From NCBI GenBank assembly GCA_963765765.1, contig CAVXYC010000029.1, positions 64,001 through 128,000 of the forward strand: 64,000 nucleotides of DNA. Reading direction: 5' to 3'. Positions within the stretch are counted from its first letter, which is position 1; the number at the start of each line of letters is the position of its first letter. A program made the position numbers and the translations under genes. The notes below the pieces were generated by a model. It was not told where the DNA came from. It did no database searches and worked only from the letters and a program-made list of their open reading frames with translations. This stretch comes from an uncultured Chloroflexia bacterium. GTDB lineage: Bacteria; Chloroflexota; UBA6077; JACCZL01. This document shows positions 1 to 64,000 of the stretch, piece by piece.

Positions 1-77
1 AGGCCGATTCCCAGAATCGGTCGAAGTACGATGGCGCGTGTGAGGCGACGAATAATCCTCCCGATTACACGACCCAT
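1..77 (-). CDS. Possible 5' end of a membrane/secreted protein running off the window edge
   Basis: ATG at 77 opens MGRVIGRIIRRLTRAIVLRPILGIG..., with no stop before position 1. The basic-then-hydrophobic start resembles a signal or anchor sequence. It is divergent from ddl and too short to confirm. Confidence 0.3.
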   Translation of the reverse strand, partial: MGRVIGRIIRRLTRAIVLRPILGIG

Positions 78-459
78 GCGTGTCTGGTCATCTCCCCATG
101 TGGCTTTGTTTGGTGGACCTGTGAAATAAAACGGAGATTCTACGCATACGACCCACAAACATCGCCGCCACATCCACTCCTATTAGCCAGATTGGCTTTG
201 TGAACCGAAGGATTTGTCGCGCGGGTTGAGCGCGATGTCACTAACACGTTAGTGGATTCGGCCGTCGACTTCCTTGTTTTCCATGCACGAACGAGAGGGT
301 CTCCGTTCGGGAGAAGACTCAGTCAGCGATGAGAATGGAAACACTGAATCGACGTCAGCCTTTCTGGACCGATGTCACACCATTCTAACACGGGTCCTTA
401 TGACACCTTGCGATTGAGTTGAGCCTCCACCTATCCTCGGTCGCGCGGAGGTAAGGACG

Positions 460-1596
460 TTGGGTCAAAGGATTCGGGTGGGTGTCCTCTTTGGAGGACG
501 ATCGGGCGAGCACGAGGTCTCGCTGGCTTCAGCAGAGTCGATACTCCGATACATCGACCAGGCTAAGTACGAGGTCGTGCCAATTGGTATCACGCGCGAA
601 GGGCGCTGGCTCGCGTCTGGAGATCCACTCGCGGCGCTCAAGTCCGGTCAAACCCACAAATTCCTCGCGTCAGGTGACGGCGGTGAAAAGGTTCTCCCGG
701 CAGCGCTGCTCCCTGACCCAGTTCACGGAGGTCTCGTGACCTGGTCAGAGGGCGCGGCCTCTTCTCAGCTTCGCGAGCTTGCTTCAGTCGACGTCGTATT
801 TCCCGTACTCCATGGCACATTTGGTGAGGACGGAACTATCCAGGGGCTCCTGGAGATCGCCGGCCTGCCTTACGTGGGCGCTGGGGTACTCGGATCGTCT
901 CTGGGTATGGACAAGGGCAAGATGAAGTGGCAATTCCGCGCGCGTGGATTGCCCCTGGCTGACTTTATCGAAATTCGCCGTTCGCGGTTCGAGCGCGATC
1001 CGGAAGCTGTTCTCGCCGAGATTGAGCAGACGCTGGGATTGCCGGCCTTCATCAAGCCCGCACGCCTCGGCTCCAGCGTTGGGGTCAGCAAGGCACGCAC
1101 GAGAACCGAGCTTCGGGACGCGTTGACGCTTGCGGCTGAGTTTGACGATCGGCTGATCGCGGAGCAGAATATCAATGCTCGCGAGCTGGAATGCAGCGTG
1201 CTCGGGAACGAAGAGCCTATCGCCTCCGTAGTCGGAGAAATTATTCCCGCGAATGAGTTCTACGACTATGAGGCCAAGTATCTCGACGAGGGCTCGAAAC
1301 TGGTCATTCCGGCTGAGATCAGTAACGGAATCTCAGACGAAATTCGCGCGATGGCTATTGAGGCATTTGATGCCGTGGACTGCGCGGGAATGGCGCGAGT
1401 TGATTTCTTTCTGGAGCAAGATACGAATCGAGTACTGCTGAACGAGATCAACACGATACCGGGATTCACCAATATCAGCATGTATCCCAAGCTCTGGGAA
1501 GCGTCAGGTTTGAGCTATGGCGATTTGATCGATCGGCTCATTCAGCTTGCCATTGAGCGACATGCGGATCGGGCTCGAAACCGGGTCAATCGTTGA
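460..1596 (+). CDS. ddl: D-alanine--D-alanine ligase
   Basis: Motifs [43 protein letters not shown] (Tyr-type omega loop) and [16 protein letters not shown] before the TTG start. Confidence 0.97.
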
Positions 1597-1695
1597 TGAA
1601 ATCTGGTCAGGACTGCTCAAGGGCTTCCCTCACGGTCAACTCAAGAACATGAGCCACAGGCTAACGACACCTACCGCGGCTCCCCGTTCGGGGAA

Positions 1696-2982
1696 TTAGA
1701 GCTCCGCAAACGCTTCCACCGCCGCATCGATTGTCCGATCAATGTCATCGTCGCGGTGCGCGAGGCTTACGAATGCGGCCTCAAATTGAGATGGCGCGAA
1801 ATAGACGCCACGGGCGAGCATGGCTTGAAAGAAGCGCGCGTATCGAGTTGTGTCGGCCTTCTTGGCGCTCTCGTAGTCAAACACGGGCTGGCCGATAAAG
1901 AAAGACGTCATCATTGAGCCAACTCTGTTTGAGAACATCTCAATGCCGTGCGCCTTCGCCGCTGAGGCGATTCCATCACTGAGCCGGGCTCCGAGTTTCT
2001 CGAGTCGGCCATAAACGCCAGGCTCTTGAAGCGCTCGAAGAGTCGCGAGTCCGGCAGCGACGGCGATGGGATTCCCTGAGAGTGTTCCTGCCTGGTAGAT
2101 CGGTCCGGCGGGTGCCATGCATTGCAGGACATCCCGTCGCCCTCCATAGGCTCCCACAGGCAGGCCTCCGCCGATGATCTTTCCCAGGCAGGTGATATCT
2201 GGGGTGATGCCGAATCGCCCTTGAGCGCCGCTATAGGCGACGCGAAAGCCGGTGATGACCTCGTCAAAAATGAGCAGCGATCCGGAGCGCTCTGTGATCT
2301 GGCGAAGCCCCTGGAGGAATCCGTCTGTAGGGGGCACCACGCCCATATTCCCCGCCACGGGCTCAACGATGACCGCGGCGATGTCTGAACCGAATTGATT
2401 GAATGCCCGTTGGACGCTCTCAAGGTCGTTGTAGCCGGTACTGAGCGTCTCGCTCGCTAGCCCAGGTGGGACGCCAGGGCTATCCGGAGACCCAAGAGTG
2501 AGCGGTCCGGATCCGGCTTTTACTAGTAGGCCGTCGGCGTGTCCGTGATAGCACCCATCGAACTTGATGATCTTGTTTCGACCAGTGAAGCCGCGCGCAA
2601 GGCGTATGGCCGACATCGTCGCTTCAGTACCGGAATTGACCAGCCGAACCATCTCAACGGATGGCAACGCGTCAGTAATGAGCTCAGCCAGCTCTACTTC
2701 TCGTTCGGTGGGTGCACCAAAGCTCGTGCCATTGCTCGCGGTGCGCTGAATGGCCTCGACCACCGATGGATGGCCATGGCCCAAAATCAATGGTCCCCAC
2801 GATCCGACGAAGTCGATGTATTCGCCACCGTCCGCGTCAAAAACGCGTGACCCGGCGCCGCGCTCAATAAACAGTGGCTGACCGCCGACCGAACGAAACG
2901 CGCGAACGGGGCTATTGACTCCGCCGGGAATTACATGTTGTGCGCGGGCGAAAAGGTGCTTTGAGTTCGGGCCGACGCTCAT
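1696..2982 (-). CDS. hemL: Glutamate-1-semialdehyde 2,1-aminomutase
   Basis: Motifs [38 protein letters not shown] (PLP Lys) and [10 protein letters not shown]. Start placed at ATG 2982 (ATGA overlap with hemB stop). Confidence 0.97.
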
Positions 2983-3959
2983 GCGCACATCCATCGGCAC
3001 ACGTCGGGGGCATGGTACGAGATGATCATGTCCGCGCCCGCTCGCTTGATACCGGTAAGAATCTCCATCGTTACTCGTTCCTCGTCAAGCCAGCCGTTTG
3101 CCGCGGCAGCCTTGACCATCGCGTACTCTCCGCTCACGTTGTAGGCGACAAGCGGCAGGTCGAATCGATCTCGCGCCATGCGAATCAGGTCGAGGTAAGC
3201 GAGCGCGGGCTTCACCATCATGAAATCGGCGCCTTCGTTTATGTCCAGCTCGATCTCTCGCATCGCCTCACGGGCATTGCCCGAGTCCATCTGATAGGAG
3301 CGGCGATCGCCGAACTGTGGCGTGCTATCCGCGGCTTCGCGAAATGGTCCGTAGAAGCCGGATGCGAACTTGGCGGAATAGGCCATGATGGCCGCTTCCG
3401 AGTATCCCTTTTCATCCAGGGCTTTCCGGATCGAGCCGATTCGGCCATCCATCATGTCGGACGGTGCAATGATGTCCGCACCGGCCTCGGCCTGAGCCAG
3501 GGCTGTCTTGTTCAGGAGCTGGATGGTGGCGTCATTCCGAACGTGGCCGTCCTCCACGATGCCGCAGTGACCGTGACTGGTGTACTCACAAAGACACAGA
3601 TCGGCAATCACGATGAGATCGGGGCAATGCTCCTTCAGCTCCCGTATGGCGACCTGAACGATGCCATCCCGTGCATAAGCTTCAGAACCAAACTCGTCCT
3701 TCGATTGGGGTAGGCCAAAGAGGAGCACGGCGGGAATTCCAAGCTTCGCAACCTCACGGGCGTCCGCCACAACTTCGTCCACCGAAAGCTGGGACACGCC
3801 TGGCATTGATGAGACCGGCTGACGGACACCTCGTCCTGGAGTGACGAAATACGGATAGATGAAATCAGACGGGGAAAGGGCTGTTTCGCGCACCATCCGT
3901 CGCATCGTTTCTGTTCGCCGCAAGCGTCGCATGCGCAGGGCCGGAAATGCACTCGTCAC
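2979..3959 (-). CDS. hemB: Porphobilinogen synthase (Zn-type)
   Basis: Motifs [30 protein letters not shown] and [12 protein letters not shown] start at 3959 overlaps the cobA/hemD stop. Confidence 0.97.
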
Positions 3960-5494
3960 GGTTGCCCCCTCTCCTGTCTCCGAATTGACCACCAGTCCAC
4001 GACGACGGACACTAAACCCTCGACGGTGTAGTCACTGGCAACGGACTCCACGCGAAGGCCTGCGTTGCGGGCGGCCTCGGCGGTTGTAGGACCAATGCAG
4101 ATACTCGGAATGTTCCGAGCTACTCCCTCACGCTCTTCTCCGACCGCGCTCACGAAGTTGGCGACGGTGGAGGAGCTGGTGAACGTCAGGACGTCAAGTT
4201 CGCATCGGTCAAGAAGGCCGCGGAGCTCCTCCGCGCGATGCGGGGCCGGAACCGTCTTGTAGGCGACAAACGATTCGACAGAAGCCCCCAGCTCCTTGAG
4301 TCCATCGACGATCTCTGTCGGAGCGATATCGCTTCGGAACAACGCAATTCGAGCGTGGTTTACGCCTACTTCCCCGAGCTTCTGCACGATCGCGCTCGAA
4401 ATGAATTTTGGGGGCGTCACATCCGCCTGCAGGCCGTAGCCCCGCAGCGCTCGCGCGGTGGCTGGTCCGATGGCGCAGATGCGCGTGTTACCGAGCACGC
4501 GTACATCCTTCCCGGAATTGAGCAGGCGGTCCATCGTCGCCCTCACTCCATTGGCGCTCGTGAATACCACCCAGTCGAAAGAGCTCAGGCTATGTAGCGC
4601 AGCGTCCAACGTCTCCAAGTGCTCGGTCGGCTGAATATCGATCGCAGGCAGCTCAATTGGCGCGGCTCCTAGCTCACGCAATGAGCGAACGAAGGAGCTT
4701 GACTGTTCTCGCGACCGCGTAACTAGAACTCGAAGGCCGAAAAGCGGGAGGTCCTCGAACCACGATAACTGGTCACGGAGCGCGACGACGTCACCCGCAA
4801 CGAGAATGGCTGGTGGTTTGACTGACTGTGCTCGAGCCCTGTCAGCTATGGTCGCCAACGTTCCAGTCACGGTCCGCTGTCGTGGCGTTGTTCCCCACTG
4901 GATGATCGCAGCAGGCTGGTCTGGCGCGCGGCCCGACCGGATAAGTCGCTCGACAATCTCCGCCATCTGCTCAACTCCCATGAGCACGACAAGCGTATCT
5001 GCACCGTTGGCGAGCGCGTCCCAACGGTGGGAAGACTCCGACTTTGATGGATCCTCGTGACCTGTGAGCACGGTGAATGATGCCGCGATCCCGCGGTGTG
5101 TGACGGGTATGCCGGAGAATTCCGGGGCTGCAAGGGCCGAGCTAATACCCGGGACGATCTCGAATGGAATCCCGTGCTTGCGGAGGCAGAGGGCTTCTTC
5201 TCCGCCTCGTCCGAATACAAACGGATCACCGCCCTTGAGCCGGACTATCTTCTCCCCGGCCTGCGCCAACTCGACAAGCAGGTCATTGATCCCGTCCTGT
5301 GGCACAGCGTGATCGCGCGGTCCTTTACCTACATAGATCCGCCGAGCAGAAGGAGGCGCAAAGTCGAGGACCTCCATCGGGATAAGGCGATCGTGAACGA
5401 CCACGGAAGCATCCTCAAGGCATTGCTTACCGCGAACAGTAAGTAACCCGGGGTTGCCAGGCCCCGCTCCCACCAGTGCAACTTGCCAGATCAC
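3956..5494 (-). CDS. cobA/hemD: Uroporphyrinogen-III C-methyltransferase / uroporphyrinogen-III synthase fusion
   Basis: N-terminal half has [13 protein letters not shown] and [18 protein letters not shown]-terminal half has [19 protein letters not shown] and FTSSSTV. Confidence 0.95.
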
Positions 5495-6423
5495 GAACCG
5501 CCCAGCCCTGGATTCGCGAGTCGCGCCATTATTGCTGAAAGGTCGTCTGCAACTAGCCTTCCGAGCTGATCGGCATCTGACGCCGGCCCGGTCCTCTCCG
5601 ATCGTGCCACGTCCTGCCCGGACTCATCGGCGACCACCGCCAACAAATGCAGCTCGTCACCGTTTCGTCGTCCAATGGCCCCCACAGGCACGCGGCAACC
5701 TCCCCCAATAGCTGCCAGAAACGATCGTTCCGCCCGAGTTTCGGTATTCGTTATTTCGTCGTTCACATGGGCCACCAGGGCGAGCGTCTCAGCGTCGTCG
5801 GACCGGCATTGAATCGCCAACGCACCCTGGCCGACCGCCGGGATGCATTGCTCCGGGCTGAACACCGTCGAGATTCTCTGATGAAGCCCGAGGCGACTCA
5901 ATCCAGCGACGGCGATGACCAGGCCATCGAACTGCCCCTCGTCCAACTTGCGGAGGCGAGTGTCAACGTTTCCCCGGACTCCAGCGAATTGCAGATCAGG
6001 ACGGAGCGCCCGTAGCTGTGCAATTCTTCTCGGACTGCCCGTCGCCAGTATCGCGCCTGTCGGCACGTCGGAGAAATCTGTTCCATCGCGAGTGACGAGC
6101 GCATCGCGCGAATCCTCTCGTACCGGGACCGCACCGATCACCAGGCCGGATACTTCCTCTGAGGGCAGATCCTTCAGAGAATGCACGGCAATATCGGCTC
6201 GTCCACTCAAGAGCTCTTCTTCAAGTGCTTTGACAAATACGCCTTCACCGAGCTGGGCCAGAGATATGTCCTGGCGGACGTCCCCACGTGTGCTGACTAT
6301 CTCGATAGACAGCTCCTGTCTGCCGAGAAGCGGCCGAAGCATATCTGCAACAGAGTGCGCCTGCTTTAGCGCCAGGGTGCTGCCGCGGGTGGCTATCCGC
6401 TGCGGGCGCATCCCCGTTGGCAC
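5491..6423 (-). CDS. hemC: Hydroxymethylbilane synthase
   Basis: Motifs ATRGSTLALKQA, DIAVHSLKDLP, RGNVDTRLRKL, PAVGQGALA and GGCRVPVG. Confidence 0.97.
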   Translation of the reverse strand: MPTGMRPQRIATRGSTLALKQAHSVADMLRPLLGRQELSIEIVSTRGDVRQDISLAQLGEGVFVKALEEELLSGRADIAVHSLKDLPSEEVSGLVIGAVPVREDSRDALVTRDGTDFSDVPTGAILATGSPRRIAQLRALRPDLQFAGVRGNVDTRLRKLDEGQFDGLVIAVAGLSRLGLHQRISTVFSPEQCIPAVGQGALAIQCRSDDAETLALVAHVNDEITNTETRAERSFLAAIGGGCRVPVGAIGRRNGDELHLLAVVADESGQDVARSERTGPASDADQLGRLVADDLSAIMARLANPGLGGS

Positions 6424-7685
6424 TAGTCGTCAGCCAGGCTAAAGAGGTCGCGAACTGTTCTCGCGTATGCACGACTATCGTGCTCGGTCGAACTCGACTT
6501 GAGTCGAATGATGGGATCATGCAGAAGCTTGTTGACGAGAGCCACAGAGAGCGCCTGCACGACGTTTCTGTCGCGATCCGAGAGGCCTGACAGACGTGTC
6601 AGTGCCCGGTCTAGCTCTGATTGCCGTATCGACTCGGCGCGACTGACCAGCGACTGGATAAGTGGCGTCACCTCGCGACTTTCCCGCCAGGATTCAAAGC
6701 TCGCGACCTCGTCCTCGATCAACGCTTCAGCTTGAGGAAGCTCGAGCTTCCGAATTTCGAGGTTGCGCGAGCAGATTCCATCCAGATCATCGATATTGAA
6801 GAGATGGACATTGGAAACCTCGGCCGCCTCAGGCGCCACGTCACGGGGTACGGCGATATCCACAATGAGCATTGATCGGTCCATTCGCTGGAGCATGGCT
6901 CTCTCAACGTCCTGACGCTCCAGGACATGAGCTCCAGATGCGGTGGAGCTGATGACGATGTCTGATTGGGCGAGCGCAGCGTCGATGTCGTCCAGCGTGC
7001 AGGGCTCCCCGCCCAGTCTCCGCGCAATCCGCTCGGCACTTGCCATACCACGGCTTCCGACGATCAAGCGACTAACGCCGTGAGCTCGCAGGGTGCGGAC
7101 AGTGAGCTCACCCATCTTGCCCGCGCCAATGACGAGAGCCGTGAGGCCGCGCAAATCTCCGAGGACATCTCGTGCAAGCTCGACGGCCGCATAACTAACA
7201 CTCACCGCGTTCCTGGCTATGTCGGTCTCAGTCCGAATGCGCTTGCCAGTCGCCAGCGCTTGCTCGAAGAGGCGGGACATCGTCGGACTTAGAGTTTGGT
7301 GCTGTCGTGCAATATCATACGCCGACCGAAGCTGCCCCAGAATTTGCGGCTCACCAATCACCATCGATTCCAGGCCGGAGCTCACGCGAAGTAAATGACG
7401 GACTGCTTCCAGTTGAGCAAAGGTCTCCGTGCGTTCCTCTAGTTCCAGTCCCGGCACCCCGCGCGAATCAGCGAGAAAACGGATCAGCGCCTCACTGCCG
7501 GAGCGCAGGTGGCCGACGTCCGCGTAAATCTCAGTTCGATTGCAGGTCGAGAGAATGACACCCTCATGGGCAAATTGTCCCAGGCGGTCAATCGCCTGGC
7601 CCAGGGTATCTGGAGGAAAGGCCAATCGCTCCCGCAGCTCGAGGGGCGTCGTGTGATGGCTTACGCCCACGGACACGAGCGTCAT
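6423..7685 (-). CDS. hemA: Glutamyl-tRNA reductase
   Basis: Motifs LSTCNRTE, SGLESMVIGEPQILGQ, IGAGKMG and DIAVPRDV. Confidence 0.97.
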   Translation of the reverse strand: MTLVSVGVSHHTTPLELRERLAFPPDTLGQAIDRLGQFAHEGVILSTCNRTEIYADVGHLRSGSEALIRFLADSRGVPGLELEERTETFAQLEAVRHLLRVSSGLESMVIGEPQILGQLRSAYDIARQHQTLSPTMSRLFEQALATGKRIRTETDIARNAVSVSYAAVELARDVLGDLRGLTALVIGAGKMGELTVRTLRAHGVSRLIVGSRGMASAERIARRLGGEPCTLDDIDAALAQSDIVISSTASGAHVLERQDVERAMLQRMDRSMLIVDIAVPRDVAPEAAEVSNVHLFNIDDLDGICSRNLEIRKLELPQAEALIEDEVASFESWRESREVTPLIQSLVSRAESIRQSELDRALTRLSGLSDRDRNVVQALSVALVNKLLHDPIIRLKSSSTEHDSRAYARTVRDLFSLADD

Positions 7686-8335
7686 TTGAGGCTTCCATTG
7701 AGCGCTGTGGCTTCAAGACGCGAAACGATGGTCTTGACTGCTTCGGCACGGCGTCCAGCGCGAATGTGAGCCAGGATTGACGCATCGTGCATGAGCTCTC
7801 GCCATTGGTCTCCAGTTGTCGAGATTTGCGATCCGCGAACCGACTCACGCGCCTCGGCGATGACTTCCAGGAGTGCCAGGCGCTCCTCTGTCAATAGCGT
7901 ATCGAGCTCTTCCCGCAGAAGTCGTGCAAATGCCGGGCTTCGTCCAGATGTGGAGAGGGCTACCGTGACATCGTCGCGCCTTACGACGGCCGGGACATGG
8001 AATGTACCGTCATGCGGCGAATCTGCTCGATTGACGAGGGACCCGTTGTGACGAGCGACTTGCTCAAGCCGAGCGTTCACCTGAGCGCTGTCAGTAGCCA
8101 GGAACACCAGGTTCGCGCCATCCAGGTCTTGTTCATGCGCTTCGCGCTGGATCCAGCGGATGGCCTGATTATCCACCAGATCACGAAGGTCGGGGTGAAC
8201 CCCAGGCGCGATCACCGTCACGTCGGCTCCCGCGTCCAGCAGCCCGCGGGCTTTGCGCAATGCCACCGCTCCGCCACCGATCACCACACAGCGAAGTCCT
8301 TCGACCCGAACGAACATGGGATAGAGGCGAGTCAT
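7682..8335 (-). CDS. sirC: Precorrin-2 dehydrogenase / sirohydrochlorin ferrochelatase (SirC/Met8/CysG-N family)
   Basis: Motifs YPMF, VVIGGGAVALRK, LVNRAD, FHVPAVVRR and STSGRSPAFAR; lies within the hem operon. Confidence 0.9.
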   Translation of the reverse strand: MTRLYPMFVRVEGLRCVVIGGGAVALRKARGLLDAGADVTVIAPGVHPDLRDLVDNQAIRWIQREAHEQDLDGANLVFLATDSAQVNARLEQVARHNGSLVNRADSPHDGTFHVPAVVRRDDVTVALSTSGRSPAFARLLREELDTLLTEERLALLEVIAEARESVRGSQISTTGDQWRELMHDASILAHIRAGRRAEAVKTIVSRLEATALNGSLK

Positions 8336-8976
8336 TTCGCGGCAACCGTCCTTGTCGCGGCTTCGTGCGCCTCGGTCATGCTGAGCAGGACGTGATCCAT
8401 AAACTGATTGACCCGAATGAGCGCGTCAGCCACACGCGGTCCACGTTGGGGTTGATCTCCAAACCAGCGTGTGACGCTTTCTACGACCGGATTCCGAAAG
8501 AAAAGAAATGCCTGCATCGCATCGTGGAGAGACAGGCCCAGCCGAGCCGCGACCTGACCGTATTCAGTGGCGACCCCCGCTCCATCGCGAAGACTGCGTT
8601 CGCGCTCGCGTTTGGTAGAAGCCAGCACGAATGCCGTGAGCTGGTGGAGCATTGAAGAGCCCAGCGTACGGAAATGCTGACGCTCGACTGGCTCGAGATC
8701 CTGCATCCAGCCATGGTCAGGGTGGCCACGACGCTCTATCTGACCGTAGCGCTCGCGACTGGAGAGGAGGGCGGCGCTCAAGCTGGCTTCCATAGGAGGA
8801 GACGCCTCGGTGAGTTGGTGTAGGTCGTCTTCAAGGTATCGCCTATGGCCGCCAGGAGTGACGTAGGCGCGTACTTTTCCTTCGTCCGTCCAGTGTCGCA
8901 GCGTCGCTTGATTGACGCCGAGCAGCTCGCAGGCTCTACGGATACTGACCCAGCGCACATTGGGATTGACTTCCAT
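8332..8976 (-). CDS. Transcriptional regulator: BldC/Xis-like (MerR-superfamily, HTH_17) N-domain plus all-helical RsbRD_N/globin-like C-domain; first gene of the hem operon
   Basis: N-terminal SIRRACELLGVNQATLRHWTDEGKVRAYVTPGGHRRY. C-terminal helical segment EYGQVAARLGLSLHDAMQAFLFFR. ATGA overlap with sirC. Start placed at ATG 8976 rather than TTG 9012. Confidence 0.8.
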   Translation of the reverse strand: MEVNPNVRWVSIRRACELLGVNQATLRHWTDEGKVRAYVTPGGHRRYLEDDLHQLTEASPPMEASLSAALLSSRERYGQIERRGHPDHGWMQDLEPVERQHFRTLGSSMLHQLTAFVLASTKRERERSLRDGAGVATEYGQVAARLGLSLHDAMQAFLFFRNPVVESVTRWFGDQPQRGPRVADALIRVNQFMDHVLLSMTEAHEAATRTVAAK

Positions 8977-9000
8977 TCGAGATGTGTCTGTCGATCCCCA

Positions 9001-9030
9001 AAAATCTGTCAAAATCTATCAATCTCTTCG
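9001..9030 (-). promoter_or_regulatory. 10-bp-period direct repeats; candidate operator
   Basis: Minus strand reads CGAAGAGATT GATAGATTTT GACAGATTTT, between the promoter and the regulator start codon. Confidence 0.55.
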
Positions 9031-9046
9031 GAAATGCTTCAGAGAT

Positions 9047-9075
9047 AGCTTATGTCGTCGGTATTGAAGCGTCAA
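9047..9075 (-). promoter_or_regulatory. Sigma70-type promoter of the hem operon
   Basis: TTGACG-N17-TAAGCT on the minus strand. Confidence 0.7.
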
Positions 9076-9118
9076 GAACGCCCGGTTGTATCTGGCTGAG
9101 CGTCACCATGATTTCATA

Positions 9119-9150
9119 GATACGCGTCCAATCGATACGCGTTCAATCGA
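9119..9150. repeat. 15-bp tandem duplication
   Basis: GATACGCGTCCAATC GATACGCGTTCAATC GA (one mismatch). Confidence 0.75.
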
Positions 9151-9202
9151 AGTTGTCTGGCGTCGGTCTAGGGGACGAAAGCCCTGATAAGATCTACGGC
9201 CT

Positions 9203-10273
9203 ATGCGTGTACTGCTCGCGGGCGGCGGATCCGGAGGCTCGGCAACGCCGGTTCTCGCGGTCGCGGAAAAGCTTCGGGCTCGAGACTCGTCCAGCGAGCT
9301 TCTGTACGTTGGCACGAGCACGGGGCCGGAGCGTGCGCTGGTGGAATCTGCTCGAATCCCATTCCGGAGTGTCCCGAGCGGTAAGCTGCGTCGGTACTTC
9401 GATTTGCAGAACGTCTGGGATGTTGCGAATGTAGGTCGCGGCATGACCCATTCCTTCGGGATCGTTCGCCAATTCAAACCAGATGTCGCCTTCGGAGCAG
9501 GCGGCTTCGCCTGCGTGCCACCTCTCTGGGCCGCGCGGCTATCCAACGTGCCCGTGGTCATTCATCAACAGGACGCCATTCCGGGACTGGCGAATCGCCT
9601 ACTTGTACCAGCCGCCACGTCTATAAGCGTGACCTTTCAGGAGACAATCCACCACTTCCCGAAATCTAAGACGTGGCTCAGTGGGAACCCCGTACGCCAG
9701 TCCGTATTGGAGGGCGACCGCGATCGATTCTTCGCCCGATTCGATCTCGACCCACAACGTCCGCTGGTCCTCATCACGGGAGGGGGTACCGGCGCCCTGC
9801 GACTCAATCAGCTCGCGGCTCAGGCCTCGGAACGGCTGATTCAGCATGTACAGGTGGTACATCTGACAGGGCAGGGGCGGGAGGTTGAAGTCCAGTTTCG
9901 CTCCCCGCACTACCTGCAGCGCGCATTCCTCATTGACGAGATGGCTGACGCTTTGCACGCCGCGACCGTCGTCGTGTCCCGCGCGGGACTTGGAACGCTG
10001 AGTGAGATCGGCGCCCTGGGGCTGGCTGCGATTGTGATACCTATGCCAGGCTCACATCAACTGGCTAATGCCAGGGCGTTCGCTGAGCGCCGCGCCGCTG
10101 ACGTGCTGAACGAGGAGACGCTCACGTCGGACGTGCTTGCTGATCGCGTTTTTCGTCTGATCGCCGACGTTGAGATGCGAGCGGCCCTGGGGGAAGCGGC
10201 CAGGCGTCTGCTCCCCCTTGATGCGGCAGATCGGGTGGCTGATCGCATCCGGGAGCTAGTGGTTGACAGCTAA
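9203..10273 (+). CDS. murG: MurG-family glycosyltransferase (GT28)
   Basis: Motifs GGGSGG, SGKLRRY, GAGGF, PGLANR, GNPVR, TGGGTGA, SRAG and HQLANA. Confidence 0.88.
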   Translation: MRVLLAGGGSGGSATPVLAVAEKLRARDSSSELLYVGTSTGPERALVESARIPFRSVPSGKLRRYFDLQNVWDVANVGRGMTHSFGIVRQFKPDVAFGAGGFACVPPLWAARLSNVPVVIHQQDAIPGLANRLLVPAATSISVTFQETIHHFPKSKTWLSGNPVRQSVLEGDRDRFFARFDLDPQRPLVLITGGGTGALRLNQLAAQASERLIQHVQVVHLTGQGREVEVQFRSPHYLQRAFLIDEMADALHAATVVVSRAGLGTLSEIGALGLAAIVIPMPGSHQLANARAFAERRAADVLNEETLTSDVLADRVFRLIADVEMRAALGEAARRLLPLDAADRVADRIRELVVDS

Positions 10274-12516
10274 CGCGAGACGAGCTGCGGCTCCGTCGCT
10301 TGCACCTCTTCCACGATGATCTTCAGTCCTCCGTTGGCTGACGTCTCAACGTCAATACCATTGCCGGTTTGGTGAACCGAAATGTCGATCGATGCACCTG
10401 CGACACGAAGATTTTTCATCTCAACGATCGTCACTCCGGCTGGCAGGAGGGGCCGCACGGTCATGCGCCGCCGAGGTGCATCCACATCCAGACCAAGTAC
10501 GCTCTGGACAATCAAGAACACACTCGCGGCCGCCCAAGCCTGTGGGCTGCACGAGACCGGGTACTGAGCAGGCATGGAGAAGTAGCGACGGTCCCTGGCG
10601 AAACCGCAGTAGACCTCTGGAAGGCGGTAACTTGGAAATCGGACCGCCGCGTCAATGACTTCGCCGGAAAGAATTGCAGCCTCATAGTCGAATCCGGCTC
10701 GTTTAAGGCCCGCGATGATGATCGAGTTGTCGTGCGGCCAAACGCTGCCGTTGTGATAACTCATCGGATTGAAGTTGGGCTCGTGACTGCTGAGTGTCCT
10801 GATCCCCCAACCACATCGCAGATCTTCAGACATCATGCGTCGCACCACGGTGGCACGAAGCTCCTCAGGGATGATGCCGCTCCAGATGTTGTGGGCCGCA
10901 TTGGAGCCAATCGCATGTATCTGCTCCTTCTCCGGACCCAATGCCATGGCAAAGTAGGAGTCGTCCTTCATCCAAAACCGCGCGAGATAACGCTCCTGCA
11001 ATAGTCGAGCTGCCTGGGTCTGCTCTTCGGCCCGATCAGTCAGCCCAAGGAGCTGGAAGAGATCAGCCATGCGCATCCGCGCATCGTAGACATAACCCTG
11101 GACTTCGCTGAGCGCAATTGGGGGTTCAACGGGTCGGCCATCGCGATATGAGATCGAATCGTGCGAGTCCTTCCAGCCCTGGTTTCGTATGCCAGTTTCA
11201 GAGCGTGAGCAATATTCGATGAATCCGTCACCGTCCTGGTCACCGTAGTTATCAATCCAACCGATCGCGGCATCGATATGCGGCAGCATCGACCGCGCAA
11301 AACCCATGTCGCCCGTCCATCGAACGTACTCGCTGAGTGTGATCAGGAAGAGAGGCGTTGCATCCACGCTCCCGTAATAAGGCGTATGTGGGACCTTGCC
11401 GAGATTGGCAACCTCCCCCATGCGAATCTCATGGAGAATCTTGCCCGGCTCCTCGTCGCGCCAGTGGTCGACACGTGAGCCTTGATATTTGGCCAGAAAT
11501 CGGAGCGTCGCGTAGGCGATGTTGGGATGCAAAGGAAGCGATTGCAGCGCCGTAATGAGACTGTCTCGGCCGAACGGGACACTGAACCAGGGGATTCCCG
11601 CCGATGGCAGATATCCATCCGGCACCTGATCGCTGAGCAGCCGGAGGTCACTTGCCGAACGACGGATGACCGCGTTGAGCAGTTCATTGTCGGTACGGAT
11701 GACGGTACTGCTATCGGCCCACACCGTATACGAATCGCGGATGAGTAGGAACTCCTGGTCAAGCGTTAAGCCGCGCGACCCGGGGCTCTCGATTGCCTCA
11801 TCCTTGATGTGTGGCTCTATCAGCGTGGTGATCACACGATATTGCGAGGGTGGAATCTCCAGCCGAAAGTGGACGTCAGCCCAGGCCGGATCCACCCGCG
11901 TATCCACACGCGGATCGCCAGCACCGCTAATGCCGGGCAGCTCCCTCAGGTCATTACTGATCGGCTCGGGCGTATGGCAGGTAAGTCCAGTGGGTTCTCG
12001 GTCGAATTTGACAATTGTTTCACGCTCGGTGCCATCCAGACCGCGGTACCCGAAGACGAGCTGACCGTCACTCGACGCCGGTGCGGAAATCTCACCGAAC
12101 TCAGTTCGTTTGAGATAACCGCGCACATCGAACATGTCTCGAAAGTCGGAACCTAGTCGTAGTACGACGTCGAAGGTAACGGCGTGGGAGTTGTAGTTGA
12201 AAAATCCCAGACGCTCATGGAGACCGTTATGAAGAAATCGATTGCGGCGGATGCTAACCGTGCGCGGCGGCACGAGATTCCCTGTTGAGTCCACGAGCCG
12301 AGGGTTCGCAAACTGAAGGTTGGTCATGAAATTGTGCTCGCCCGATGCGCTGAGAAGCTGGGGCTGAGCGCCGTTGATCTGGAGCTCAAAAATGCTCAGA
12401 AACCGTGTGTCGCGCCAGTACAGTCCCTGACCGTCAATATTTCCTGACCGAACATCGCCGCTTGGATCAGTCACCAGAAACATCTGGTTCTCTTTCAGCA
12501 CCGATCGATCAATCAC
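10270..12516 (-). CDS. Amylo-alpha-1,6-glucosidase / glycogen debranching family glycosidase
   Basis: Motifs GLYWRDTRFLS, AGIPWFSVPFGRDSLI, EEPGKILHE, NQGWKDS, SYHNGSVWPHDN and CSPQAWAA. Confidence 0.9.
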   Translation of the reverse strand: MIDRSVLKENQMFLVTDPSGDVRSGNIDGQGLYWRDTRFLSIFELQINGAQPQLLSASGEHNFMTNLQFANPRLVDSTGNLVPPRTVSIRRNRFLHNGLHERLGFFNYNSHAVTFDVVLRLGSDFRDMFDVRGYLKRTEFGEISAPASSDGQLVFGYRGLDGTERETIVKFDREPTGLTCHTPEPISNDLRELPGISGAGDPRVDTRVDPAWADVHFRLEIPPSQYRVITTLIEPHIKDEAIESPGSRGLTLDQEFLLIRDSYTVWADSSTVIRTDNELLNAVIRRSASDLRLLSDQVPDGYLPSAGIPWFSVPFGRDSLITALQSLPLHPNIAYATLRFLAKYQGSRVDHWRDEEPGKILHEIRMGEVANLGKVPHTPYYGSVDATPLFLITLSEYVRWTGDMGFARSMLPHIDAAIGWIDNYGDQDGDGFIEYCSRSETGIRNQGWKDSHDSISYRDGRPVEPPIALSEVQGYVYDARMRMADLFQLLGLTDRAEEQTQAARLLQERYLARFWMKDDSYFAMALGPEKEQIHAIGSNAAHNIWSGIIPEELRATVVRRMMSEDLRCGWGIRTLSSHEPNFNPMSYHNGSVWPHDNSIIIAGLKRAGFDYEAAILSGEVIDAAVRFPSYRLPEVYCGFARDRRYFSMPAQYPVSCSPQAWAAASVFLIVQSVLGLDVDAPRRRMTVRPLLPAGVTIVEMKNLRVAGASIDISVHQTGNGIDVETSANGGLKIIVEEVQATEPQLVSR

Positions 12517-12736
12517 AGGTAACTAGACACCTCGGAGCGTGAATACTGGATCGCCACCAACTTGAGTTGGACGAGCACAGCTGGACGAGGTCACGGTTTG
12601 GGAATGTCACCGTGGTGCGCATCAAGCATGCCCGTGCCTCGGGGGGATGCCTGACCGGCTTGTTTAAGTATGACAGGTTTGGATGGGCCAATTTTATCGG
12701 CCCGTTTCCACCACGATATCTGAGAGCTGGACCGGT

Positions 12737-14017
12737 TCAGTCCCCGTCCGCGTTGAGAACGATCATGTCTTCGCGACTTTCGCCAATGCCGACGTGTGTA
12801 ATCGGAACGCGCATAAGAGACTCAAGCCGCTTGACGTACGTCTGCGCTTCGAGCGGCAGCTCGTCCCACTCGCGGACATGCGCAACGGGCCGACTCCAAC
12901 CGGGTAGCGTCTCGTAGATCGGCACGCAGCGATCGAGCTCCTCAACACTTGACGGCATGTGATGAATCGTCACGCCGTCTAGCTCATAGGCAACGCAGAC
13001 CTTGAGCTCCTCCAGCTTGTCCAGGATGTCCAGTCGAGTGAGAACGATCCCGTCGAATCCGTTTACGATCGCCGAATGCCGCCCGACGACGGCATCGAAC
13101 CAGCCGCATCGTCGAGGACGCCCCGTCGTGGTTCCGTACTCATGTCCTTCTTCGCGTAGGAAGGTCCCCACGTCGTCGTCCAGCTCAGTGGGCATGGGGC
13201 CGGTTCCGACGCGCGTTGAGTACGCCTTGAATACTCCGAGTGCCTGACTGAGATATCGCGGTCCAATACCGGCGCCAAGGCAGAGCCCAGCCACAGTCGG
13301 TGATGATGAAGTGACGTAAGGGTACGTTCCGTGATCCAGGTCAAGAAGAGATCCCTGCGCCCCCTCGATGAGTATCGTCTCGTCGCGATCGATCGCATCC
13401 TGGATTGCCATCGAGACTTCGCCAATCTGGCCGCGCAGTCGGTCGGCGATGGCGAGGTAGCTCGCGCAGATGTCCTCGACGGAGAGCGTGAGGCCGGCAG
13501 TGCCGAGAATAGGTGCAATATGTTCGGCCGCGTGAGCGACTTTCGAGCGGAAGCGGTCTGGGTCCAGAAGGTCCCCCGCACGAATCCCTTTACGGCTTAC
13601 CTTATCGACGTATGTCGGACCAATTCCGCGACCTGTCGTCCCAAGCCCACCATCTCCGCGCTCTTCCTCTTGAAGACTGTCCAGCAGGACGTGGTAAGGA
13701 AGAATGAGATGCGCACGGTCGGAGATACGCAGATTTCCGGTCTGAACGCCACGTGCGTGCAGCTCATCAAGCTCGGCCACGAGCGCGGTGGGGTTGAGTG
13801 CGACTCCAGGCCCTATGACGCAGAGAGTTGACGGATTGAATATGCCGGCGGGCACGAGGTGCAGCGCGAATTTCCCCTGAGGGTTGACGATGGTATGTCC
13901 CGCGTTGTCACCACCTTGCGCACGAATGACAACATGGGCCTTGCCGGCAAGCATGTCAATGACCTTGCCCTTCCCCTCGTCACCCCACTGGCCTCCGACA
14001 ACTGCATAAACCGGCAT
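12737..14017 (-). CDS. purA: Adenylosuccinate synthetase
   Basis: Motifs GGQWGDEGKGK, GGDNAGHT, EGAQG, HGTYPYVTSS and EYGTTTGRPRRCGWFD. Confidence 0.98.
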   Translation of the reverse strand: MPVYAVVGGQWGDEGKGKVIDMLAGKAHVVIRAQGGDNAGHTIVNPQGKFALHLVPAGIFNPSTLCVIGPGVALNPTALVAELDELHARGVQTGNLRISDRAHLILPYHVLLDSLQEEERGDGGLGTTGRGIGPTYVDKVSRKGIRAGDLLDPDRFRSKVAHAAEHIAPILGTAGLTLSVEDICASYLAIADRLRGQIGEVSMAIQDAIDRDETILIEGAQGSLLDLDHGTYPYVTSSSPTVAGLCLGAGIGPRYLSQALGVFKAYSTRVGTGPMPTELDDDVGTFLREEGHEYGTTTGRPRRCGWFDAVVGRHSAIVNGFDGIVLTRLDILDKLEELKVCVAYELDGVTIHHMPSSVEELDRCVPIYETLPGWSRPVAHVREWDELPLEAQTYVKRLESLMRVPITHVGIGESREDMIVLNADGD

Positions 14018-14269
14018 CCTACCCCCATCTCGCGCAATGGCGCGGGAATTATACGGTCAAGGTGTTTACGCCAATGTCACGCGACAACCGCGGTGGTCCT
14101 TCCAGTGCATTGTGGTTGTTGGCCACACAGCAGTCCTGTACGGCTCAGCGCTGGGACGCTCATGATGGCGTCACGAGGAAGCTGCCACCACACTAACTTC
14201 AAATTCAAAGACCGATCGCAGACGACACCGCGATCACCCGAGCCGGAGCTCAGCGAGACTCGTGCGAAT

Positions 14270-15295
14270 CTATCGGGATGAGCTCGCGGCGGCTTCCTCA
14301 CGGGCGGTGTAGTTCCGACGATAGTACTCCTGGAAGCTGGCGTCCTTCAGCCGTCGCCACCACGCCTCGTTCGCTACGTACCAGTGCACCGTCCGCTCCA
14401 TCGCCGCTGCGAAATCTCGTTGCGGCGCCCACCCCAGCGCGCGCGTCTTCGACGAATCCACGCTGTAGCGACGGTCATGGCCGGGGCGATCCGGGACGAG
14501 CTTCTTCAGGCTCGCGGGCTTCCCTAGGATACTCAGAATGGCGTCGGCCACCTGGTGGGTGTTGATGGCGTGCCCGGCCCCGACGTTGTAGATCTCCCCG
14601 GGCGTGCCGCGCTCTAGCACGGTGGCGATCGCCGTGCAGTGATCGGCCACGTCGATGTAGTCGCGTAGCGCCCCGCCATCGCCATAGATCGGCAGCGGCA
14701 GATCGTCGATGGCGTTGGTGGTGAACAACGGGACCACCTTCTCGGGGTACTGGTTGGGCCCGATCGTGTTGGCCCCACGGGTGATCAATACCGGCAGTCC
14801 ATGGGTCACGCCATAGGCGCGCACCATCAGGTCCCCGCCGGCCTTGCTGGCGGCATACGGGCTGCGCGGCTCGAGCGGATCGTCCTCCGTGGATGCCCCC
14901 ACCGGCACGTGTCCGTAGACCTCGTCGGTGCTCACCTGCAGGTACCGCTGCAATCCGTGCCGCCGCGCGGCATCGAGCAGCACCCAGGTGCCCTCGACGT
15001 CGGTCCGGATGAACCCGCCGGCATCCAGAATCGAGCGATCCACGTGCGTCTCGGCGGCGAAGTTCACGATCACGTCCTGGCCGGCCAGCACTCCATCCAC
15101 CAGAGCCGGATCGGCAATGTTCCCGTGGACGAAGGTGTAGCGCGGCTGCCCCTCGAGATCCGCCAAATTGGCGCGATTGCCAGCGTAGGTCAGCGCATCC
15201 AGGACTGTCACGTGCGCCCCGCGCTGCGTCGCGAGCAGGTGATGCACAAAGTGCGAGCCGATGAAGCCGGCGCCCCCGGTAATGACGACCTTCAT
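14270..15295 (-). CDS. rfbB: dTDP-glucose 4,6-dehydratase
   Basis: Motifs TGGAGFIGS, AAETHVDRSI, STDEVYG, YAASK and DRPGHDRRY. Start at ATG 15295 (ATGA overlap with rfbA). Confidence 0.95.
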   Translation of the reverse strand: MKVVITGGAGFIGSHFVHHLLATQRGAHVTVLDALTYAGNRANLADLEGQPRYTFVHGNIADPALVDGVLAGQDVIVNFAAETHVDRSILDAGGFIRTDVEGTWVLLDAARRHGLQRYLQVSTDEVYGHVPVGASTEDDPLEPRSPYAASKAGGDLMVRAYGVTHGLPVLITRGANTIGPNQYPEKVVPLFTTNAIDDLPLPIYGDGGALRDYIDVADHCTAIATVLERGTPGEIYNVGAGHAINTHQVADAILSILGKPASLKKLVPDRPGHDRRYSVDSSKTRALGWAPQRDFAAAMERTVHWYVANEAWWRRLKDASFQEYYRRNYTAREEAAASSSR

Positions 15296-16092
15296 GACGC
15301 GACAGCCTCCGCCGCGGCTGGTCCCGGGGGGGCGCATCGGTCGGGTCGATCTCGGTCGGTGGCGGTGCCGCCCCGCGCCCGCTCGGCCAGGAAGCGGAAC
15401 GTCTCGTAGTAGGTCTCGATTGATTCGCCGGCATCGCCCCACCAGCCGTCCAGGATGTCGTACTCCATGGCCCCGCGGTCGATATAGGCGTTATTGACGT
15501 CCGTCACTTCGAGCTCCCCACGGCCCGAGGGGCTCAGGGTGGTGAGGATGTCCCAGATGGCGGCGTCATACAGATAGATGCCGGTGACCGCGTAATGGGA
15601 GCGCGGGAATTGCGGCTTCTCCTGAATGAAAAGAATCCGCTCGCCCTCGATGATCGGCACGCCGTAGCTCTGCGGATGCGCGACCTCGGTCAGCAGGATC
15701 CGCGCGCCCTGGGCTTGCCGCTCGAAGTTGTCCACGGAGGCCTTGATGCTGCGGTCGACGATGTTATCGCCGAGCATGACGACGACCTTGTCGCCATCGA
15801 CAAAGCGCTTGGCCAGACCGATCGCCTCGGCGATGCCGCCGGCACGCTCCTGGTAGGCGTAGTTGAGCTGGCGCAGGCCGAACTCGTGGCCGTCGCCGAG
15901 CAGGCGCAGGAAATCACCGGCATTGTTGCCGCCGGTGACCAGCATCACCTCGTCGATGCCGGCGTCGGCCAGCGTCTGCAGCGGGTAGTAGATCATCGGC
16001 TTGTCGTACAGCGGCAGCAGGTGCTTGTTGGTGATCCGGGTCAGCGGATGCAGCCGCGTCCCCGAGCCGCCTGCCAGAATGACGCCTTTCAT
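15292..16092 (-). CDS. rfbA: Glucose-1-phosphate thymidylyltransferase (short form)
   Basis: Motifs GVILAGGSGTRLHPLT, KHLLPLYDKPMI, LGDN, EKP, SGRGELEVTD and WGDAG. Confidence 0.92.
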   Translation of the reverse strand: MKGVILAGGSGTRLHPLTRITNKHLLPLYDKPMIYYPLQTLADAGIDEVMLVTGGNNAGDFLRLLGDGHEFGLRQLNYAYQERAGGIAEAIGLAKRFVDGDKVVVMLGDNIVDRSIKASVDNFERQAQGARILLTEVAHPQSYGVPIIEGERILFIQEKPQFPRSHYAVTGIYLYDAAIWDILTTLSPSGRGELEVTDVNNAYIDRGAMEYDILDGWWGDAGESIETYYETFRFLAERARGGTATDRDRPDRCAPPGPAAAEAVAS

Positions 16093-16126
16093 TGAGTAGA
16101 ACCTCCTGTGCTCCTCACCGGTCGAA

Positions 16127-16819
16127 TCAGCTTCGAGCGGTATAGCGTTCTAAGATCGTGGATGGTCGTACATCGTTGAGTACGACCCCCAGAATGCGTG
16201 CCTTCACCTGCTCTAACTGGCGCTTGGCACTCTGCGATGACTCGCGACGCGTGTGCCCCGAGCGAAGCACCAGTAGCACTCCATCGCTTCTAGGAGCGAT
16301 CTGTGCCGCGTCAGACACCAGCCCGATTGGGGGAGTGTCGACTAAGACAATATCAGCCCGCTCCTTCAGGCCCTCCCAGATGGAGTCCAGGCGGGCCGAG
16401 CCGAGTACTTCAGCCGGGTTGGGTGGGAGCGGCCCGGTTGGCACGAGACTGAGGCCCGGAATTGCAGTCGGATGAATGGAGTCGTCCAGACTTCCACCGA
16501 GCAGTGCATTGGTGAAGCCGGGCGATTGGGGACCACCGATGAGCGCATGCAAGGTGGGTGAGCGAAAATCGCAGTCCACGGCCAAGACCGTCTTTCCAGA
16601 TTCAGCCATCGCCACCGCGAGATTCGCAAGTACAGTCGACTTGCCGTCATTCGCACCCGCACTCGTGATCACGACCGTGCGGATTGGCGCATCGAGCCCG
16701 GAGAACTCGAGATTGGTGCGAAGCGTTCGATACGCCTCTGCCGCCGCGGAGTGGGGGTCGATCGCGGTGACGAGCCGCCGGCTATCTTCGGTCTGTGCCT
16801 TCGCTCCAAATAATGGCAT
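16127..16819 (-). CDS. CpsD/CapB family bacterial tyrosine kinase
   Basis: AEAYRTLRTN, Walker A GANDGKST, Walker A' VDCDFR, PPNPAE and Walker B VLVDTPP. Confidence 0.92.
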   Translation of the reverse strand: MPLFGAKAQTEDSRRLVTAIDPHSAAAEAYRTLRTNLEFSGLDAPIRTVVITSAGANDGKSTVLANLAVAMAESGKTVLAVDCDFRSPTLHALIGGPQSPGFTNALLGGSLDDSIHPTAIPGLSLVPTGPLPPNPAEVLGSARLDSIWEGLKERADIVLVDTPPIGLVSDAAQIAPRSDGVLLVLRSGHTRRESSQSAKRQLEQVKARILGVVLNDVRPSTILERYTARS

Positions 16820-17544
16820 CAGGTGGGGCTCCCTTGGGCTGCGATTGAGCTCGGCTCGGTGTTCCTGAGCTGCAATGCGATAGCATCGGCGGGGGCCGGG
16901 ATCGACGCCAGCGTGGCGAGGTTCAATCGGCGAGTCACGTCCTCAGCGGAATTGATCGTGTCGTTCACATAGGCAAGAAGCAATGCCAGGAGCGCGCCGA
17001 AGGCGATGCCGAGCCCGGTAGCCACCGGTACAATGGCTCGAGTTTGCGGCCAGACCAGGACTGCAGAAGTCGGACGGTCCAGCATGGATACTACCGTTCT
17101 CTCTGACTGAGGAACTCCCTGATTGCGAGCCGCGTGCTGCTCCTCGAATACGCGTGCGAACTCCAATGCCAGCCGTTCCGCCATTGTCGGGTCCGTATCA
17201 TCTACTTCGATCAGCACCTGAACGTTGTCGACGATGGCTTCCGCGCGCACCTTGCTCAGCAGGCGGTCCGGTCCCAGGTCAAGACGCAGACGTTGGTCGA
17301 CTTCGCGCGCGACTTCTGTAGTGCGAACTCGCTGCGCCAGCGGACGCAGTGTCTTCTCTACGGCGAGCTGGGCTCCGTAATCGAAACGCCCTGAAAGTTC
17401 GAGGCGCACACTCGAGCGATAGATCGGCGTCTGGATGCGCGAGTAGAGGAGGGCGAAGCCGGTCGCCGCGACAGCGGCTACGACAACCACCCACCAATAC
17501 TGTCGCAATGCATTGAAGACGTCTGAAGGACGGAGCTGAATCAT
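16819..17544 (-). CDS. Wzz/CpsC/CapA-like polysaccharide co-polymerase
   Basis: LRQYWW plus TM1, PIYRSS, TM2, and a YVNDTINSAEDV tail. Start placed at ATG 17544. Confidence 0.8.
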   Translation of the reverse strand: MIQLRPSDVFNALRQYWWVVVVAAVAATGFALLYSRIQTPIYRSSVRLELSGRFDYGAQLAVEKTLRPLAQRVRTTEVAREVDQRLRLDLGPDRLLSKVRAEAIVDNVQVLIEVDDTDPTMAERLALEFARVFEEQHAARNQGVPQSERTVVSMLDRPTSAVLVWPQTRAIVPVATGLGIAFGALLALLLAYVNDTINSAEDVTRRLNLATLASIPAPADAIALQLRNTEPSSIAAQGSPT

Positions 17545-17618
17545 GCGGCGTTCAAGCGCTCCACTCGCCGCCACTATACGAGCGGCCCCACAGTAGTGAC
17601 AATTGATGCTTCCGATCG

Positions 17619-18305
17619 CTATGGGAGGGATCGCTGCTTGGGAATCTCACCGATGACCGGCCATTTGAGTAAATCTTCAACCTCTCGTCGGGTGCGTAGC
17701 CGATCGTCCAGATATTCAAGAAGGAATGCCAGTCCCACCGCCAACAGGAACCCGATTGCCGTCCGCAGAAGGATTTCTCCAATGAGCGCGGCCCCTCCTG
17801 ATGCCCGAGCGAGCGAGGGACGGTTGATGATACGGACCAGGCCGTTGTTCGCTTGCAGCATTCCCATGTAGTCGCCGAGCCGAGAATTGAGAACTCGCTC
17901 ATACGCTTCAGCGATTGCCAGCGTACCAGGGCCCTCTGAGCCACAGATGCTCAGATCGAGCATACGGTGGGTCTTTTTGGTCCTGGCGACATTTGCAAGT
18001 GTCGCTGGATCGACCCTGAAGCCCATCTCAGCACTCACGTCCTCGGCAAACGCCTGGCTTCTTACGAGCTCGCTCAGGTCGTCGGCGAGGTATTCGGAAG
18101 CCAGCCATGGGTAGTAATTGTCGTATCCATAGTAACCCTCGCGCCGCGGTTCGGGTACCACGCTGACAGCCATTCGCATATTCGCTTGAAAAGCGCAGGG
18201 ACCCCGCCAGGCCGCAAGGGAAGCGGCGGCGAATGAAAGGGCCGTGATAGCGGCAATGAGCCACCATCGACGGCGAAGAACGGACGCGTAGTGTGAAAGC
18301 TCCAA
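17619..18305 (-). CDS. Second Wzz/CpsC/CapA-like polysaccharide co-polymerase
   Basis: (M)ELSHYASVLRRRWW plus TM1; TM2 followed by EYLDDRLRTRREVEDLLKWPVIGEIP. Start placed at TTG 18305. Confidence 0.82.
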   Translation of the reverse strand: MELSHYASVLRRRWWLIAAITALSFAAASLAAWRGPCAFQANMRMAVSVVPEPRREGYYGYDNYYPWLASEYLADDLSELVRSQAFAEDVSAEMGFRVDPATLANVARTKKTHRMLDLSICGSEGPGTLAIAEAYERVLNSRLGDYMGMLQANNGLVRIINRPSLARASGGAALIGEILLRTAIGFLLAVGLAFLLEYLDDRLRTRREVEDLLKWPVIGEIPKQRSLP

Positions 18306-18368
18306 AGGGCTCAATCCAATTTCTGGGACGCGCAACTATACCGACAGGGGATAGACGCTTACAACGAG

Positions 18369-19499
18369 CTAAGAGCTGACGCCAATTCGTTCGACTGCGT
18401 TCCTGCGCTGAGTTCGTTGCACAAAAAGATTTTCGACAAGCGTGGTGAATTCTGACCGGAAGGTGTTGAGGCTGAAGCGCTCAGCGTTGCAACGAATGAG
18501 TCTGGAGTCCCAGCTCTGCATCTCAAATGTTCGGACGGCGCCCATCAGGGCATCAGACGTCTGATCGAAGAAATACGTTCCAGTCGTGCCATCCACAACA
18601 GTATCAAGCGCTCCGCCCGCGGCGAACGCAATTACCGGGCGCCCGCAGGCCTGCGCTTCGACCGGAGCAATGCCAAAATCTTCCTCCCCCGGGAAGATGA
18701 ATGCTCGGCAGCGCCCGTAAAGATCGCGCAGGTCAGCGTCGCTTACGCGTCCCAGGAACTCGATGTTGCCGCGAGCGGTGGCCTGAAGGCCTGCTCTGTC
18801 TCTGCCATCTCCGACGATTTTCAACGGAAGCCCAAGATGGTTGAACGCGTCTACGACGAGGTCAACGCGCTTATAGGGAATCAGTCGCGACGCCACGAGA
18901 AAGAAGTCGTCGACGGTTCCTGCTGGGCGAAATGCTTCTGTATCGACCGGCGGATAGATAACCGATGCGTCGCGACGATAGAACTTTTCGATACGGTCGG
19001 CCACGGCTCGCGAGATCGCAACAAATGAGTCCACTCGATTCGCAGCGGCAACGTCCCACATGCGCAGATAGTTCATAACGGGCGGCAGGGCAATACGGGC
19101 CAGCGGCCCCAGTCGCTCGCGATTTACATAATCGTGATATCGCCACGCCCATCGCATCGGGGTCAGGCAATAGCAGATGTGCACTGTCTCGGGGTTGGTG
19201 ATGACTGACTTTGCCCAGGCGCTACTGTTGGAGATGACGACGTCGAACCCGCTCAGGTCGAAGTTCTCGAACACGAGCGGATAGAACGGCAGGTAGCTCT
19301 GGTGACGAGACATGACGCCGGGCAGCCGTTGCATGAACGATGTCCGGATATCCATCCGCCGATAGCTGGCGGGCATGGCCTCGGGATCAAAGATGGAGGT
19401 AAAGATGGGCGCCTCGGGAAACAGCTCGTGCATGGCCTCGAGCACACGCTCGGCGCCGCCATACTGATTCAAATAGTCGTGGACGAGTGCTACGCGCAT
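18369..19499 (-). CDS. Glycosyltransferase family 4 (WbaZ/mannosyltransferase-like)
   Basis: Motifs VALVHDYLNQYGGAERV, CYCLTPMRWAW and EEDFGIAPVEAQACG. Confidence 0.92.
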   Translation of the reverse strand: MRVALVHDYLNQYGGAERVLEAMHELFPEAPIFTSIFDPEAMPASYRRMDIRTSFMQRLPGVMSRHQSYLPFYPLVFENFDLSGFDVVISNSSAWAKSVITNPETVHICYCLTPMRWAWRYHDYVNRERLGPLARIALPPVMNYLRMWDVAAANRVDSFVAISRAVADRIEKFYRRDASVIYPPVDTEAFRPAGTVDDFFLVASRLIPYKRVDLVVDAFNHLGLPLKIVGDGRDRAGLQATARGNIEFLGRVSDADLRDLYGRCRAFIFPGEEDFGIAPVEAQACGRPVIAFAAGGALDTVVDGTTGTYFFDQTSDALMGAVRTFEMQSWDSRLIRCNAERFSLNTFRSEFTTLVENLFVQRTQRRNAVERIGVSS

Positions 19500-19505
19500 A
19501 GTCGG

Positions 19506-21023
19506 CTAGAACGCCCCTCCACCCCAGAGGACCGTGGGGATAGTCCGGAGAAAGATCCGGAGGTCGAGCGAAAGCGACCAATGCTCGATGTAGTAGATGT
19601 CGTACATCACCATTTCGTCGAAGTCGAGCTCACTTCGCCCGCTGACCTGCCACAGCCCGGTCATGCCTGGTGATACCGCGAGTCGCTTCTTGTGCCACTC
19701 CTCGTATTGCTCGACTTCCGAGGGAATCGGAGGCCTCGGACCAACCAGGCTCATGTCACCGCGCAGCACATTCACGAGCTGTGGAATCTCGTCCACTGAA
19801 AAGCGCCGTATAAACCGCCCGACACGAGTCAGTCGGGGATCCTGACGAATCTTGAACAGCGGTCCAACAGCCTCGTTCTTCTCTTCCAGAAGTGTCCGTT
19901 CATCCGCCGCGTTGGGTTTCATTGACCGAAATTTGAACATGGTGAACGGCTCACCATTCTTACCGACCCGTGTATGGCGGAAGATGGCCGGTCCACCTGG
20001 AGATTCAATCTTGATCACGAGGGCAATGAGCGCCATGATCGGGGAAGCTACAAGCAGAGCGGCCGAGGACAGCACGACATCTATGGCTCGCTTCACCACT
20101 CGATTCCAACCCTGAATCGAGACCTCTCGAAGACCGATCAGCGGAATGCCGAGCACTGTGTCAGTATCAACGAGACTCAGTCTCATCTCATACATATCCG
20201 GGACGACCTTGAAAGTGAGTCCGCCCCGTCGACATTGATCCAAGGTTTCCAGAACTTTCTCGTGCAGCGCTGGCGGGAGCGCAACAATCACCTGTGTGAC
20301 GTCGAAGCTCTCAATGACTTTTGCAAGCTCATCGATCGTTCCAAGTGCATGGAAGCGACCGAAATCGTCGCGTGCCGATTCACTAAGGAAGCCAACGACG
20401 TAATATCCGCGATTCCGCTGCGCGGCGAGGGCCTGCATCACCATCCGGCCCCGATTGCTATCTCCGACGACGAGCACTCGTTCCACGGCAGTGCCTCGCC
20501 TGTGCAAGGTGCTAATCAACATTCCTATGAGCGCGCGCCCAAGGAGCACCGCCAGGCTCGCGAGCGCCCAGACGTAAATAAATGTCCAACGCGAGGATGC
20601 CGGATAACGAAGCATGGCGGTGCCCGCGAAGAGCATCATGACGCCGAAGCCAGTGGACTTTACAACCCCCGGGCCGATGTCCACGATGGACCGTGTCGGC
20701 AAGCGGTAAAGGCCCGCAAAATGAAACTGAAGTGGCAGGATGACCGCAAGAGCCAGCTGAAGTGGGGCATAGACAGAGTACGGGACGTAATCCTCTGGCT
20801 CCACGTCTCCCCCAAGCTGAGCCACATAGCGGAGATACCAGGCGAGATAGAACGCCCCGCTTATGACAGCGAAATCAACCAGGAGTAGAGCGAACGGAAT
20901 CAGTCGTCGCAAGCGCGCTTGTTGCCGTTCCGCGGTGACGCGAACGGACTCAGGAGCATTTGAGGCGTTGGGTGTGGCAGGCGCAATCAGGGACTCAATC
21001 ACGGAATTCGTGCCGTCACTCAC
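19506..21023 (-). CDS. Undecaprenyl-phosphate glycosylphosphotransferase (priming sugar transferase, WcaJ/CpsE-like)
   Basis: N-terminal TM helices; motifs KRAIDV, FKFRSM, DEIPQLVNVLRGDMSLVGPRP and PGMTGLWQVSGR. Confidence 0.94.
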   Translation of the reverse strand: MSDGTNSVIESLIAPATPNASNAPESVRVTAERQQARLRRLIPFALLLVDFAVISGAFYLAWYLRYVAQLGGDVEPEDYVPYSVYAPLQLALAVILPLQFHFAGLYRLPTRSIVDIGPGVVKSTGFGVMMLFAGTAMLRYPASSRWTFIYVWALASLAVLLGRALIGMLISTLHRRGTAVERVLVVGDSNRGRMVMQALAAQRNRGYYVVGFLSESARDDFGRFHALGTIDELAKVIESFDVTQVIVALPPALHEKVLETLDQCRRGGLTFKVVPDMYEMRLSLVDTDTVLGIPLIGLREVSIQGWNRVVKRAIDVVLSSAALLVASPIMALIALVIKIESPGGPAIFRHTRVGKNGEPFTMFKFRSMKPNAADERTLLEEKNEAVGPLFKIRQDPRLTRVGRFIRRFSVDEIPQLVNVLRGDMSLVGPRPPIPSEVEQYEEWHKKRLAVSPGMTGLWQVSGRSELDFDEMVMYDIYYIEHWSLSLDLRIFLRTIPTVLWGGGAF

Positions 21024-22176
21024 CTGCGTGACCGCCAGGGGACTTGGTCAGGCGCTCATAAACGGCGGCGGTCTCCGCCGCCATATGCTCCCAGCGAAAT
21101 CGAGCTGCCTGCTTTCGACCGGCCAATGATAGTCTACGGCGCAGGTCAGAGTCAGAAGCGATTTGGGAGAGAGCTGAAGTCAGCGATTCTTCATTTTCTG
21201 GCGGAACAAGTTTGCCGGCTTCTCCCACCACCTCAGGCAACGATGACGCCGTGGTTGTGATCACGGGTGTCCCGCAAGCCATAGCTTCTGCCACTGGCAG
21301 CCCGAACCCTTCATAGTGAGACGGGTAAACGAATGCAGTTGCCGCGGAGTACCAGAGGGGCAGGTCCTCGGAAGGTACGAACCCCGGGAACCTGACGTTG
21401 TCCCCGAGTCCCAATTGATCCACGAGATCGAATACCTCTTGATCTTTCCAACCGCGACCACCTGCCAGAATGAGCGGCAGCGGATTCTCCGCATCACGCC
21501 GATAGCGAGCGTACGCTCGAACCAGGCCCGCTACATTCTTCCGAGGCTCAATCGTTCCAACGTAGAGAAAAAACTCTTCGGGAAGCTGGTTTCGCTGGCG
21601 GAATGCCTGAATCTGAGTTTCCGGCGCGGGCTGAAACCGGTGGGACACACCGCAGTAGGTTGTAACAACCTTGTCAGGTGCCACTCCGAACAGTCTGATG
21701 ACGTCCCGGCGGGTGCTCTCTGAGATAGTCAGGACCGTGGTAGCTTTTCGCGCCGAAAGTCGGGCGATGGTCGCCAGGTACATAGCGTTGGAACGATTGA
21801 ACAGCCGCGGGTAGCGCACGAAGCTTAAATCGCAGATGGTCATGACGGATCGGCCCTTCCAGGCGAGCGGAAGTGCGTAGCCCAGAGCGTGGATCAGGTC
21901 TGGCGGTCGACGAGCCAGGACGAGCGGCTGAATCAACTGTTCCCACACGACGCGCATCGAGGGTTTTCGAAAAGCCGAGCTGAGCACGGTCGTCCGAAAA
22001 TTTGGTGTCGGGGATAGACAAATTTCGGTAGGCTCGTAAGTGACGAACGCCTCGTAGCATTGCTCCGGTGCTCTCAGACGGAGTTGTGTTAGCAGCTCAT
22101 AGATGTACTGACTGATGCCCGCTGACCGATACGACGCGGACTGGGAAAGAAGGAGCGCGTTCAGGACAATCTTCAC
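21016..22176 (-). CDS. Glycosyltransferase family 4
   Basis: Motifs AGISQY, VGTIEPRKN and YPSHYEGFGLPVAEAMACG. Start placed at GTG 22176 (VKIVLNA). Confidence 0.9.
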   Translation of the reverse strand: MKIVLNALLLSQSASYRSAGISQYIYELLTQLRLRAPEQCYEAFVTYEPTEICLSPTPNFRTTVLSSAFRKPSMRVVWEQLIQPLVLARRPPDLIHALGYALPLAWKGRSVMTICDLSFVRYPRLFNRSNAMYLATIARLSARKATTVLTISESTRRDVIRLFGVAPDKVVTTYCGVSHRFQPAPETQIQAFRQRNQLPEEFFLYVGTIEPRKNVAGLVRAYARYRRDAENPLPLILAGGRGWKDQEVFDLVDQLGLGDNVRFPGFVPSEDLPLWYSAATAFVYPSHYEGFGLPVAEAMACGTPVITTTASSLPEVVGEAGKLVPPENEESLTSALSQIASDSDLRRRLSLAGRKQAARFRWEHMAAETAAVYERLTKSPGGHAGE

Positions 22177-22475
22177 GATGGTAGGGGGAGCGGGAATGTT
22201 ACCAGTCGGAGCGCTTCGGTAGGAATTCGCTCCTGAGGTCCACATCGTGGCGGCTCTCAGGGGTCGAGCTCAGGAGATCACCGGGATGAGAAATTGAAGC
22301 TCCGAGACGCCCACGTCGGAAGCGGACCCGCAGAATCGTGAAGACCGCGGACTCTATGAACCTCCATTTTGACCAACCCCATCGATTCCAGGGCGGTTCA
22401 ATTGTCGGAGCGTTTCTCAGCGTGATATCGTGATGCCATTCAGGGTGCTCGGCACGAGCCGCGCCCCATTCATTC

Positions 22476-23414
22476 ATGACGGGTGCTGCCGTACGCGACG
22501 CTGACTCCGCGCCTAGCCCGATGGCGATAGTCTGGAATCCCAGACCATCCAACGCTGGCAGACTTCTCGCTATCATCGCCGCGTTCTCGCTTGTGCTCAG
22601 CGCTGTGGTGTTCTGGCTGGCGACACGCCAAGACGTGGGCCTGGGCATGTTCTTTGGCTTGCTCATTGGAGCAATGGCGCTCAGTCTCGGCGGTGCGGTT
22701 GCAGTGGCCGCGTTGGGATACTTTACTCTCCGCTATTCACTGGAGCCCGACGCGCTCGTCATTACCTGGTTGGATCGGGAAGAGCGTATTCCCTATGGGC
22801 AAATCGATGGAATCCTCGGCGGTGGGCGCCTTGGGCCATTACATGTTCGTGGACTGGATCTTCCCGGTTACAGGGTAGGGGCAAGCAGATCGCGCGCACT
22901 CGGCCTCATCCGCATCTATGCCACGAGTGGTCGACCCGACGACATTATTCTGGTGCTCACCGATACAACAAGCTACGCGCTAACCCCGTCAAGTATCGAA
23001 GAGTTCCGACAACAGCTCATACTATCCGCTGAGGCCAGCAGTCCCGAGCGGGAAGCTGCGAGTCAGGCGATCCGACCGGGCGTCCAAGCGGTCCCTCGAG
23101 ATGCAGTCATGCTCGGGTCCGCGGTCTTATCCATTGTGCTCGTGGCGTTGATGGTTGCCTGGATCATGGCCCGCTTTGCGTCTCTGCCGGATCTCATGCC
23201 GATTCATTTCGACGCCATGGCTAACCCAAATTTTGTGGCGCCTAAAGCGGACGTGTTCCGCTTCCCCGGGGTAGGTGGCGCGATTCTGCTGATCAATGCG
23301 GTTATCTGCGCGGCAATTTACACGACCGAGCGCGGCGCAGCCCGACTTCTCGCGATCAGCACAATTGTGATCGAGCTGGTGACACTTGTGGCCGTCGTGC
23401 GGGTCGTGTCCTAA
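22476..23414 (+). CDS. Membrane protein with a bacterial PH-like domain and a DUF1648-like C-terminal TM region
   Basis: Two N-terminal TM helices, then RYSLEPDALVITW...IPY (PH-like), then LPDLMPIHFD plus further TM helices. Confidence 0.7.
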   Translation: MTGAAVRDADSAPSPMAIVWNPRPSNAGRLLAIIAAFSLVLSAVVFWLATRQDVGLGMFFGLLIGAMALSLGGAVAVAALGYFTLRYSLEPDALVITWLDREERIPYGQIDGILGGGRLGPLHVRGLDLPGYRVGASRSRALGLIRIYATSGRPDDIILVLTDTTSYALTPSSIEEFRQQLILSAEASSPEREAASQAIRPGVQAVPRDAVMLGSAVLSIVLVALMVAWIMARFASLPDLMPIHFDAMANPNFVAPKADVFRFPGVGGAILLINAVICAAIYTTERGAARLLAISTIVIELVTLVAVVRVVS

Positions 23415-23631
23415 GAGCGGTCGCACCCTCCTACGCTTTGGGCTGCGGCGGTCTTCGCCGCTTTCCCGCGAGGCCGGAAGTCGTAACCTGTGTCGCTCCG
23501 CTCAGTATGAAGCGACGAAGACTGTCGCAGACAAAGCGCGTCGTCGGGCCGGTGTCATTCTGCGTGGAGCCACTCGGTGCCAGCGCTTCAGGCTCGGGTC
23601 AAGCGGCGAAGCCAGCCGCGCTCGAAGGCAG

Positions 23632-24984
23632 TTAAAGCGCCGAGAAATTGCGGCCTAGGGTTACGCGCACGTCCAGTTGACTGTCGCCCGCGCCCGAACG
23701 AACGGCGGTTGCCGGAAGCTGGAGTGCCACCGCTATGGCTCGCGCGGCCTCAATCTTTCCGTTGAAGTAGACAATCGTGCTTTCTGGGAGGTCCGTGCGG
23801 TCGGCGGATCCGACACGCACGTTCTGATGACCTAGATCGCGCAGCATGACCCCAACGTTGGTGGCGAGATTCTGTCGCTGTGTGCCGTTGAGAACTTCGA
23901 TTCGAACACCTTCTGTCCGACTGGCCACTGATTCAGTCTCAGCGCGCTCAATAGCACGGCGGATATCGGCGGTACGTGGACGGAGCAGGTCCTCCCCTTG
24001 GGGGCCTGTGAACGGATCGGCGTATTGCGTATCGATGACGAGATTGACGATCTTCTCTCGGTCGATCTCCGAAGCGAGGCGCGCGAGTGCAAGCAGCTCC
24101 GTAGGCGAAAAGTTTGTGGAGACTGTCTGCTGTGCGAGGCCGATGAGAGTAGGCGCTTTAGGCAGCATGTTGAGCTGCATGGCGCGATCGCGCAGAGCCA
24201 CCAGCAGGCGTTGCTGTCGGCGGGCACGACCGAAATCATTCTCACTGTGGCGTGATCGCGCATATTGAAGCGCTGTTCGCCCGTCGAGTAACTGCGGGCC
24301 CCCGGGGATGTAAATCCGTTGGTAGCCGTAATCCTCAGTGGGATATTCATCGTCTTTGATTGGACGTTCTACGTCGACGATAACCCCGCCGACGGTATCC
24401 ACAATCTGCTCGAATCCGCGGAAGCTCACGCGGCCGAAGAATTTGGATTTGATCGCGAAGTTAGCATCCAGCGTCCGCTGCAACAGCTCCGGGCCGCCGA
24501 CCGAGTGGGCCACATTGATTCGCTGATTGTAAGAACCTGGGATGCTCACCCAGAGATCTCGGGGAAAGGAGATCATCGCCGCGGTCTTACTGACCGGATC
24601 GATGCTCAGCAACAGCACGGTGTCAGCACGGCTACCTTCCAGAGGTTCGTCGTCGCGCTGGTCGACACCGAGCAGCGTGATATTGATCCGTTCCGTCCCC
24701 TGCCATTCTGGAAGGATGGTTACTGGGGCTGGAAGTGGAAGCGAAGGCAGAGAAGGGCCACGCCGGGCGATGTCTGGTGGCTGCAGAACAATCGGCGCGG
24801 TGCCCGGAACGGCCACCGTGATGCGACCTCGGTTGGCAAGCTCCTGGTAATTGGCAATGAACAGCCACCCAGAGTAGAAGCCACCCGCCACAAAGATGGA
24901 GAACGCGAATCCGAGGAAGAACGCTACGGCCCTGGGCAATCCGCCTGCGCCGCCGTCATCGTGGTCAAAATGATCCAAGGCCAC
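23632..24984 (-). CDS. LCP (LytR-CpsA-Psr) family transferase with LytR_C domain
   Basis: TM anchor; motifs LLGVDQR, RADT, SFPRDLWV and ALQYARSR...DFGRARRQQ; C-terminal IEVLNGT. Confidence 0.93.
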   Translation of the reverse strand: MALDHFDHDDGGAGGLPRAVAFFLGFAFSIFVAGGFYSGWLFIANYQELANRGRITVAVPGTAPIVLQPPDIARRGPSLPSLPLPAPVTILPEWQGTERINITLLGVDQRDDEPLEGSRADTVLLLSIDPVSKTAAMISFPRDLWVSIPGSYNQRINVAHSVGGPELLQRTLDANFAIKSKFFGRVSFRGFEQIVDTVGGVIVDVERPIKDDEYPTEDYGYQRIYIPGGPQLLDGRTALQYARSRHSENDFGRARRQQRLLVALRDRAMQLNMLPKAPTLIGLAQQTVSTNFSPTELLALARLASEIDREKIVNLVIDTQYADPFTGPQGEDLLRPRTADIRRAIERAETESVASRTEGVRIEVLNGTQRQNLATNVGVMLRDLGHQNVRVGSADRTDLPESTIVYFNGKIEAARAIAVALQLPATAVRSGAGDSQLDVRVTLGRNFSAL

Positions 24985-25056
24985 GTTACAGCGTTATTGT
25001 CCTTAGAGATCGTACGTGCATCTCTGATCGATCCAACTTGTGGGGCGCTTCGGCCA

Positions 25057-26157
25057 TTAAGGGGTGCAGACCCGGTTCAACGCAGCCTGTACGGATGCTG
25101 ATGGAATATCAGAGTGGATTTCTGCGTGCCCGATACGGGTCAGCATAATCCAGTTTATCGTGCCAGCACGATTTTTCTTGTCCAGCGTGAGCGCCGGCGC
25201 TAGTGCGTCAGGAGTCACCTCGCAATAGAGCGGTAGGCCCAAGGCATGAAGGAGTGCGCGCTGTCGAGCGGCGTCATCTTGATTAAGAATGCCGACGGAC
25301 TGAGCGATCGACGCACTCGCCTCCATCCCAATACTGACAGCTTCTCCATGTAAGTAACGCTGATACGCCGTAGCAGCCTCTATCGCGTGGCCTACGGTAT
25401 GACCGTAATTCAGGATCATTCGCAGGCCTGCTTCTTCATGATCAGACGTGACGACTTGACCTTTGAGCTCAACGCTACGCGCGATAGCGTCGATGAGGGA
25501 CTCGGTCTCGCCGCGGGCCAGCGCCGCGCTTTCGCGCTCGAGCCTCGCAAACATGTCCGCGTCTAGTATCGCCGCCATCTTCGCGACTTCCGCGAGCCCG
25601 GCGCGCCGCTCGCGATCCGGCAACGTTTCTAATGTGTTCACATCCGAGATCACGATACGAGCGTCATAAAAGGCGCCAATTAGATTCTTGCCGCGTGGAT
25701 GGTCGATACCCGTCTTTCCGCCCACACTCGAGTCCACCTGCGCAAGCACCGTTGTCGGAATCTGTACCAGCGGTACGCCCCTCAAATATGTCGCGGCAAC
25801 AAACCCCACCATGTCGCCAACAACGCCACCACCAAAAGCGATGATCGGATCACGTCGCTCGGCGCGCTGCTCCACAAGCCAATCGTAGATTGCCGCCACA
25901 GACTCGAGGTTTTTTTTATCTTCACCGGCTTCGATCTCTAGAACTGGCGGCAAGATTCCGAGCTGCTTGAATCCCTCGAAAAGATGTTCACCATGAAGCG
26001 CCCAAACGTTACGATCCGCCACGATGCGCGCCGTGCCCTTGAGTCCCGCAGTCTGGATAAGATCGGCGGCACGCGGCAGGAGGCCTGATCCGATATAGAC
26101 GTCGTAGGCGGAGCTACCCTCACCAACAGTGATGACGTGATCAGCTCGAGTGTTCAT
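25057..26157 (-). CDS. aroB: 3-dehydroquinate synthase
   Basis: Motifs GGGVVGD, PTTVLAQVDSSVGGKTG, LNYGHTVGHAIE and HGEAV. Confidence 0.97.
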   Translation of the reverse strand: MNTRADHVITVGEGSSAYDVYIGSGLLPRAADLIQTAGLKGTARIVADRNVWALHGEHLFEGFKQLGILPPVLEIEAGEDKKNLESVAAIYDWLVEQRAERRDPIIAFGGGVVGDMVGFVAATYLRGVPLVQIPTTVLAQVDSSVGGKTGIDHPRGKNLIGAFYDARIVISDVNTLETLPDRERRAGLAEVAKMAAILDADMFARLERESAALARGETESLIDAIARSVELKGQVVTSDHEEAGLRMILNYGHTVGHAIEAATAYQRYLHGEAVSIGMEASASIAQSVGILNQDDAARQRALLHALGLPLYCEVTPDALAPALTLDKKNRAGTINWIMLTRIGHAEIHSDIPSASVQAALNRVCTP

Positions 26158-26689
26158 AAGCCTTTACAATCATCTCCGCGACGGTGTCCGGTGACGCTTC
26201 ATCGGTGGCGATCACGGCGTGGGCTTGCTCATAGTACCTGGATCGGGCTTGCAGGAGCGAAGTCAGGCGATCACGCAGATCTCCTTGCAGCAATGGACGC
26301 TCACCCGCTCCCTGATTGGTCAGTCGAGCGACGAGCGCATCTGGCGTCGTCCTTAGATACACAACAAACCCGCGTTCCCAAAGCTCCTCACGATTTGCTG
26401 GGAGAAGGATGGCGCCACCGCCCGTTGCGACGACCTGTTTCTCCCCACGCATCACTTGACTCACGACATCGGCTTCCACCCGACGAAACTCGTCCTCGCC
26501 AAAATTCGCGAAGAACTGTGTGATCGCGCACCGTGTCTTGGCCTCAATGAGAACGTCGGTATCAATGCTGGCCCATCCAAGCAGACCCGCGAGGCAGGAG
26601 GCGACGGTTGACTTGCCACAGCCGCTGAGACCGATCAGAACGATATTAGGTGCGAGCCTCTCAGACGACGGCTGGCTCGTACGTGGCAA
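26141..26689 (-). CDS. aroK: Shikimate kinase
   Basis: Motifs NIVLIGLSGCGKST, GEDEFRRVE, VVATGGG and RPLL. Start uncertain (TTG 26689 chosen). Confidence 0.9.
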   Translation of the reverse strand: MPRTSQPSSERLAPNIVLIGLSGCGKSTVASCLAGLLGWASIDTDVLIEAKTRCAITQFFANFGEDEFRRVEADVVSQVMRGEKQVVATGGGAILLPANREELWERGFVVYLRTTPDALVARLTNQGAGERPLLQGDLRDRLTSLLQARSRYYEQAHAVIATDEASPDTVAEMIVKAYEHSS

Positions 26690-27869
26690 TGTAGGACCGG
26701 TAGTTGCGCTCGATCTCGGCGATACTATCACCACCAAACTTTTGTCGGAATGCATCGGCCAGCACGATCGCGAGCATAGCCTCGCCCACGACACCCGCGG
26801 CCGGAATGACACACACGTCGCTCCGCTCTACGTGCGCCACAGCTCTCTCCCGAGTTGCCAGGTCGGTGGACGGTAGCGGCTTCATCAGCGTGGCAATTGG
26901 CTTCGCCGCCGCCCTCGCTACTATCGGGGCGCCGTTCGTGATGCCGCCCTCGGTGCCGCCGGCGTTGTTTGTATCGTGGAGCCAACCCAGCTCATCGTTG
27001 TAGGAGATGACGTCGTGAACTTTTGATCCTCGGCGAGCTGCTTCAGCGAATCCGTCACCCACCTCGGCGCCCTTGATTGATGGAATGCTGCCCAGCGCTC
27101 CCACAATCCGACCATCCAGGCGGTCCTCCCATTGTGCGAAGCTTCCCAGGCCGATCGGAACGTTGTAGGCGACGACTTCGAAGACCCCTCCGAGCGTATC
27201 GCCCTCTGAGCGGGCCGCATCAATCGCCTCGATCATGCGCTCCGCCGATGCGGAGTCACCGGTTCGAACCGCCGATTCTTCGACCGATTCAAAGAACGAG
27301 GCGATGGCCGGATTCTTACTGCCGCGCTTATCCAGACGGATCTCGTCGGGTACGTGCGCTTCGACTTCTCCGATTCGCACCGTGTGACTAAAGATCTCGA
27401 TACCGAAGTATTCCAGAAAAGCCCGGCACACTGAGCCCGCTGCAACGCGCGAGGTCGTTTCACGTGAGCTGGCGCGTTCCAGGACATTGCGAACATCGTC
27501 GTGGCTGTACTTGACCGCACCGGTGAAGTCGGCATGCCCGGGGCGCATCTTAGTTACCTTGGCAACGCGTTCGGTCGGTTCGGCGATATCCATTTTGCCC
27601 GCCCAGTTCGCCCAATCTAGATTGGCCACAACCATGGCGATCGGGCTACCGAGCGTTTCGCCGTAACGTACACCTGAGACGAACTGGACCTGATCCCGCT
27701 CGATCTTCATTCGACCGCCACGGCCATATCCACCCTGGCGGCGCGTCAGGTGCCGATTAACTTGGTCCGCGTTGAGCGGAAGTCCAGCCGGTATGTTGTC
27801 CAGAATAATCGTGCACTGCGGACCGTGACTCTCACCCGCGGTCTGTAACCGCAGTGCCTTCAGACTCAT
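26661..27869 (-). CDS. aroC: Chorismate synthase
   Basis: Motifs TAGESHG, RRQGGYGRGGR, RPGHAD, NAGGTEGGITNG and ERSD. Confidence 0.97.
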   Translation of the reverse strand: MSLKALRLQTAGESHGPQCTIILDNIPAGLPLNADQVNRHLTRRQGGYGRGGRMKIERDQVQFVSGVRYGETLGSPIAMVVANLDWANWAGKMDIAEPTERVAKVTKMRPGHADFTGAVKYSHDDVRNVLERASSRETTSRVAAGSVCRAFLEYFGIEIFSHTVRIGEVEAHVPDEIRLDKRGSKNPAIASFFESVEESAVRTGDSASAERMIEAIDAARSEGDTLGGVFEVVAYNVPIGLGSFAQWEDRLDGRIVGALGSIPSIKGAEVGDGFAEAARRGSKVHDVISYNDELGWLHDTNNAGGTEGGITNGAPIVARAAAKPIATLMKPLPSTDLATRERAVAHVERSDVCVIPAAGVVGEAMLAIVLADAFRQKFGGDSIAEIERNYRSYIATYEPAVV

Positions 27870-28018
27870 CGATCAGGCTCCTTGCTTGGTGCGCATTTTC
27901 AGTGTCAGTGCGATCGTAGCATATGATCGAAGGGCATTTTGATCTGGACGGCTTACATGCTCGGAGCGCCGCCGAGTATGGCGTCTGACCTCGCGTGGAA
28001 GGGCGAACGCCAACTCGG

Positions 28019-29071
28019 TTAAGCCTTCGCAACGGCGGTCTCTGATTGGGCCGCGGGTAGGGTCCGACCCACTGCTGGAACCAGCGCGCGCATACAGTCC
28101 ATCAGCCCGCTAAAATTCTCGAAGTTCAATGACTGTGGGCCGTCGGACAACGCGTGATCCGGCGAAGGATGAACTTCAATGATGAGACCGTCTGCGCCCG
28201 CCGCTGCCGCTGCCATCGCCATTGGCTTGACGAGATACCACTTACCGGTGGCATGACTCGGGTCGGCAATAACTGGCAGATGGCTGAGTCGCTTGATGTA
28301 CGGGATCGCAGCCAGGTCGAACGTGTTGCGTAACCATGGCTCGAACGTGCGAATGCCCCGTTCGCAGAGCATAAGTTGGTCATTGCCGGCATTGAGAATG
28401 TACTCGGCCGCCATCAGCCACTCTTCGAGCGTGCCGGCCAGTCCTCGCTTCAGCAGGACTGGCTTGTGGCTTCGCCCAACCTCACGTAGGAGTGGGAAAT
28501 TCTGCATGTTTCGGGCGCCCACCTGAAGCACATCGGTGTAGCGCGCTACAAGTGGCACGTCCTCGGGCGACATCACTTCGGTGATGATGGGTAGACCCGT
28601 CTCCGCCCTTGCCTCGGCCAGGAACTCCAGGCCTTCTTCACCGAGTCCCTGAAAACTGTACGGCGATGTGCGCGGCTTGAAGGCACCCCCGCGCAGCATG
28701 CGTGCACCGGCGGCCTTCACCGAGCGAGCCGTGGCAAGCATCTGATCGCGACTTTCCACAGAACACGGACCGGCCATGATGACGAGCTCATCGGCGCCAA
28801 TGCGTAGATCACCAACATTGACGATCGTATTCTCGGACTTGAACTCTCGACTCGCCTGTTTGTAGGGCTTGGTCACGCGAGTGACCTCGTCAACTCCGGG
28901 GAAGAGCTGTAGTGATTCCAGCAGCTCCGGGCCGAACGCGGTTCCCTTCACGCCGATGACGGTGCGCTCCGATCCATCAAAGACCAGCGACTCGAGTCCA
29001 AATTCGCCGATTCGCGCTTTTACGGCTTCCACCTGTTCTGGAGTGGCGCCGAGCTGCATCGAGATGATCAT
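28019..29071 (-). CDS. aroF: DAHP synthase type I-beta with N-terminal regulatory domain
   Basis: Motifs [32 protein letters not shown] and DPSHATG. Start at ATG 29071 with AGAAAGG RBS. Confidence 0.95.
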
Positions 29072-29124
29072 CGTTCGACCGGCCTTTCTATACTTGTCTC
29101 GCGTCTGCGGATCGGAAGAAGTGG

Positions 29125-29156
29125 AAAACAAAAAAGCAGGGGCGCTTCCCCTGCTT
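29125..29156 (-). terminator. Intrinsic terminator (attenuator) in the aroF leader
   Basis: AAGCAGGGG-AAGCG-CCCCTGCTT followed by TTTTGTTTT on the minus strand, about 55 nt upstream of aroF. Confidence 0.88.
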
Positions 29157-29185
29157 AGTACGGCGTGAAGGACAAATGCACTACC

Positions 29186-29239
29186 CTAGCGGGATAAGCC
29201 CCTCACGCCACACGTAAATGAGTAGATCAGACAGAACAT
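29186..29239 (-). CDS. Candidate aromatic-amino-acid leader peptide MFCLIYSFTCGVRGLSR
   Basis: Short ORF with Phe/Tyr/Phe codons that ends inside the attenuator stems. An in-frame upstream ATG at 29284 gives a 32-aa version. Confidence 0.5.
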   Translation of the reverse strand: MFCLIYSFTCGVRGLSR

Positions 29240-29297
29240 AAGGCTTCTTGTTCGAGGGCGCCTTTCAATAGCCAGCGGACACATGTCGAATGCACGC

Positions 29298-29326
29298 AGT
29301 ATAGTTGTGCCTTCCAATGCTGTCAA
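29298..29326 (-). promoter_or_regulatory. Sigma70 promoter of the aro operon
   Basis: TTGACA-N17-TATACT. Confidence 0.85.
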
Positions 29327-29523
29327 CGTATTTCTATCCCTCACTCAGGCATCATGAAGCTCGCAATTGAACTCCTGAAGTCACACCGAAGCTGCCTCTC
29401 CGACGCCGCTGAGACGTCCCTTCTCCCCTCAGATCAACAAACCTTTTCGCGGCAGAGGCATTCGCCGTGGGTGACCATACCGTCAGAATTCGAGCGGGAA
29501 GCACCCACGGGAACCGGGACCCT

Positions 29524-30330
29524 ATGGGGGCCTTAGGCGAACGCTTTCGCCAGGCTCGGCTGGACCGGCATGCAACGCTTCAAGATGCGCAGCGGGAGAC
29601 ACGGATCCATCGTAGGTTCCTCGATGCGCTGGAGAAAGAAGACGTAGCCGCACTTCCGGCACCCGTTTATACTCGCGGGTTCATTCGCACCTACGCTGAA
29701 TTTCTCGGGATCGACCCCGAGCCCATGGTGGACCTCTACCAGACGATGCGGGGTAGTGACGAGCCCACGGAGATCCAGTCGGCGACCACGCGGATCAACA
29801 ACCCCAAGCCCGTCTCCACGCGGCTCCTCGGAATCGTCACCGGTGGTATCCTCGTGTTACTCCTGCTCGGTTACCTCTGGAGCCAATACAATTCATTTGT
29901 CGAAAGTGTTCGGCAGGCGGATGCCACCGCGACACCTCGACCTGGACTTGCCGGTGCTCCAAGTCCTGTGCCGCCACCGTTGATCGTGGACCCCGGAGCA
30001 GCGAGTCCAGTCGCCGAGTCGCCGCAGCCGATTAGTACACCGACAGAGGTCGTGGCGACGATCGCTCCGGTCGCCGCCGCCACACCAGTTCGAGGCGTCC
30101 AGGTCGATGTGCGGATTGCGGACCGAACCTGGCTGGCAGTGTGGGTTGATGGCCAGCAGATACTGGCAGAAGAGGTACGCCCCGGGTACACGAGAACGTT
30201 CAACGGGGACCAGTCGGTCCGAATGCGCGTGGGCAACGCAATCGGTGTGATAGCCACGGTGAATGGAATTTCGCAGGGCGCATTGGGCGCTCGAGGACAG
30301 GCAATTGAAGCATTCTGGGGACGGCAGTAG
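29524..30330 (+). CDS. rodZ: RodZ-like protein (HTH_25, TM, DUF4115)
   Basis: LGERFRQAR...YTRGFIRTYAEFLG, a single TM helix, a Pro-rich linker, and C-terminal WLAVWVDG...RVGNA. Confidence 0.85.
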   Translation: MGALGERFRQARLDRHATLQDAQRETRIHRRFLDALEKEDVAALPAPVYTRGFIRTYAEFLGIDPEPMVDLYQTMRGSDEPTEIQSATTRINNPKPVSTRLLGIVTGGILVLLLLGYLWSQYNSFVESVRQADATATPRPGLAGAPSPVPPPLIVDPGAASPVAESPQPISTPTEVVATIAPVAAATPVRGVQVDVRIADRTWLAVWVDGQQILAEEVRPGYTRTFNGDQSVRMRVGNAIGVIATVNGISQGALGARGQAIEAFWGRQ

Positions 30331-31696
30331 TCAGGAGCTCGAGGGTAAGAGCTACTCTGTGGTCACGCTTGGCTGCGCCAAAAATCAGGTTGATAGCGAG
30401 GGGATTGAGCTACTTCTCGAAGATGCGGGTGCCCGGCGGAGCGAGTCTGACGATGCCGACGTGGTTATTGTCAATACCTGCGGCTTTATCGATGCCGCAA
30501 AGCAAGAATCGATCAACACGATCCTGGAGCTCGCTCAGGCAAAGAAACCTGGGCAGCGACTGATCGCGGCCGGCTGCTTAACTGAGCGGTACGGATCTGA
30601 GCTGGCGGCCGAGATTCACGAGCTTGATGGGGTCTGGGGTGCACGCAACTGGGGATCAGCCCCAGAGATCGTGGCTCAATCGCTTGCCACACCATGGGAA
30701 CCTCGCCAGCCTGGCTCGTCACTCGATCTCTTAGAAATGGCCCCGACCGGAGCACTTGATCTAGCAATGCCCAGGCGTCAGGCACAGGGGCCGAGCGCCT
30801 ACGTCAAGATCAGTGACGGCTGTAATCAGCGCTGCGCTTTCTGTGCGATTCCGTCCATGAAGGGCCGTCTGATTAGCAAGCCGACTGATCTGATCATACG
30901 TGAAGTTCAGGAGTTGGTGGATCAGGGTGTACAGGAGTGTGTCCTGATCTCGCAGGACAGCACTAACTATGGACACGATCTCGGTCTCGGTCGCGAAGGC
31001 CTTCCCGACCTGTTGGCTCGAATTACTGATGCAGTACCGAGGCTCTCCTGGCTGCGCGTGATGTATGCCTATCCCGCGCGACTCACCGAACGGTTGTTCA
31101 CGGAGATGCGCGATCGCCCTCAGATCTGTCGGTATCTCGATCTGCCTCTTCAGCACACACACGACGACGTGCTCCGCCGCATGCGGCGTCCTCATAAGCC
31201 CACAAGTGAGCTTATTGAGTGGATGCGCTCGATCGTGCCGGACATCACCCTTCGCACCACCTTCATCGTGGGTTTCCCCGGCGAGACCGAGGAGGAATTC
31301 GAGCATCTCCGAGAGTCGGTAGCCACACTGTCATTCGATCGAGTTGGTGCTTTTACATACTCGGATGAAGAGAGCACTCCGGCGTATGAGCTTGGCAACA
31401 AGGTGAAGGCGCGTGAGAAGGCCCGCCGTAAGCGGATGCTCATGGAGACTGCTCGGGATGCGTCACACCGTCGACTGGAATCAATGGTCGGCCAGGAGCT
31501 GGACGTTCTGGTCGAGGGACGCGGCAGTCTGAGCGGTCGCCCTACACTTGTCGGGCGTTCGCGCCGCGATGCTCCAGAGGTGGACGGACTCGTATTTATA
31601 GAAGGCGGAGCCGAAATCGGCAGCATCGTCCGCGCTCGCGTGGAACGTGCGTTGGACTACGATCTGGTTGCATCGCCGGCACCTGTTCCGTCGTGA
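30305..31696 (+). CDS. rimO: Ribosomal protein S12 methylthiotransferase
   Basis: Motifs LGCAKNQVDSE, NTCGFI, radical-SAM CNQRCAFC, and a TRAM domain with DAPEVDG. Start placed at TTG 30305 (GAGGA RBS). Confidence 0.93.
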   Translation: MKHSGDGSSQELEGKSYSVVTLGCAKNQVDSEGIELLLEDAGARRSESDDADVVIVNTCGFIDAAKQESINTILELAQAKKPGQRLIAAGCLTERYGSELAAEIHELDGVWGARNWGSAPEIVAQSLATPWEPRQPGSSLDLLEMAPTGALDLAMPRRQAQGPSAYVKISDGCNQRCAFCAIPSMKGRLISKPTDLIIREVQELVDQGVQECVLISQDSTNYGHDLGLGREGLPDLLARITDAVPRLSWLRVMYAYPARLTERLFTEMRDRPQICRYLDLPLQHTHDDVLRRMRRPHKPTSELIEWMRSIVPDITLRTTFIVGFPGETEEEFEHLRESVATLSFDRVGAFTYSDEESTPAYELGNKVKAREKARRKRMLMETARDASHRRLESMVGQELDVLVEGRGSLSGRPTLVGRSRRDAPEVDGLVFIEGGAEIGSIVRARVERALDYDLVASPAPVPS

Positions 31697-32182
31697 ATGA
31701 AGATGCCCTCGTCGAGCGATTGCTCGACGAGCTTCGAACGAAGGGCTGGACTATCGCCGTAGCCGAATCGTGCACCGGTGGTGAGCTCAGCGCGCGACTC
31801 TCGGCACCGGCCAGGTAGCTCTGATGTCTTTATGGGCGGCGTGATTCCTTACGCGGATTCAGCGAAGCGTTCACTGCTTGGAGTGGCTTCGGAGCTGATC
31901 TCTGAGCACGGTGCGGTAAGCGCCGCCGTAGCATTGGCGATGGCTCGCGGGGCTCGGGAGCGGCTCGGTTCAGATCTGGGCATTGGAATTACGGGTATAG
32001 CGGGGCCAAGCGGCGCTCGACCGGACAAACCAGTCGGGCTTGTATTCATTGCTATAAGCGGTCCGTCTGGCGATGATGAGCCGCGGCGTGAGGTCTGGCA
32101 AGGGTCGCGAGAATCCAACCGAGCGCATTCAGTCGAATGTGCAATTGAGTCGCTTCTGAAATACGCGGCAAGAGAAAATTAG
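31693..32182 (+). CDS. cinA: CinA C-terminal-domain protein (NMN deamidase, PncC); frameshifted in this sequence
   Basis: GTG 31693 reads ...[18 protein letters not shown]. The second frame continues PGSSDVF...HGAVS...[16 protein letters not shown]. Removing one C at 31807-31808 joins the two. Confidence 0.85.
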
Positions 32183-32199
32183 AACGTTTGTGCTATAAT
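32181..32199 (+). promoter_or_regulatory. LexA (SOS) box overlapping the extended -10 of the recA promoter
   Basis: AGAAC-GTTT-GTGCT (one mismatch to GAAC-N4-GTTC), overlapping TGcTATAAT about 40 nt before recA. Confidence 0.8.
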
Positions 32200-32238
32200 C
32201 GTGCAGTTCCCAGAGAGCGACGGCGTAAGGAGTTAGGG

Positions 32239-33312
32239 ATGGCGGAGCGCGAGCCGAACAAAGACAAAGACAAGGCTATCGAGCTAGCAGTCTCTCAGAT
32301 CGAGCGGGCGTTTGGTAAAGGATCCATCATGCGTCTGGGCGAGGCGTCCGCCAGGATGGCCGTGGAATCGATCCCCACTGGCTCGATCGCGCTCGATCTG
32401 GCGCTGGGCATTGGCGGAATTCCACGCGGCCGAATCACCGAGATCTACGGGCCAGAAGCCTCAGGGAAAACAACCCTCGTTCAGCACGTCATTGCCGAAG
32501 CGCAGCGCAACGGCGGCGTGGCAGCTCTTGTGGACGCGGAGCATGCCCTGGATCCGACATATGCAAAGAACTGTGGCGTGGACGTAGAAGAGCTTTTTAT
32601 CTCTCAACCAGACACAGGTGAGCAGGCGCTCGAGATTGCCGAAGCGCTGGTTCGGAGTGGAGCAATGGACATCGTGGCCATTGACTCTGTTGCGGCGCTA
32701 GTTCCACGCGCAGAGCTCGAAGGTGACATGGGCGATGCGCACGTTGGTCTTCAAGCGCGACTCATGTCGCAGGCCCTGCGGAAACTCACCGGCGCTATTA
32801 GCCGATCCAAGACGGCTGTGGTCTTCACCAACCAACTCCGTGAGAAGGTTGGCGTCATGTTTGGCAATCCTGAGACAACGCCGGGCGGCCGTGCATTGAA
32901 GTTCTACGCGTCGGTTCGACTGGATGTGCGGCGCATCGACGCAATCAAGCAGGGCACAGAAGTGCTTGGCAGTCGGACACGTGTCCGTGTGGTGAAAAAC
33001 AAGGTTGCGCCTCCTTTCCGCACGGCTGAGTTCGACATCATGTACAACGAGGGCATCTCCAAGGCCGGCGGACTACTCGATGTCGGCACGGAGCTCGGTA
33101 TCGTTCGCAAGACGGGCGCGTTCTATTCGTTCGCGGATATGCGCCTTGGACAGGGGCGTGAGAATGCAAAGGAGTTCCTCCGTCAGAACTTCTCAGTTGC
33201 TGTGGATATCGAGCAGCAGATCCGTGATCTTACTGTGAAGCGGGAGCCCGATGAGCTCGTGCCGGCCAACGGGATTCCACTTGACGAGGAAGAATCGGAA
33301 GATCTCCTCTAA
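32239..33312 (+). CDS. recA: Recombinase A
   Basis: Motifs [25 protein letters not shown] and [13 protein letters not shown] 32239 with AAGGAG RBS. Confidence 0.99.
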
Positions 33313-33356
33313 GGGGTGCCCCCTAGCCCCCTGGACATGGAGCACGGGGATAGCTC

Positions 33357-34001
33357 GTGGAAGGATTCATTACCGCAATAGAGCCTCAGCAGCGACGCGG
33401 CGGGAAACGTGTCAACGTATTCCTGGATGACCGTTACGCGCTCAGCGTTCGGCTCGACATGGCCGACTCATTGCGAGTCGGCCAATTCATTTCTTCGGAG
33501 CAGTTCAGACGACTGTGCGATGGAGATGAGCGCGCTCGGGCCCTTGACGCAGCGCTTCAATTTCTGGGGTACCGTCCTCGTTCTGAGAAGGAGCTGCGAA
33601 CCAGACTCAAATCCAAGGGCTACTCCGACGTGATTTTGGATCACATCATCCATCGACTCGGTGAGTTGGATCTCGTGGACGACAAGGCTTTCGCCGCCTA
33701 CTGGGTGGAGCAACGGCAAGGCCGTGCACCACGCGGCCGACGACTCATCGATCAAGAGCTGCGGATGAAGGGCGTCGCGGTTGAGACCATCCAGAACGCA
33801 ACGGAAGATTCGACCGACGAAGCCGAGCTCGCCTATCGTGCAGGCGAAAAGCGAGCCCGGGCTCTAGCTTCTCTGGACGACCGTGAGTTCAAGCAGCGAC
33901 TCGGAGCATTCCTACAGCGTCGCGGCTTCGACTGGGAGTCGATCTCCACGGCTGTCCGCCGATTGCGAGCGGATGTGGCCAGTCAGTCTGGCGACTTTTA
34001 G
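33357..34001 (+). CDS. recX: Regulatory protein RecX
   Basis: Motifs RPRSEKELRTRL, DDKAFA, ELRMKGV and FLQRRGF; directly after recA. Confidence 0.93.
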   Translation: MEGFITAIEPQQRRGGKRVNVFLDDRYALSVRLDMADSLRVGQFISSEQFRRLCDGDERARALDAALQFLGYRPRSEKELRTRLKSKGYSDVILDHIIHRLGELDLVDDKAFAAYWVEQRQGRAPRGRRLIDQELRMKGVAVETIQNATEDSTDEAELAYRAGEKRARALASLDDREFKQRLGAFLQRRGFDWESISTAVRRLRADVASQSGDF

Positions 34002-34015
34002 GGCTCACTACGAGT

Positions 34016-34049
34016 AAGGCCGCACTTTTGTGGGTGCGGCCTTTTTTTT
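34016..34049 (+). terminator. Intrinsic terminator after recX
   Basis: AAGGCCGCAC-N8-GTGCGGCCTT followed by a T-tract. Confidence 0.9.
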
Positions 34050-34074
34050 ATTCAGGTGAGCCGATAAGGCGGAC

Positions 34075-35415
34075 TCAGAACGTCGATAGGTACCTGTCGC
34101 GCTCCCATTGGCTGACCTGGCGACGGTACTCATCCCACTCCGCACGCTTGGCTTCGGAGAACCATTCATAAACGTGCTCCCCTAGAGCTTCGCGGATGAC
34201 CTCATCCTTGGTGAGCTCATCGAGGGCTTCGCGAAGTGTACCTGGAAGTACGGCCACCGCGTACTTGTCCATCATTGCATCGTCGATTTGATAGAGGTTC
34301 TCTTCGACGGGCCGCGGAACCTCGAGCTCGTTCCGGATACCGTCAAGTCCGGCTGCCAGCATTACTGAGAAGGCCAAATACGGGTTGCTCGAGGGGTCAG
34401 GGCAGCGAAGCTCAATTCGTGTTGCCTCAGATCTCCCCCGTGTTGTTTGGGGTACCCGAATGAGCGCCGAGCGATTAATCCGTGCCCAGCTTACGTACAC
34501 CGGCGCCTCGAAGCCCGGAACAAGTCGCTTGTACGAATTCACCAACGGCGCAAGGATCGCGATCATGCCGCGTGCATGCTTCAATTGGCCAGCGATAAAA
34601 TGCCGCGCCAGTTTTGAGAGCTGATACTCGTCGTTGGAGTCGTAGAAGAGATTCTCGCCCGTCTTGACGTCAGCTAGGCTCTGGTGCGTGTGCATCCCTG
34701 AGCCGTTGATACCGAAGAACGGTTTGGGCATGAACGTGGCGTACAAGCCATTCCGCTGAGCAATGGCTTTGAGCGCCATCCGAAACGTCACCGCATTGTC
34801 GGCCGTCGTCAGCGCGTCGCCGTATTTGAAATCGATCTCGTGCTGACCAACGGCCACTTCGTGGTGACTCGCTTCCACGACGATGCCGAACGCCTCCAGC
34901 GCGTTGACCATCTCCTTGCGCACGTCGTCGCCTTGGTCGGTCGTAACGTCAAAGTAGCCTGCGTTATCGTGCGGCGTAGATGGAATCAGATCCGTACCGT
35001 TGCTCTTGAGCAGGAAGAACTCCAGCTCAGGTCCGGTCTGGAACTTGAAGCCCATTTCGGCCACGCGATTCACCTGACGTCGCAACACCCCTCGAGGGTC
35101 TCCGGCAAACGGCTCGCCATCAGGTGTGTAGACATCGCAGACGACGCGCGCGGTTCGAGAATCACCAGTGGTCCATGGGATTAACGCATACGTTTCGAGA
35201 TCCGGCTGAAGGTACATGTCGCTCTCGTGAATTCGCGTGAATCCTTCGATTGACGACCCGTCAAACCAGAGACCGTGGTCAATAACGTCAGAAAATTTGT
35301 GGACGGGAATCGTGACATTCTTGATGACGCCAAGAATGTCAGTGAATTGGAAGTTCAAGAAGCGAACGCCTTCGCGTTGAGCTGTCTCGAAAACCTCGTC
35401 CGCTGTCCTAGGCAT
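34075..35415 (-). CDS. glnA: Glutamine synthetase type I (Bacillus-like)
   Basis: Motifs FDGSSIEGF, GPELEFF, HHEVAVGQHEIDF, TFMPKP...NGSGMH, NSYKRLVPG and RIELRCPD. Confidence 0.97.
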   Translation of the reverse strand: MPRTADEVFETAQREGVRFLNFQFTDILGVIKNVTIPVHKFSDVIDHGLWFDGSSIEGFTRIHESDMYLQPDLETYALIPWTTGDSRTARVVCDVYTPDGEPFAGDPRGVLRRQVNRVAEMGFKFQTGPELEFFLLKSNGTDLIPSTPHDNAGYFDVTTDQGDDVRKEMVNALEAFGIVVEASHHEVAVGQHEIDFKYGDALTTADNAVTFRMALKAIAQRNGLYATFMPKPFFGINGSGMHTHQSLADVKTGENLFYDSNDEYQLSKLARHFIAGQLKHARGMIAILAPLVNSYKRLVPGFEAPVYVSWARINRSALIRVPQTTRGRSEATRIELRCPDPSSNPYLAFSVMLAAGLDGIRNELEVPRPVEENLYQIDDAMMDKYAVAVLPGTLREALDELTKDEVIREALGEHVYEWFSEAKRAEWDEYRRQVSQWERDRYLSTF

Positions 35416-37129
35416 GCCGTGCTCTCTTTCGTGATTGGTTGGGGCTCATCGACTCCTGCACCTCAGCCGGAAGGCCGAAGGATGATTCGTCTGATCCAGT
35501 ATGCGCGAGCAAGCGCCGGCCCCTGAGCGCAAGCTGCACCGCTAATCGGGTGTCGCTATCGTCGAGCTCCCGACCGAGCACCTTCTGTGCTCGGTCGAGC
35601 CGGTAAAGCAGCGAATTTCTGTGGAGGTGAAGCTCCTGAGCCGTACGGACGTGATTTCCATTGCATGAGATGAACATCGCAACCGTTGACACGAGCTCGG
35701 ATCTATGCTGGAGATCGTAGTCTTCGAGCGGGCCGATGACGTCTGAGACGAACTCGCGCAATGCCTGGCTGGATCGAAGCTCGAGCAACAGCCGATCGGC
35801 GCCCAGTTGATCGAAGTGAACCGTACAGTCGCCGGCGTGCATAAGCTCAGCGGCAACGAGCGCTTGTTGCGCCTGTCGGTGTCCCGCCGCGAACTCGGCC
35901 GGACTTCTACAGACTCGACTGACTCCTGCGGAGAGAGCAAGGTTTTCGAGGCTCGATGTAAGTGCCCCTCGAATCTCTTCGACCCGCTCCTGGATCTGGT
36001 CATCGGACTGAAGTCGACGTAACGGAAGCAAAGCGGAGAGTCGAGGTCCGGTGTCGCGGAGGAGCGCCGCCGGCTCAATGCGGCGCAGCTCGCGTCGCGC
36101 CGGTTCCAGCCAACGGAGCGGTCGAATGACGTTGTCGTCCACAGGCCCAGAGGCTACGCTGAAGCAACACACGACATGTGGCAAACTCAGGTCATACCCG
36201 AGGGCTCGCGCACGGAAAACTGCCGCCTCTTCGGAAGGGAACGTGCCCGCTAGAAGATCTTCAACCAGGTCGCCCTGAACTCTGAGCTGAACCTCCGTAA
36301 CGGCACGCTGTTTGGCGACTTCCATTGCCAGGACCGACGTCGCTCGATGCGCCAGCTCGGTATCGAAGTCATTGAAGGATTCAGCGACGCCGATCAGTGC
36401 AAGATATCCCGCCGCCGTGCCTTTGAGCATGAGTGGGATAATGAGCGTCTCCTGCTGAACGCCACTGGAGTCAGCCAGCGGAATTGGCGCAGAGCGACGA
36501 GATCCGCGAGGCATTGACTGAATGTGCTGAGCGCACGTCGCCAGCAACGACGCAGGCGGCTCTGAGTTGGGGACGCTCACCTGGACGTGGACGTACTCGT
36601 CAAGCACAACGACTTGCTTACCAGTAGCTTCGGCTACAACTCCTGCCACCGTAACAGACCCTTGCTCATCCATGAGGCAGGACACGAGGTGCTCGTAGAT
36701 CTGCTCGAGTCGCCGTCGAATTTGCCCGTCTCGGTCAATAATGAGACTTACGATCGAACGCTCGGCTTCTGCGAGAGAGGTGTCCGATGGAAGACGCAGT
36801 AGGGGCGTAAGGGCCTGGTTGGCCGCGGCGGTCGCGTCATCTGGACACCGGTCGCTCAGCACGAAAGCACCGACACCGGCTTCTGCCAGGTCTCGGATCA
36901 GTCGAGGAAGCAGGCGTGGATCCGAGCTGAACTGACCGGCGGAGTTCTGTACCAGCACGAGCTCGCCGGCTTCGATGGATCCGAGCGAAACCGGACGCGA
37001 TCCCAGGGAGCGCGCCCAGGTGATGGGTCTCTCAAGCTCGTCGAGCCCCGCGAGCACCTCCGTCCCGGGCGGCAGGGCAAGCCGCAATACCTCGGCTAAT
37101 GTGACCAAAGATCGGCTATTCGAACGCAT
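35408..37129 (-). CDS. PucR/CdaR-family transcriptional regulator
   Basis: N-terminal PucR-like VLAGLDELERPITW...GELVL, a GAF/GGDEF-like middle, and C-terminal HTH_30 GNHVRTAQELHLHRNSLLYRL. Overlaps the glnA start by 8 nt. Confidence 0.9.
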   Translation of the reverse strand: MRSNSRSLVTLAEVLRLALPPGTEVLAGLDELERPITWARSLGSRPVSLGSIEAGELVLVQNSAGQFSSDPRLLPRLIRDLAEAGVGAFVLSDRCPDDATAAANQALTPLLRLPSDTSLAEAERSIVSLIIDRDGQIRRRLEQIYEHLVSCLMDEQGSVTVAGVVAEATGKQVVVLDEYVHVQVSVPNSEPPASLLATCAQHIQSMPRGSRRSAPIPLADSSGVQQETLIIPLMLKGTAAGYLALIGVAESFNDFDTELAHRATSVLAMEVAKQRAVTEVQLRVQGDLVEDLLAGTFPSEEAAVFRARALGYDLSLPHVVCCFSVASGPVDDNVIRPLRWLEPARRELRRIEPAALLRDTGPRLSALLPLRRLQSDDQIQERVEEIRGALTSSLENLALSAGVSRVCRSPAEFAAGHRQAQQALVAAELMHAGDCTVHFDQLGADRLLLELRSSQALREFVSDVIGPLEDYDLQHRSELVSTVAMFISCNGNHVRTAQELHLHRNSLLYRLDRAQKVLGRELDDSDTRLAVQLALRGRRLLAHTGSDESSFGLPAEVQESMSPNQSRKRARHA

Positions 37130-37145
37130 CAATCAGGGTCCATTC

Positions 37146-37193
37146 CTGTGCATACTATACAATCGATTCTCCAGTCGTGTGCATGCCGTCCAA
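37146..37193. promoter_or_regulatory. Two 17-bp boxes, 31 bp apart; candidate PucR-family operator
   Basis: CTGTGCATACTATACAA (37146-37162) and GTGTGCATGCCGTCCAA (37177-37193). Confidence 0.6.
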
Positions 37194-37248
37194 TAAGCTG
37201 AACGTGTCCTAGCCTCTCTCGTAGGTCGCTTACGAAGGTCCGTTCTGG

Positions 37249-37277
37249 TTGACGGTACACCGCGCCCGGCGTATCAT
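37249..37277 (+). promoter_or_regulatory. Sigma70 promoter of the pyr operon
   Basis: TTGACG-N17-TATCAT. Confidence 0.8.
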
Positions 37278-37315
37278 TCTCGTAGCAGACAGATACGTTC
37301 GATATCGGACGTGGA

Positions 37316-37421
37316 CGTCACCTTTAAACCGGTACCAGAGACCGGAAAGGCGGCGACATGACACTTCATAGCGAGTCTGGGCCCCGACATGCCTTGAATA
37401 GGGCATTCGGGGATTTTTATT
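37316..37421 (+). promoter_or_regulatory. PyrR-binding RNA leader plus attenuator terminator
   Basis: CCTTTAA...CCAGAGA...AAAGG stem-loop (37321-37350), then terminator CCCCGAcATGCCT-N-GGGCATTCGGGG-ATTTTTATT (37382-37421) just upstream of pyrR. Confidence 0.8.
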
Positions 37422-37433
37422 GCCTGGAATTGA

Positions 37434-39082
<1,649 letters not shown>

Positions 39083-39106
39083 TGTCCAGTCATCCAGACA
39101 GGAATC

Positions 39107-39249
39107 GGGCGACCCACCCCAACCCTCCCCGTGCGCGGGAAGGGGGCCGGATTTGAGAATTTCTTGCATATGGCGCGCGGTCGAATCGGAAATTTCTCGG
39201 GAAGCCGGCCCCCTCCCCGCGCACGGGGAGGGTTGGGGCGGGGTCGCCC
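39107..39249. repeat. REPIN/MITE-like element: about 44-bp near-perfect terminal inverted repeats around a 54-nt spacer
   Basis: Left arm GGGCGACCCACCCCAACCCTCCCCGTGCGCGGGAAGGGGGCCGG (39107-39150); right arm 39205-39249 is its near-perfect reverse complement. Confidence 0.85.
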
Positions 39250-39268
39250 TCACGCCAGGACCCCACTC

Positions 39269-40576
39269 ATGAACGGCCGGCTCCGCATCGTCCGCGGCCG
39301 CATCGTGGACCCTTCTCGCGCCCTGGATACGGTGGGCGACGTCATCGTGGAGCGCGGTGTTATCACGGGGATTACGCGATCGTCCGCGCCGATGGACGGT
39401 GAGACGCTCGTGGATGCCGAGGGCTGCATCGTAGCGCCGGGATTCATTGATCTCCACGCGCATCTACGCGAGCCGGGCTACGAGCACCAAGAGACGCTTT
39501 CGAGCGGTGGTCGAGCAGCGGCGGCCGGGGGATTCACAACGGTCTGCGCAACGCCCGACAGCGACCCCACAGTAGATACGGCTTCCGATGTCGAATCACT
39601 GATCTCCGCGGCAAGGAGCTCAGCGCCAATCCGGATTCTGCCACTCGGAACCGTTTCCAGACGTCAGCGCGGGGAAGAGCTTTCAGAGATGGTTGGGATG
39701 GCAACGGCTGGCGCAGTCGGATTCACCGATTCACCGCGTCACACTCGCAATGCTCGCATGCTCAAGCACGCGCTCGATTACAGTCGAATTGTGGAGCGTC
39801 CGATCATCGAGCAGCCCGAGGATTATGAGCTCGCCTACGGGGGACTCATGCACGAAGGGCCGGAAGCGACGTTATTGGGGCTGCCTGGTATTCCGCCCGA
39901 GGCGGAGGAGGTTGCCATTGCTCGAGCCATTGCGCTCGCACGTCTGACCGGCGGTCGGCTGCACCTCACCCTGGTCAGCACCGCTCGAGGCGTCGAGCTG
40001 GTGCGTAGGGCTAAGGAGTCTGGAATCCCCGTGACCGCCGATGTTACACCTCACCATCTCACCATGACCGACGCCTGGCTTGCCGGAAAAGGACACTCTG
40101 CTCGAATGTACGATCCCAACTGCAAAGTGTCGCCTCCGCTTCGGTCTGAGGAGGATCGGCAGGCTCTCGTCACAGGATTGAACGACGCCACGCTCGATTG
40201 CGTGGTGACGGACCATTTTCCGCTCACGCTCGTAGATAAACTCTGCGAGTTCGATCAAGCGGAATCAGGCATGGTGGGCCTGGAAACGGCACTCGCCTTA
40301 TTACTCCAGCTTGTGGAGAGCGGCGAAGTATCGTTCCCTCGCCTGCTGGCCGCGCTCACCACTGAGCCAGCTCGCGTGTTGGGCCTCGACGCCGGGACCC
40401 TCCGACAGGGCGCCCGCGCGGATGTGGTCGTTTTCCGTCCGGATGCGGAATGGACGGTGAATCCGGCACGCTTCATGTCTCGCGGACGCAACACGCCGCT
40501 GGATAGTGCTCAGCTCAAGGGGCGCGTGCTCCTCACAATCGTCGCAGGCGACGTGGTACATCGGGAGGCCGCTTGA
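39269..40576 (+). CDS. pyrC: Dihydroorotase-family protein (type I; possibly a degenerate PyrC')
   Basis: Motifs PGFIDLHAHLREPG, VTPHHL, PPLR and TDH. Start placed at ATG 39269, after the repeat element. Confidence 0.88.
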   Translation: MNGRLRIVRGRIVDPSRALDTVGDVIVERGVITGITRSSAPMDGETLVDAEGCIVAPGFIDLHAHLREPGYEHQETLSSGGRAAAAGGFTTVCATPDSDPTVDTASDVESLISAARSSAPIRILPLGTVSRRQRGEELSEMVGMATAGAVGFTDSPRHTRNARMLKHALDYSRIVERPIIEQPEDYELAYGGLMHEGPEATLLGLPGIPPEAEEVAIARAIALARLTGGRLHLTLVSTARGVELVRRAKESGIPVTADVTPHHLTMTDAWLAGKGHSARMYDPNCKVSPPLRSEEDRQALVTGLNDATLDCVVTDHFPLTLVDKLCEFDQAESGMVGLETALALLLQLVESGEVSFPRLLAALTTEPARVLGLDAGTLRQGARADVVVFRPDAEWTVNPARFMSRGRNTPLDSAQLKGRVLLTIVAGDVVHREAA

Positions 40577-41682
40577 CCGTGACTCAGATTGCTTCTTCGC
40601 CCCGCTGGGGAGCGCTCGTTCTAGAGGATGGCTCCAGCTTTGTGGGCAAGATGTTTGGAGCAGACGGGGAAACGGCCGCCGAAGTCGTTTTCAACACCGG
40701 CCTCACGGGTTATCAGGAGATCTGCACAGATCCTTCGTATCGCGGTCAGATGGTGGTGATGACGCATCCGCAGATCGGCAACTACGGGGTCTCGGATCGT
40801 GTGCGCGAATCAGACCAGCCCTGGCTGGCTGCACTCATCGTTCGGGATGCGTCGCCGGAGCCGCATCACTGGGATTCGCACACCACGATTGACGCGTACC
40901 TCTCCGAGTTCGGGATTCCGGGGCTGGCGGAGGTGGATACCAGAGCTATTACTCGTCGACTACGTACGCTGGGCACGCTTCGAGGTGTGCTGGCAAGAGT
41001 GCCGAGGCGACAGATCGATCTAGTGACGCGTGAGTCACTGGCGGAGCGCGCTCGTGCGTTGACGCTGCCCGTCATGGTGGGCGAAGTGTCTGGCCATACG
41101 CCATCGATGCTTGCGGAGTCCGATGGGCCGAGCATCGCGGTCGTCGACTGTGGCGTGAAATGGAGCATTGTGAGTCAGATCGAGAAACGTGGAGCCCGAG
41201 TCGTCCCATTTCCCTGGGACGTTTCGGCGGAGACCCTCATGGACGCACGACCGGACGGCGTGCTCATCGGAAATGGTCCAGGTGACCCAGCACTACTCGA
41301 TGCGCCGGTTCAGACCGCCACACGCTTGCTCGAATCGGGAACGCCGCTTCTGGGTATCTGTTTAGGACACCAGATCATTGGCCGCGCCGGCGGTGGCGAA
41401 ACGACGCGGCTGCCGTTTGGCCATCACGGCGCTAACCACCCCATCAAAGATGAGCGCAACGGACGTGTCTACATCACGAGCCAGAATCACGAGTTCCAGG
41501 TCGCGGAGACGCGCGAGCTACTGGAATCCGGCTTCCGAGTCAGTCACCGCAGCCTCAATGACGGTTCAGTGGAAGGACTTGTTCACGGTGAGCTTCCCGT
41601 AAGGACGGTCCAATTTCATCCCGAGGGCGGCCCTGGGCCCAAGGATGCTGCAACGATCTTTGACGAGTTCCTCTGGCCCTAG
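40573..41682 (+). CDS. carA: Carbamoyl-phosphate synthase small subunit
   Basis: Motifs EVVFNTG..GYQE..TDPSY, GPGDP, GICLGHQ and QFHPE. The true end is probably 41708 (see indel finding). Confidence 0.96.
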   Translation: MTVTQIASSPRWGALVLEDGSSFVGKMFGADGETAAEVVFNTGLTGYQEICTDPSYRGQMVVMTHPQIGNYGVSDRVRESDQPWLAALIVRDASPEPHHWDSHTTIDAYLSEFGIPGLAEVDTRAITRRLRTLGTLRGVLARVPRRQIDLVTRESLAERARALTLPVMVGEVSGHTPSMLAESDGPSIAVVDCGVKWSIVSQIEKRGARVVPFPWDVSAETLMDARPDGVLIGNGPGDPALLDAPVQTATRLLESGTPLLGICLGHQIIGRAGGGETTRLPFGHHGANHPIKDERNGRVYITSQNHEFQVAETRELLESGFRVSHRSLNDGSVEGLVHGELPVRTVQFHPEGGPGPKDAATIFDEFLWP

Positions 41683-41707
41683 TTCGTGATTCCGCAGAGA
41701 GGCGCTA

Positions 41708-44700
41708 ATGCCAGGTAAGCCGTCATCGGTACTCGTTATCGGAAGCGGTCCGATCATCATCGGACAGGCTGCCGAATTCGACTACGCGGGTACGCAGGCC
41801 TGCCGCGCTCTTCGTGAAGAGGGCATTCGAACCATTCTGGTCAACTCGAATCCCGCCACCATCATGACCGACCCTGGGGTCGCGGACGCGGTCTACCTCG
41901 AGCCACTCACGCTAGGTGTCGTATCCGAGATTCTTCGTCGCGAGCGTCCTGAAGGGCTGCTCGGAACGCTGGGCGGCCAGACAGGTCTAAACCTGACAGT
42001 GGCGCTTTCCAAAACGGGAATCCTGGAAGAGCTTGGCGTTCGACCACTTGGCACGCCGGTCTCATCGATCATCGCTGCCGAGGACCGCGAAGAGTTCAAA
42101 CAGCTCCTCATCGAAATAGGAGAGCCCGTCCCTCCAAGTGTTGCCGCGACGACTGTCCAGCAGGCGATGGATTTTGCTGCGGAGATCGGATACCCCGTTG
42201 TCGTCAGGCCCGCCTTCACGCTGGGCGGCACAGGGGGTGGCTTCGCGGATACGCCTGAGGAGCTTGAGCGTCTCGCCGAGTACGGCCTGCAACTCTCCCC
42301 GGTTGGCCAGGTGCTTGTGGAACGCTCGTTGATGGGCTGGAAAGAGCTCGAGTACGAGGTCATGCGGGATGCAGATGACACGTGCGTCGTCATCTGCAAT
42401 ATGGAGAACATCGACCCGATGGGCGTCCACACGGGCGACTCCATCGTAGTTGCCCCCAGTCAGACCCTCTCCGATCGCGAATATCAGATGCTGCGGGCAG
42501 CAGCCCTGCGGATCATCCGCGCGCTCAAGATCGAGGGTGGTTGCAACTGCCAGTTCGCGCTCGACCCGCACTCGGAGCAGTACTACGTAATCGAGGTCAA
42601 TCCGCGCGTTTCGCGATCGTCGGCCCTTGCCTCAAAGGCGACAGGCTATCCAATCGCGCGGGTCGCGACCAAGATCGCAATTGGTGGCAAGCTGGCCGAG
42701 ATCCGAAACACCGTGACGGGCAAGACGACGGCCGCGTTCGAACCGTCGATCGACTATCTGGTGGTAAAGATCCCGCGTTGGCCCTTTGACAAGTTCCGAG
42801 ATGGTGATCGCGTGTTAGGGACACAGATGAAAGCCACCGGCGAGGTTATGGCCATCGATCGCTGCTTCGAGGCGGCACTTCAAAAAGCGGTGCGCTCGCT
42901 GGACGTGGGCGACAAGCCACTGAGCTGGGAAGATCCCGCCTGGCACTCAGCAGAACGGATTCCACCTACCGCCCTGGTGAAACAGGCGACCGACCAGCGG
43001 ATATGGGCGCTTATGGCGGCTCTTCGGCGCGGCCAATCGGTTGACGAGGTGGCGGCCATATCGCTTGTCGATCGCTTCTTCCTGGTCAAGCTCTCCAACA
43101 TTGTGGCTATGGAGCGCCGGCTTCTCGCGGAGCGCTTGACGCCCGACTTGCTATGGGATGCGAAACGGCTGGGCTTCTCAGATGCGCAGATTGCTGAGCT
43201 CGCTGACTCGCTAGAGGACCGGGTGCGCGAGTTACGCAAGGCTCACGGAATCATCCCGGCCTACAAGATGGTGGATACCTGCGCTGCCGAATTCGATGCT
43301 GAAACGCCGTACTTCTACAGCACCTACGAGGACGAGAACGAAGCGGAGCCGATGGGAACGAGAAGCTCGGTAGTGCTCGGCGCAGGGCCTATCCGAATTG
43401 GGCAGGGCATCGAATTCGACTACTGCAGCGTTCGCGGTTCGAGCGCGCTACGTGATGCAAATGTTCCCAGCATTCTTATAAATAACAACCCGGAGACGGT
43501 GAGTACTGATTTTGACGCATCTTCACGTCTCTATTTCGAGCCACTCGATGCTGAATCCGTGCTTGACATTCTAGAGAATGAGTCCAGTGAGGACGGCGGC
43601 TTACCCAGCGTGGCGGCCCAGTTTGGCGGGCAGACCGCGATTAACCTGGCTGAGCCGCTCGAGAAAGCCGGAGTGCATCTTCTTGGAGGCGGGCGCGGAC
43701 CCATCGACGTCGCAGAGGATCGCCGGCAATTTGAGCTGTTGGCAGCCGAGCTCGGCGTCCCGCAGCCGCCAGGCGCTGCGGTGACTACTACTGAAGATGC
43801 GCTCCACGTGGCATCCACGATCGGCTACCCGGTCATCGTCCGCCCATCGTACGTCCTGGGCGGTAGGGCGATGGAAATCGTCTACAACGAGGAAGAGTTG
43901 CTCGGCTACCTCCGCCAAGCCGGAGAAATGTCGTTCCGTCGCCCGGTACTGGTGGACAAATATCTCGAGGGCCGCGAGGTCGAAGTTGACGCGATCTCCG
44001 ACGGTACAAACGTCCTCATCCCGGGCATCATGGAGCACATCGAGCGTGCCGGGGTTCATTCGGGCGACAGTATGGCGGTTTACCCCACGCAACGCCTTAC
44101 GGAGGAGGAGCTCGAGCGAATCGCCGATTTCACTGAGCGCCTGGCAATGGGCTTGCAGATTCGCGGGCTTTTCAATATTCAGTTCGTAGTCTTCCAGGGC
44201 CAGGTCCTGGTGCTCGAGGTCAACCCGCGCTCAAGCCGCACCGTTCCGTTCCTTTCAAAAATCACTGACATACCAATGGTGGATATCGCGGTCCGCGCGA
44301 TGCTCGGCGACTCAATCATCGAGCAGGGATACAAGCCGGGCTTGGCACGCATCAAGCCGCTTGTGGCGGTCAAAGCGCCCGTATTCTCGACATCCAAGCT
44401 TCGCGGCGTGGACAGCTATCTTGGGCCCGAAATGCGGTCGACTGGCGAGGTCATTGGCCTCGGGCGGGATGAGGAGACCGCGCTGATCAAGGCCCTCACC
44501 GCTGCATCGCTCCTGCCGAAGCCCGAAGGCGGTCTCTTCATCTCAGTGGCAGACCGTGACAAGGACGAGCTCATCCCCCTCGCCCGACAAGCCGCAGCCC
44601 TCGGGTACACGCTCTACGCGACGCAGGGAACAAAGGCCGCATTGGAGCGAGGTGGAATCGTCTCACACCTGGTGCATCGACGTCTCGACGAAGGGCATCC

Positions 44701-44959
44701 GAACTCCGTGGATTTAATCGAACGGGGGCAGGTCGTCGGCGTCGTGAATACTGTCTCCGCCGGTCGTGGTCCTCTCAGGGACGGATTTGAGATTCGCCGA
44801 GCGGCGGTCGAACGCGGCGTACCGTGCTTTACCTCATTAGATACATTTCGGGCCGTAATGCACGCGCTGTCGAGTCCCGGGGCATCACTTGCACCTTTCC
44901 CCCTGGACACGTATTTGAAGGAGCCTGTCGAGAGCGAGCCGGTGGGGGCGCAAGCGTGA
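41708..44959 (+). CDS. carB: Carbamoyl-phosphate synthase large subunit
   Basis: GSGPIIIGQAAEFDYAG, two ATP-grasp halves (EVNPRVSRSS and EVNPRSSRT), and an MGS tail. Confidence 0.98.
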   Translation: MPGKPSSVLVIGSGPIIIGQAAEFDYAGTQACRALREEGIRTILVNSNPATIMTDPGVADAVYLEPLTLGVVSEILRRERPEGLLGTLGGQTGLNLTVALSKTGILEELGVRPLGTPVSSIIAAEDREEFKQLLIEIGEPVPPSVAATTVQQAMDFAAEIGYPVVVRPAFTLGGTGGGFADTPEELERLAEYGLQLSPVGQVLVERSLMGWKELEYEVMRDADDTCVVICNMENIDPMGVHTGDSIVVAPSQTLSDREYQMLRAAALRIIRALKIEGGCNCQFALDPHSEQYYVIEVNPRVSRSSALASKATGYPIARVATKIAIGGKLAEIRNTVTGKTTAAFEPSIDYLVVKIPRWPFDKFRDGDRVLGTQMKATGEVMAIDRCFEAALQKAVRSLDVGDKPLSWEDPAWHSAERIPPTALVKQATDQRIWALMAALRRGQSVDEVAAISLVDRFFLVKLSNIVAMERRLLAERLTPDLLWDAKRLGFSDAQIAELADSLEDRVRELRKAHGIIPAYKMVDTCAAEFDAETPYFYSTYEDENEAEPMGTRSSVVLGAGPIRIGQGIEFDYCSVRGSSALRDANVPSILINNNPETVSTDFDASSRLYFEPLDAESVLDILENESSEDGGLPSVAAQFGGQTAINLAEPLEKAGVHLLGGGRGPIDVAEDRRQFELLAAELGVPQPPGAAVTTTEDALHVASTIGYPVIVRPSYVLGGRAMEIVYNEEELLGYLRQAGEMSFRRPVLVDKYLEGREVEVDAISDGTNVLIPGIMEHIERAGVHSGDSMAVYPTQRLTEEELERIADFTERLAMGLQIRGLFNIQFVVFQGQVLVLEVNPRSSRTVPFLSKITDIPMVDIAVRAMLGDSIIEQGYKPGLARIKPLVAVKAPVFSTSKLRGVDSYLGPEMRSTGEVIGLGRDEETALIKALTAASLLPKPEGGLFISVADRDKDELIPLARQAAALGYTLYATQGTKAALERGGIVSHLVHRRLDEGHPNSVDLIERGQVVGVVNTVSAGRGPLRDGFEIRRAAVERGVPCFTSLDTFRAVMHALSSPGASLAPFPLDTYLKEPVESEPVGAQA

Positions 44960-45729
44960 ACATTGTCCCCGCGCTTGTCCGTTCGTCAGAAGAGGTCATG
45001 CCGCGCACGTTCATTCTGCGCCTGGTGGCCGACGATCTAGCCAGCGCCAGACCCGGCCAATTCGTCCACGTTCGCACGACGTCGTCCTATGACCCGCTTC
45101 TACGACGGCCCATGAGTATCTACCTCATTCATGAGGACGGTGTTTCGATTCTGGTTCGCGATGTAGGTCGAGGCAGCGGATTGATTTCCGCCACGCGGCC
45201 CGGCGAGACGATTGACGTAATCGGGCCGCTTGGAAAGCCATTTGAGCTGCGCTCCGAAGAGAAGAATCTCCTCATGATTGGTGGCGGCTATGGTGTGGCG
45301 CCATTGCTCGGTCTAGCTCGGGATGCTCTCGACATGGGCTCACAGGTAACACTTCTCGTTGGGGCGGCGACAGCACCGTTCGTGTTTCCTGGTGATCGAG
45401 TTCCCGAGTCTATCCGCTACCGACCCGCTACTGTGGACGGCACCCTCGGTCATCAGGGATTCATTACCGAGCTCATTGCTGAGCATCTCGATCAGGTAGA
45501 CTGCGTCTACGCTTGCGGCCCTACAGGCATGCTGGAGGCAGTTCACACAGCATGTTCCACTCGCCCCGAGACACGCGTGGAGGTTTCTCTGGAGCAGCAA
45601 ATGGGTTGTGCCATGGGTGTATGTCTCGGATGTGTTATTCCAACCAGTCGTGGCTATCAGCGCGTCTGCCGCGATGGGCCAGTCTTCGATTCGTCAACGG
45701 TGCACTGGGGGACCTGGAATGACCTCTAG
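44956..45729 (+). CDS. pyrK: Dihydroorotate dehydrogenase electron transfer subunit
   Basis: Motifs PGQF, LRRPMS, GGGYGVAP, ACGP and the 2Fe-2S motif MGCAMGVCLGC...C. GTG start at 44956. Confidence 0.93.
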   Translation: MNIVPALVRSSEEVMPRTFILRLVADDLASARPGQFVHVRTTSSYDPLLRRPMSIYLIHEDGVSILVRDVGRGSGLISATRPGETIDVIGPLGKPFELRSEEKNLLMIGGGYGVAPLLGLARDALDMGSQVTLLVGAATAPFVFPGDRVPESIRYRPATVDGTLGHQGFITELIAEHLDQVDCVYACGPTGMLEAVHTACSTRPETRVEVSLEQQMGCAMGVCLGCVIPTSRGYQRVCRDGPVFDSSTVHWGTWNDL

Positions 45730-46672
45730 GCTTGATGTCAACCTGGCTCCTAACCATCCTCGTGGCTTGCATCTGCGGAATCCGGTCCTCGTCGCCTCAG
45801 GGACGTTCGGCTACGGCACCGAGTATCGCGATCTCGTCGATGTCGACCGAATAGGCGCGTTGTGCTCCAAAGGCGTTACCGTGAAGCCGCGCGCAGGAAA
45901 CCCAACCCCGCGCATTGCCGAAACACCGGCCGGGATGCTGAACGCCATTGGTCTTCAAAACATTGGCGTCGATCGGGTTGTCTCTGAAATGGCGCCCATC
46001 TGGGCGACCTGGACAGTTCCGGTCATCGTCAACGTTTCGGGTGAGTCGCTCGATGAGTTTGAGCATCTCGCGGCCACGCTGGACGGCGTGCCGGGGGTGG
46101 CAGGTCTTGAGCTGAACATCTCCTGTCCGAACATCACTCGCGGCGGTAGGCTCTTCGCCGATGACGCCGAGTCAGCCGCGGCGGCGACGCGGGCAGTGCG
46201 GCGCAACACATCATTGCCGATGATGGTGAAACTCTCTCCGAACGTGAACGACATAGTCACGATCGCCCGAGCAGTAGAAGCCGAAGGGACCGATGCGATC
46301 TCCCTGATCAATACGCTCGTGGCGATGCAGATCGACCTGGAGCGTCGTCGGCCACGCATTGCGAACATCACCGCCGGACTGTCGGGGCCGGCGGTCCGGC
46401 CCGTTGCCGTGCGGATGGTCTATCAGATCGCCCAGGCTGTCAGGGTCCCAATCGTTGGCATAGGTGGGATCTCAGAAACCGATCATGCACTGGAATTTAT
46501 GATGGCAGGGGCGACCGCGATCCAGGTCGGCACGGCTAACTTCGTCAATCCTCGCGCATCCACCGAGATCATCGATGGACTCGACTCGTACGCATCAAGT
46601 CACGAACTGGAACATATACGTGACGTCGTCGGAGCGGCGTTACCGAGCCGCGAAACCGCACGTGCTCGTTGA
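45719..46672 (+). CDS. pyrD: Dihydroorotate dehydrogenase, family 1B catalytic subunit
   Basis: Motifs ASGTFG, NAIGLQN, ELNISCPN, KLSPN and GLSGPA. ATG start at 45719. Confidence 0.95.
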   Translation: MTSRLDVNLAPNHPRGLHLRNPVLVASGTFGYGTEYRDLVDVDRIGALCSKGVTVKPRAGNPTPRIAETPAGMLNAIGLQNIGVDRVVSEMAPIWATWTVPVIVNVSGESLDEFEHLAATLDGVPGVAGLELNISCPNITRGGRLFADDAESAAAATRAVRRNTSLPMMVKLSPNVNDIVTIARAVEAEGTDAISLINTLVAMQIDLERRRPRIANITAGLSGPAVRPVAVRMVYQIAQAVRVPIVGIGGISETDHALEFMMAGATAIQVGTANFVNPRASTEIIDGLDSYASSHELEHIRDVVGAALPSRETARAR

Positions 46673-46777
46673 CAATAAGGCGCGGCTCCAAGGGCCGCTG
46701 CGGCAAATGATGCAACGAAGTACAGTTGAAACCAGTGCGTTGAACCGACCCGATACGTGTGGTATCGTCCTGCCCCG

Positions 46778-47746
46778 ATGTCACTGATCTACCGATTCCT
46801 GGCTGGCGCGCTGGCAGCGTCCGCATTCCTTATTGCGGCTCTGCTTGGTGGTTGGACGCCCGTTCGCGATCGTTCTGTCGAGCCGCAGATTGGGCGGATA
46901 GCGCCGGCGGGACGCATTCTCTACGTGCGTGACGGCAACATCTGGCTCTGGGATGCGGGAGGAACTCGTCAGCTTACGACTGGAGAGACATGGCGACAGC
47001 CCGCGTTCTCCCCTGACGGCAACTCGATTGCCTACGTTTATAGAGGCCAAAACTTCTCAGACATTTTTGTCATGAAGGACGACGGTTCAGAGAATCGTAG
47101 GCTGACCCGAGGACAAGCCCGCCTTCTCGATGACAATGATTGGGTGTTCCGCCCTACCTGGACGCCTGATGGAACACAGATCGCCTTCATGGCCGATACC
47201 GGAAGTCCTTTCCTACTTCCCTGGACGATGAACACCGAGGGCGAAGCCCGTCGACAGCTCCAGCTCGGAGGCGCATTCGAAATGGTGGATAGTGTGGCCT
47301 GGGCTCCGGATGGAAAGCGACTGGCAATCAGCGGCTTCGTTCGAAGTCCATCGGGTCAGCCACTGCCGGGGCAGGTCTACGTATGGGAAGCGGGTAAGTC
47401 GGCGCAGCCGTTTACTGAGAATCAGAACGGCGCATACGATCCAGCATGGTCTCCCAATGGAGAATGGTTGGCATTCGCCGCGCGAAATGGCCCGCGATCG
47501 AACGTCTACGCACGTCGCGTCGAGGATGGCGAGGAAGTGCAGCTCTCCAAGCTGGAGCTGTCCCGTAGTCCAGCGTGGTCGCCTGATGGAAAATCCATCG
47601 CGTTCCTCTCGGGTCAAAATGGAAGCTTTGACGTCATGGTGGTCGATGTCTCCATAGATGACAGACACCTGACTGTGAGCAATGAGCGCACTCTGATCGC
47701 CGAAGCCTCAGCCGACGCCATCTCAGGATTGTCGTGGGCACCATGA
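46778..47746 (+). CDS. Secreted/anchored TolB-like (PD40 repeat) beta-propeller protein
   Basis: N-terminal hydrophobic segment; repeats PAFSPDG, PTWTPDG, AWAPDG, PAWSPNG and PAWSPDG. Upstream TTGAAC-N17-TATCGT promoter (46740-46768). Confidence 0.85.
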   Translation: MSLIYRFLAGALAASAFLIAALLGGWTPVRDRSVEPQIGRIAPAGRILYVRDGNIWLWDAGGTRQLTTGETWRQPAFSPDGNSIAYVYRGQNFSDIFVMKDDGSENRRLTRGQARLLDDNDWVFRPTWTPDGTQIAFMADTGSPFLLPWTMNTEGEARRQLQLGGAFEMVDSVAWAPDGKRLAISGFVRSPSGQPLPGQVYVWEAGKSAQPFTENQNGAYDPAWSPNGEWLAFAARNGPRSNVYARRVEDGEEVQLSKLELSRSPAWSPDGKSIAFLSGQNGSFDVMVVDVSIDDRHLTVSNERTLIAEASADAISGLSWAP

Positions 47747-47773
47747 GTCCCATAAGGGACCTGGAGTGTAGCC

Positions 47774-48130
47774 TTGGCAGATAGGGAGTCAGGGCGCCGG
47801 CGTGGTGGCTGGGCCAGTTTGGCCATGCTCCTGATAATCCCGATGTTGATTTACGCCGCCGTGTCGATCAGCGGCCGTTGGTTGCAGACGAGGACCCTCG
47901 TGGCTGAGGCGAGGACGGTTCAGGATGATGTCAGCAAGTCTCGGTTGGAGAACCAGCGCTTGCAGACTGCGATCGCCGTGGCTCGCACTGACCAGGCGAT
48001 CGAGTCACTCGCTCGCGAGGAGCTCGGTTTAATCAAGCCGGGCGATACGCCTGTGATCCTACTTGCGCCCACGGTGACCGCGACCGTTGCGCAGGTCGGC
48101 CGAGCAATGACGCCAACGCCACGTCCCTGA
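47774..48130 (+). CDS. Septum formation initiator (FtsB/DivIC family)
   Basis: TM helix, coiled coil, and IESLAREELGLIKPGD. Confidence 0.85.
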   Translation: MADRESGRRRGGWASLAMLLIIPMLIYAAVSISGRWLQTRTLVAEARTVQDDVSKSRLENQRLQTAIAVARTDQAIESLAREELGLIKPGDTPVILLAPTVTATVAQVGRAMTPTPRP

Positions 48131-48135
48131 GTTCG

Positions 48136-49230
48136 GTGGGACTCCAGACCGGCACCGAAAATGACCGGATTGGAGAGGCGATGGCGGATGCTTTCCGTTC
48201 TCGACTTCTTCCGAATAGGGGAAGCGTTCTGGTGGCAGTTTCTGGGGGTCAGGATTCTCTGGCACTTCTGCATGCCGCGCTCGCCTCCGCTCCGAAAGAC
48301 GTTGACGTATGCGCTGCTCATGTGGATCACGGTCTGAGGCCGTCTTCCGCATCCGATGCGGCGCATGTTGCGCGCACTGCCCGAAATCTTGGGGCTCGGA
48401 TCGTGCAACGCAGATACAACGTAGAACGGTGGTTGGCAGGAACCCATGCCAATATTGAAGGGGCAGCCCGCTCCGTTCGTTATCGGCTTCTGCATGAAAT
48501 TTCTCAGACGCTTGGTGGTGGTCCGGTGATTACCGGCCACACAGGCGACGACCAGGTGGAGACTGTGCTGCTCCATCTGCTTCGGGGAGCGGGGGCAGAA
48601 GGGTTGGTGGGACTTCAACCGCGACAAAACTTTCCGGTGACCGCGTTTGGCCCCACACCACCAAGACTTGGCCGGATCAAGGGAGAGCTAACGCTTATCC
48701 GCCCATTGCTCGACGTGGAGCGCTGGGAAACGGCGGCGTACTGCGAACGGCATGGTCTACAGTGGATCTTGGATGAATCGAACGCGGACGTAGCATTGAC
48801 GCGGAACCGTATTCGACATCATCTCGTCCCCTTGCTCGAGACCTACAATCCTTCTGTTCGACTGGCGATCCGTAGGCTCGCTTCGCTCGTTCGCGACGAC
48901 ATTGGGCTCATCGAAACAGTGGTCGAGCAAGAATGGCAGACCCAGGCCAGAGTTAACGCCTCTTCGGTGAGCATCGATCTGGAGACATTTCTTGCCTACC
49001 AGCGAGCGGTCGCGAGTCGACTGCTACGACGTTCAGCAAGCTACCTGGAATCGCAGGTGACTCTCTCATTCGAACAGGTCAACCGCTGCATGAGTCTGGC
49101 GTTTTCTGGCTCCGGCACAACGCGGTTGCCCGGGGGTCTCCAATGGCGCGTCTCAAATTCTACCGTGGACATTATTCGACTCTCAGACACTGTTACGGAC
49201 AAGGACGCTGAGAGGACAAACGGGAGATGA
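48136..49230 (+). CDS. tilS: tRNA(Ile)-lysidine synthetase
   Basis: Motifs VAVSGGQDS, HVDHGLR, GHTGDDQVET, RPLL and RNRIRH; tilS-hpt-ftsH synteny. Start may be 48181. Confidence 0.93.
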   Translation: MGLQTGTENDRIGEAMADAFRSRLLPNRGSVLVAVSGGQDSLALLHAALASAPKDVDVCAAHVDHGLRPSSASDAAHVARTARNLGARIVQRRYNVERWLAGTHANIEGAARSVRYRLLHEISQTLGGGPVITGHTGDDQVETVLLHLLRGAGAEGLVGLQPRQNFPVTAFGPTPPRLGRIKGELTLIRPLLDVERWETAAYCERHGLQWILDESNADVALTRNRIRHHLVPLLETYNPSVRLAIRRLASLVRDDIGLIETVVEQEWQTQARVNASSVSIDLETFLAYQRAVASRLLRRSASYLESQVTLSFEQVNRCMSLAFSGSGTTRLPGGLQWRVSNSTVDIIRLSDTVTDKDAERTNGR

Positions 49231-49793
49231 GCTCGGTCAATGCCGGCTCCTGGGCACCGGAGGACGATATGGAATCGGTCCTCCTGGCTAAAGATGAGAT
49301 CCAGAAGCGCGTGCGAGAGCTAGGCGAAGCGATTACGCGCGACTATCAGAGACGGCCACTCGTTCTTGTATGTGTGCTGAAGGGCGCGGCGCCGTTCTTT
49401 GTCGATCTCATTCGCGTCATCGACTTGCCAATCCATACAGACTTCATCGCAATTTCGAGCTATGGCTCCAGCACGAAAAGCAGCGGCGTGGTTCGCTTCC
49501 TCAAAGATCTTGATTCGCCGATTGAAGGGAAGGATGTGCTCATCGTCGAGGACATCGTGGACACTGGGCTGACTCTGCGGTACATTCTTCACAATCTCGC
49601 AACCCGGCAACCTGCGAGCGTCAAGGTTTGCGCATTACTGTTGAAGGACCGCGAGCGAGCACAGGACATCACCGTGGACTACGTCGGCTTCCACATTCCA
49701 GACAAGTTCGTGGTGGGATACGGACTAGATTATGCCGAGCGTTACCGAAATTTGAGCTATATCGGCATTCTCAAACCGTCAGTGTATCAGTAG
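49227..49793 (+). CDS. hpt: Hypoxanthine phosphoribosyltransferase
   Basis: Motifs VLKGA, VEDIVDTGLTL and FVVGYGLDY. Confidence 0.97.
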   Translation: MSSVNAGSWAPEDDMESVLLAKDEIQKRVRELGEAITRDYQRRPLVLVCVLKGAAPFFVDLIRVIDLPIHTDFIAISSYGSSTKSSGVVRFLKDLDSPIEGKDVLIVEDIVDTGLTLRYILHNLATRQPASVKVCALLLKDRERAQDITVDYVGFHIPDKFVVGYGLDYAERYRNLSYIGILKPSVYQ

Positions 49794-49941
49794 GCTCAAG
49801 AGAGACACGCGACCCCTTGTCGCGTCACGTAATCACATAAGTAAGCGAATTGCCGTTTGCTATAATGAGCAGAAGGCGGCCCAGCCCGGACTTGGCATGT
49901 GTTTTGACGAGTATTCCGGGGGGCTCGGAGGGGCCTAACGA

Positions 49942-51888
49942 ATGGATACTAAGTGGCTGCGCAACAGTTTCGTCTACCTTATTATCCTGGTGGCGATCAT
50001 TGCGCTCTTCTTCACCGTCTTCCAGCCCACAGGGGAACGTGATAGCCAGATAAGTTTGAATGAACTGGCAGCAGCGGTGAAGCGTGGTGAGGTCCGACGG
50101 ATCGATGTCAGTGAAGACAAGCTGACAATTGAGATTCCGGGCCGTCAAGGAAAGTTCACCGCTCGCAAGGAGCGGCAGGATACCGTTCCGCAGGTGCTGG
50201 CCAGTTACGGGGTAACACCGGAAGAACTTACGCGAGTCGAGTATCGGGTTGCCGATCCACCGCAGTTCAGCAATTGGCTCGGGCTCCTCGTCAATTTACT
50301 GCCTCTGATTTTCTTCGGAGCGATACTGCTGTTCATGATGCGGCAGGCTCAGGGAAGCAATAACCAGGCGCTTTCGTTCGGGAAGAGCCGCGCTCGGATG
50401 TTTATGGGCAACAAGCCCACCGTAACGTTTGCCGATGTCGCCGGCGTGGAGGAAGCGAAACAAGAGCTCCAGGAAGTTGTGGAGTTCCTCAAGTATCCCG
50501 AAAAGTTTTCCGCTCTGGGCGCTCGCATTCCCAAAGGCGTGCTGCTCGTTGGACCGCCTGGTACAGGCAAGACGCTTCTCTCACGCGCCGTTGCTGGCGA
50601 GGCAGGTGTGCCGTTCTTCAGCATCTCAGGGTCTGAGTTTGTCGAGATGTTCGTTGGCGTCGGCGCGTCCCGAGTCCGTGACCTTTTTGATCAAGCCAAA
50701 CGTAACTCGCCGTGTATCGTCTTCGTGGACGAGATCGACGCCGTCGGTCGACAGCGCGGCGCTGGCCTGGGCGGAAGCCACGATGAGCGCGAGCAGACCC
50801 TGAACCAGATCCTCGTCGAGATGGACGGGTTTGATACTAATACAAACGTGATCGTCATAGCTGCTACGAACCGCCCCGATGTTCTTGATCCGGCGCTACT
50901 ACGGCCAGGGCGGTTCGACCGTCAGGTCGTGCTTCCCCAACCAGACATTGGAGGCCGGCGTGCGATCCTCGATGTCCATGCGAAGGGCAAGCCGCTAGAC
51001 AAGACGGTACAGCTGGACGTGCTCGCCAAGCAGACTCCAGGCTTCTCGGGAGCCGATCTCGCGAACCTGATCAATGAAGCAGCCATTCTCGCAGCTCGAC
51101 GTAACAAGAAGACCGTCAGCATGCCCGAGATGGAAGAGGCGATTGACCGGGTCATCGCGGGACCTGAGCGGCGTAGCCGCATCATCAGCGAGAAGGAAAA
51201 GTGGGTCACAGCCTTCCATGAGGGCGGGCACGCCGTGGTCGGTCGGTTCCTTGACCACCATGATCCTGTCCACAAGATCTCCATCATCGCCCGTGGCATG
51301 ATGGGTGGTTACACCCGATATCTCCCGACCGAAGATCGATATCTCTGGACACGGTCGCAGTTCGAAGATCGATTGGCCGCGACGCTCGGCGGTCACGCCG
51401 CGGAGCGTGTCGTCTTCGGGGAGATGAGCACTGGCGCCGAGAATGACATCGAGGTTGCCACCAACATCGCGCGTAAGATGGTTAAGGAATACGGCATGAG
51501 CGAGCGCCTCGGCCCCGTGGCGCTCGGACACAAGGAAGAGCTTGTGTTCCTCGGTCGCGAAATTGGCGAGCAGAAGAACTACAGCGAAAAAGTGGCCGAA
51601 GCCATCGATGAAGAGATTCGGCGACTCATCGACGCAGGCTACGCCCAGGCGGTACAGATTCTTACGGAGCGCCGTGAGGTTCTCAATACGCTGGCGGAAG
51701 AGCTTGTAAAGCACGAGACTCTGGAGGGTGACATGCTCGAGCAGATCTTCCTCGGTCTCCCACCCCTTGATCCGCCGACTCCGACTCCTACGACGCCCAA
51801 CAGCGACTCCGATGAGCCGCAAGCCGTTCCACGGCCAGGTCCACAACCGACGCCGCGACTCTTGCCCGGCACGGCGGCTGGATCGTAG
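49942..51888 (+). CDS. ftsH: ATP-dependent zinc metalloprotease FtsH
   Basis: Two TM helices, [18 protein letters not shown] and HEGGH. Extended -10 TGcTATAAT at 49858-49866. Confidence 0.98.
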
Positions 51889-51894
51889 GAAACG

Positions 51895-52989
51895 ATGACA
51901 CGGCAGCTAGGGCCCAACGACCCCGTCACCGCGGGGTCGTTGCACGTTCAGAGACGTGTTGGCCTGAGCTACAGCCCTTCATTTCTCCAGCACGATACGG
52001 GGCCCATGCACCCGGAATCGATCCAGCGGTTGGAGGCCATCACGCGTGAGCTGAGCAATCGTGGCTTCACCGATCGATTGGTGACCTGGGAGCCCAGCCC
52101 CGCCGACAGTGCGACCATCGGTCTTGTGCATCCCCTCGAGCATCAGCGACGCGTTCAGCAGGCTTGTGCGATGGGTCCGGCTAGCCTCGACGCCGATACC
52201 GCCGTCTCAACCGGCTCCTGGGAGGCGGCCACACGGGCCGTGGGCGGAGTAGTGGAGGCGCTCGGGCGGGTCATCAACGGAGAGCTTGATCGGGCCTTCT
52301 GCCTGGGACGACCACCCGGTCATCACGCCCTGGCCGATCGGTCAATGGGCTTTTGCCTTTTCAACAACGTCGCTGTTGGTGCGCGATCAGCGATTCATAA
52401 GTCGCTTGCCGAACGTGTGGCGATTGTGGACATCGATGTTCATCACGGGAACGGTACACAGGCCATCTTCTACGACGATCCCAGCGTCCTGTACTGCTCC
52501 ACACACCAGTATCCGTACTATCCCGGCACGGGCGCACTGAACCAATCGGGCATCGGCCTGGGGGAAGGTGCCACGGTCAATCTGCCATTTCCGCCTGGCG
52601 TTGGAGACGACACCTACAGACGTGCGATGGATCAGGTCATCCGTCCGGCCCTTCAGCGATTTCAACCAGAAGCACTTGTGATCTCGCTTGGCTTCGACGC
52701 CCATTGGCGCGACCCCCTGGCAGGAATCCAGCTCAGTCTCGACGGGTACCGTCAGCTGCTGGCGGCACTGACCGAAATGGCCGATTCAGAATGTCAGGGA
52801 CGCATCGTGTTCGTACTGGAAGGAGGCTACGACCTAGACGTTCTTTCAAAGGGTTCGGCCATGCTAACGGCGATGTTGTTGGGCGATCCTGCGGTCGATG
52901 ACGAGCTCGGCTCGGCACCGTCCACTCACGAGGATCCTTTAGGGAAGGAGCTAGTTTCGGCCGCCGCAAGGCTGCATGATCTCGTCTGA
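51895..52989 (+). CDS. Histone deacetylase family Zn-dependent amidohydrolase
   Basis: Motifs HPES, RPPGHHA, GFCLFNN, DIDVHHGNGTQ, GFDAH and LEGGY. Confidence 0.93.
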   Translation: MTRQLGPNDPVTAGSLHVQRRVGLSYSPSFLQHDTGPMHPESIQRLEAITRELSNRGFTDRLVTWEPSPADSATIGLVHPLEHQRRVQQACAMGPASLDADTAVSTGSWEAATRAVGGVVEALGRVINGELDRAFCLGRPPGHHALADRSMGFCLFNNVAVGARSAIHKSLAERVAIVDIDVHHGNGTQAIFYDDPSVLYCSTHQYPYYPGTGALNQSGIGLGEGATVNLPFPPGVGDDTYRRAMDQVIRPALQRFQPEALVISLGFDAHWRDPLAGIQLSLDGYRQLLAALTEMADSECQGRIVFVLEGGYDLDVLSKGSAMLTAMLLGDPAVDDELGSAPSTHEDPLGKELVSAAARLHDLV

Positions 52990-53048
52990 TCTCAGCATCC
53001 AGGCATCTGATATATTCGCCACATTCCACGTGATCCTTCGGAGAAGCC

Positions 53049-53999
53049 GTGTATCGCGATCTGGCCATTTTTTCCGGAAATGCCCATCGAGAGCTCGCCG
53101 AGTCGGTCTGCAACTACCTCGGTGTAGAGCTTGGTCGGGCAGATGTGTTTGAGTTCACCAACGAGAATATTTTTGTCCGGATCAACCAGAACGTCCGTGA
53201 GCATGACGTCTTCGTGATTCAGCCCACGTGCGCTCCGGTGAGTAAGAGCTTGATGGAGCTATTCATCATGCTGGACGCGCTGAAACGCGCATCCGCCCGG
53301 CGAGTCACAGCGGTGATTCCGTACTTCAGCTACGGTCGATCAGACAAGAAAGACCAGCCTCGAGTTCCGATTACGGCCCGATTGCTGGCGGATCTCATTC
53401 AGGCTGCCGGGGCTGATCGCGTTTTGACAATTGATCTCCACGCTGGTCAAATCCAGGGGTTCTTCAAGATCCCAGTCGATGAGCTCACCGCCGTCTACCT
53501 CCTGTGCGATTACTTCCGAGGCATTGGACTGGAAGACCCTGTCGTGGTCTCCGCGGACATTGGATTTGCCAAGAAGGCCCGCAACTTCGCTGAGCTGCTG
53601 CATGCGCCCCTGGCCATCGTAGAGAAGCGTCGCGAGGTGCACGACGGTAATGTCGAATCGCTGCGGTTGATTGGCGACGTAAAGGGCAAAACGGCGCTCA
53701 TCGTGGATGACGAAGTAGATACGGCACGATCTCTGGTGGGTGCGATTCAGGTCTGCCACGAGTATGGTGCCGCCCAGGTGTATGCCAGCGCTGTGCATTC
53801 TGTACTCTCCGATCTGGCCGTGCAACGTCTTGCCGAGGCCGAGCTCGTGGAGTACGTGACAACCGATACGATTCCCATCACCGCCGAGAGCCGGAGGGCT
53901 CGGACGCGCGTCATCAGCGTGAGTGTGCTGCTGGGAGAGGCCATCAGTCGCATCCATACTGGCGGCTCCGTAGGCGCACTATTCGGCGCGGCTGTCTAA
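53049..53999 (+). CDS. prs: Ribose-phosphate pyrophosphokinase
   Basis: Motifs PYFSYGRSDKK, DLHAGQIQGFF, KRR and IVDDEVDT. Confidence 0.96.
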   Translation: MYRDLAIFSGNAHRELAESVCNYLGVELGRADVFEFTNENIFVRINQNVREHDVFVIQPTCAPVSKSLMELFIMLDALKRASARRVTAVIPYFSYGRSDKKDQPRVPITARLLADLIQAAGADRVLTIDLHAGQIQGFFKIPVDELTAVYLLCDYFRGIGLEDPVVVSADIGFAKKARNFAELLHAPLAIVEKRREVHDGNVESLRLIGDVKGKTALIVDDEVDTARSLVGAIQVCHEYGAAQVYASAVHSVLSDLAVQRLAEAELVEYVTTDTIPITAESRRARTRVISVSVLLGEAISRIHTGGSVGALFGAAV

Positions 54000-54130
54000 T
54001 CGGATGCCGCTGACGCGGCACGCCGTAGACCACCGACTTCGATCTGGCATGGCAAACTGAAGTCAGAAAGTGAGTGCGGCGTCTACGTGCGCCGCGCTCA
54101 TGTGCGCTCCGCGTAGCGTCCATTTCCCTT

Positions 54131-54155
54131 GGAACGTCTGTTCGTTACTTATAAT
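54131..54155 (+). promoter_or_regulatory. secA promoter containing a consensus LexA-type box
   Basis: GAAC-GTCT-GTTC (54132-54143) followed by TATAAT (54150-54155), 27 nt before the secA ATG. Confidence 0.6.
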
Positions 54156-54182
54156 GAGGTGACGGAACCCCTGAGGTAGCCA

Positions 54183-56867
54183 ATGCTGTCCTGGATCAAG
54201 CGTGTCGTGGGCACCGCCAACGACCGCGAGCTGAAACGCATCGAACCGCTTATCACCGAGATCAACGATCTCGAGGAAGAGTTCAAGGCACTCTCTGACG
54301 AGGAGCTTCGTGATAAGACGACGGAGCTGCGTGGATGCGTCCTTGCTGGCGACGACCTTGATTCAATCATCCCCGAAGCATTTGCCGCCGTTCGTGAGGC
54401 CGGTCGACGCACGCTGGGTATGCGTCACTATGACGTCCAGCTCATCGGCGGCATCGCGCTCCACGAAGGCAAGATCGCCGAGATGCGAACGGGTGAAGGG
54501 AAGACGCTCGTCGCCACACTTCCGCTTTATCTGAATGCGCTGGCGGGGCGCGGCGTGCATCTCGTGACCGTGAACGACTACCTCGCCAAACGCGACGCGC
54601 AATGGATGGGGCGGATTTATCATGCCCTTGGTATGACCGTTGGGGTCATCCAGCACGACGTTGCATTCGTTTACGACCCTGATTACCCGGCTGAGGATCC
54701 GTCGGTCCGCTTCCTTCGCCCTTGCTCGCACAGGCGTGAAGCGTATGCCGCTGACATTACCTACGGCACGAACAATGAGTTCGGGTTCGACTATCTACGC
54801 GACAACATGGTCTGGGATATCAACGACAAGGTACAGCGTGAGCTTTACTACGCAATCGTTGACGAAGTCGACAATATCCTGATCGACGAAGCTCGAACAC
54901 CGCTCATCATTTCTGGTCCGGCCGAGGAATCCGCTGACGAGTATCGAAGATTCGCCAGCGTAGTTCCGCGTTTACGGGAAGGTGAGGACGAAGACTTCAC
55001 CATCGAACAGCGGCACAAGGCGGTTCAGCTCACGGAGAAAGGCATCGCTCGCGTCGAGCAGATGATCGGCGTAGAGAACCTTTACGACGTTGCTAACTAC
55101 GAGTTGGCGCACTATCTCGAGAACGCGCTGAAGGCCCAGTTCACATATCAGCGTGATGACCAGTACGTGGTCAAAGACGGCGAGATCGTCATCGTTGACG
55201 AGTTTACTGGCCGGCTCATGCCCGGTCGCCGCTACAGCGAGGGCCTTCACCAGGCCATTGAAGCCAAGGAGGGCGTCCGCGTTCAGCGCGAGAACGTCAC
55301 TCTCGCACGGATCACGTTTCAGAACTACTTCCGGCTCTATGAAAAGCTGGGCGGAATGACGGGGACCGCGTCCACGGAGGTGGAGGAATTTCGTCGGATT
55401 TACAACCTCGATGTCTTGACCGTCCCCACGCACCGTCCCATGATTCGCGACGACGCGTCGGACCTCGTCTACAAGAGCGTTGACGCAAAGTATCAGGCAG
55501 TCGTTGAAGAAATCGAGGAGCGAAACAAGCGCGGTCAGCCTGTCTTGGTGGGCACCACTTCCATTGAAAAGTCGGAGCTCATAGCGCAGCTTCTCACTCG
55601 GCGCGGCATTCGCCACGAGGTGCTGAATGCAAAGCAGCATGAGCGTGAAGCGCACATCATCTCACAGGCAGGGCGCTCCAGCTCGGTGACGATTGCAACG
55701 AACATGGCCGGCCGTGGCGTTGACATTCTGCTGGGTGGCAACCCGGACGGTGTTGCCGATGAGCTCCTTCGAAAGGAAGGCGTCGATCGCATCACGGCCG
55801 AGCCCGAACAGGTCGCTGCCGCGTTCCAACGCGGAAAAGAGATGTGCGAGGCTGACCGCGTGAAGGTCACTGAGGTCGGCGGACTGCACATCATCGGAAC
55901 CGATCGCCACGAGGCGCGTCGGATCGACAATCAGCTCCGGGGGCGCGCGGGTCGCCAGGGCGATCCGGGTTCGTCGCGGTTCTACATTGCGCTCGATGAC
56001 GATCTGATGAAGCGCTTCGGGGGCGAGCGCATCGCCGGGATGATGGGCAAGCTCGGTCTCGAAGAAGACGTTCCTCTGGAGCACTCCTGGGTCAACAAGT
56101 CCATCGAGAACGCTCAATCAAAGGTCGAAGCCTACAACTACGACATCCGCAAGCATGTTGTGGAATACGACGATGTACTCAATCGACAGCGCGAAGTGAT
56201 CTACGCGGATCGCACGCGCATTCTCGAAGAGGAATCGCATCGTCCGATGCTCATGGAGTGGCTAAGCGATGAGCTCACTGATCTCATTGCCACCCACACG
56301 GCTGCTGAGCGTGTTGAGGATTGGGACCTGGAGGGTCTGGTCCGGCAGGTGGCCGCCATCTTCCCGCTCCCCGGCGAGATCACCATTGGAACCGAAGGAC
56401 GCGTCACGGCGGAAGACCTTCACGAGATGTTCATGGACCTAGCGAACAAAGCCTATGACGAGCGCGAAGAGCGCTTCGGCGCTGACGTTGTTCGGTTCAT
56501 CGAACGAGCGTGGATGCTCAACGTTATCGATCGTCATTGGATTCAGCATCTGACTGCTATAGATGACCTGCGCGAAGGAATCGGATTCCGGGCTTATGGC
56601 CAACGCGATCCGCTCGTGGAGTACAAGGTCGAGTCAGCGTCGATGTTCGACGACCTGCTTGCAACCATCCAGCATGACGTGGTGTATCTGCTCTTCCACG
56701 TTGAGCCTCGCGCTCAGGAACAGCCGCCGCAGCGCCGCGCTCCAGCGATGACCACCAACCGTGAGGAAGACACGCGGCAGCCAGTAAAAGCTGGACGACG
56801 CGTTGGCCGAAACGATCCCTGTCCCTGTGGAAGCGGTCAGAAGTACAAACGCTGTCACGGGAAATAG
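54183..56867 (+). CDS. secA: Preprotein translocase subunit SecA
   Basis: Motifs EMRTGEGKT, VDEVD..LIDEARTPLIIS, ATNMAGRG, QLRGRAGRQGDPG, and C-terminal RNDPCPCGSGQKYKRCH. Confidence 0.99.
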   Translation: MLSWIKRVVGTANDRELKRIEPLITEINDLEEEFKALSDEELRDKTTELRGCVLAGDDLDSIIPEAFAAVREAGRRTLGMRHYDVQLIGGIALHEGKIAEMRTGEGKTLVATLPLYLNALAGRGVHLVTVNDYLAKRDAQWMGRIYHALGMTVGVIQHDVAFVYDPDYPAEDPSVRFLRPCSHRREAYAADITYGTNNEFGFDYLRDNMVWDINDKVQRELYYAIVDEVDNILIDEARTPLIISGPAEESADEYRRFASVVPRLREGEDEDFTIEQRHKAVQLTEKGIARVEQMIGVENLYDVANYELAHYLENALKAQFTYQRDDQYVVKDGEIVIVDEFTGRLMPGRRYSEGLHQAIEAKEGVRVQRENVTLARITFQNYFRLYEKLGGMTGTASTEVEEFRRIYNLDVLTVPTHRPMIRDDASDLVYKSVDAKYQAVVEEIEERNKRGQPVLVGTTSIEKSELIAQLLTRRGIRHEVLNAKQHEREAHIISQAGRSSSVTIATNMAGRGVDILLGGNPDGVADELLRKEGVDRITAEPEQVAAAFQRGKEMCEADRVKVTEVGGLHIIGTDRHEARRIDNQLRGRAGRQGDPGSSRFYIALDDDLMKRFGGERIAGMMGKLGLEEDVPLEHSWVNKSIENAQSKVEAYNYDIRKHVVEYDDVLNRQREVIYADRTRILEEESHRPMLMEWLSDELTDLIATHTAAERVEDWDLEGLVRQVAAIFPLPGEITIGTEGRVTAEDLHEMFMDLANKAYDEREERFGADVVRFIERAWMLNVIDRHWIQHLTAIDDLREGIGFRAYGQRDPLVEYKVESASMFDDLLATIQHDVVYLLFHVEPRAQEQPPQRRAPAMTTNREEDTRQPVKAGRRVGRNDPCPCGSGQKYKRCHGK

Positions 56868-56876
56868 AGTTGGCCT

Positions 56877-56898
56877 GCGGCTCGGAACGAGCCGCTTT
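56877..56898 (+). terminator. Hairpin terminator after secA
   Basis: GCGGCTCG-GAA-CGAGCCGC-TTT. Confidence 0.65.
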
Positions 56899-56916
56899 GG
56901 ACCGCGGCGGTCTACC

Positions 56917-56945
56917 TTGACACCCGCCGGCTGACTTCGTAGGAT
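56917..56945 (+). promoter_or_regulatory. Sigma70 promoter of the gcv operon
   Basis: TTGACA-N17-TAGGAT, 22 nt before the gcvT ATG. Confidence 0.78.
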
Positions 56946-56967
56946 CGCCCAGGGATCTCTACTTTTA

Positions 56968-58086
56968 ATGTCTGAATTGCCTCTTTCTCGCACGGCGCTC
57001 TTCGACGAGCACGTCGCCTCGGGTGCTCGCCTCGTTGAGTTTGGCGGATGGGAGATGCCTGTTCAGTATCAGGGCATCATCGCCGAGCACACGATTGTTC
57101 GAACGGCCGTGGGGCTTTTCGATCTTTCGCATATGGGCCGTCTCAGATTTCGCGGGCCTGATGCGTTGTCCTTTGTGCAGCACCTCACCACCAATGACGT
57201 CTCACGGCTCGTTCCTGGCAGAGCTCAGTACTCGTTGTGCTGTGCTGACGACGGCGGCGTACTCGACGACGTTGTTGTCTATCGTCTAGATCCAGAGATT
57301 CTGATGGTGGTGAACGCATCCAATCGAGAGAAGATACTCGATCGCATCAAGGCGCTTCACAGTGCACGATCGTGGGATTTTGAAATGGTTGATGCGACAT
57401 CTGCCACCGCTATGATAGGCGTGCAGGGTCCGCTCGCTGAGGAGTATCTGCAACCGCTCGCCGACATCGAGCTCTCGGCAATTCGGTATTACGCGGGCGC
57501 AGATAGTCAGATAGACAGGACGCCCGCATTCATCGCTCGCACGGGCTACACCGGCGAGGACGGGTTCGAGCTCATCGTTTCCGCTGATGACGCCGCGTCT
57601 CTCTGGCGAGGCCTTCAGGTATCCCGTGGCGGTGTTTCGCCCGCACCCTGCGGTCTTGGCGCACGGGACACGCTTCGTCTGGAAGCCGGGATGGCGCTCT
57701 ACGGTCACGAGCTGAACGAGGATACGACGCCTTACGAAGCTGGGCTCGGCCGTGTTGTAAAGCTGGAAAAGGGCGAGTTTGCTGGGCAAGCAGCTCTTCA
57801 GGAGCTCAGTCAGAGCCAGGCGGCCCGGCGACTCGTGGGTTTCCAGCTTACGGGGCAAGGAGTCCCTCGGCAGGGATATAGAGTACTCAATGACGGCACG
57901 AACATCGGCGTCGTAACGAGCGGCACGATGTCGCCAACACTACACACCCCGATCGGTCTTGCCTACGTTGCCAACGACCGCGATCGAGCGGTAGGCTCCG
58001 AGATTCAGATCGAGATTCGTGGACGAGCCACGCCGGCTCAAATTGTGGCTGTCCCGTTTTACGCTCACCGGACTAAACGCGGGTAA
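56968..58086 (+). CDS. gcvT: Glycine cleavage system aminomethyltransferase T
   Basis: Motifs FGGWEMPVQY, FDLSHMG, RTGYTGEDGFE and GLGARDTLRLEAG. Confidence 0.97.
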   Translation: MSELPLSRTALFDEHVASGARLVEFGGWEMPVQYQGIIAEHTIVRTAVGLFDLSHMGRLRFRGPDALSFVQHLTTNDVSRLVPGRAQYSLCCADDGGVLDDVVVYRLDPEILMVVNASNREKILDRIKALHSARSWDFEMVDATSATAMIGVQGPLAEEYLQPLADIELSAIRYYAGADSQIDRTPAFIARTGYTGEDGFELIVSADDAASLWRGLQVSRGGVSPAPCGLGARDTLRLEAGMALYGHELNEDTTPYEAGLGRVVKLEKGEFAGQAALQELSQSQAARRLVGFQLTGQGVPRQGYRVLNDGTNIGVVTSGTMSPTLHTPIGLAYVANDRDRAVGSEIQIEIRGRATPAQIVAVPFYAHRTKRG

Positions 58087-58119
58087 TCGTCTCGCGACGC
58101 TCAGCTAGAAGGAGAATCT

Positions 58120-58497
58120 GTGAATCCGCCAGAACTGAAATACACCAGCGAGCACGAATGGGTTCGTGTCGACGGCGATGAGGCAGTGGTCGGAATCACT
58201 GAGTTCGCGCAGGATCAGCTTGGTGACGTTGTATACGTCGAGCTTCCGAGCGTGGGCACTCGCATAGAGCAGAATAAGCAGTTTGGCGTCGTGGAGTCGG
58301 TGAAGACGGCGTCAGACCTCTACTCGCCGCTAACGGGCGAGGTCACCGCCGTCAATGACACACTCGTGGACGAGCCTCAGAGCGTCAACGACGCGCCGTA
58401 CGGAGAGGGCTGGATGATCCGCGTGCGGCCCGACAATTTGAGTGAGCTCGATTCGCTACTCTCCGCTGAGCAATACGCGGACCTTACCGGCGACTGA
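58120..58497 (+). CDS. gcvH: Glycine cleavage system H protein
   Basis: Motifs YTSEHEW, AQDQLGDVVYVELP, ESVK (lipoyl Lys) and PYGEGW. Confidence 0.97.
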   Translation: MNPPELKYTSEHEWVRVDGDEAVVGITEFAQDQLGDVVYVELPSVGTRIEQNKQFGVVESVKTASDLYSPLTGEVTAVNDTLVDEPQSVNDAPYGEGWMIRVRPDNLSELDSLLSAEQYADLTGD

Positions 58498-58581
58498 GGC
58501 CAGCTTCACAGGCGAAATATCGCGTGCACCCGTCGCGTGGTTCCACGTCGACGAAGTTCGAGGGAGGACCCAGGCCGGGTT

Positions 58582-59937
58582 ATGGCATTTATTCCGCTGA
58601 CAGACGACGAACGATCGGCGATGTTGCGCCAGATCGGCGTGGCCTCCGTTGATGATCTTTTCTCGGATATCCCGGCAGACTTCCGTTTTCCAACGCTCGA
58701 GATCGAGCCCAGCATCTCAGAGCTCGAAGTGCTCCGAAAGATGTCGGGCCTGGCTGGGCGCAATCGACACGTACGGCAACAACCGACTTTCATAGGCGCA
58801 GGCGCATACGATCACTTCATACCGAGCATCGTGAACCACGTGGTCGCTCGAAATGAGCTCTACACCGCTTATACGCCGTACCAGGCGGAGGCGAGTCAGG
58901 GCACGCTGCAGTTCATGTTCGAGTTCCAGAGCCTGATCTGCGACCTTCTCGAAATGGACGTGGCGAACTCATCCGTGTACGACGGTGCGAGTGGTCTCGC
59001 GGAAGCGGTGCTCATGGCGCTCAGGATTACCGGACGCGATCGAGTGGTCCTCGCCGCCTCGGTGTATCCGGAGTACCGACAAGTCGTGGAGACGTATCTC
59101 GAAGGTCGTGATCTACACGTCGTCTCCCCGGCACCGCGATTGGAAGGCGGCCGAATCGTCGCGCCGTCAGTGCTTGACCTTGTCGATGGAAACACGGCCT
59201 GTATCGTGGTGCAGCAGCCCAGTGTCTTCGGAGATATCCAGGACCTCACCGAGATCCAGAAACGGGCTGAGGAAGTCGGCGCCCTATTCATCGTAGTGAC
59301 AGGTGATCCGGTGTCTCTAGGGTTACTGAAGACGCCTGGCCACTGGGGCGCCGATATCGCCGTGGGCGAGGGACAGGGAATCGGCGTTCACCTCCAGTAT
59401 GGCGGCCCCTGGGTCGGCTACATGGCCTGCAAGCAAAAGCATCTCCGACAGTTACCCGGCCGAATCGTCGGCCAGACGACGGACGATCAGGAGCGCCGCG
59501 GATTTGTGCTTACGCTCCAGGCGCGTGAGCAGCACATCCGACGTGAGAAGGCAACGTCTAACATCTGTACCAGCCAAACACTTCTCTCCATCGCGGTGAC
59601 GGCCTATCTAACAGCTATGGGACCTTCGGGACTGCGGGGCGCGGCACGTCTCTCACATGCACGAGCGGCCGAAGCGGCCGAACGCATCGGCGCTCTGCCC
59701 GGGTACAAAGTGCTCACCCCGGAGCCCTTCTTCAATGAGTTCGTGGTCGCCGGCCCCCGCGCCGCGCGGGAGACACAGACCGCCCTATTGGAGCATGACA
59801 TTCTTGCTGGATATTCACTGGATGCACTGGGTAAGGAATTCGAGCATTGCCTCTTGTTGTGTGCAACTGAGGTGAATACAAGTGAACACATCAGTCAGTT
59901 AACCTCGGCGCTGTCAGAGATCGGAGGTGCCCGATGA
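58582..59937 (+). CDS. gcvPA: Glycine dehydrogenase subunit 1
   Basis: Motifs GAGAYDH, YTPYQAEASQG, YDGAS and REQHIRREKATSNIC. ATG start at 58582. Confidence 0.96.
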   Translation: MAFIPLTDDERSAMLRQIGVASVDDLFSDIPADFRFPTLEIEPSISELEVLRKMSGLAGRNRHVRQQPTFIGAGAYDHFIPSIVNHVVARNELYTAYTPYQAEASQGTLQFMFEFQSLICDLLEMDVANSSVYDGASGLAEAVLMALRITGRDRVVLAASVYPEYRQVVETYLEGRDLHVVSPAPRLEGGRIVAPSVLDLVDGNTACIVVQQPSVFGDIQDLTEIQKRAEEVGALFIVVTGDPVSLGLLKTPGHWGADIAVGEGQGIGVHLQYGGPWVGYMACKQKHLRQLPGRIVGQTTDDQERRGFVLTLQAREQHIRREKATSNICTSQTLLSIAVTAYLTAMGPSGLRGAARLSHARAAEAAERIGALPGYKVLTPEPFFNEFVVAGPRAARETQTALLEHDILAGYSLDALGKEFEHCLLLCATEVNTSEHISQLTSALSEIGGAR

Positions 59938-61386
59938 CCGAGCCGCTGATCTCAGAAATTAGCCGCCCCGGGAGGCCAGGGCACCGACTTCCCGGGTCAG
60001 GATGACATCCCTCCCAAATACGAGCTATCGAGCGACCTGCAGCGCGATGCGCTGCCGTTGCCTGAGGTCTCCGAGCTGGACCTGATGCGCCACGCGGTGC
60101 ACCTGTCCACAAAGAACCACTCCATCGATAACGGTTTTTATCCGCTCGGCTCGTGCACCATGAAATATAACCCCAAGATCAACGAGGACATCGCTCGTTT
60201 GCCGGGCTTCCTCTCGGTCCATCCGCACCAGCCTCAGTCTACGGTCCAGGGCGCCCTGGAGGTCATGTGGGAGCTCCAGCGAATCCTCGAGGCGATTACT
60301 GGATTTGACGCTGCAACATTGCAGCCCGCGGCCGGAGCGCATGGCGAGCTGTGCGGCATGCTCATGATCCGTGCTGCCTTACGGGCTCGCGGTCAAGGCC
60401 ATCGCGCAAAAGTCCTCATTCCGGACTCCGCGCACGGCACCAATCCGGCCACCGCGGCGATGTGCGGTTTCTATACAGTCTCCGTTCCCACCGATCAGCA
60501 TGGCAACGTCGACGTCAGCGTCATCGAGCGCGAAGCCGACGATCAGACCGTGGGCCTCATGCTGACCAATCCGAATACGTTGGGCCTATTTGAACAGCGA
60601 ATCCTCGAGGTGACCGAGCTCGTCCATCGTGCTGGTGGACTGGTGTACGGCGATGGCGCGAACCTCAACGCGATCCTTGGAGCAGTAAAGCCCCGCGAGA
60701 TGGGCATTGACGTTCTCCACATCAACGTCCATAAAACCTTCTCCACGCCGCACGGCGCCGGTGGCCCCGGAGATGGCCCGGTCGTTGTGACACGCGAGCT
60801 GGAGCCATTCCTGCCGGTCCCGGTGGTGAGCAAGCATCCCGATGGGGCATTTTTTCTAGATTGGGACCGCCCGAGCTCCATTGGCAAGCTCAAAGCTTTC
60901 AACGGGCATTTCGGAATTCTCGCGCGTGCACTGACCTACATTCTGATGCAGGGGAGCGATGGTTTGCGCGAGATCAGCCAGACGGCCGTACTCCACGCAA
61001 ACTACCTGCGAAGCCTGCTCCAGGACGCGTACGAGCTCGCTTACCCTCGCTCCTGCATGCACGAATTCGTCCTAACTGGAAGGCGTCAGAAGCGCGCTGG
61101 GGTGCGCACGCTCGACATCGCTAAGCGCCTCCTGGACTTCGGAATTCACCCGCCCACCGTTTACTTCCCACTTATAGTCGAAGAGGCTATGATGATCGAG
61201 CCTACCGAGTCGGAGAGCAAAGAAACGCTGGACGAATTCGCTCGGGTCATGCTCCAGATCGCACACGAGGTCGATGAGAATCCCGACGTAATTCATTCAG
61301 CTCCGCACACGACGCCGGTGGGCAGGTTGGACGAAGCGACGGCTGCACGGAAGCCGCGACTCCGATGGGGAACGCAGGACCGATAA
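59934..61386 (+). CDS. gcvPB: Glycine dehydrogenase subunit 2; +1 frameshift near the 5' end in this sequence
   Basis: ATG 59934 (ATGA overlap) reads [14 protein letters not shown]. The main frame has [17 protein letters not shown] and HKTFSTPHG. Removing one G at 59994-59996 joins the two. Confidence 0.93.
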
Positions 61387-61388
61387 CT

Positions 61389-62438
61389 ATGGAACAACGG
61401 ACTGAAACACATTCCGCGTCAACGGGAATTGCACCTCCCGAGGCACCACTACTGGATGTGCGGAATTTGCATACGGTGTTCGCCACCGGCGACGGAGTGG
61501 TGCACGCAGTCAATGGCGTCTCCTACACGGTAAAGCCGGGTGAAGCGCTGGGACTGGTGGGCGAAAGCGGCTGCGGCAAAAGCGTGAGCGCGCTGTCGCT
61601 CATGCGCCTCATTCCCAATCCTCCCGGCCGCATCAGCGAGGGAGAAATCCTGTTCGACGGCCGCGACTTGCTCAAGCTGAGTGACGAGGAGATGCGCCGC
61701 GTGCGGGGCAAAGAGATCGCCATCATCTTCCAGGACCCCATGAGCTCGCTCAATCCCGTCCTCACCATCGGACGCCAGATCTCCGAAGCCCTCGAGCTTC
61801 ATGAAGGCTTGAACGGCGCCAAGGCCCGCGAACGCACTGTGGAGCTGCTCGACCTGGTCGGTATCCCGTCTGCCAGCTCGCGCGTGGATGACTACCCACA
61901 CCAGTTCTCCGGTGGCATGCGCCAGCGCGTAATGATCGCCATGGCCCTGTCCTGTAATCCCAAGCTGCTCATCGCCGACGAGCCAACCACCGCGCTCGAC
62001 GTGACGATTCAGGCGCAGATTCTGGATCTCATCGCGCGATTGCGCAAAGAGCTCGGGATGGCGGTCATCCTGATCACCCATGACCTGGGCGTGGTGGCCG
62101 GCGTGTGCGAGCGCATCAACGTCATGTACGCGGGGCACATCGTGGAGTCCGGTACCGCCGAGGAGCTCTTTGCCAATCCGCGCCACCCGTACACGCTGGG
62201 TCTTCTTCGGAGCGTCCCGCGCATCGACCAGCCACGCAGAGAGAAGCTCATCCCGATTGAAGGGCTGCCACCCGATCTCATCGATGCGCCACCGGGCTGC
62301 CCTTTTGCACCCCGCTGCGCCTACGCCGTGGAGCGTTGCCTGGACGAGAACCCTGAGCTGGAGCCGGTCGGACCGGCCCACGTCGCCGCCTGCTGGGTGG
62401 ACGTCGCCAAGGAGCCTGCACATGTCGATCTTGTCTGA
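61389..62438 (+). CDS. oppD: Oligopeptide/dipeptide ABC transporter ATPase
   Basis: Motifs [37 protein letters not shown] and GCPFAPRC. Confidence 0.93.
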
Positions 62439-63519
62439 GTCCCCAACGACCAGCGACGGCTTCGGCGACCAGCCTAGTAGCAACAACAGTAGCCTGCTGG
62501 ACGTGCGCGGGCTAAAGATGTACTTCCCAATTCACAAGGGGATTGTGTTCCAGAGCCGCGTCGGTTGGGTCCAAGCGGTGGACGACATCACCTTTGACGT
62601 GAAAGAAGGCGAGACGCTCGGATTGGTCGGCGAGAGCGGCTGCGGCAAGTCCACCACCGGGCGGGCCATCCTGCAGCTGTATAAGCCCACTGAAGGGTCC
62701 GTGCGCTTCGATGACACGGAGCTCACCACGCTCAAGGGCGGTGACATGCGGCGCATGCGGCGGAAGATGCAGATGATCTTCCAGGATCCGTACGCGTCGT
62801 TGAATCCGCGCATGACCGTGGGCAGCATCATCGCCGAGCCTCTCGAGATTCACGGACTGGCGAAAGGGAAAGCCAAGCAGGAGCGCGTGCAAGAGCTCCT
62901 GCGCTTGGTCGGACTGAACCCCTACTTCGCCAATCGCTACCCGCATGAATTCTCCGGCGGCCAGCGGCAACGGATTGGCATTGCCCGCGCCCTGGCCGTG
63001 GAGCCGCGCTTCATCGTGTGCGACGAGCCGATCTCCGCTCTGGACGTCTCCATTCAAGCGCAGGTCATCAACTTGCTCGAATCGCTGCAGGAGCAGCTCG
63101 GACTGACTTATCTGTTCATCGCCCATGATCTCGCCGTGGTGCGCCATATCTCGGACCGCGTCGCCGTGATGTATGTGGGCAAGATGATGGAAGTGGCCGA
63201 TCGCAACAGTTTGTACGAGCGCCCATTACACCCGTACACGCAGGCGCTGCTCTCCGCCATTCCCGTGCCCGACCCGATTCAAGAACGGAAGCGCGAGCGG
63301 GTGATTCTGCGGGGCGACGTGCCGAGCCCGGTCAACCCGCCCAGCGGGTGTCGTTTCAATCCGCGGTGTCGCTATGCTGAAGCCAACTGCACGACCGACG
63401 AGCCGCCACTGATCCAGGTGGATTCACATCACACCGTGGCCTGCCATTACTGGCAGGAGATCGAACAAGGCACCAAGCGCGTCACACAGGCTGAGGCCGC
63501 TGTTGTAGTCGCCGCCTGA
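62422..63519 (+). CDS. oppF: Oligopeptide/dipeptide ABC transporter ATPase
   Basis: Motifs [35 protein letters not shown] and [15 protein letters not shown] start at 62422. Confidence 0.93.
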
Positions 63520-63577
63520 GCGAAGCCTTCGGCTTCGCACGTTGTCAGTACCCATTTCTCTGATGTTAGTCAGAGAA

Positions 63578-64000
63578 ATGGGTACTGAGTCGATTCAACG
63601 GGTCCGTAGCTTCTGTCGCACGGTGGCAGCGAGTATAGGCGCTATGACCGACCGATTTCTCGATCGTGCCCGGCCGATGGGCGAGTCACGGACGCAGCGG
63701 GAGATTGAGCACGAAGGTGTCGATGTCCGCGACCTTCGAGCCCGACTTAACTTTGACTCAGGGTCTACGAGTCGAATCTTCCGTTCGCTCGAGCAGCAAG
63801 GCTTGGTGTCGGTCGCCCCGAGTCCCTGCGACGCAAGAGTTCGCCGGGCGCGTCTCACCGAGGCAGGAATTGCCGAACGAGTTGACCCCGCCAGCTGGCA
63901 TGTTCGTTATTGCCCACCTGGGAGACCGCCCCGTAGGGTGCGAAGCACTCAAGTTCCATCTTGATGCCGGCCGAGCTGAAGCGAATGTGGATCTCACCTG
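63578..64000 (+). pseudogene. Decayed MarR-HTH/GNAT acetyltransferase fusion gene, truncated by the window edge
   Basis: The MarR frame (VRSFCRTV...DLRARLNFDSG..SR...DARVRRARLTEAG) jumps at about 63880 into a GNAT fragment in another frame (LTPPAGMFVIA...PVGC.ALKFH), then a third frame (AELKRMWISP). Confidence 0.7.

Follow-up and report, generated by a model that had tools for sequence, protein, structure and literature searches.

The Regulator Gene Heads a Seven-Gene Tetrapyrrole Operon

The analyzed window is a stretch of 64,000 nt from the 6.49-Mb genome of a soil Chloroflexota bacterium. It carries an operon of seven minus-strand genes that extends from 9012 to 1696 in the order regulator, sirC/cysG-N, hemA, hemC, cobA-hemD, hemB and hemL:

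8332..8976, minus strand: regulator CDS, 214 aa from ATG 8976
7682..8335, minus strand: sirC / CysG N-terminal-type precorrin-2 dehydrogenase (Pfam NAD_binding_7 and Sirohm_synth_M; TIGR01470, 142.6 bits)
6423..7685, minus strand: hemA, glutamyl-tRNA reductase (TIGR01035, 439.8 bits)
5491..6423, minus strand: hemC, hydroxymethylbilane synthase (TIGR00212, 315.9 bits)
3956..5494, minus strand: cobA-hemD fusion, uroporphyrinogen-III C-methyltransferase and uroporphyrinogen-III synthase (TP_methylase, HEM4; TIGR01469, 311.6 bits)
2979..3992, minus strand: hemB, porphobilinogen synthase (ALAD, 504 bits)
1696..3000, minus strand: hemL, glutamate-1-semialdehyde 2,1-aminomutase (TIGR00713, 640.6 bits)

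Pfam and NCBIfam matches confirmed the identity of all six enzymes; the product of sirC possibly doubles as a ferrochelatase. The preliminary description of this DNA had reported a regulator followed by tetrapyrrole synthesis genes, all seven joined by overlapping start and stop codons, and both the open reading frames and a direct reading of the junctions bear this out. Stop and start codons of neighboring genes overlap by 1–4 nt at all six junctions: ATGA at regulator/sirC and sirC/hemA, TAGTG at hemA/hemC and GTGA at hemC/cobA. The likely start of hemB is GTG 3959, overlapping the cobA-hemD stop in GTGA, and that of hemL is likely ATG 2982, overlapping the hemB stop in ATGA. The longest open reading frame of the regulator (8332–9012) begins at TTG 9012, within the predicted operator described below. 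ATG 8976 is the likelier start, since a 97% identical protein of 214 aa (P0001) as well as P0002 start at the aligned Met.

Homologs Are Linked to Heme Biosynthesis Genes Across the Chloroflexota

The genomic loci of the best 80 of 590 relatives were inspected, 73 of which were assessable whereas 7 were too short to judge. Genes of the hem and/or ahb (siroheme-to-heme) type were found directly downstream in 67 of the 73 assessable loci, a count that, like the repeat counts below, overstates the statistical support because related genomes are not independent. This linkage had been predicted in the preliminary description as a test of its own proposal. Three operon layouts were observed (with sirC/cobA, of the plain hemACDBL type, and with ahb). 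Within these best 80, sirC or hemA lay ≤300 nt downstream in 13 loci, 38 loci carried ahbC-like, ahbD and fused ahbAB genes followed by sirC-hemA-hemC-cobA/hemD-hemB, and 16 showed only ahb radical-SAM genes before the sequence ended or other genes followed. Six of the 73 assessable loci were unlinked to hem or ahb genes; the regulator gene stood beside peptidase, DnaE or serpin genes in these six and in four of five inspected genomes that were regulator-positive but hemA-negative. The homolog from Intrasporangium is flanked by cytochrome c genes of the NapC/NirT and NrfA types.

Of 401 Chloroflexota genomes sampled, 180 encoded the C-terminal domain of the regulator, representing 104 of 217 genera. 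At a survey threshold of E ≤ 1e-20, hemA was found in 144 of the 180 genomes with this domain vs. 102 of the 221 without it. The 36 regulator-positive genomes without hemA, the 102 hemA-positive genomes without the regulator and the unlinked loci indicate that the family is not universal and not confined to hem loci. Since its relatives head heme-synthesis clusters across the phylum, the protein is probably a dedicated regulator of these clusters.

The N-Terminal Domain Resembles BldC

The following domain was located in the N-terminal part of the regulator:

8806..8952, minus strand: BldC/excisionase-type MerR winged HTH (residues 21–69, TTG numbering)

Sequence comparison revealed matches to the Pfam models MerR (39.1 bits, cut-off 28.2), HTH_17 (36.1, cut-off 27) and MerR_1 (34.9, cut-off 21.6) and to the excisionase model TIGR01764 (33.7 bits, cut-off 28.8). 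In profile comparisons the HTH matched BldC with an E-value of 9e-8, 8jbs with 3e-8, CarH with 0.006 and the LitR-like 3whp with 0.007. BldC from Streptomyces (6amk, 6ama) has the same winged-HTH fold and sequence type (27–28% identity in the structural alignment), and 6amk superposes on the modeled HTH with Z 8.1 and an rmsd of 1.1 Å over 52/52 residues. By these matches the N-domain is a member of the MerR superfamily with an HTH of the excisionase/BldC/CarH type, as had been proposed from the sequence motif. The regulator is not a member of the curated BldC family: it scores 37 bits with NF033787 (HTH_BldC), below the cut-off of 77, and has an additional C-domain of 150 residues. In PMC5859096, BldC is described as a 68-residue single domain without a dimerization or effector module and as a pleiotropic developmental regulator. 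The regulator of 214–226 aa, by contrast, has a globin-like domain of 150 residues in addition and is linked to a single pathway.

Tandem Direct Repeats Form a Candidate Operator Behind a Putative Promoter

Three elements were recognized upstream of the regulator start:

9070..9075, minus strand: -35-like hexamer TTGACG, read from the sequence; same hexamer position in the orthologous loci L003–L005
9047..9052, minus strand: -10-like hexamer TAAGCT, 17 nt after the -35; identical hexamer in L003
8998..9027, minus strand: predicted operator, three tandem 10-bp units AGAGATTGAT, AGATTTTGAC and AGATTTTTGG (two units from a repeat search)

The hexamers and 17-nt spacing of the promoter named in the preliminary description are present as claimed, with only three of six positions of TAAGCT matching TATAAT. 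A consensus promoter scan of 1400–9400 called 0 promoters, vs. 2.6 expected in shuffled sequences. When the loci were read by eye, both hexamers were seen at the corresponding place in L003 (TTGACG-17-TAAGCT), L004 and L005, with differing spacers. Their retention despite differing spacers supports a real promoter, although it is a weak match to the consensus.

Located 20 nt downstream of the -10-like hexamer, the predicted operator precedes ATG 8976. AGATTT-N4-AGATTT occurs a single time in the 6.49-Mb genome, at this site. Upstream of the homologs, the strict pattern GATT-N6-GATT was found at 22 of 79 loci vs. 0.0075 expected, and a degenerate repeat pair in 41 of 79 upstream regions; the latter pair occurred in 8 of 6802 windows used as background and in 10 of 1580 shuffles. 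By-eye reading placed the repeats always after a -10-like hexamer in the homologous loci; in L054 and L068 they are located between the regulator and ahbD. A palindrome takes the place of the direct repeat in 6 of 22 homolog upstream regions inspected. These comparisons reveal a conserved candidate operator, new here, that consists of two to three tandem 10-bp direct repeats of the AGATTT type between the -10 and the regulator start.

The repeats resemble those bound by BldC. According to PMC5859096, BldC molecules occupy direct repeats in a head-to-tail arrangement, the repeats having the consensus AATTXXXX(C) and following each other at a distance of one helical turn, and the repeats found here share this period as well as an (A/G)ATT core with such sites. 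Their conservation at the promoter is consistent with head-to-tail binding by the HTH. A classical MerR activator does not fit this arrangement. Such activators have their operator in a -35/-10 spacer of 19–20 bp, whereas the spacer here measures 17 nt and the repeats are found past the -10; furthermore, the coiled-coil helix that follows the HTH is replaced by a modeled multi-helix globin-like bundle.

The likeness to BldC, whose pleiotropic role is noted in PMC5859096, together with the sub-clade of the family in non-heme contexts, could also mean that the gene encodes a general DNA-organizing or developmental regulator that is merely co-transcribed with hem genes. We consider this very improbable, as the hem/ahb linkage persists over three operon architectures and several classes, and the repeats are unique in their own genome and track the hem/ahb promoter even downstream of the regulator.

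The C-Terminal Domain Is Predicted to Adopt a Sensor-Globin Fold

8338..8793, minus strand: sensor-globin-like C-domain, predicted dimerization and effector module (residues 74–225; AF2 model)

The AF2 model of the full protein had a pLDDT of 89.4, and that of the C-domain alone reached 90.5 (pTM 0.86). The best fold match of the C-domain model was pXO2-61 (3pmc_B, Z 13.4, rmsd 2.4 Å, 131/132 residues), and further non-heme matches were the stressosome protein MtR (3zta, Z 11.0), the MabR N-domain (9fb1, Z 10.2) and RsbR (2bnl, Z 9.1). Heme-based O2 sensors also matched, namely DosC (4zva, Z 9.5), AfGcHK (5ohe, Z 8.6), BpeGReg (4uiq, Z 8.5) and HemAT (1or4, Z 7.3). TM-scores were 0.62 for 3pmd and 0.55–0.60 for heme-based globin-coupled sensors. 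The C-domain is thus predicted with high confidence to be an all-helical sensor globin nearest to the non-heme RsbR/pXO2-61 class. The all-helical, globin-like nature suggested in the preliminary description was thereby supported by model and structure comparison. At the sequence level, the Pfam domain RsbRD_N (PF14361) gave no match at E ≤ 1 in 27 family members scanned, despite which precomputed PF14361 matches are listed for 33 of 120 homologs. A profile of 75 C-domains found no related match among PDB sequences, the sole row being a topoisomerase (E 0.95).

Conservation was assessed in 114 aligned homologs. The expectation of a conserved His or Met did not hold: among these homologs no His, Cys or Met of the C-domain is invariant, and the invariant residues are G152, R173 and D206. 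H216 is kept in 98/114 and H172 in 92/114 homologs, the latter being Phe in the window protein. The histidines of LHDAM and FMDHVL, which the preliminary description had quoted for the C-domain, do exist in the window protein, yet they are not conserved; at position 163 His is outside the four commonest residues, and at position 207 it occurs in 5 homologs. In heme globins the proximal His sits on the F helix. In the C-domain model just four residues link the E- and G-equivalent helices, without a separate F helix.

These features bear on the nature of the signal. With the same regulator and operator, the globin domain might sense O2, NO or redox state via bound heme, which would suit the O2-sensitive radical-SAM Ahb route and is in line with the matches to heme-based O2 sensors and with the respiratory context of the Intrasporangium homolog. 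It might also sense a ligand of hydrophobic or carboxylate type, e.g., a fatty acid, in keeping with the non-heme proteins among the best fold matches and with the RsbR family, described in PMC8717448 as potentially binding a fatty acid. We regard this group of signals as rather unlikely. The lack of an invariant His, and of an F helix in the model, speaks against a gas sensor, and it is hard to see why an operon dedicated to tetrapyrrole synthesis should respond to a fatty acid, 67 of 73 loci being tetrapyrrole loci. A tetrapyrrole signal is plausible but unproven.

Homodimer prediction gave a score of 0.55 (runs 0.54, 0.59 and 0.55), whereas the best of three controls reached 0.00; partner pLDDT was at least 79 and contact agreement at least 95%. 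Among solved structures, this mark was attained in 20 of 30 homomers and in 1 of 23 single chains. The predicted interface consists of the last two helices, like that of solved sensor-globin dimers, so the passing score may reflect this likeness. The most conserved residues of the C-domain (L162, E167, R173, D206 and L209) lie in the predicted interface, the invariant R173 and D206 thus being inside it and not in a pocket. This would suit a domain that is a mere dimerization scaffold without effector, making the protein a constitutive autoregulator that buffers the hem operon while heme or iron control acts elsewhere, e.g., through HemA stability; BldC itself functions without an effector domain (PMC5859096). 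We hold this to be improbable, given that W102, G118, Y128, G152, A156, F169, H172 and H216 are conserved outside the listed interface, that a 150-residue fold is retained phylum-wide although a coiled coil would do for dimerization, and that the solved structural relatives of the fold are all sensor or ligand-binding domains.

Proposed Function and Relation to Known Regulators

On balance, we favor the reading that the protein is an autoregulated one-component controller of the heme operon, with a BldC-type HTH acting on the repeats, a dimeric globin-like effector module and, plausibly, feedback by a tetrapyrrole. The winged HTH would recognize the two to three AGATTT-type repeats at 8998–9027, just past the -10, and thereby block RNA polymerase, resulting in autorepression, not activation, of reg-sirC-hemA-hemC-cobA/hemD-hemB-hemL. 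The RsbR-like domain may dimerize via its last two helices and in this way keep two HTHs together; it is likely the effector-binding module. The most economical effector would be a product or intermediate of the pathway (heme, siroheme or a porphyrinoid), even though the solved folds closest to the domain belong to non-heme globins. A more specific version, which we put forward tentatively as possible rather than probable, is that a non-canonical globin lacking the F helix binds heme or a porphyrinoid (siroheme, Fe-coproporphyrin or uroporphyrin(ogen)) and feeds back via the HTH on the pathway, including the siroheme-dependent Ahb route, as a phylum-wide one-component sensor with an architecture that would be new.

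Few transcription factors dedicated to heme biosynthesis in bacteria have been described. Irr, HrtR, HssRS, PefR, HbrL and Rex (upstream of hemACD in Streptomyces) are heme-responsive or heme-synthesis regulators of the Fur-like, TetR, two-component, MarR, LysR and Rex families. With them the regulator would share the proposed role of one-component control of heme synthesis or homeostasis beside its target; to our knowledge, none of them joins a BldC-type HTH to a globin fold. Nor do we know of a regulator for the siroheme-dependent Ahb route, and a literature search found none described for this pathway or for Chloroflexota heme synthesis, and no paper describing this family. The predicted 30-bp operator and the high-confidence fold model make the hypothesis directly testable. 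Tetrapyrrole binding, if true, would extend the ligand range of non-heme sensor globins and provide a compact tetrapyrrole-responsive switch; otherwise, the combination of a BldC-type HTH with a dimeric sensor domain would still bear on how direct repeats are read.

The RsbR N-domain, pXO1-118/pXO2-61 and the MabR N-domain, the best whole-domain structural matches, are dimeric sensor modules without a heme-ligating His; N-MabR elutes as a dimer according to PMC11617747. They differ from the regulator in their outputs, which are STAS (stressosome), none, or GGDEF-like plus PucR HTH instead of a BldC-type HTH. None of them is linked to tetrapyrrole genes, and they share no significant sequence similarity with its C-domain.

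CarH/LitR and the photocobilins (5c8d, 3whp, 8jbs, 8j2w, 8j2y) have an N-terminal HTH related to that of the regulator. Identity as a CarH/LitR-type B12 photoreceptor repressor was rejected: no B12-binding domain was matched by Pfam in the regulator, in accordance with the preliminary description, and the model NF052513 (CarH/LitR type) gave 14.5 bits, for the HTH part only, against a cut-off of 400. The C-terminal parts of the photocobilins 8j2w and 8j2y match the C-domain with Z 8.6 and 7.6. In PMC8717448, the photoglobin domain is linked to MerR regulators and related to bilin-binding phycocyanin globins. In the photoglobin there is a precedent for combining this type of HTH with a tetrapyrrole-associated non-heme globin. 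The regulator differs from CarH and the photocobilins in having no light-related context and a C-domain nearer to the RsbR class (Z 13.4 vs. 8.6).

The regulator gene heads a seven-gene tetrapyrrole operon

The operon consists of seven closely packed open reading frames on the minus strand, the first of which encodes the regulator. Genes 2 to 7 were identified with Pfam and NCBIfam.

Operon genes downstream of the regulator gene (gene; strand; product; match)
Gene 2; minus; CysG-N/SirC-type precorrin-2 dehydrogenase; TIGR01470, 142.6 bits
Gene 3; minus; HemA; TIGR01035, 439.8 bits
Gene 4; minus; HemC; TIGR00212, 315.9 bits
Gene 5; minus; CobA-HemD fusion; TIGR01469, 311.6 bits, and HEM4
Gene 6; minus; HemB; NF006762, 510.8 bits
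Gene 7; minus; HemL; TIGR00713, 640.6 bits

The longest open reading frame of the regulator begins at TTG 9012, within a tandem-repeat element, and the closest homologues, P0001 (97% identical, 214 aa) and P0002, begin at a Met aligned to ATG 8976; the latter codon was taken as the putative start, whereas residue numbers are counted from the TTG. Direct reading of the first four junctions of the operon revealed the overlaps ATGA, ATGA, TAGTG and GTGA. Were hemB to start at GTG 3959 and hemL at ATG 2982, the last two junctions would overlap too, as GTGA and ATGA respectively; both codons are in frame and agree with the beginning of the Pfam matches. Because of these stop/start overlaps, the seven genes look translationally coupled.

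In the same genome, the assembly of which is 92% complete, a gene for a fused AhbA-AhbB siroheme decarboxylase adjoins the cytochrome c maturation genes ccmA, ccmB and ccmC (L090:1804-7130). No ferrochelatase was found in this assembly and the URO-D family gave only a weak, partial match (40.8 bits). From this gene set, the operon products, from uroporphyrinogen III to sirohydrochlorin/siroheme, probably feed the siroheme-dependent heme route. No AhbD exceeded the cut-off in this assembly (best 63 bits), nor were the last steps to heme found in it.

The hexamers TTGACG-17-TAAGCT at 9075-9047 match the promoter consensus weakly, and a consensus promoter scan of 1400-9400 called nothing; by eye, both hexamers occupy the same place in three orthologous loci, in which the spacers have diverged. 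No Rfam family matched window positions 1-12000, so that no riboswitch is indicated in the leader. A 197-nt soil metatranscriptome contig matched 8639-8832 at 95-99% identity, a contig from which start, strand and true transcription are not readable, and in the expression look-up no more than 0.34 of the words sampled were covered by the best-matching DNA sets. A tandem direct repeat of 15 nt (copies 87% identical) was also seen at 9119-9148, 44-73 nt upstream of the -35 hexamer, in the interval that separates the hem promoter from the divergent gene at 9203; the orthologous locus L003 lacks it.

Most close homologues of the regulator are linked to tetrapyrrole genes

A word-indexed search yielded 135 homologues, mostly from Chloroflexota, whose source names are generic only (MerR family, excisionase family or helix-turn-helix). 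One genome per species was scanned, giving 590 relatives, and the best 80 of the 590 loci were kept; as these are the most similar ones, the sample leans to close relatives. Neighbouring genes were searched by local tblastn with the window enzymes and three proteins of the homologue locus L024, namely a NirJ1/AhbC-like radical SAM protein, an AhbD heme b synthase (454 bits, slightly below the cut-off of 500) and a fused AhbA-AhbB siroheme decarboxylase. The loci were classed by the genes directly downstream of the regulator on the same strand.

Gene context downstream of the regulator in the best 80 of 590 loci
sirC or hemA at most 300 nt downstream: 13 loci
ahbC-like, ahbD, ahbAB, then sirC-hemA-hemC-cobA/hemD-hemB: 38 loci
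ahb radical-SAM genes only: 16 loci (6 with at least 5 kb of DNA, 10 on short contigs)
No such gene in at least 5 kb: 6 loci (L049, L055, L064, L069, L071, L075)
DNA too short to judge: 7 loci

Linkage to tetrapyrrole genes was found in 67 of the 73 assessable loci among the best 80 of 590, which bears out the hem/ahb linkage of homologues expected in the preliminary description, and it was kept across three operon layouts (sirC with cobA; plain hemA-C-D-B-L; full Ahb branch). The neighbours in the unlinked loci L049, L055, L064, L069 and L075 are peptidase, oxidoreductase or DnaE genes. L071 (5983-10761), from Intrasporangium (Actinomycetota), carries a family member of 33% identity between NapC/NirT-type and NrfA cytochrome c552 multihaem genes. 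There a thioredoxin-like gene precedes, and the locus represents a haem-protein context beyond Chloroflexota.

For the phylum survey, in which related genomes are not independent, 401 Chloroflexota genomes were sampled. The C-domain profile detected the regulator in 180 of them (high-quality genomes, 155 of 322; genera, 104 of 217), and HemA (TIGR01035, E<=1e-20) was detected in 246 of the 401. The latter number includes six unpublished genomes (G227, G038, G344, G173, G145 and G272), which were counted solely in this tally and in the hemA-only cell of the cross-tabulation. Both genes were present in 144 genomes, the regulator only in 36, hemA only in 102 and neither in 119. Whole families possess hemA and lack the regulator, as in family f21 (hemA in 16/17 genomes, regulator in 0/17).

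Five regulator-positive, hemA-negative genomes were looked at. In G057, the regulator gene lies between genes for a CbiX-type chelatase and an AhbD-like protein, followed by a TRAP transporter. An M24 peptidase gene adjoins it in G009, G034 and G160, together with a subtilase gene in two of these three, and serpin and DnaE genes adjoin it in G123. Judging from these peptidase, serpin and DnaE neighbours, one sub-clade has left the heme context. At L093:4793-10694, in a 1.7-Mb genome with no hemA detected, the regulator was observed between CbiX-type chelatase and AhbD-like radical-SAM genes followed by TRAP-transporter genes, a cluster that may serve tetrapyrrole salvage. In the peptidase-linked sub-clade (L095:4573-6576 and L097:4949-6703), the open frame that contains the regulator continues for 380-450 codons ahead of the HTH, a stretch that Pfam does not match and that may be either an N-terminal extension or a spurious, high-GC open frame.

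The N-domain is BldC-like and the hem promoter carries conserved direct repeats

Residues 21-69 were matched by Pfam MerR, HTH_17 and MerR_1, all over the cut-off, as well as by the excisionase domain TIGR01764; the BldC subfamily model scored 37 bits, under its cut-off of 77. Comparison of a 114-homologue profile with PDB sequences revealed 8jbs (a putative cobalamin-binding protein), BldC (6amk, 6ama), CarH (5c8d) and 3whp, each via the HTH only. The AlphaFold2 model of the whole regulator reached a mean pLDDT of 89.4, and the modelled N-domain superposed on BldC with an rmsd of 1.1 A over 52/52 residues (Z 8.1).

Three tandem 10-bp units, AGAGATTGAT, AGATTTTGAC and AGATTTTTGG, span 8998-9027 in the interval between the -10 hexamer and ATG 8976, and the same arrangement was found in orthologous loci with diverged flanking sequence. 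These repeats are of the same kind as the sites of BldC, which, according to PMC5859096, binds head-to-tail on direct repeats with the consensus AATTXXXX(C) and a spacing of one helical turn; GATTTCCCC is among its natural sites. In 22 of the 79 loci tallied (in one more, the upstream DNA was too short), the strict motif GATT-N6-GATT occurred within the 270 nt that precede the regulator, versus 0.0075 expected per window, an expectation calculated from all loci and both strands (53 matches in 1.90 Mb, 26 of them outside the upstream windows). A degenerate unit pair was present in 41/79 upstream regions versus 8/6802 background windows and 10/1580 shuffles, and a palindromic version made of the same half-site in 6 of 22 upstream regions inspected. 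Other loci carry variants of the putative operator with 2-4 units, and in L054 and L068 the repeats are placed after the regulator, before ahbD. By eye, the repeats always lie downstream of a -10-like hexamer, which is the position of a repressor and not of a MerR-type activator. AGATTT-N4-AGATTT occurs once in the 6.49-Mb genome, at the hem promoter; no such repeat was seen by eye upstream of the ahbAB gene.

In one sub-clade (L014, L021, L025, L030, L033 and L036), a near-perfect 30-bp palindrome with a TATAGAA half-site replaces the tandem repeats, which suggests that the same type of HTH can sit head-to-head.

The C-domain model resembles non-heme sensor globins

For the C-domain (residues about 74-225), Pfam searches with 27 family members (E<=1) and with the window protein (E<=0.1) gave no match beyond chance-level rows such as UreF, and a 75-sequence profile found no related PDB sequence, the sole row (E 0.95) being a topoisomerase. 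When modelled on its own from 75 sequences (pLDDT 90.5, pTM 0.86), the domain folded into helices 2-21, 27-30, 34-56, 60-83, 88-111 and 114-151. Foldseek returned no match at E<=0.001 with either model, its top rows being the sensor globins pXO1-118 (TM 0.62) and BpeGReg, DosC and AfGcHK (TM 0.55-0.60). The fold assignment therefore rests on TM values of 0.55-0.67 together with the Z-scores of VIA-align, an exhaustive structure search.

VIA-align matches of the C-domain model (the common helix arrangement alone can give helical models a Z of about 13)
3pmc_B, pXO2-61: Z 13.4 (rmsd 2.4 A, 131/132 residues)
3zta, Moorella stressosome RsbR-type domain: Z 11.0
9fb1, MabR N-domain: Z 10.2
4zva, DosC globin: Z 9.5
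2bnl, RsbR: Z 9.1
8j2w, photocobilin: Z 8.6
1or4, HemAT: Z 7.3

Since coverage was near-complete and almost all high rows were globin-fold sensors, a sensor-globin fold is a reasonable assignment for the model, and the predicted fold supports the earlier guess of an RsbRD_N/globin-like domain, with non-heme sensor globins as the closest class. A deep phmmer search with the C-domain returned 224 cluster representatives (E<=1e-3), nearly all of which are either fragments or proteins of 200-277 aa that carry the domain at about residues 75-220; because of this shared length and placement, the search gave no sign of the domain in other architectures. An ESM Atlas search with the regulator returned only a cluster of its own kind.

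Among the 114 aligned homologues, G152, R173 and D206 of the C-domain are invariant, H216 is kept in 98 and H172 in 92 (the window protein, like its near relatives, has Phe there), and no conserved Cys or Met was found in the domain. The two histidines quoted in the preliminary description are not conserved, as few homologues have His at these positions (5/114 at position 207). In heme globins, the proximal His sits on the F helix. Only four residues link the helices equivalent to E and G in the C-domain model, which thus lacks a separate F helix. The model resembles in this the non-heme globin domain of MabR, in which the F helix is missing and heme-ligating residues are absent according to PMC11617747. 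Canonical globin-type heme binding by the modelled domain is therefore unlikely, given the lack of both conserved ligating residues and an F helix. The domain may bind heme or another tetrapyrrole non-canonically; a connection with linear tetrapyrroles is described in PMC8717448 for globins of the phycobiliprotein and photoglobin types.

A homodimer of the C-domain was predicted with a score of 0.55 (runs 0.54, 0.59 and 0.55) versus 0.00 for the best of three controls, with a partner pLDDT of at least 79 and at least 95% contact agreement between runs; the mark applied is passed by 20/30 solved homomers and 1/23 solved single chains. This pass may reflect likeness to solved sensor-globin dimers, as the interface is theirs. 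The last two helices make up this interface, with L162, E167, R173, D206 and L209 among its residues, and the most conserved polar pair may accordingly serve dimerisation rather than ligand binding in the model. R173 had been considered as the ligand-binding Arg of RsbR-type globins, a candidate that was dropped on account of its place within the predicted interface.

Proposed mechanism

On the basis of the gene content, synteny, repeat conservation and predicted folds established here, we infer a dimeric one-component regulator, of which DNA binding, sign of regulation, dimerisation and effector are the conditional parts. Through its BldC-type HTHs, this regulator would sit on the tandem repeats that follow the -10 hexamer and act as a repressor of the operon to which it belongs; how tightly it binds the DNA would be adjusted by the globin-like domain according to an effector. 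A tetrapyrrole would be the most economical effector because the regulator is so tightly tied to tetrapyrrole genes; we hold this only tentatively, at well short of even probability, because ligating residues are not conserved and the nearest folds are non-heme. Searches of the openly accessible literature turned up no account of a hem-gene regulator that combines a MerR/BldC HTH with a globin, nor of any regulator of these genes in Chloroflexota. Taken singly, the parts belong to known kinds (BldC-like HTH, non-heme sensor globin, one-component pathway regulator); what is new is the way they are combined, the pathway targeted and the operator predicted for it.

Related repeats elsewhere in the genome

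Most of the looser AGATT-N5-AGATT matches in the genome belong to a small repeated element, whose terminal repeats they form. Outside the window, such elements of about 100-160 bp were found at L085:2944-3103, L086:2990-3099 and L087:2895-2997, and single ends at L088:2920 and L089:2950. Each terminal inverted repeat of these elements is built from about three tandem 10-bp GCAGATTnAC units, which resemble the core of the predicted hem operator (AGATT). The elements have the appearance of MITE-like sequences or of arrays bound by another excisionase-type HTH.
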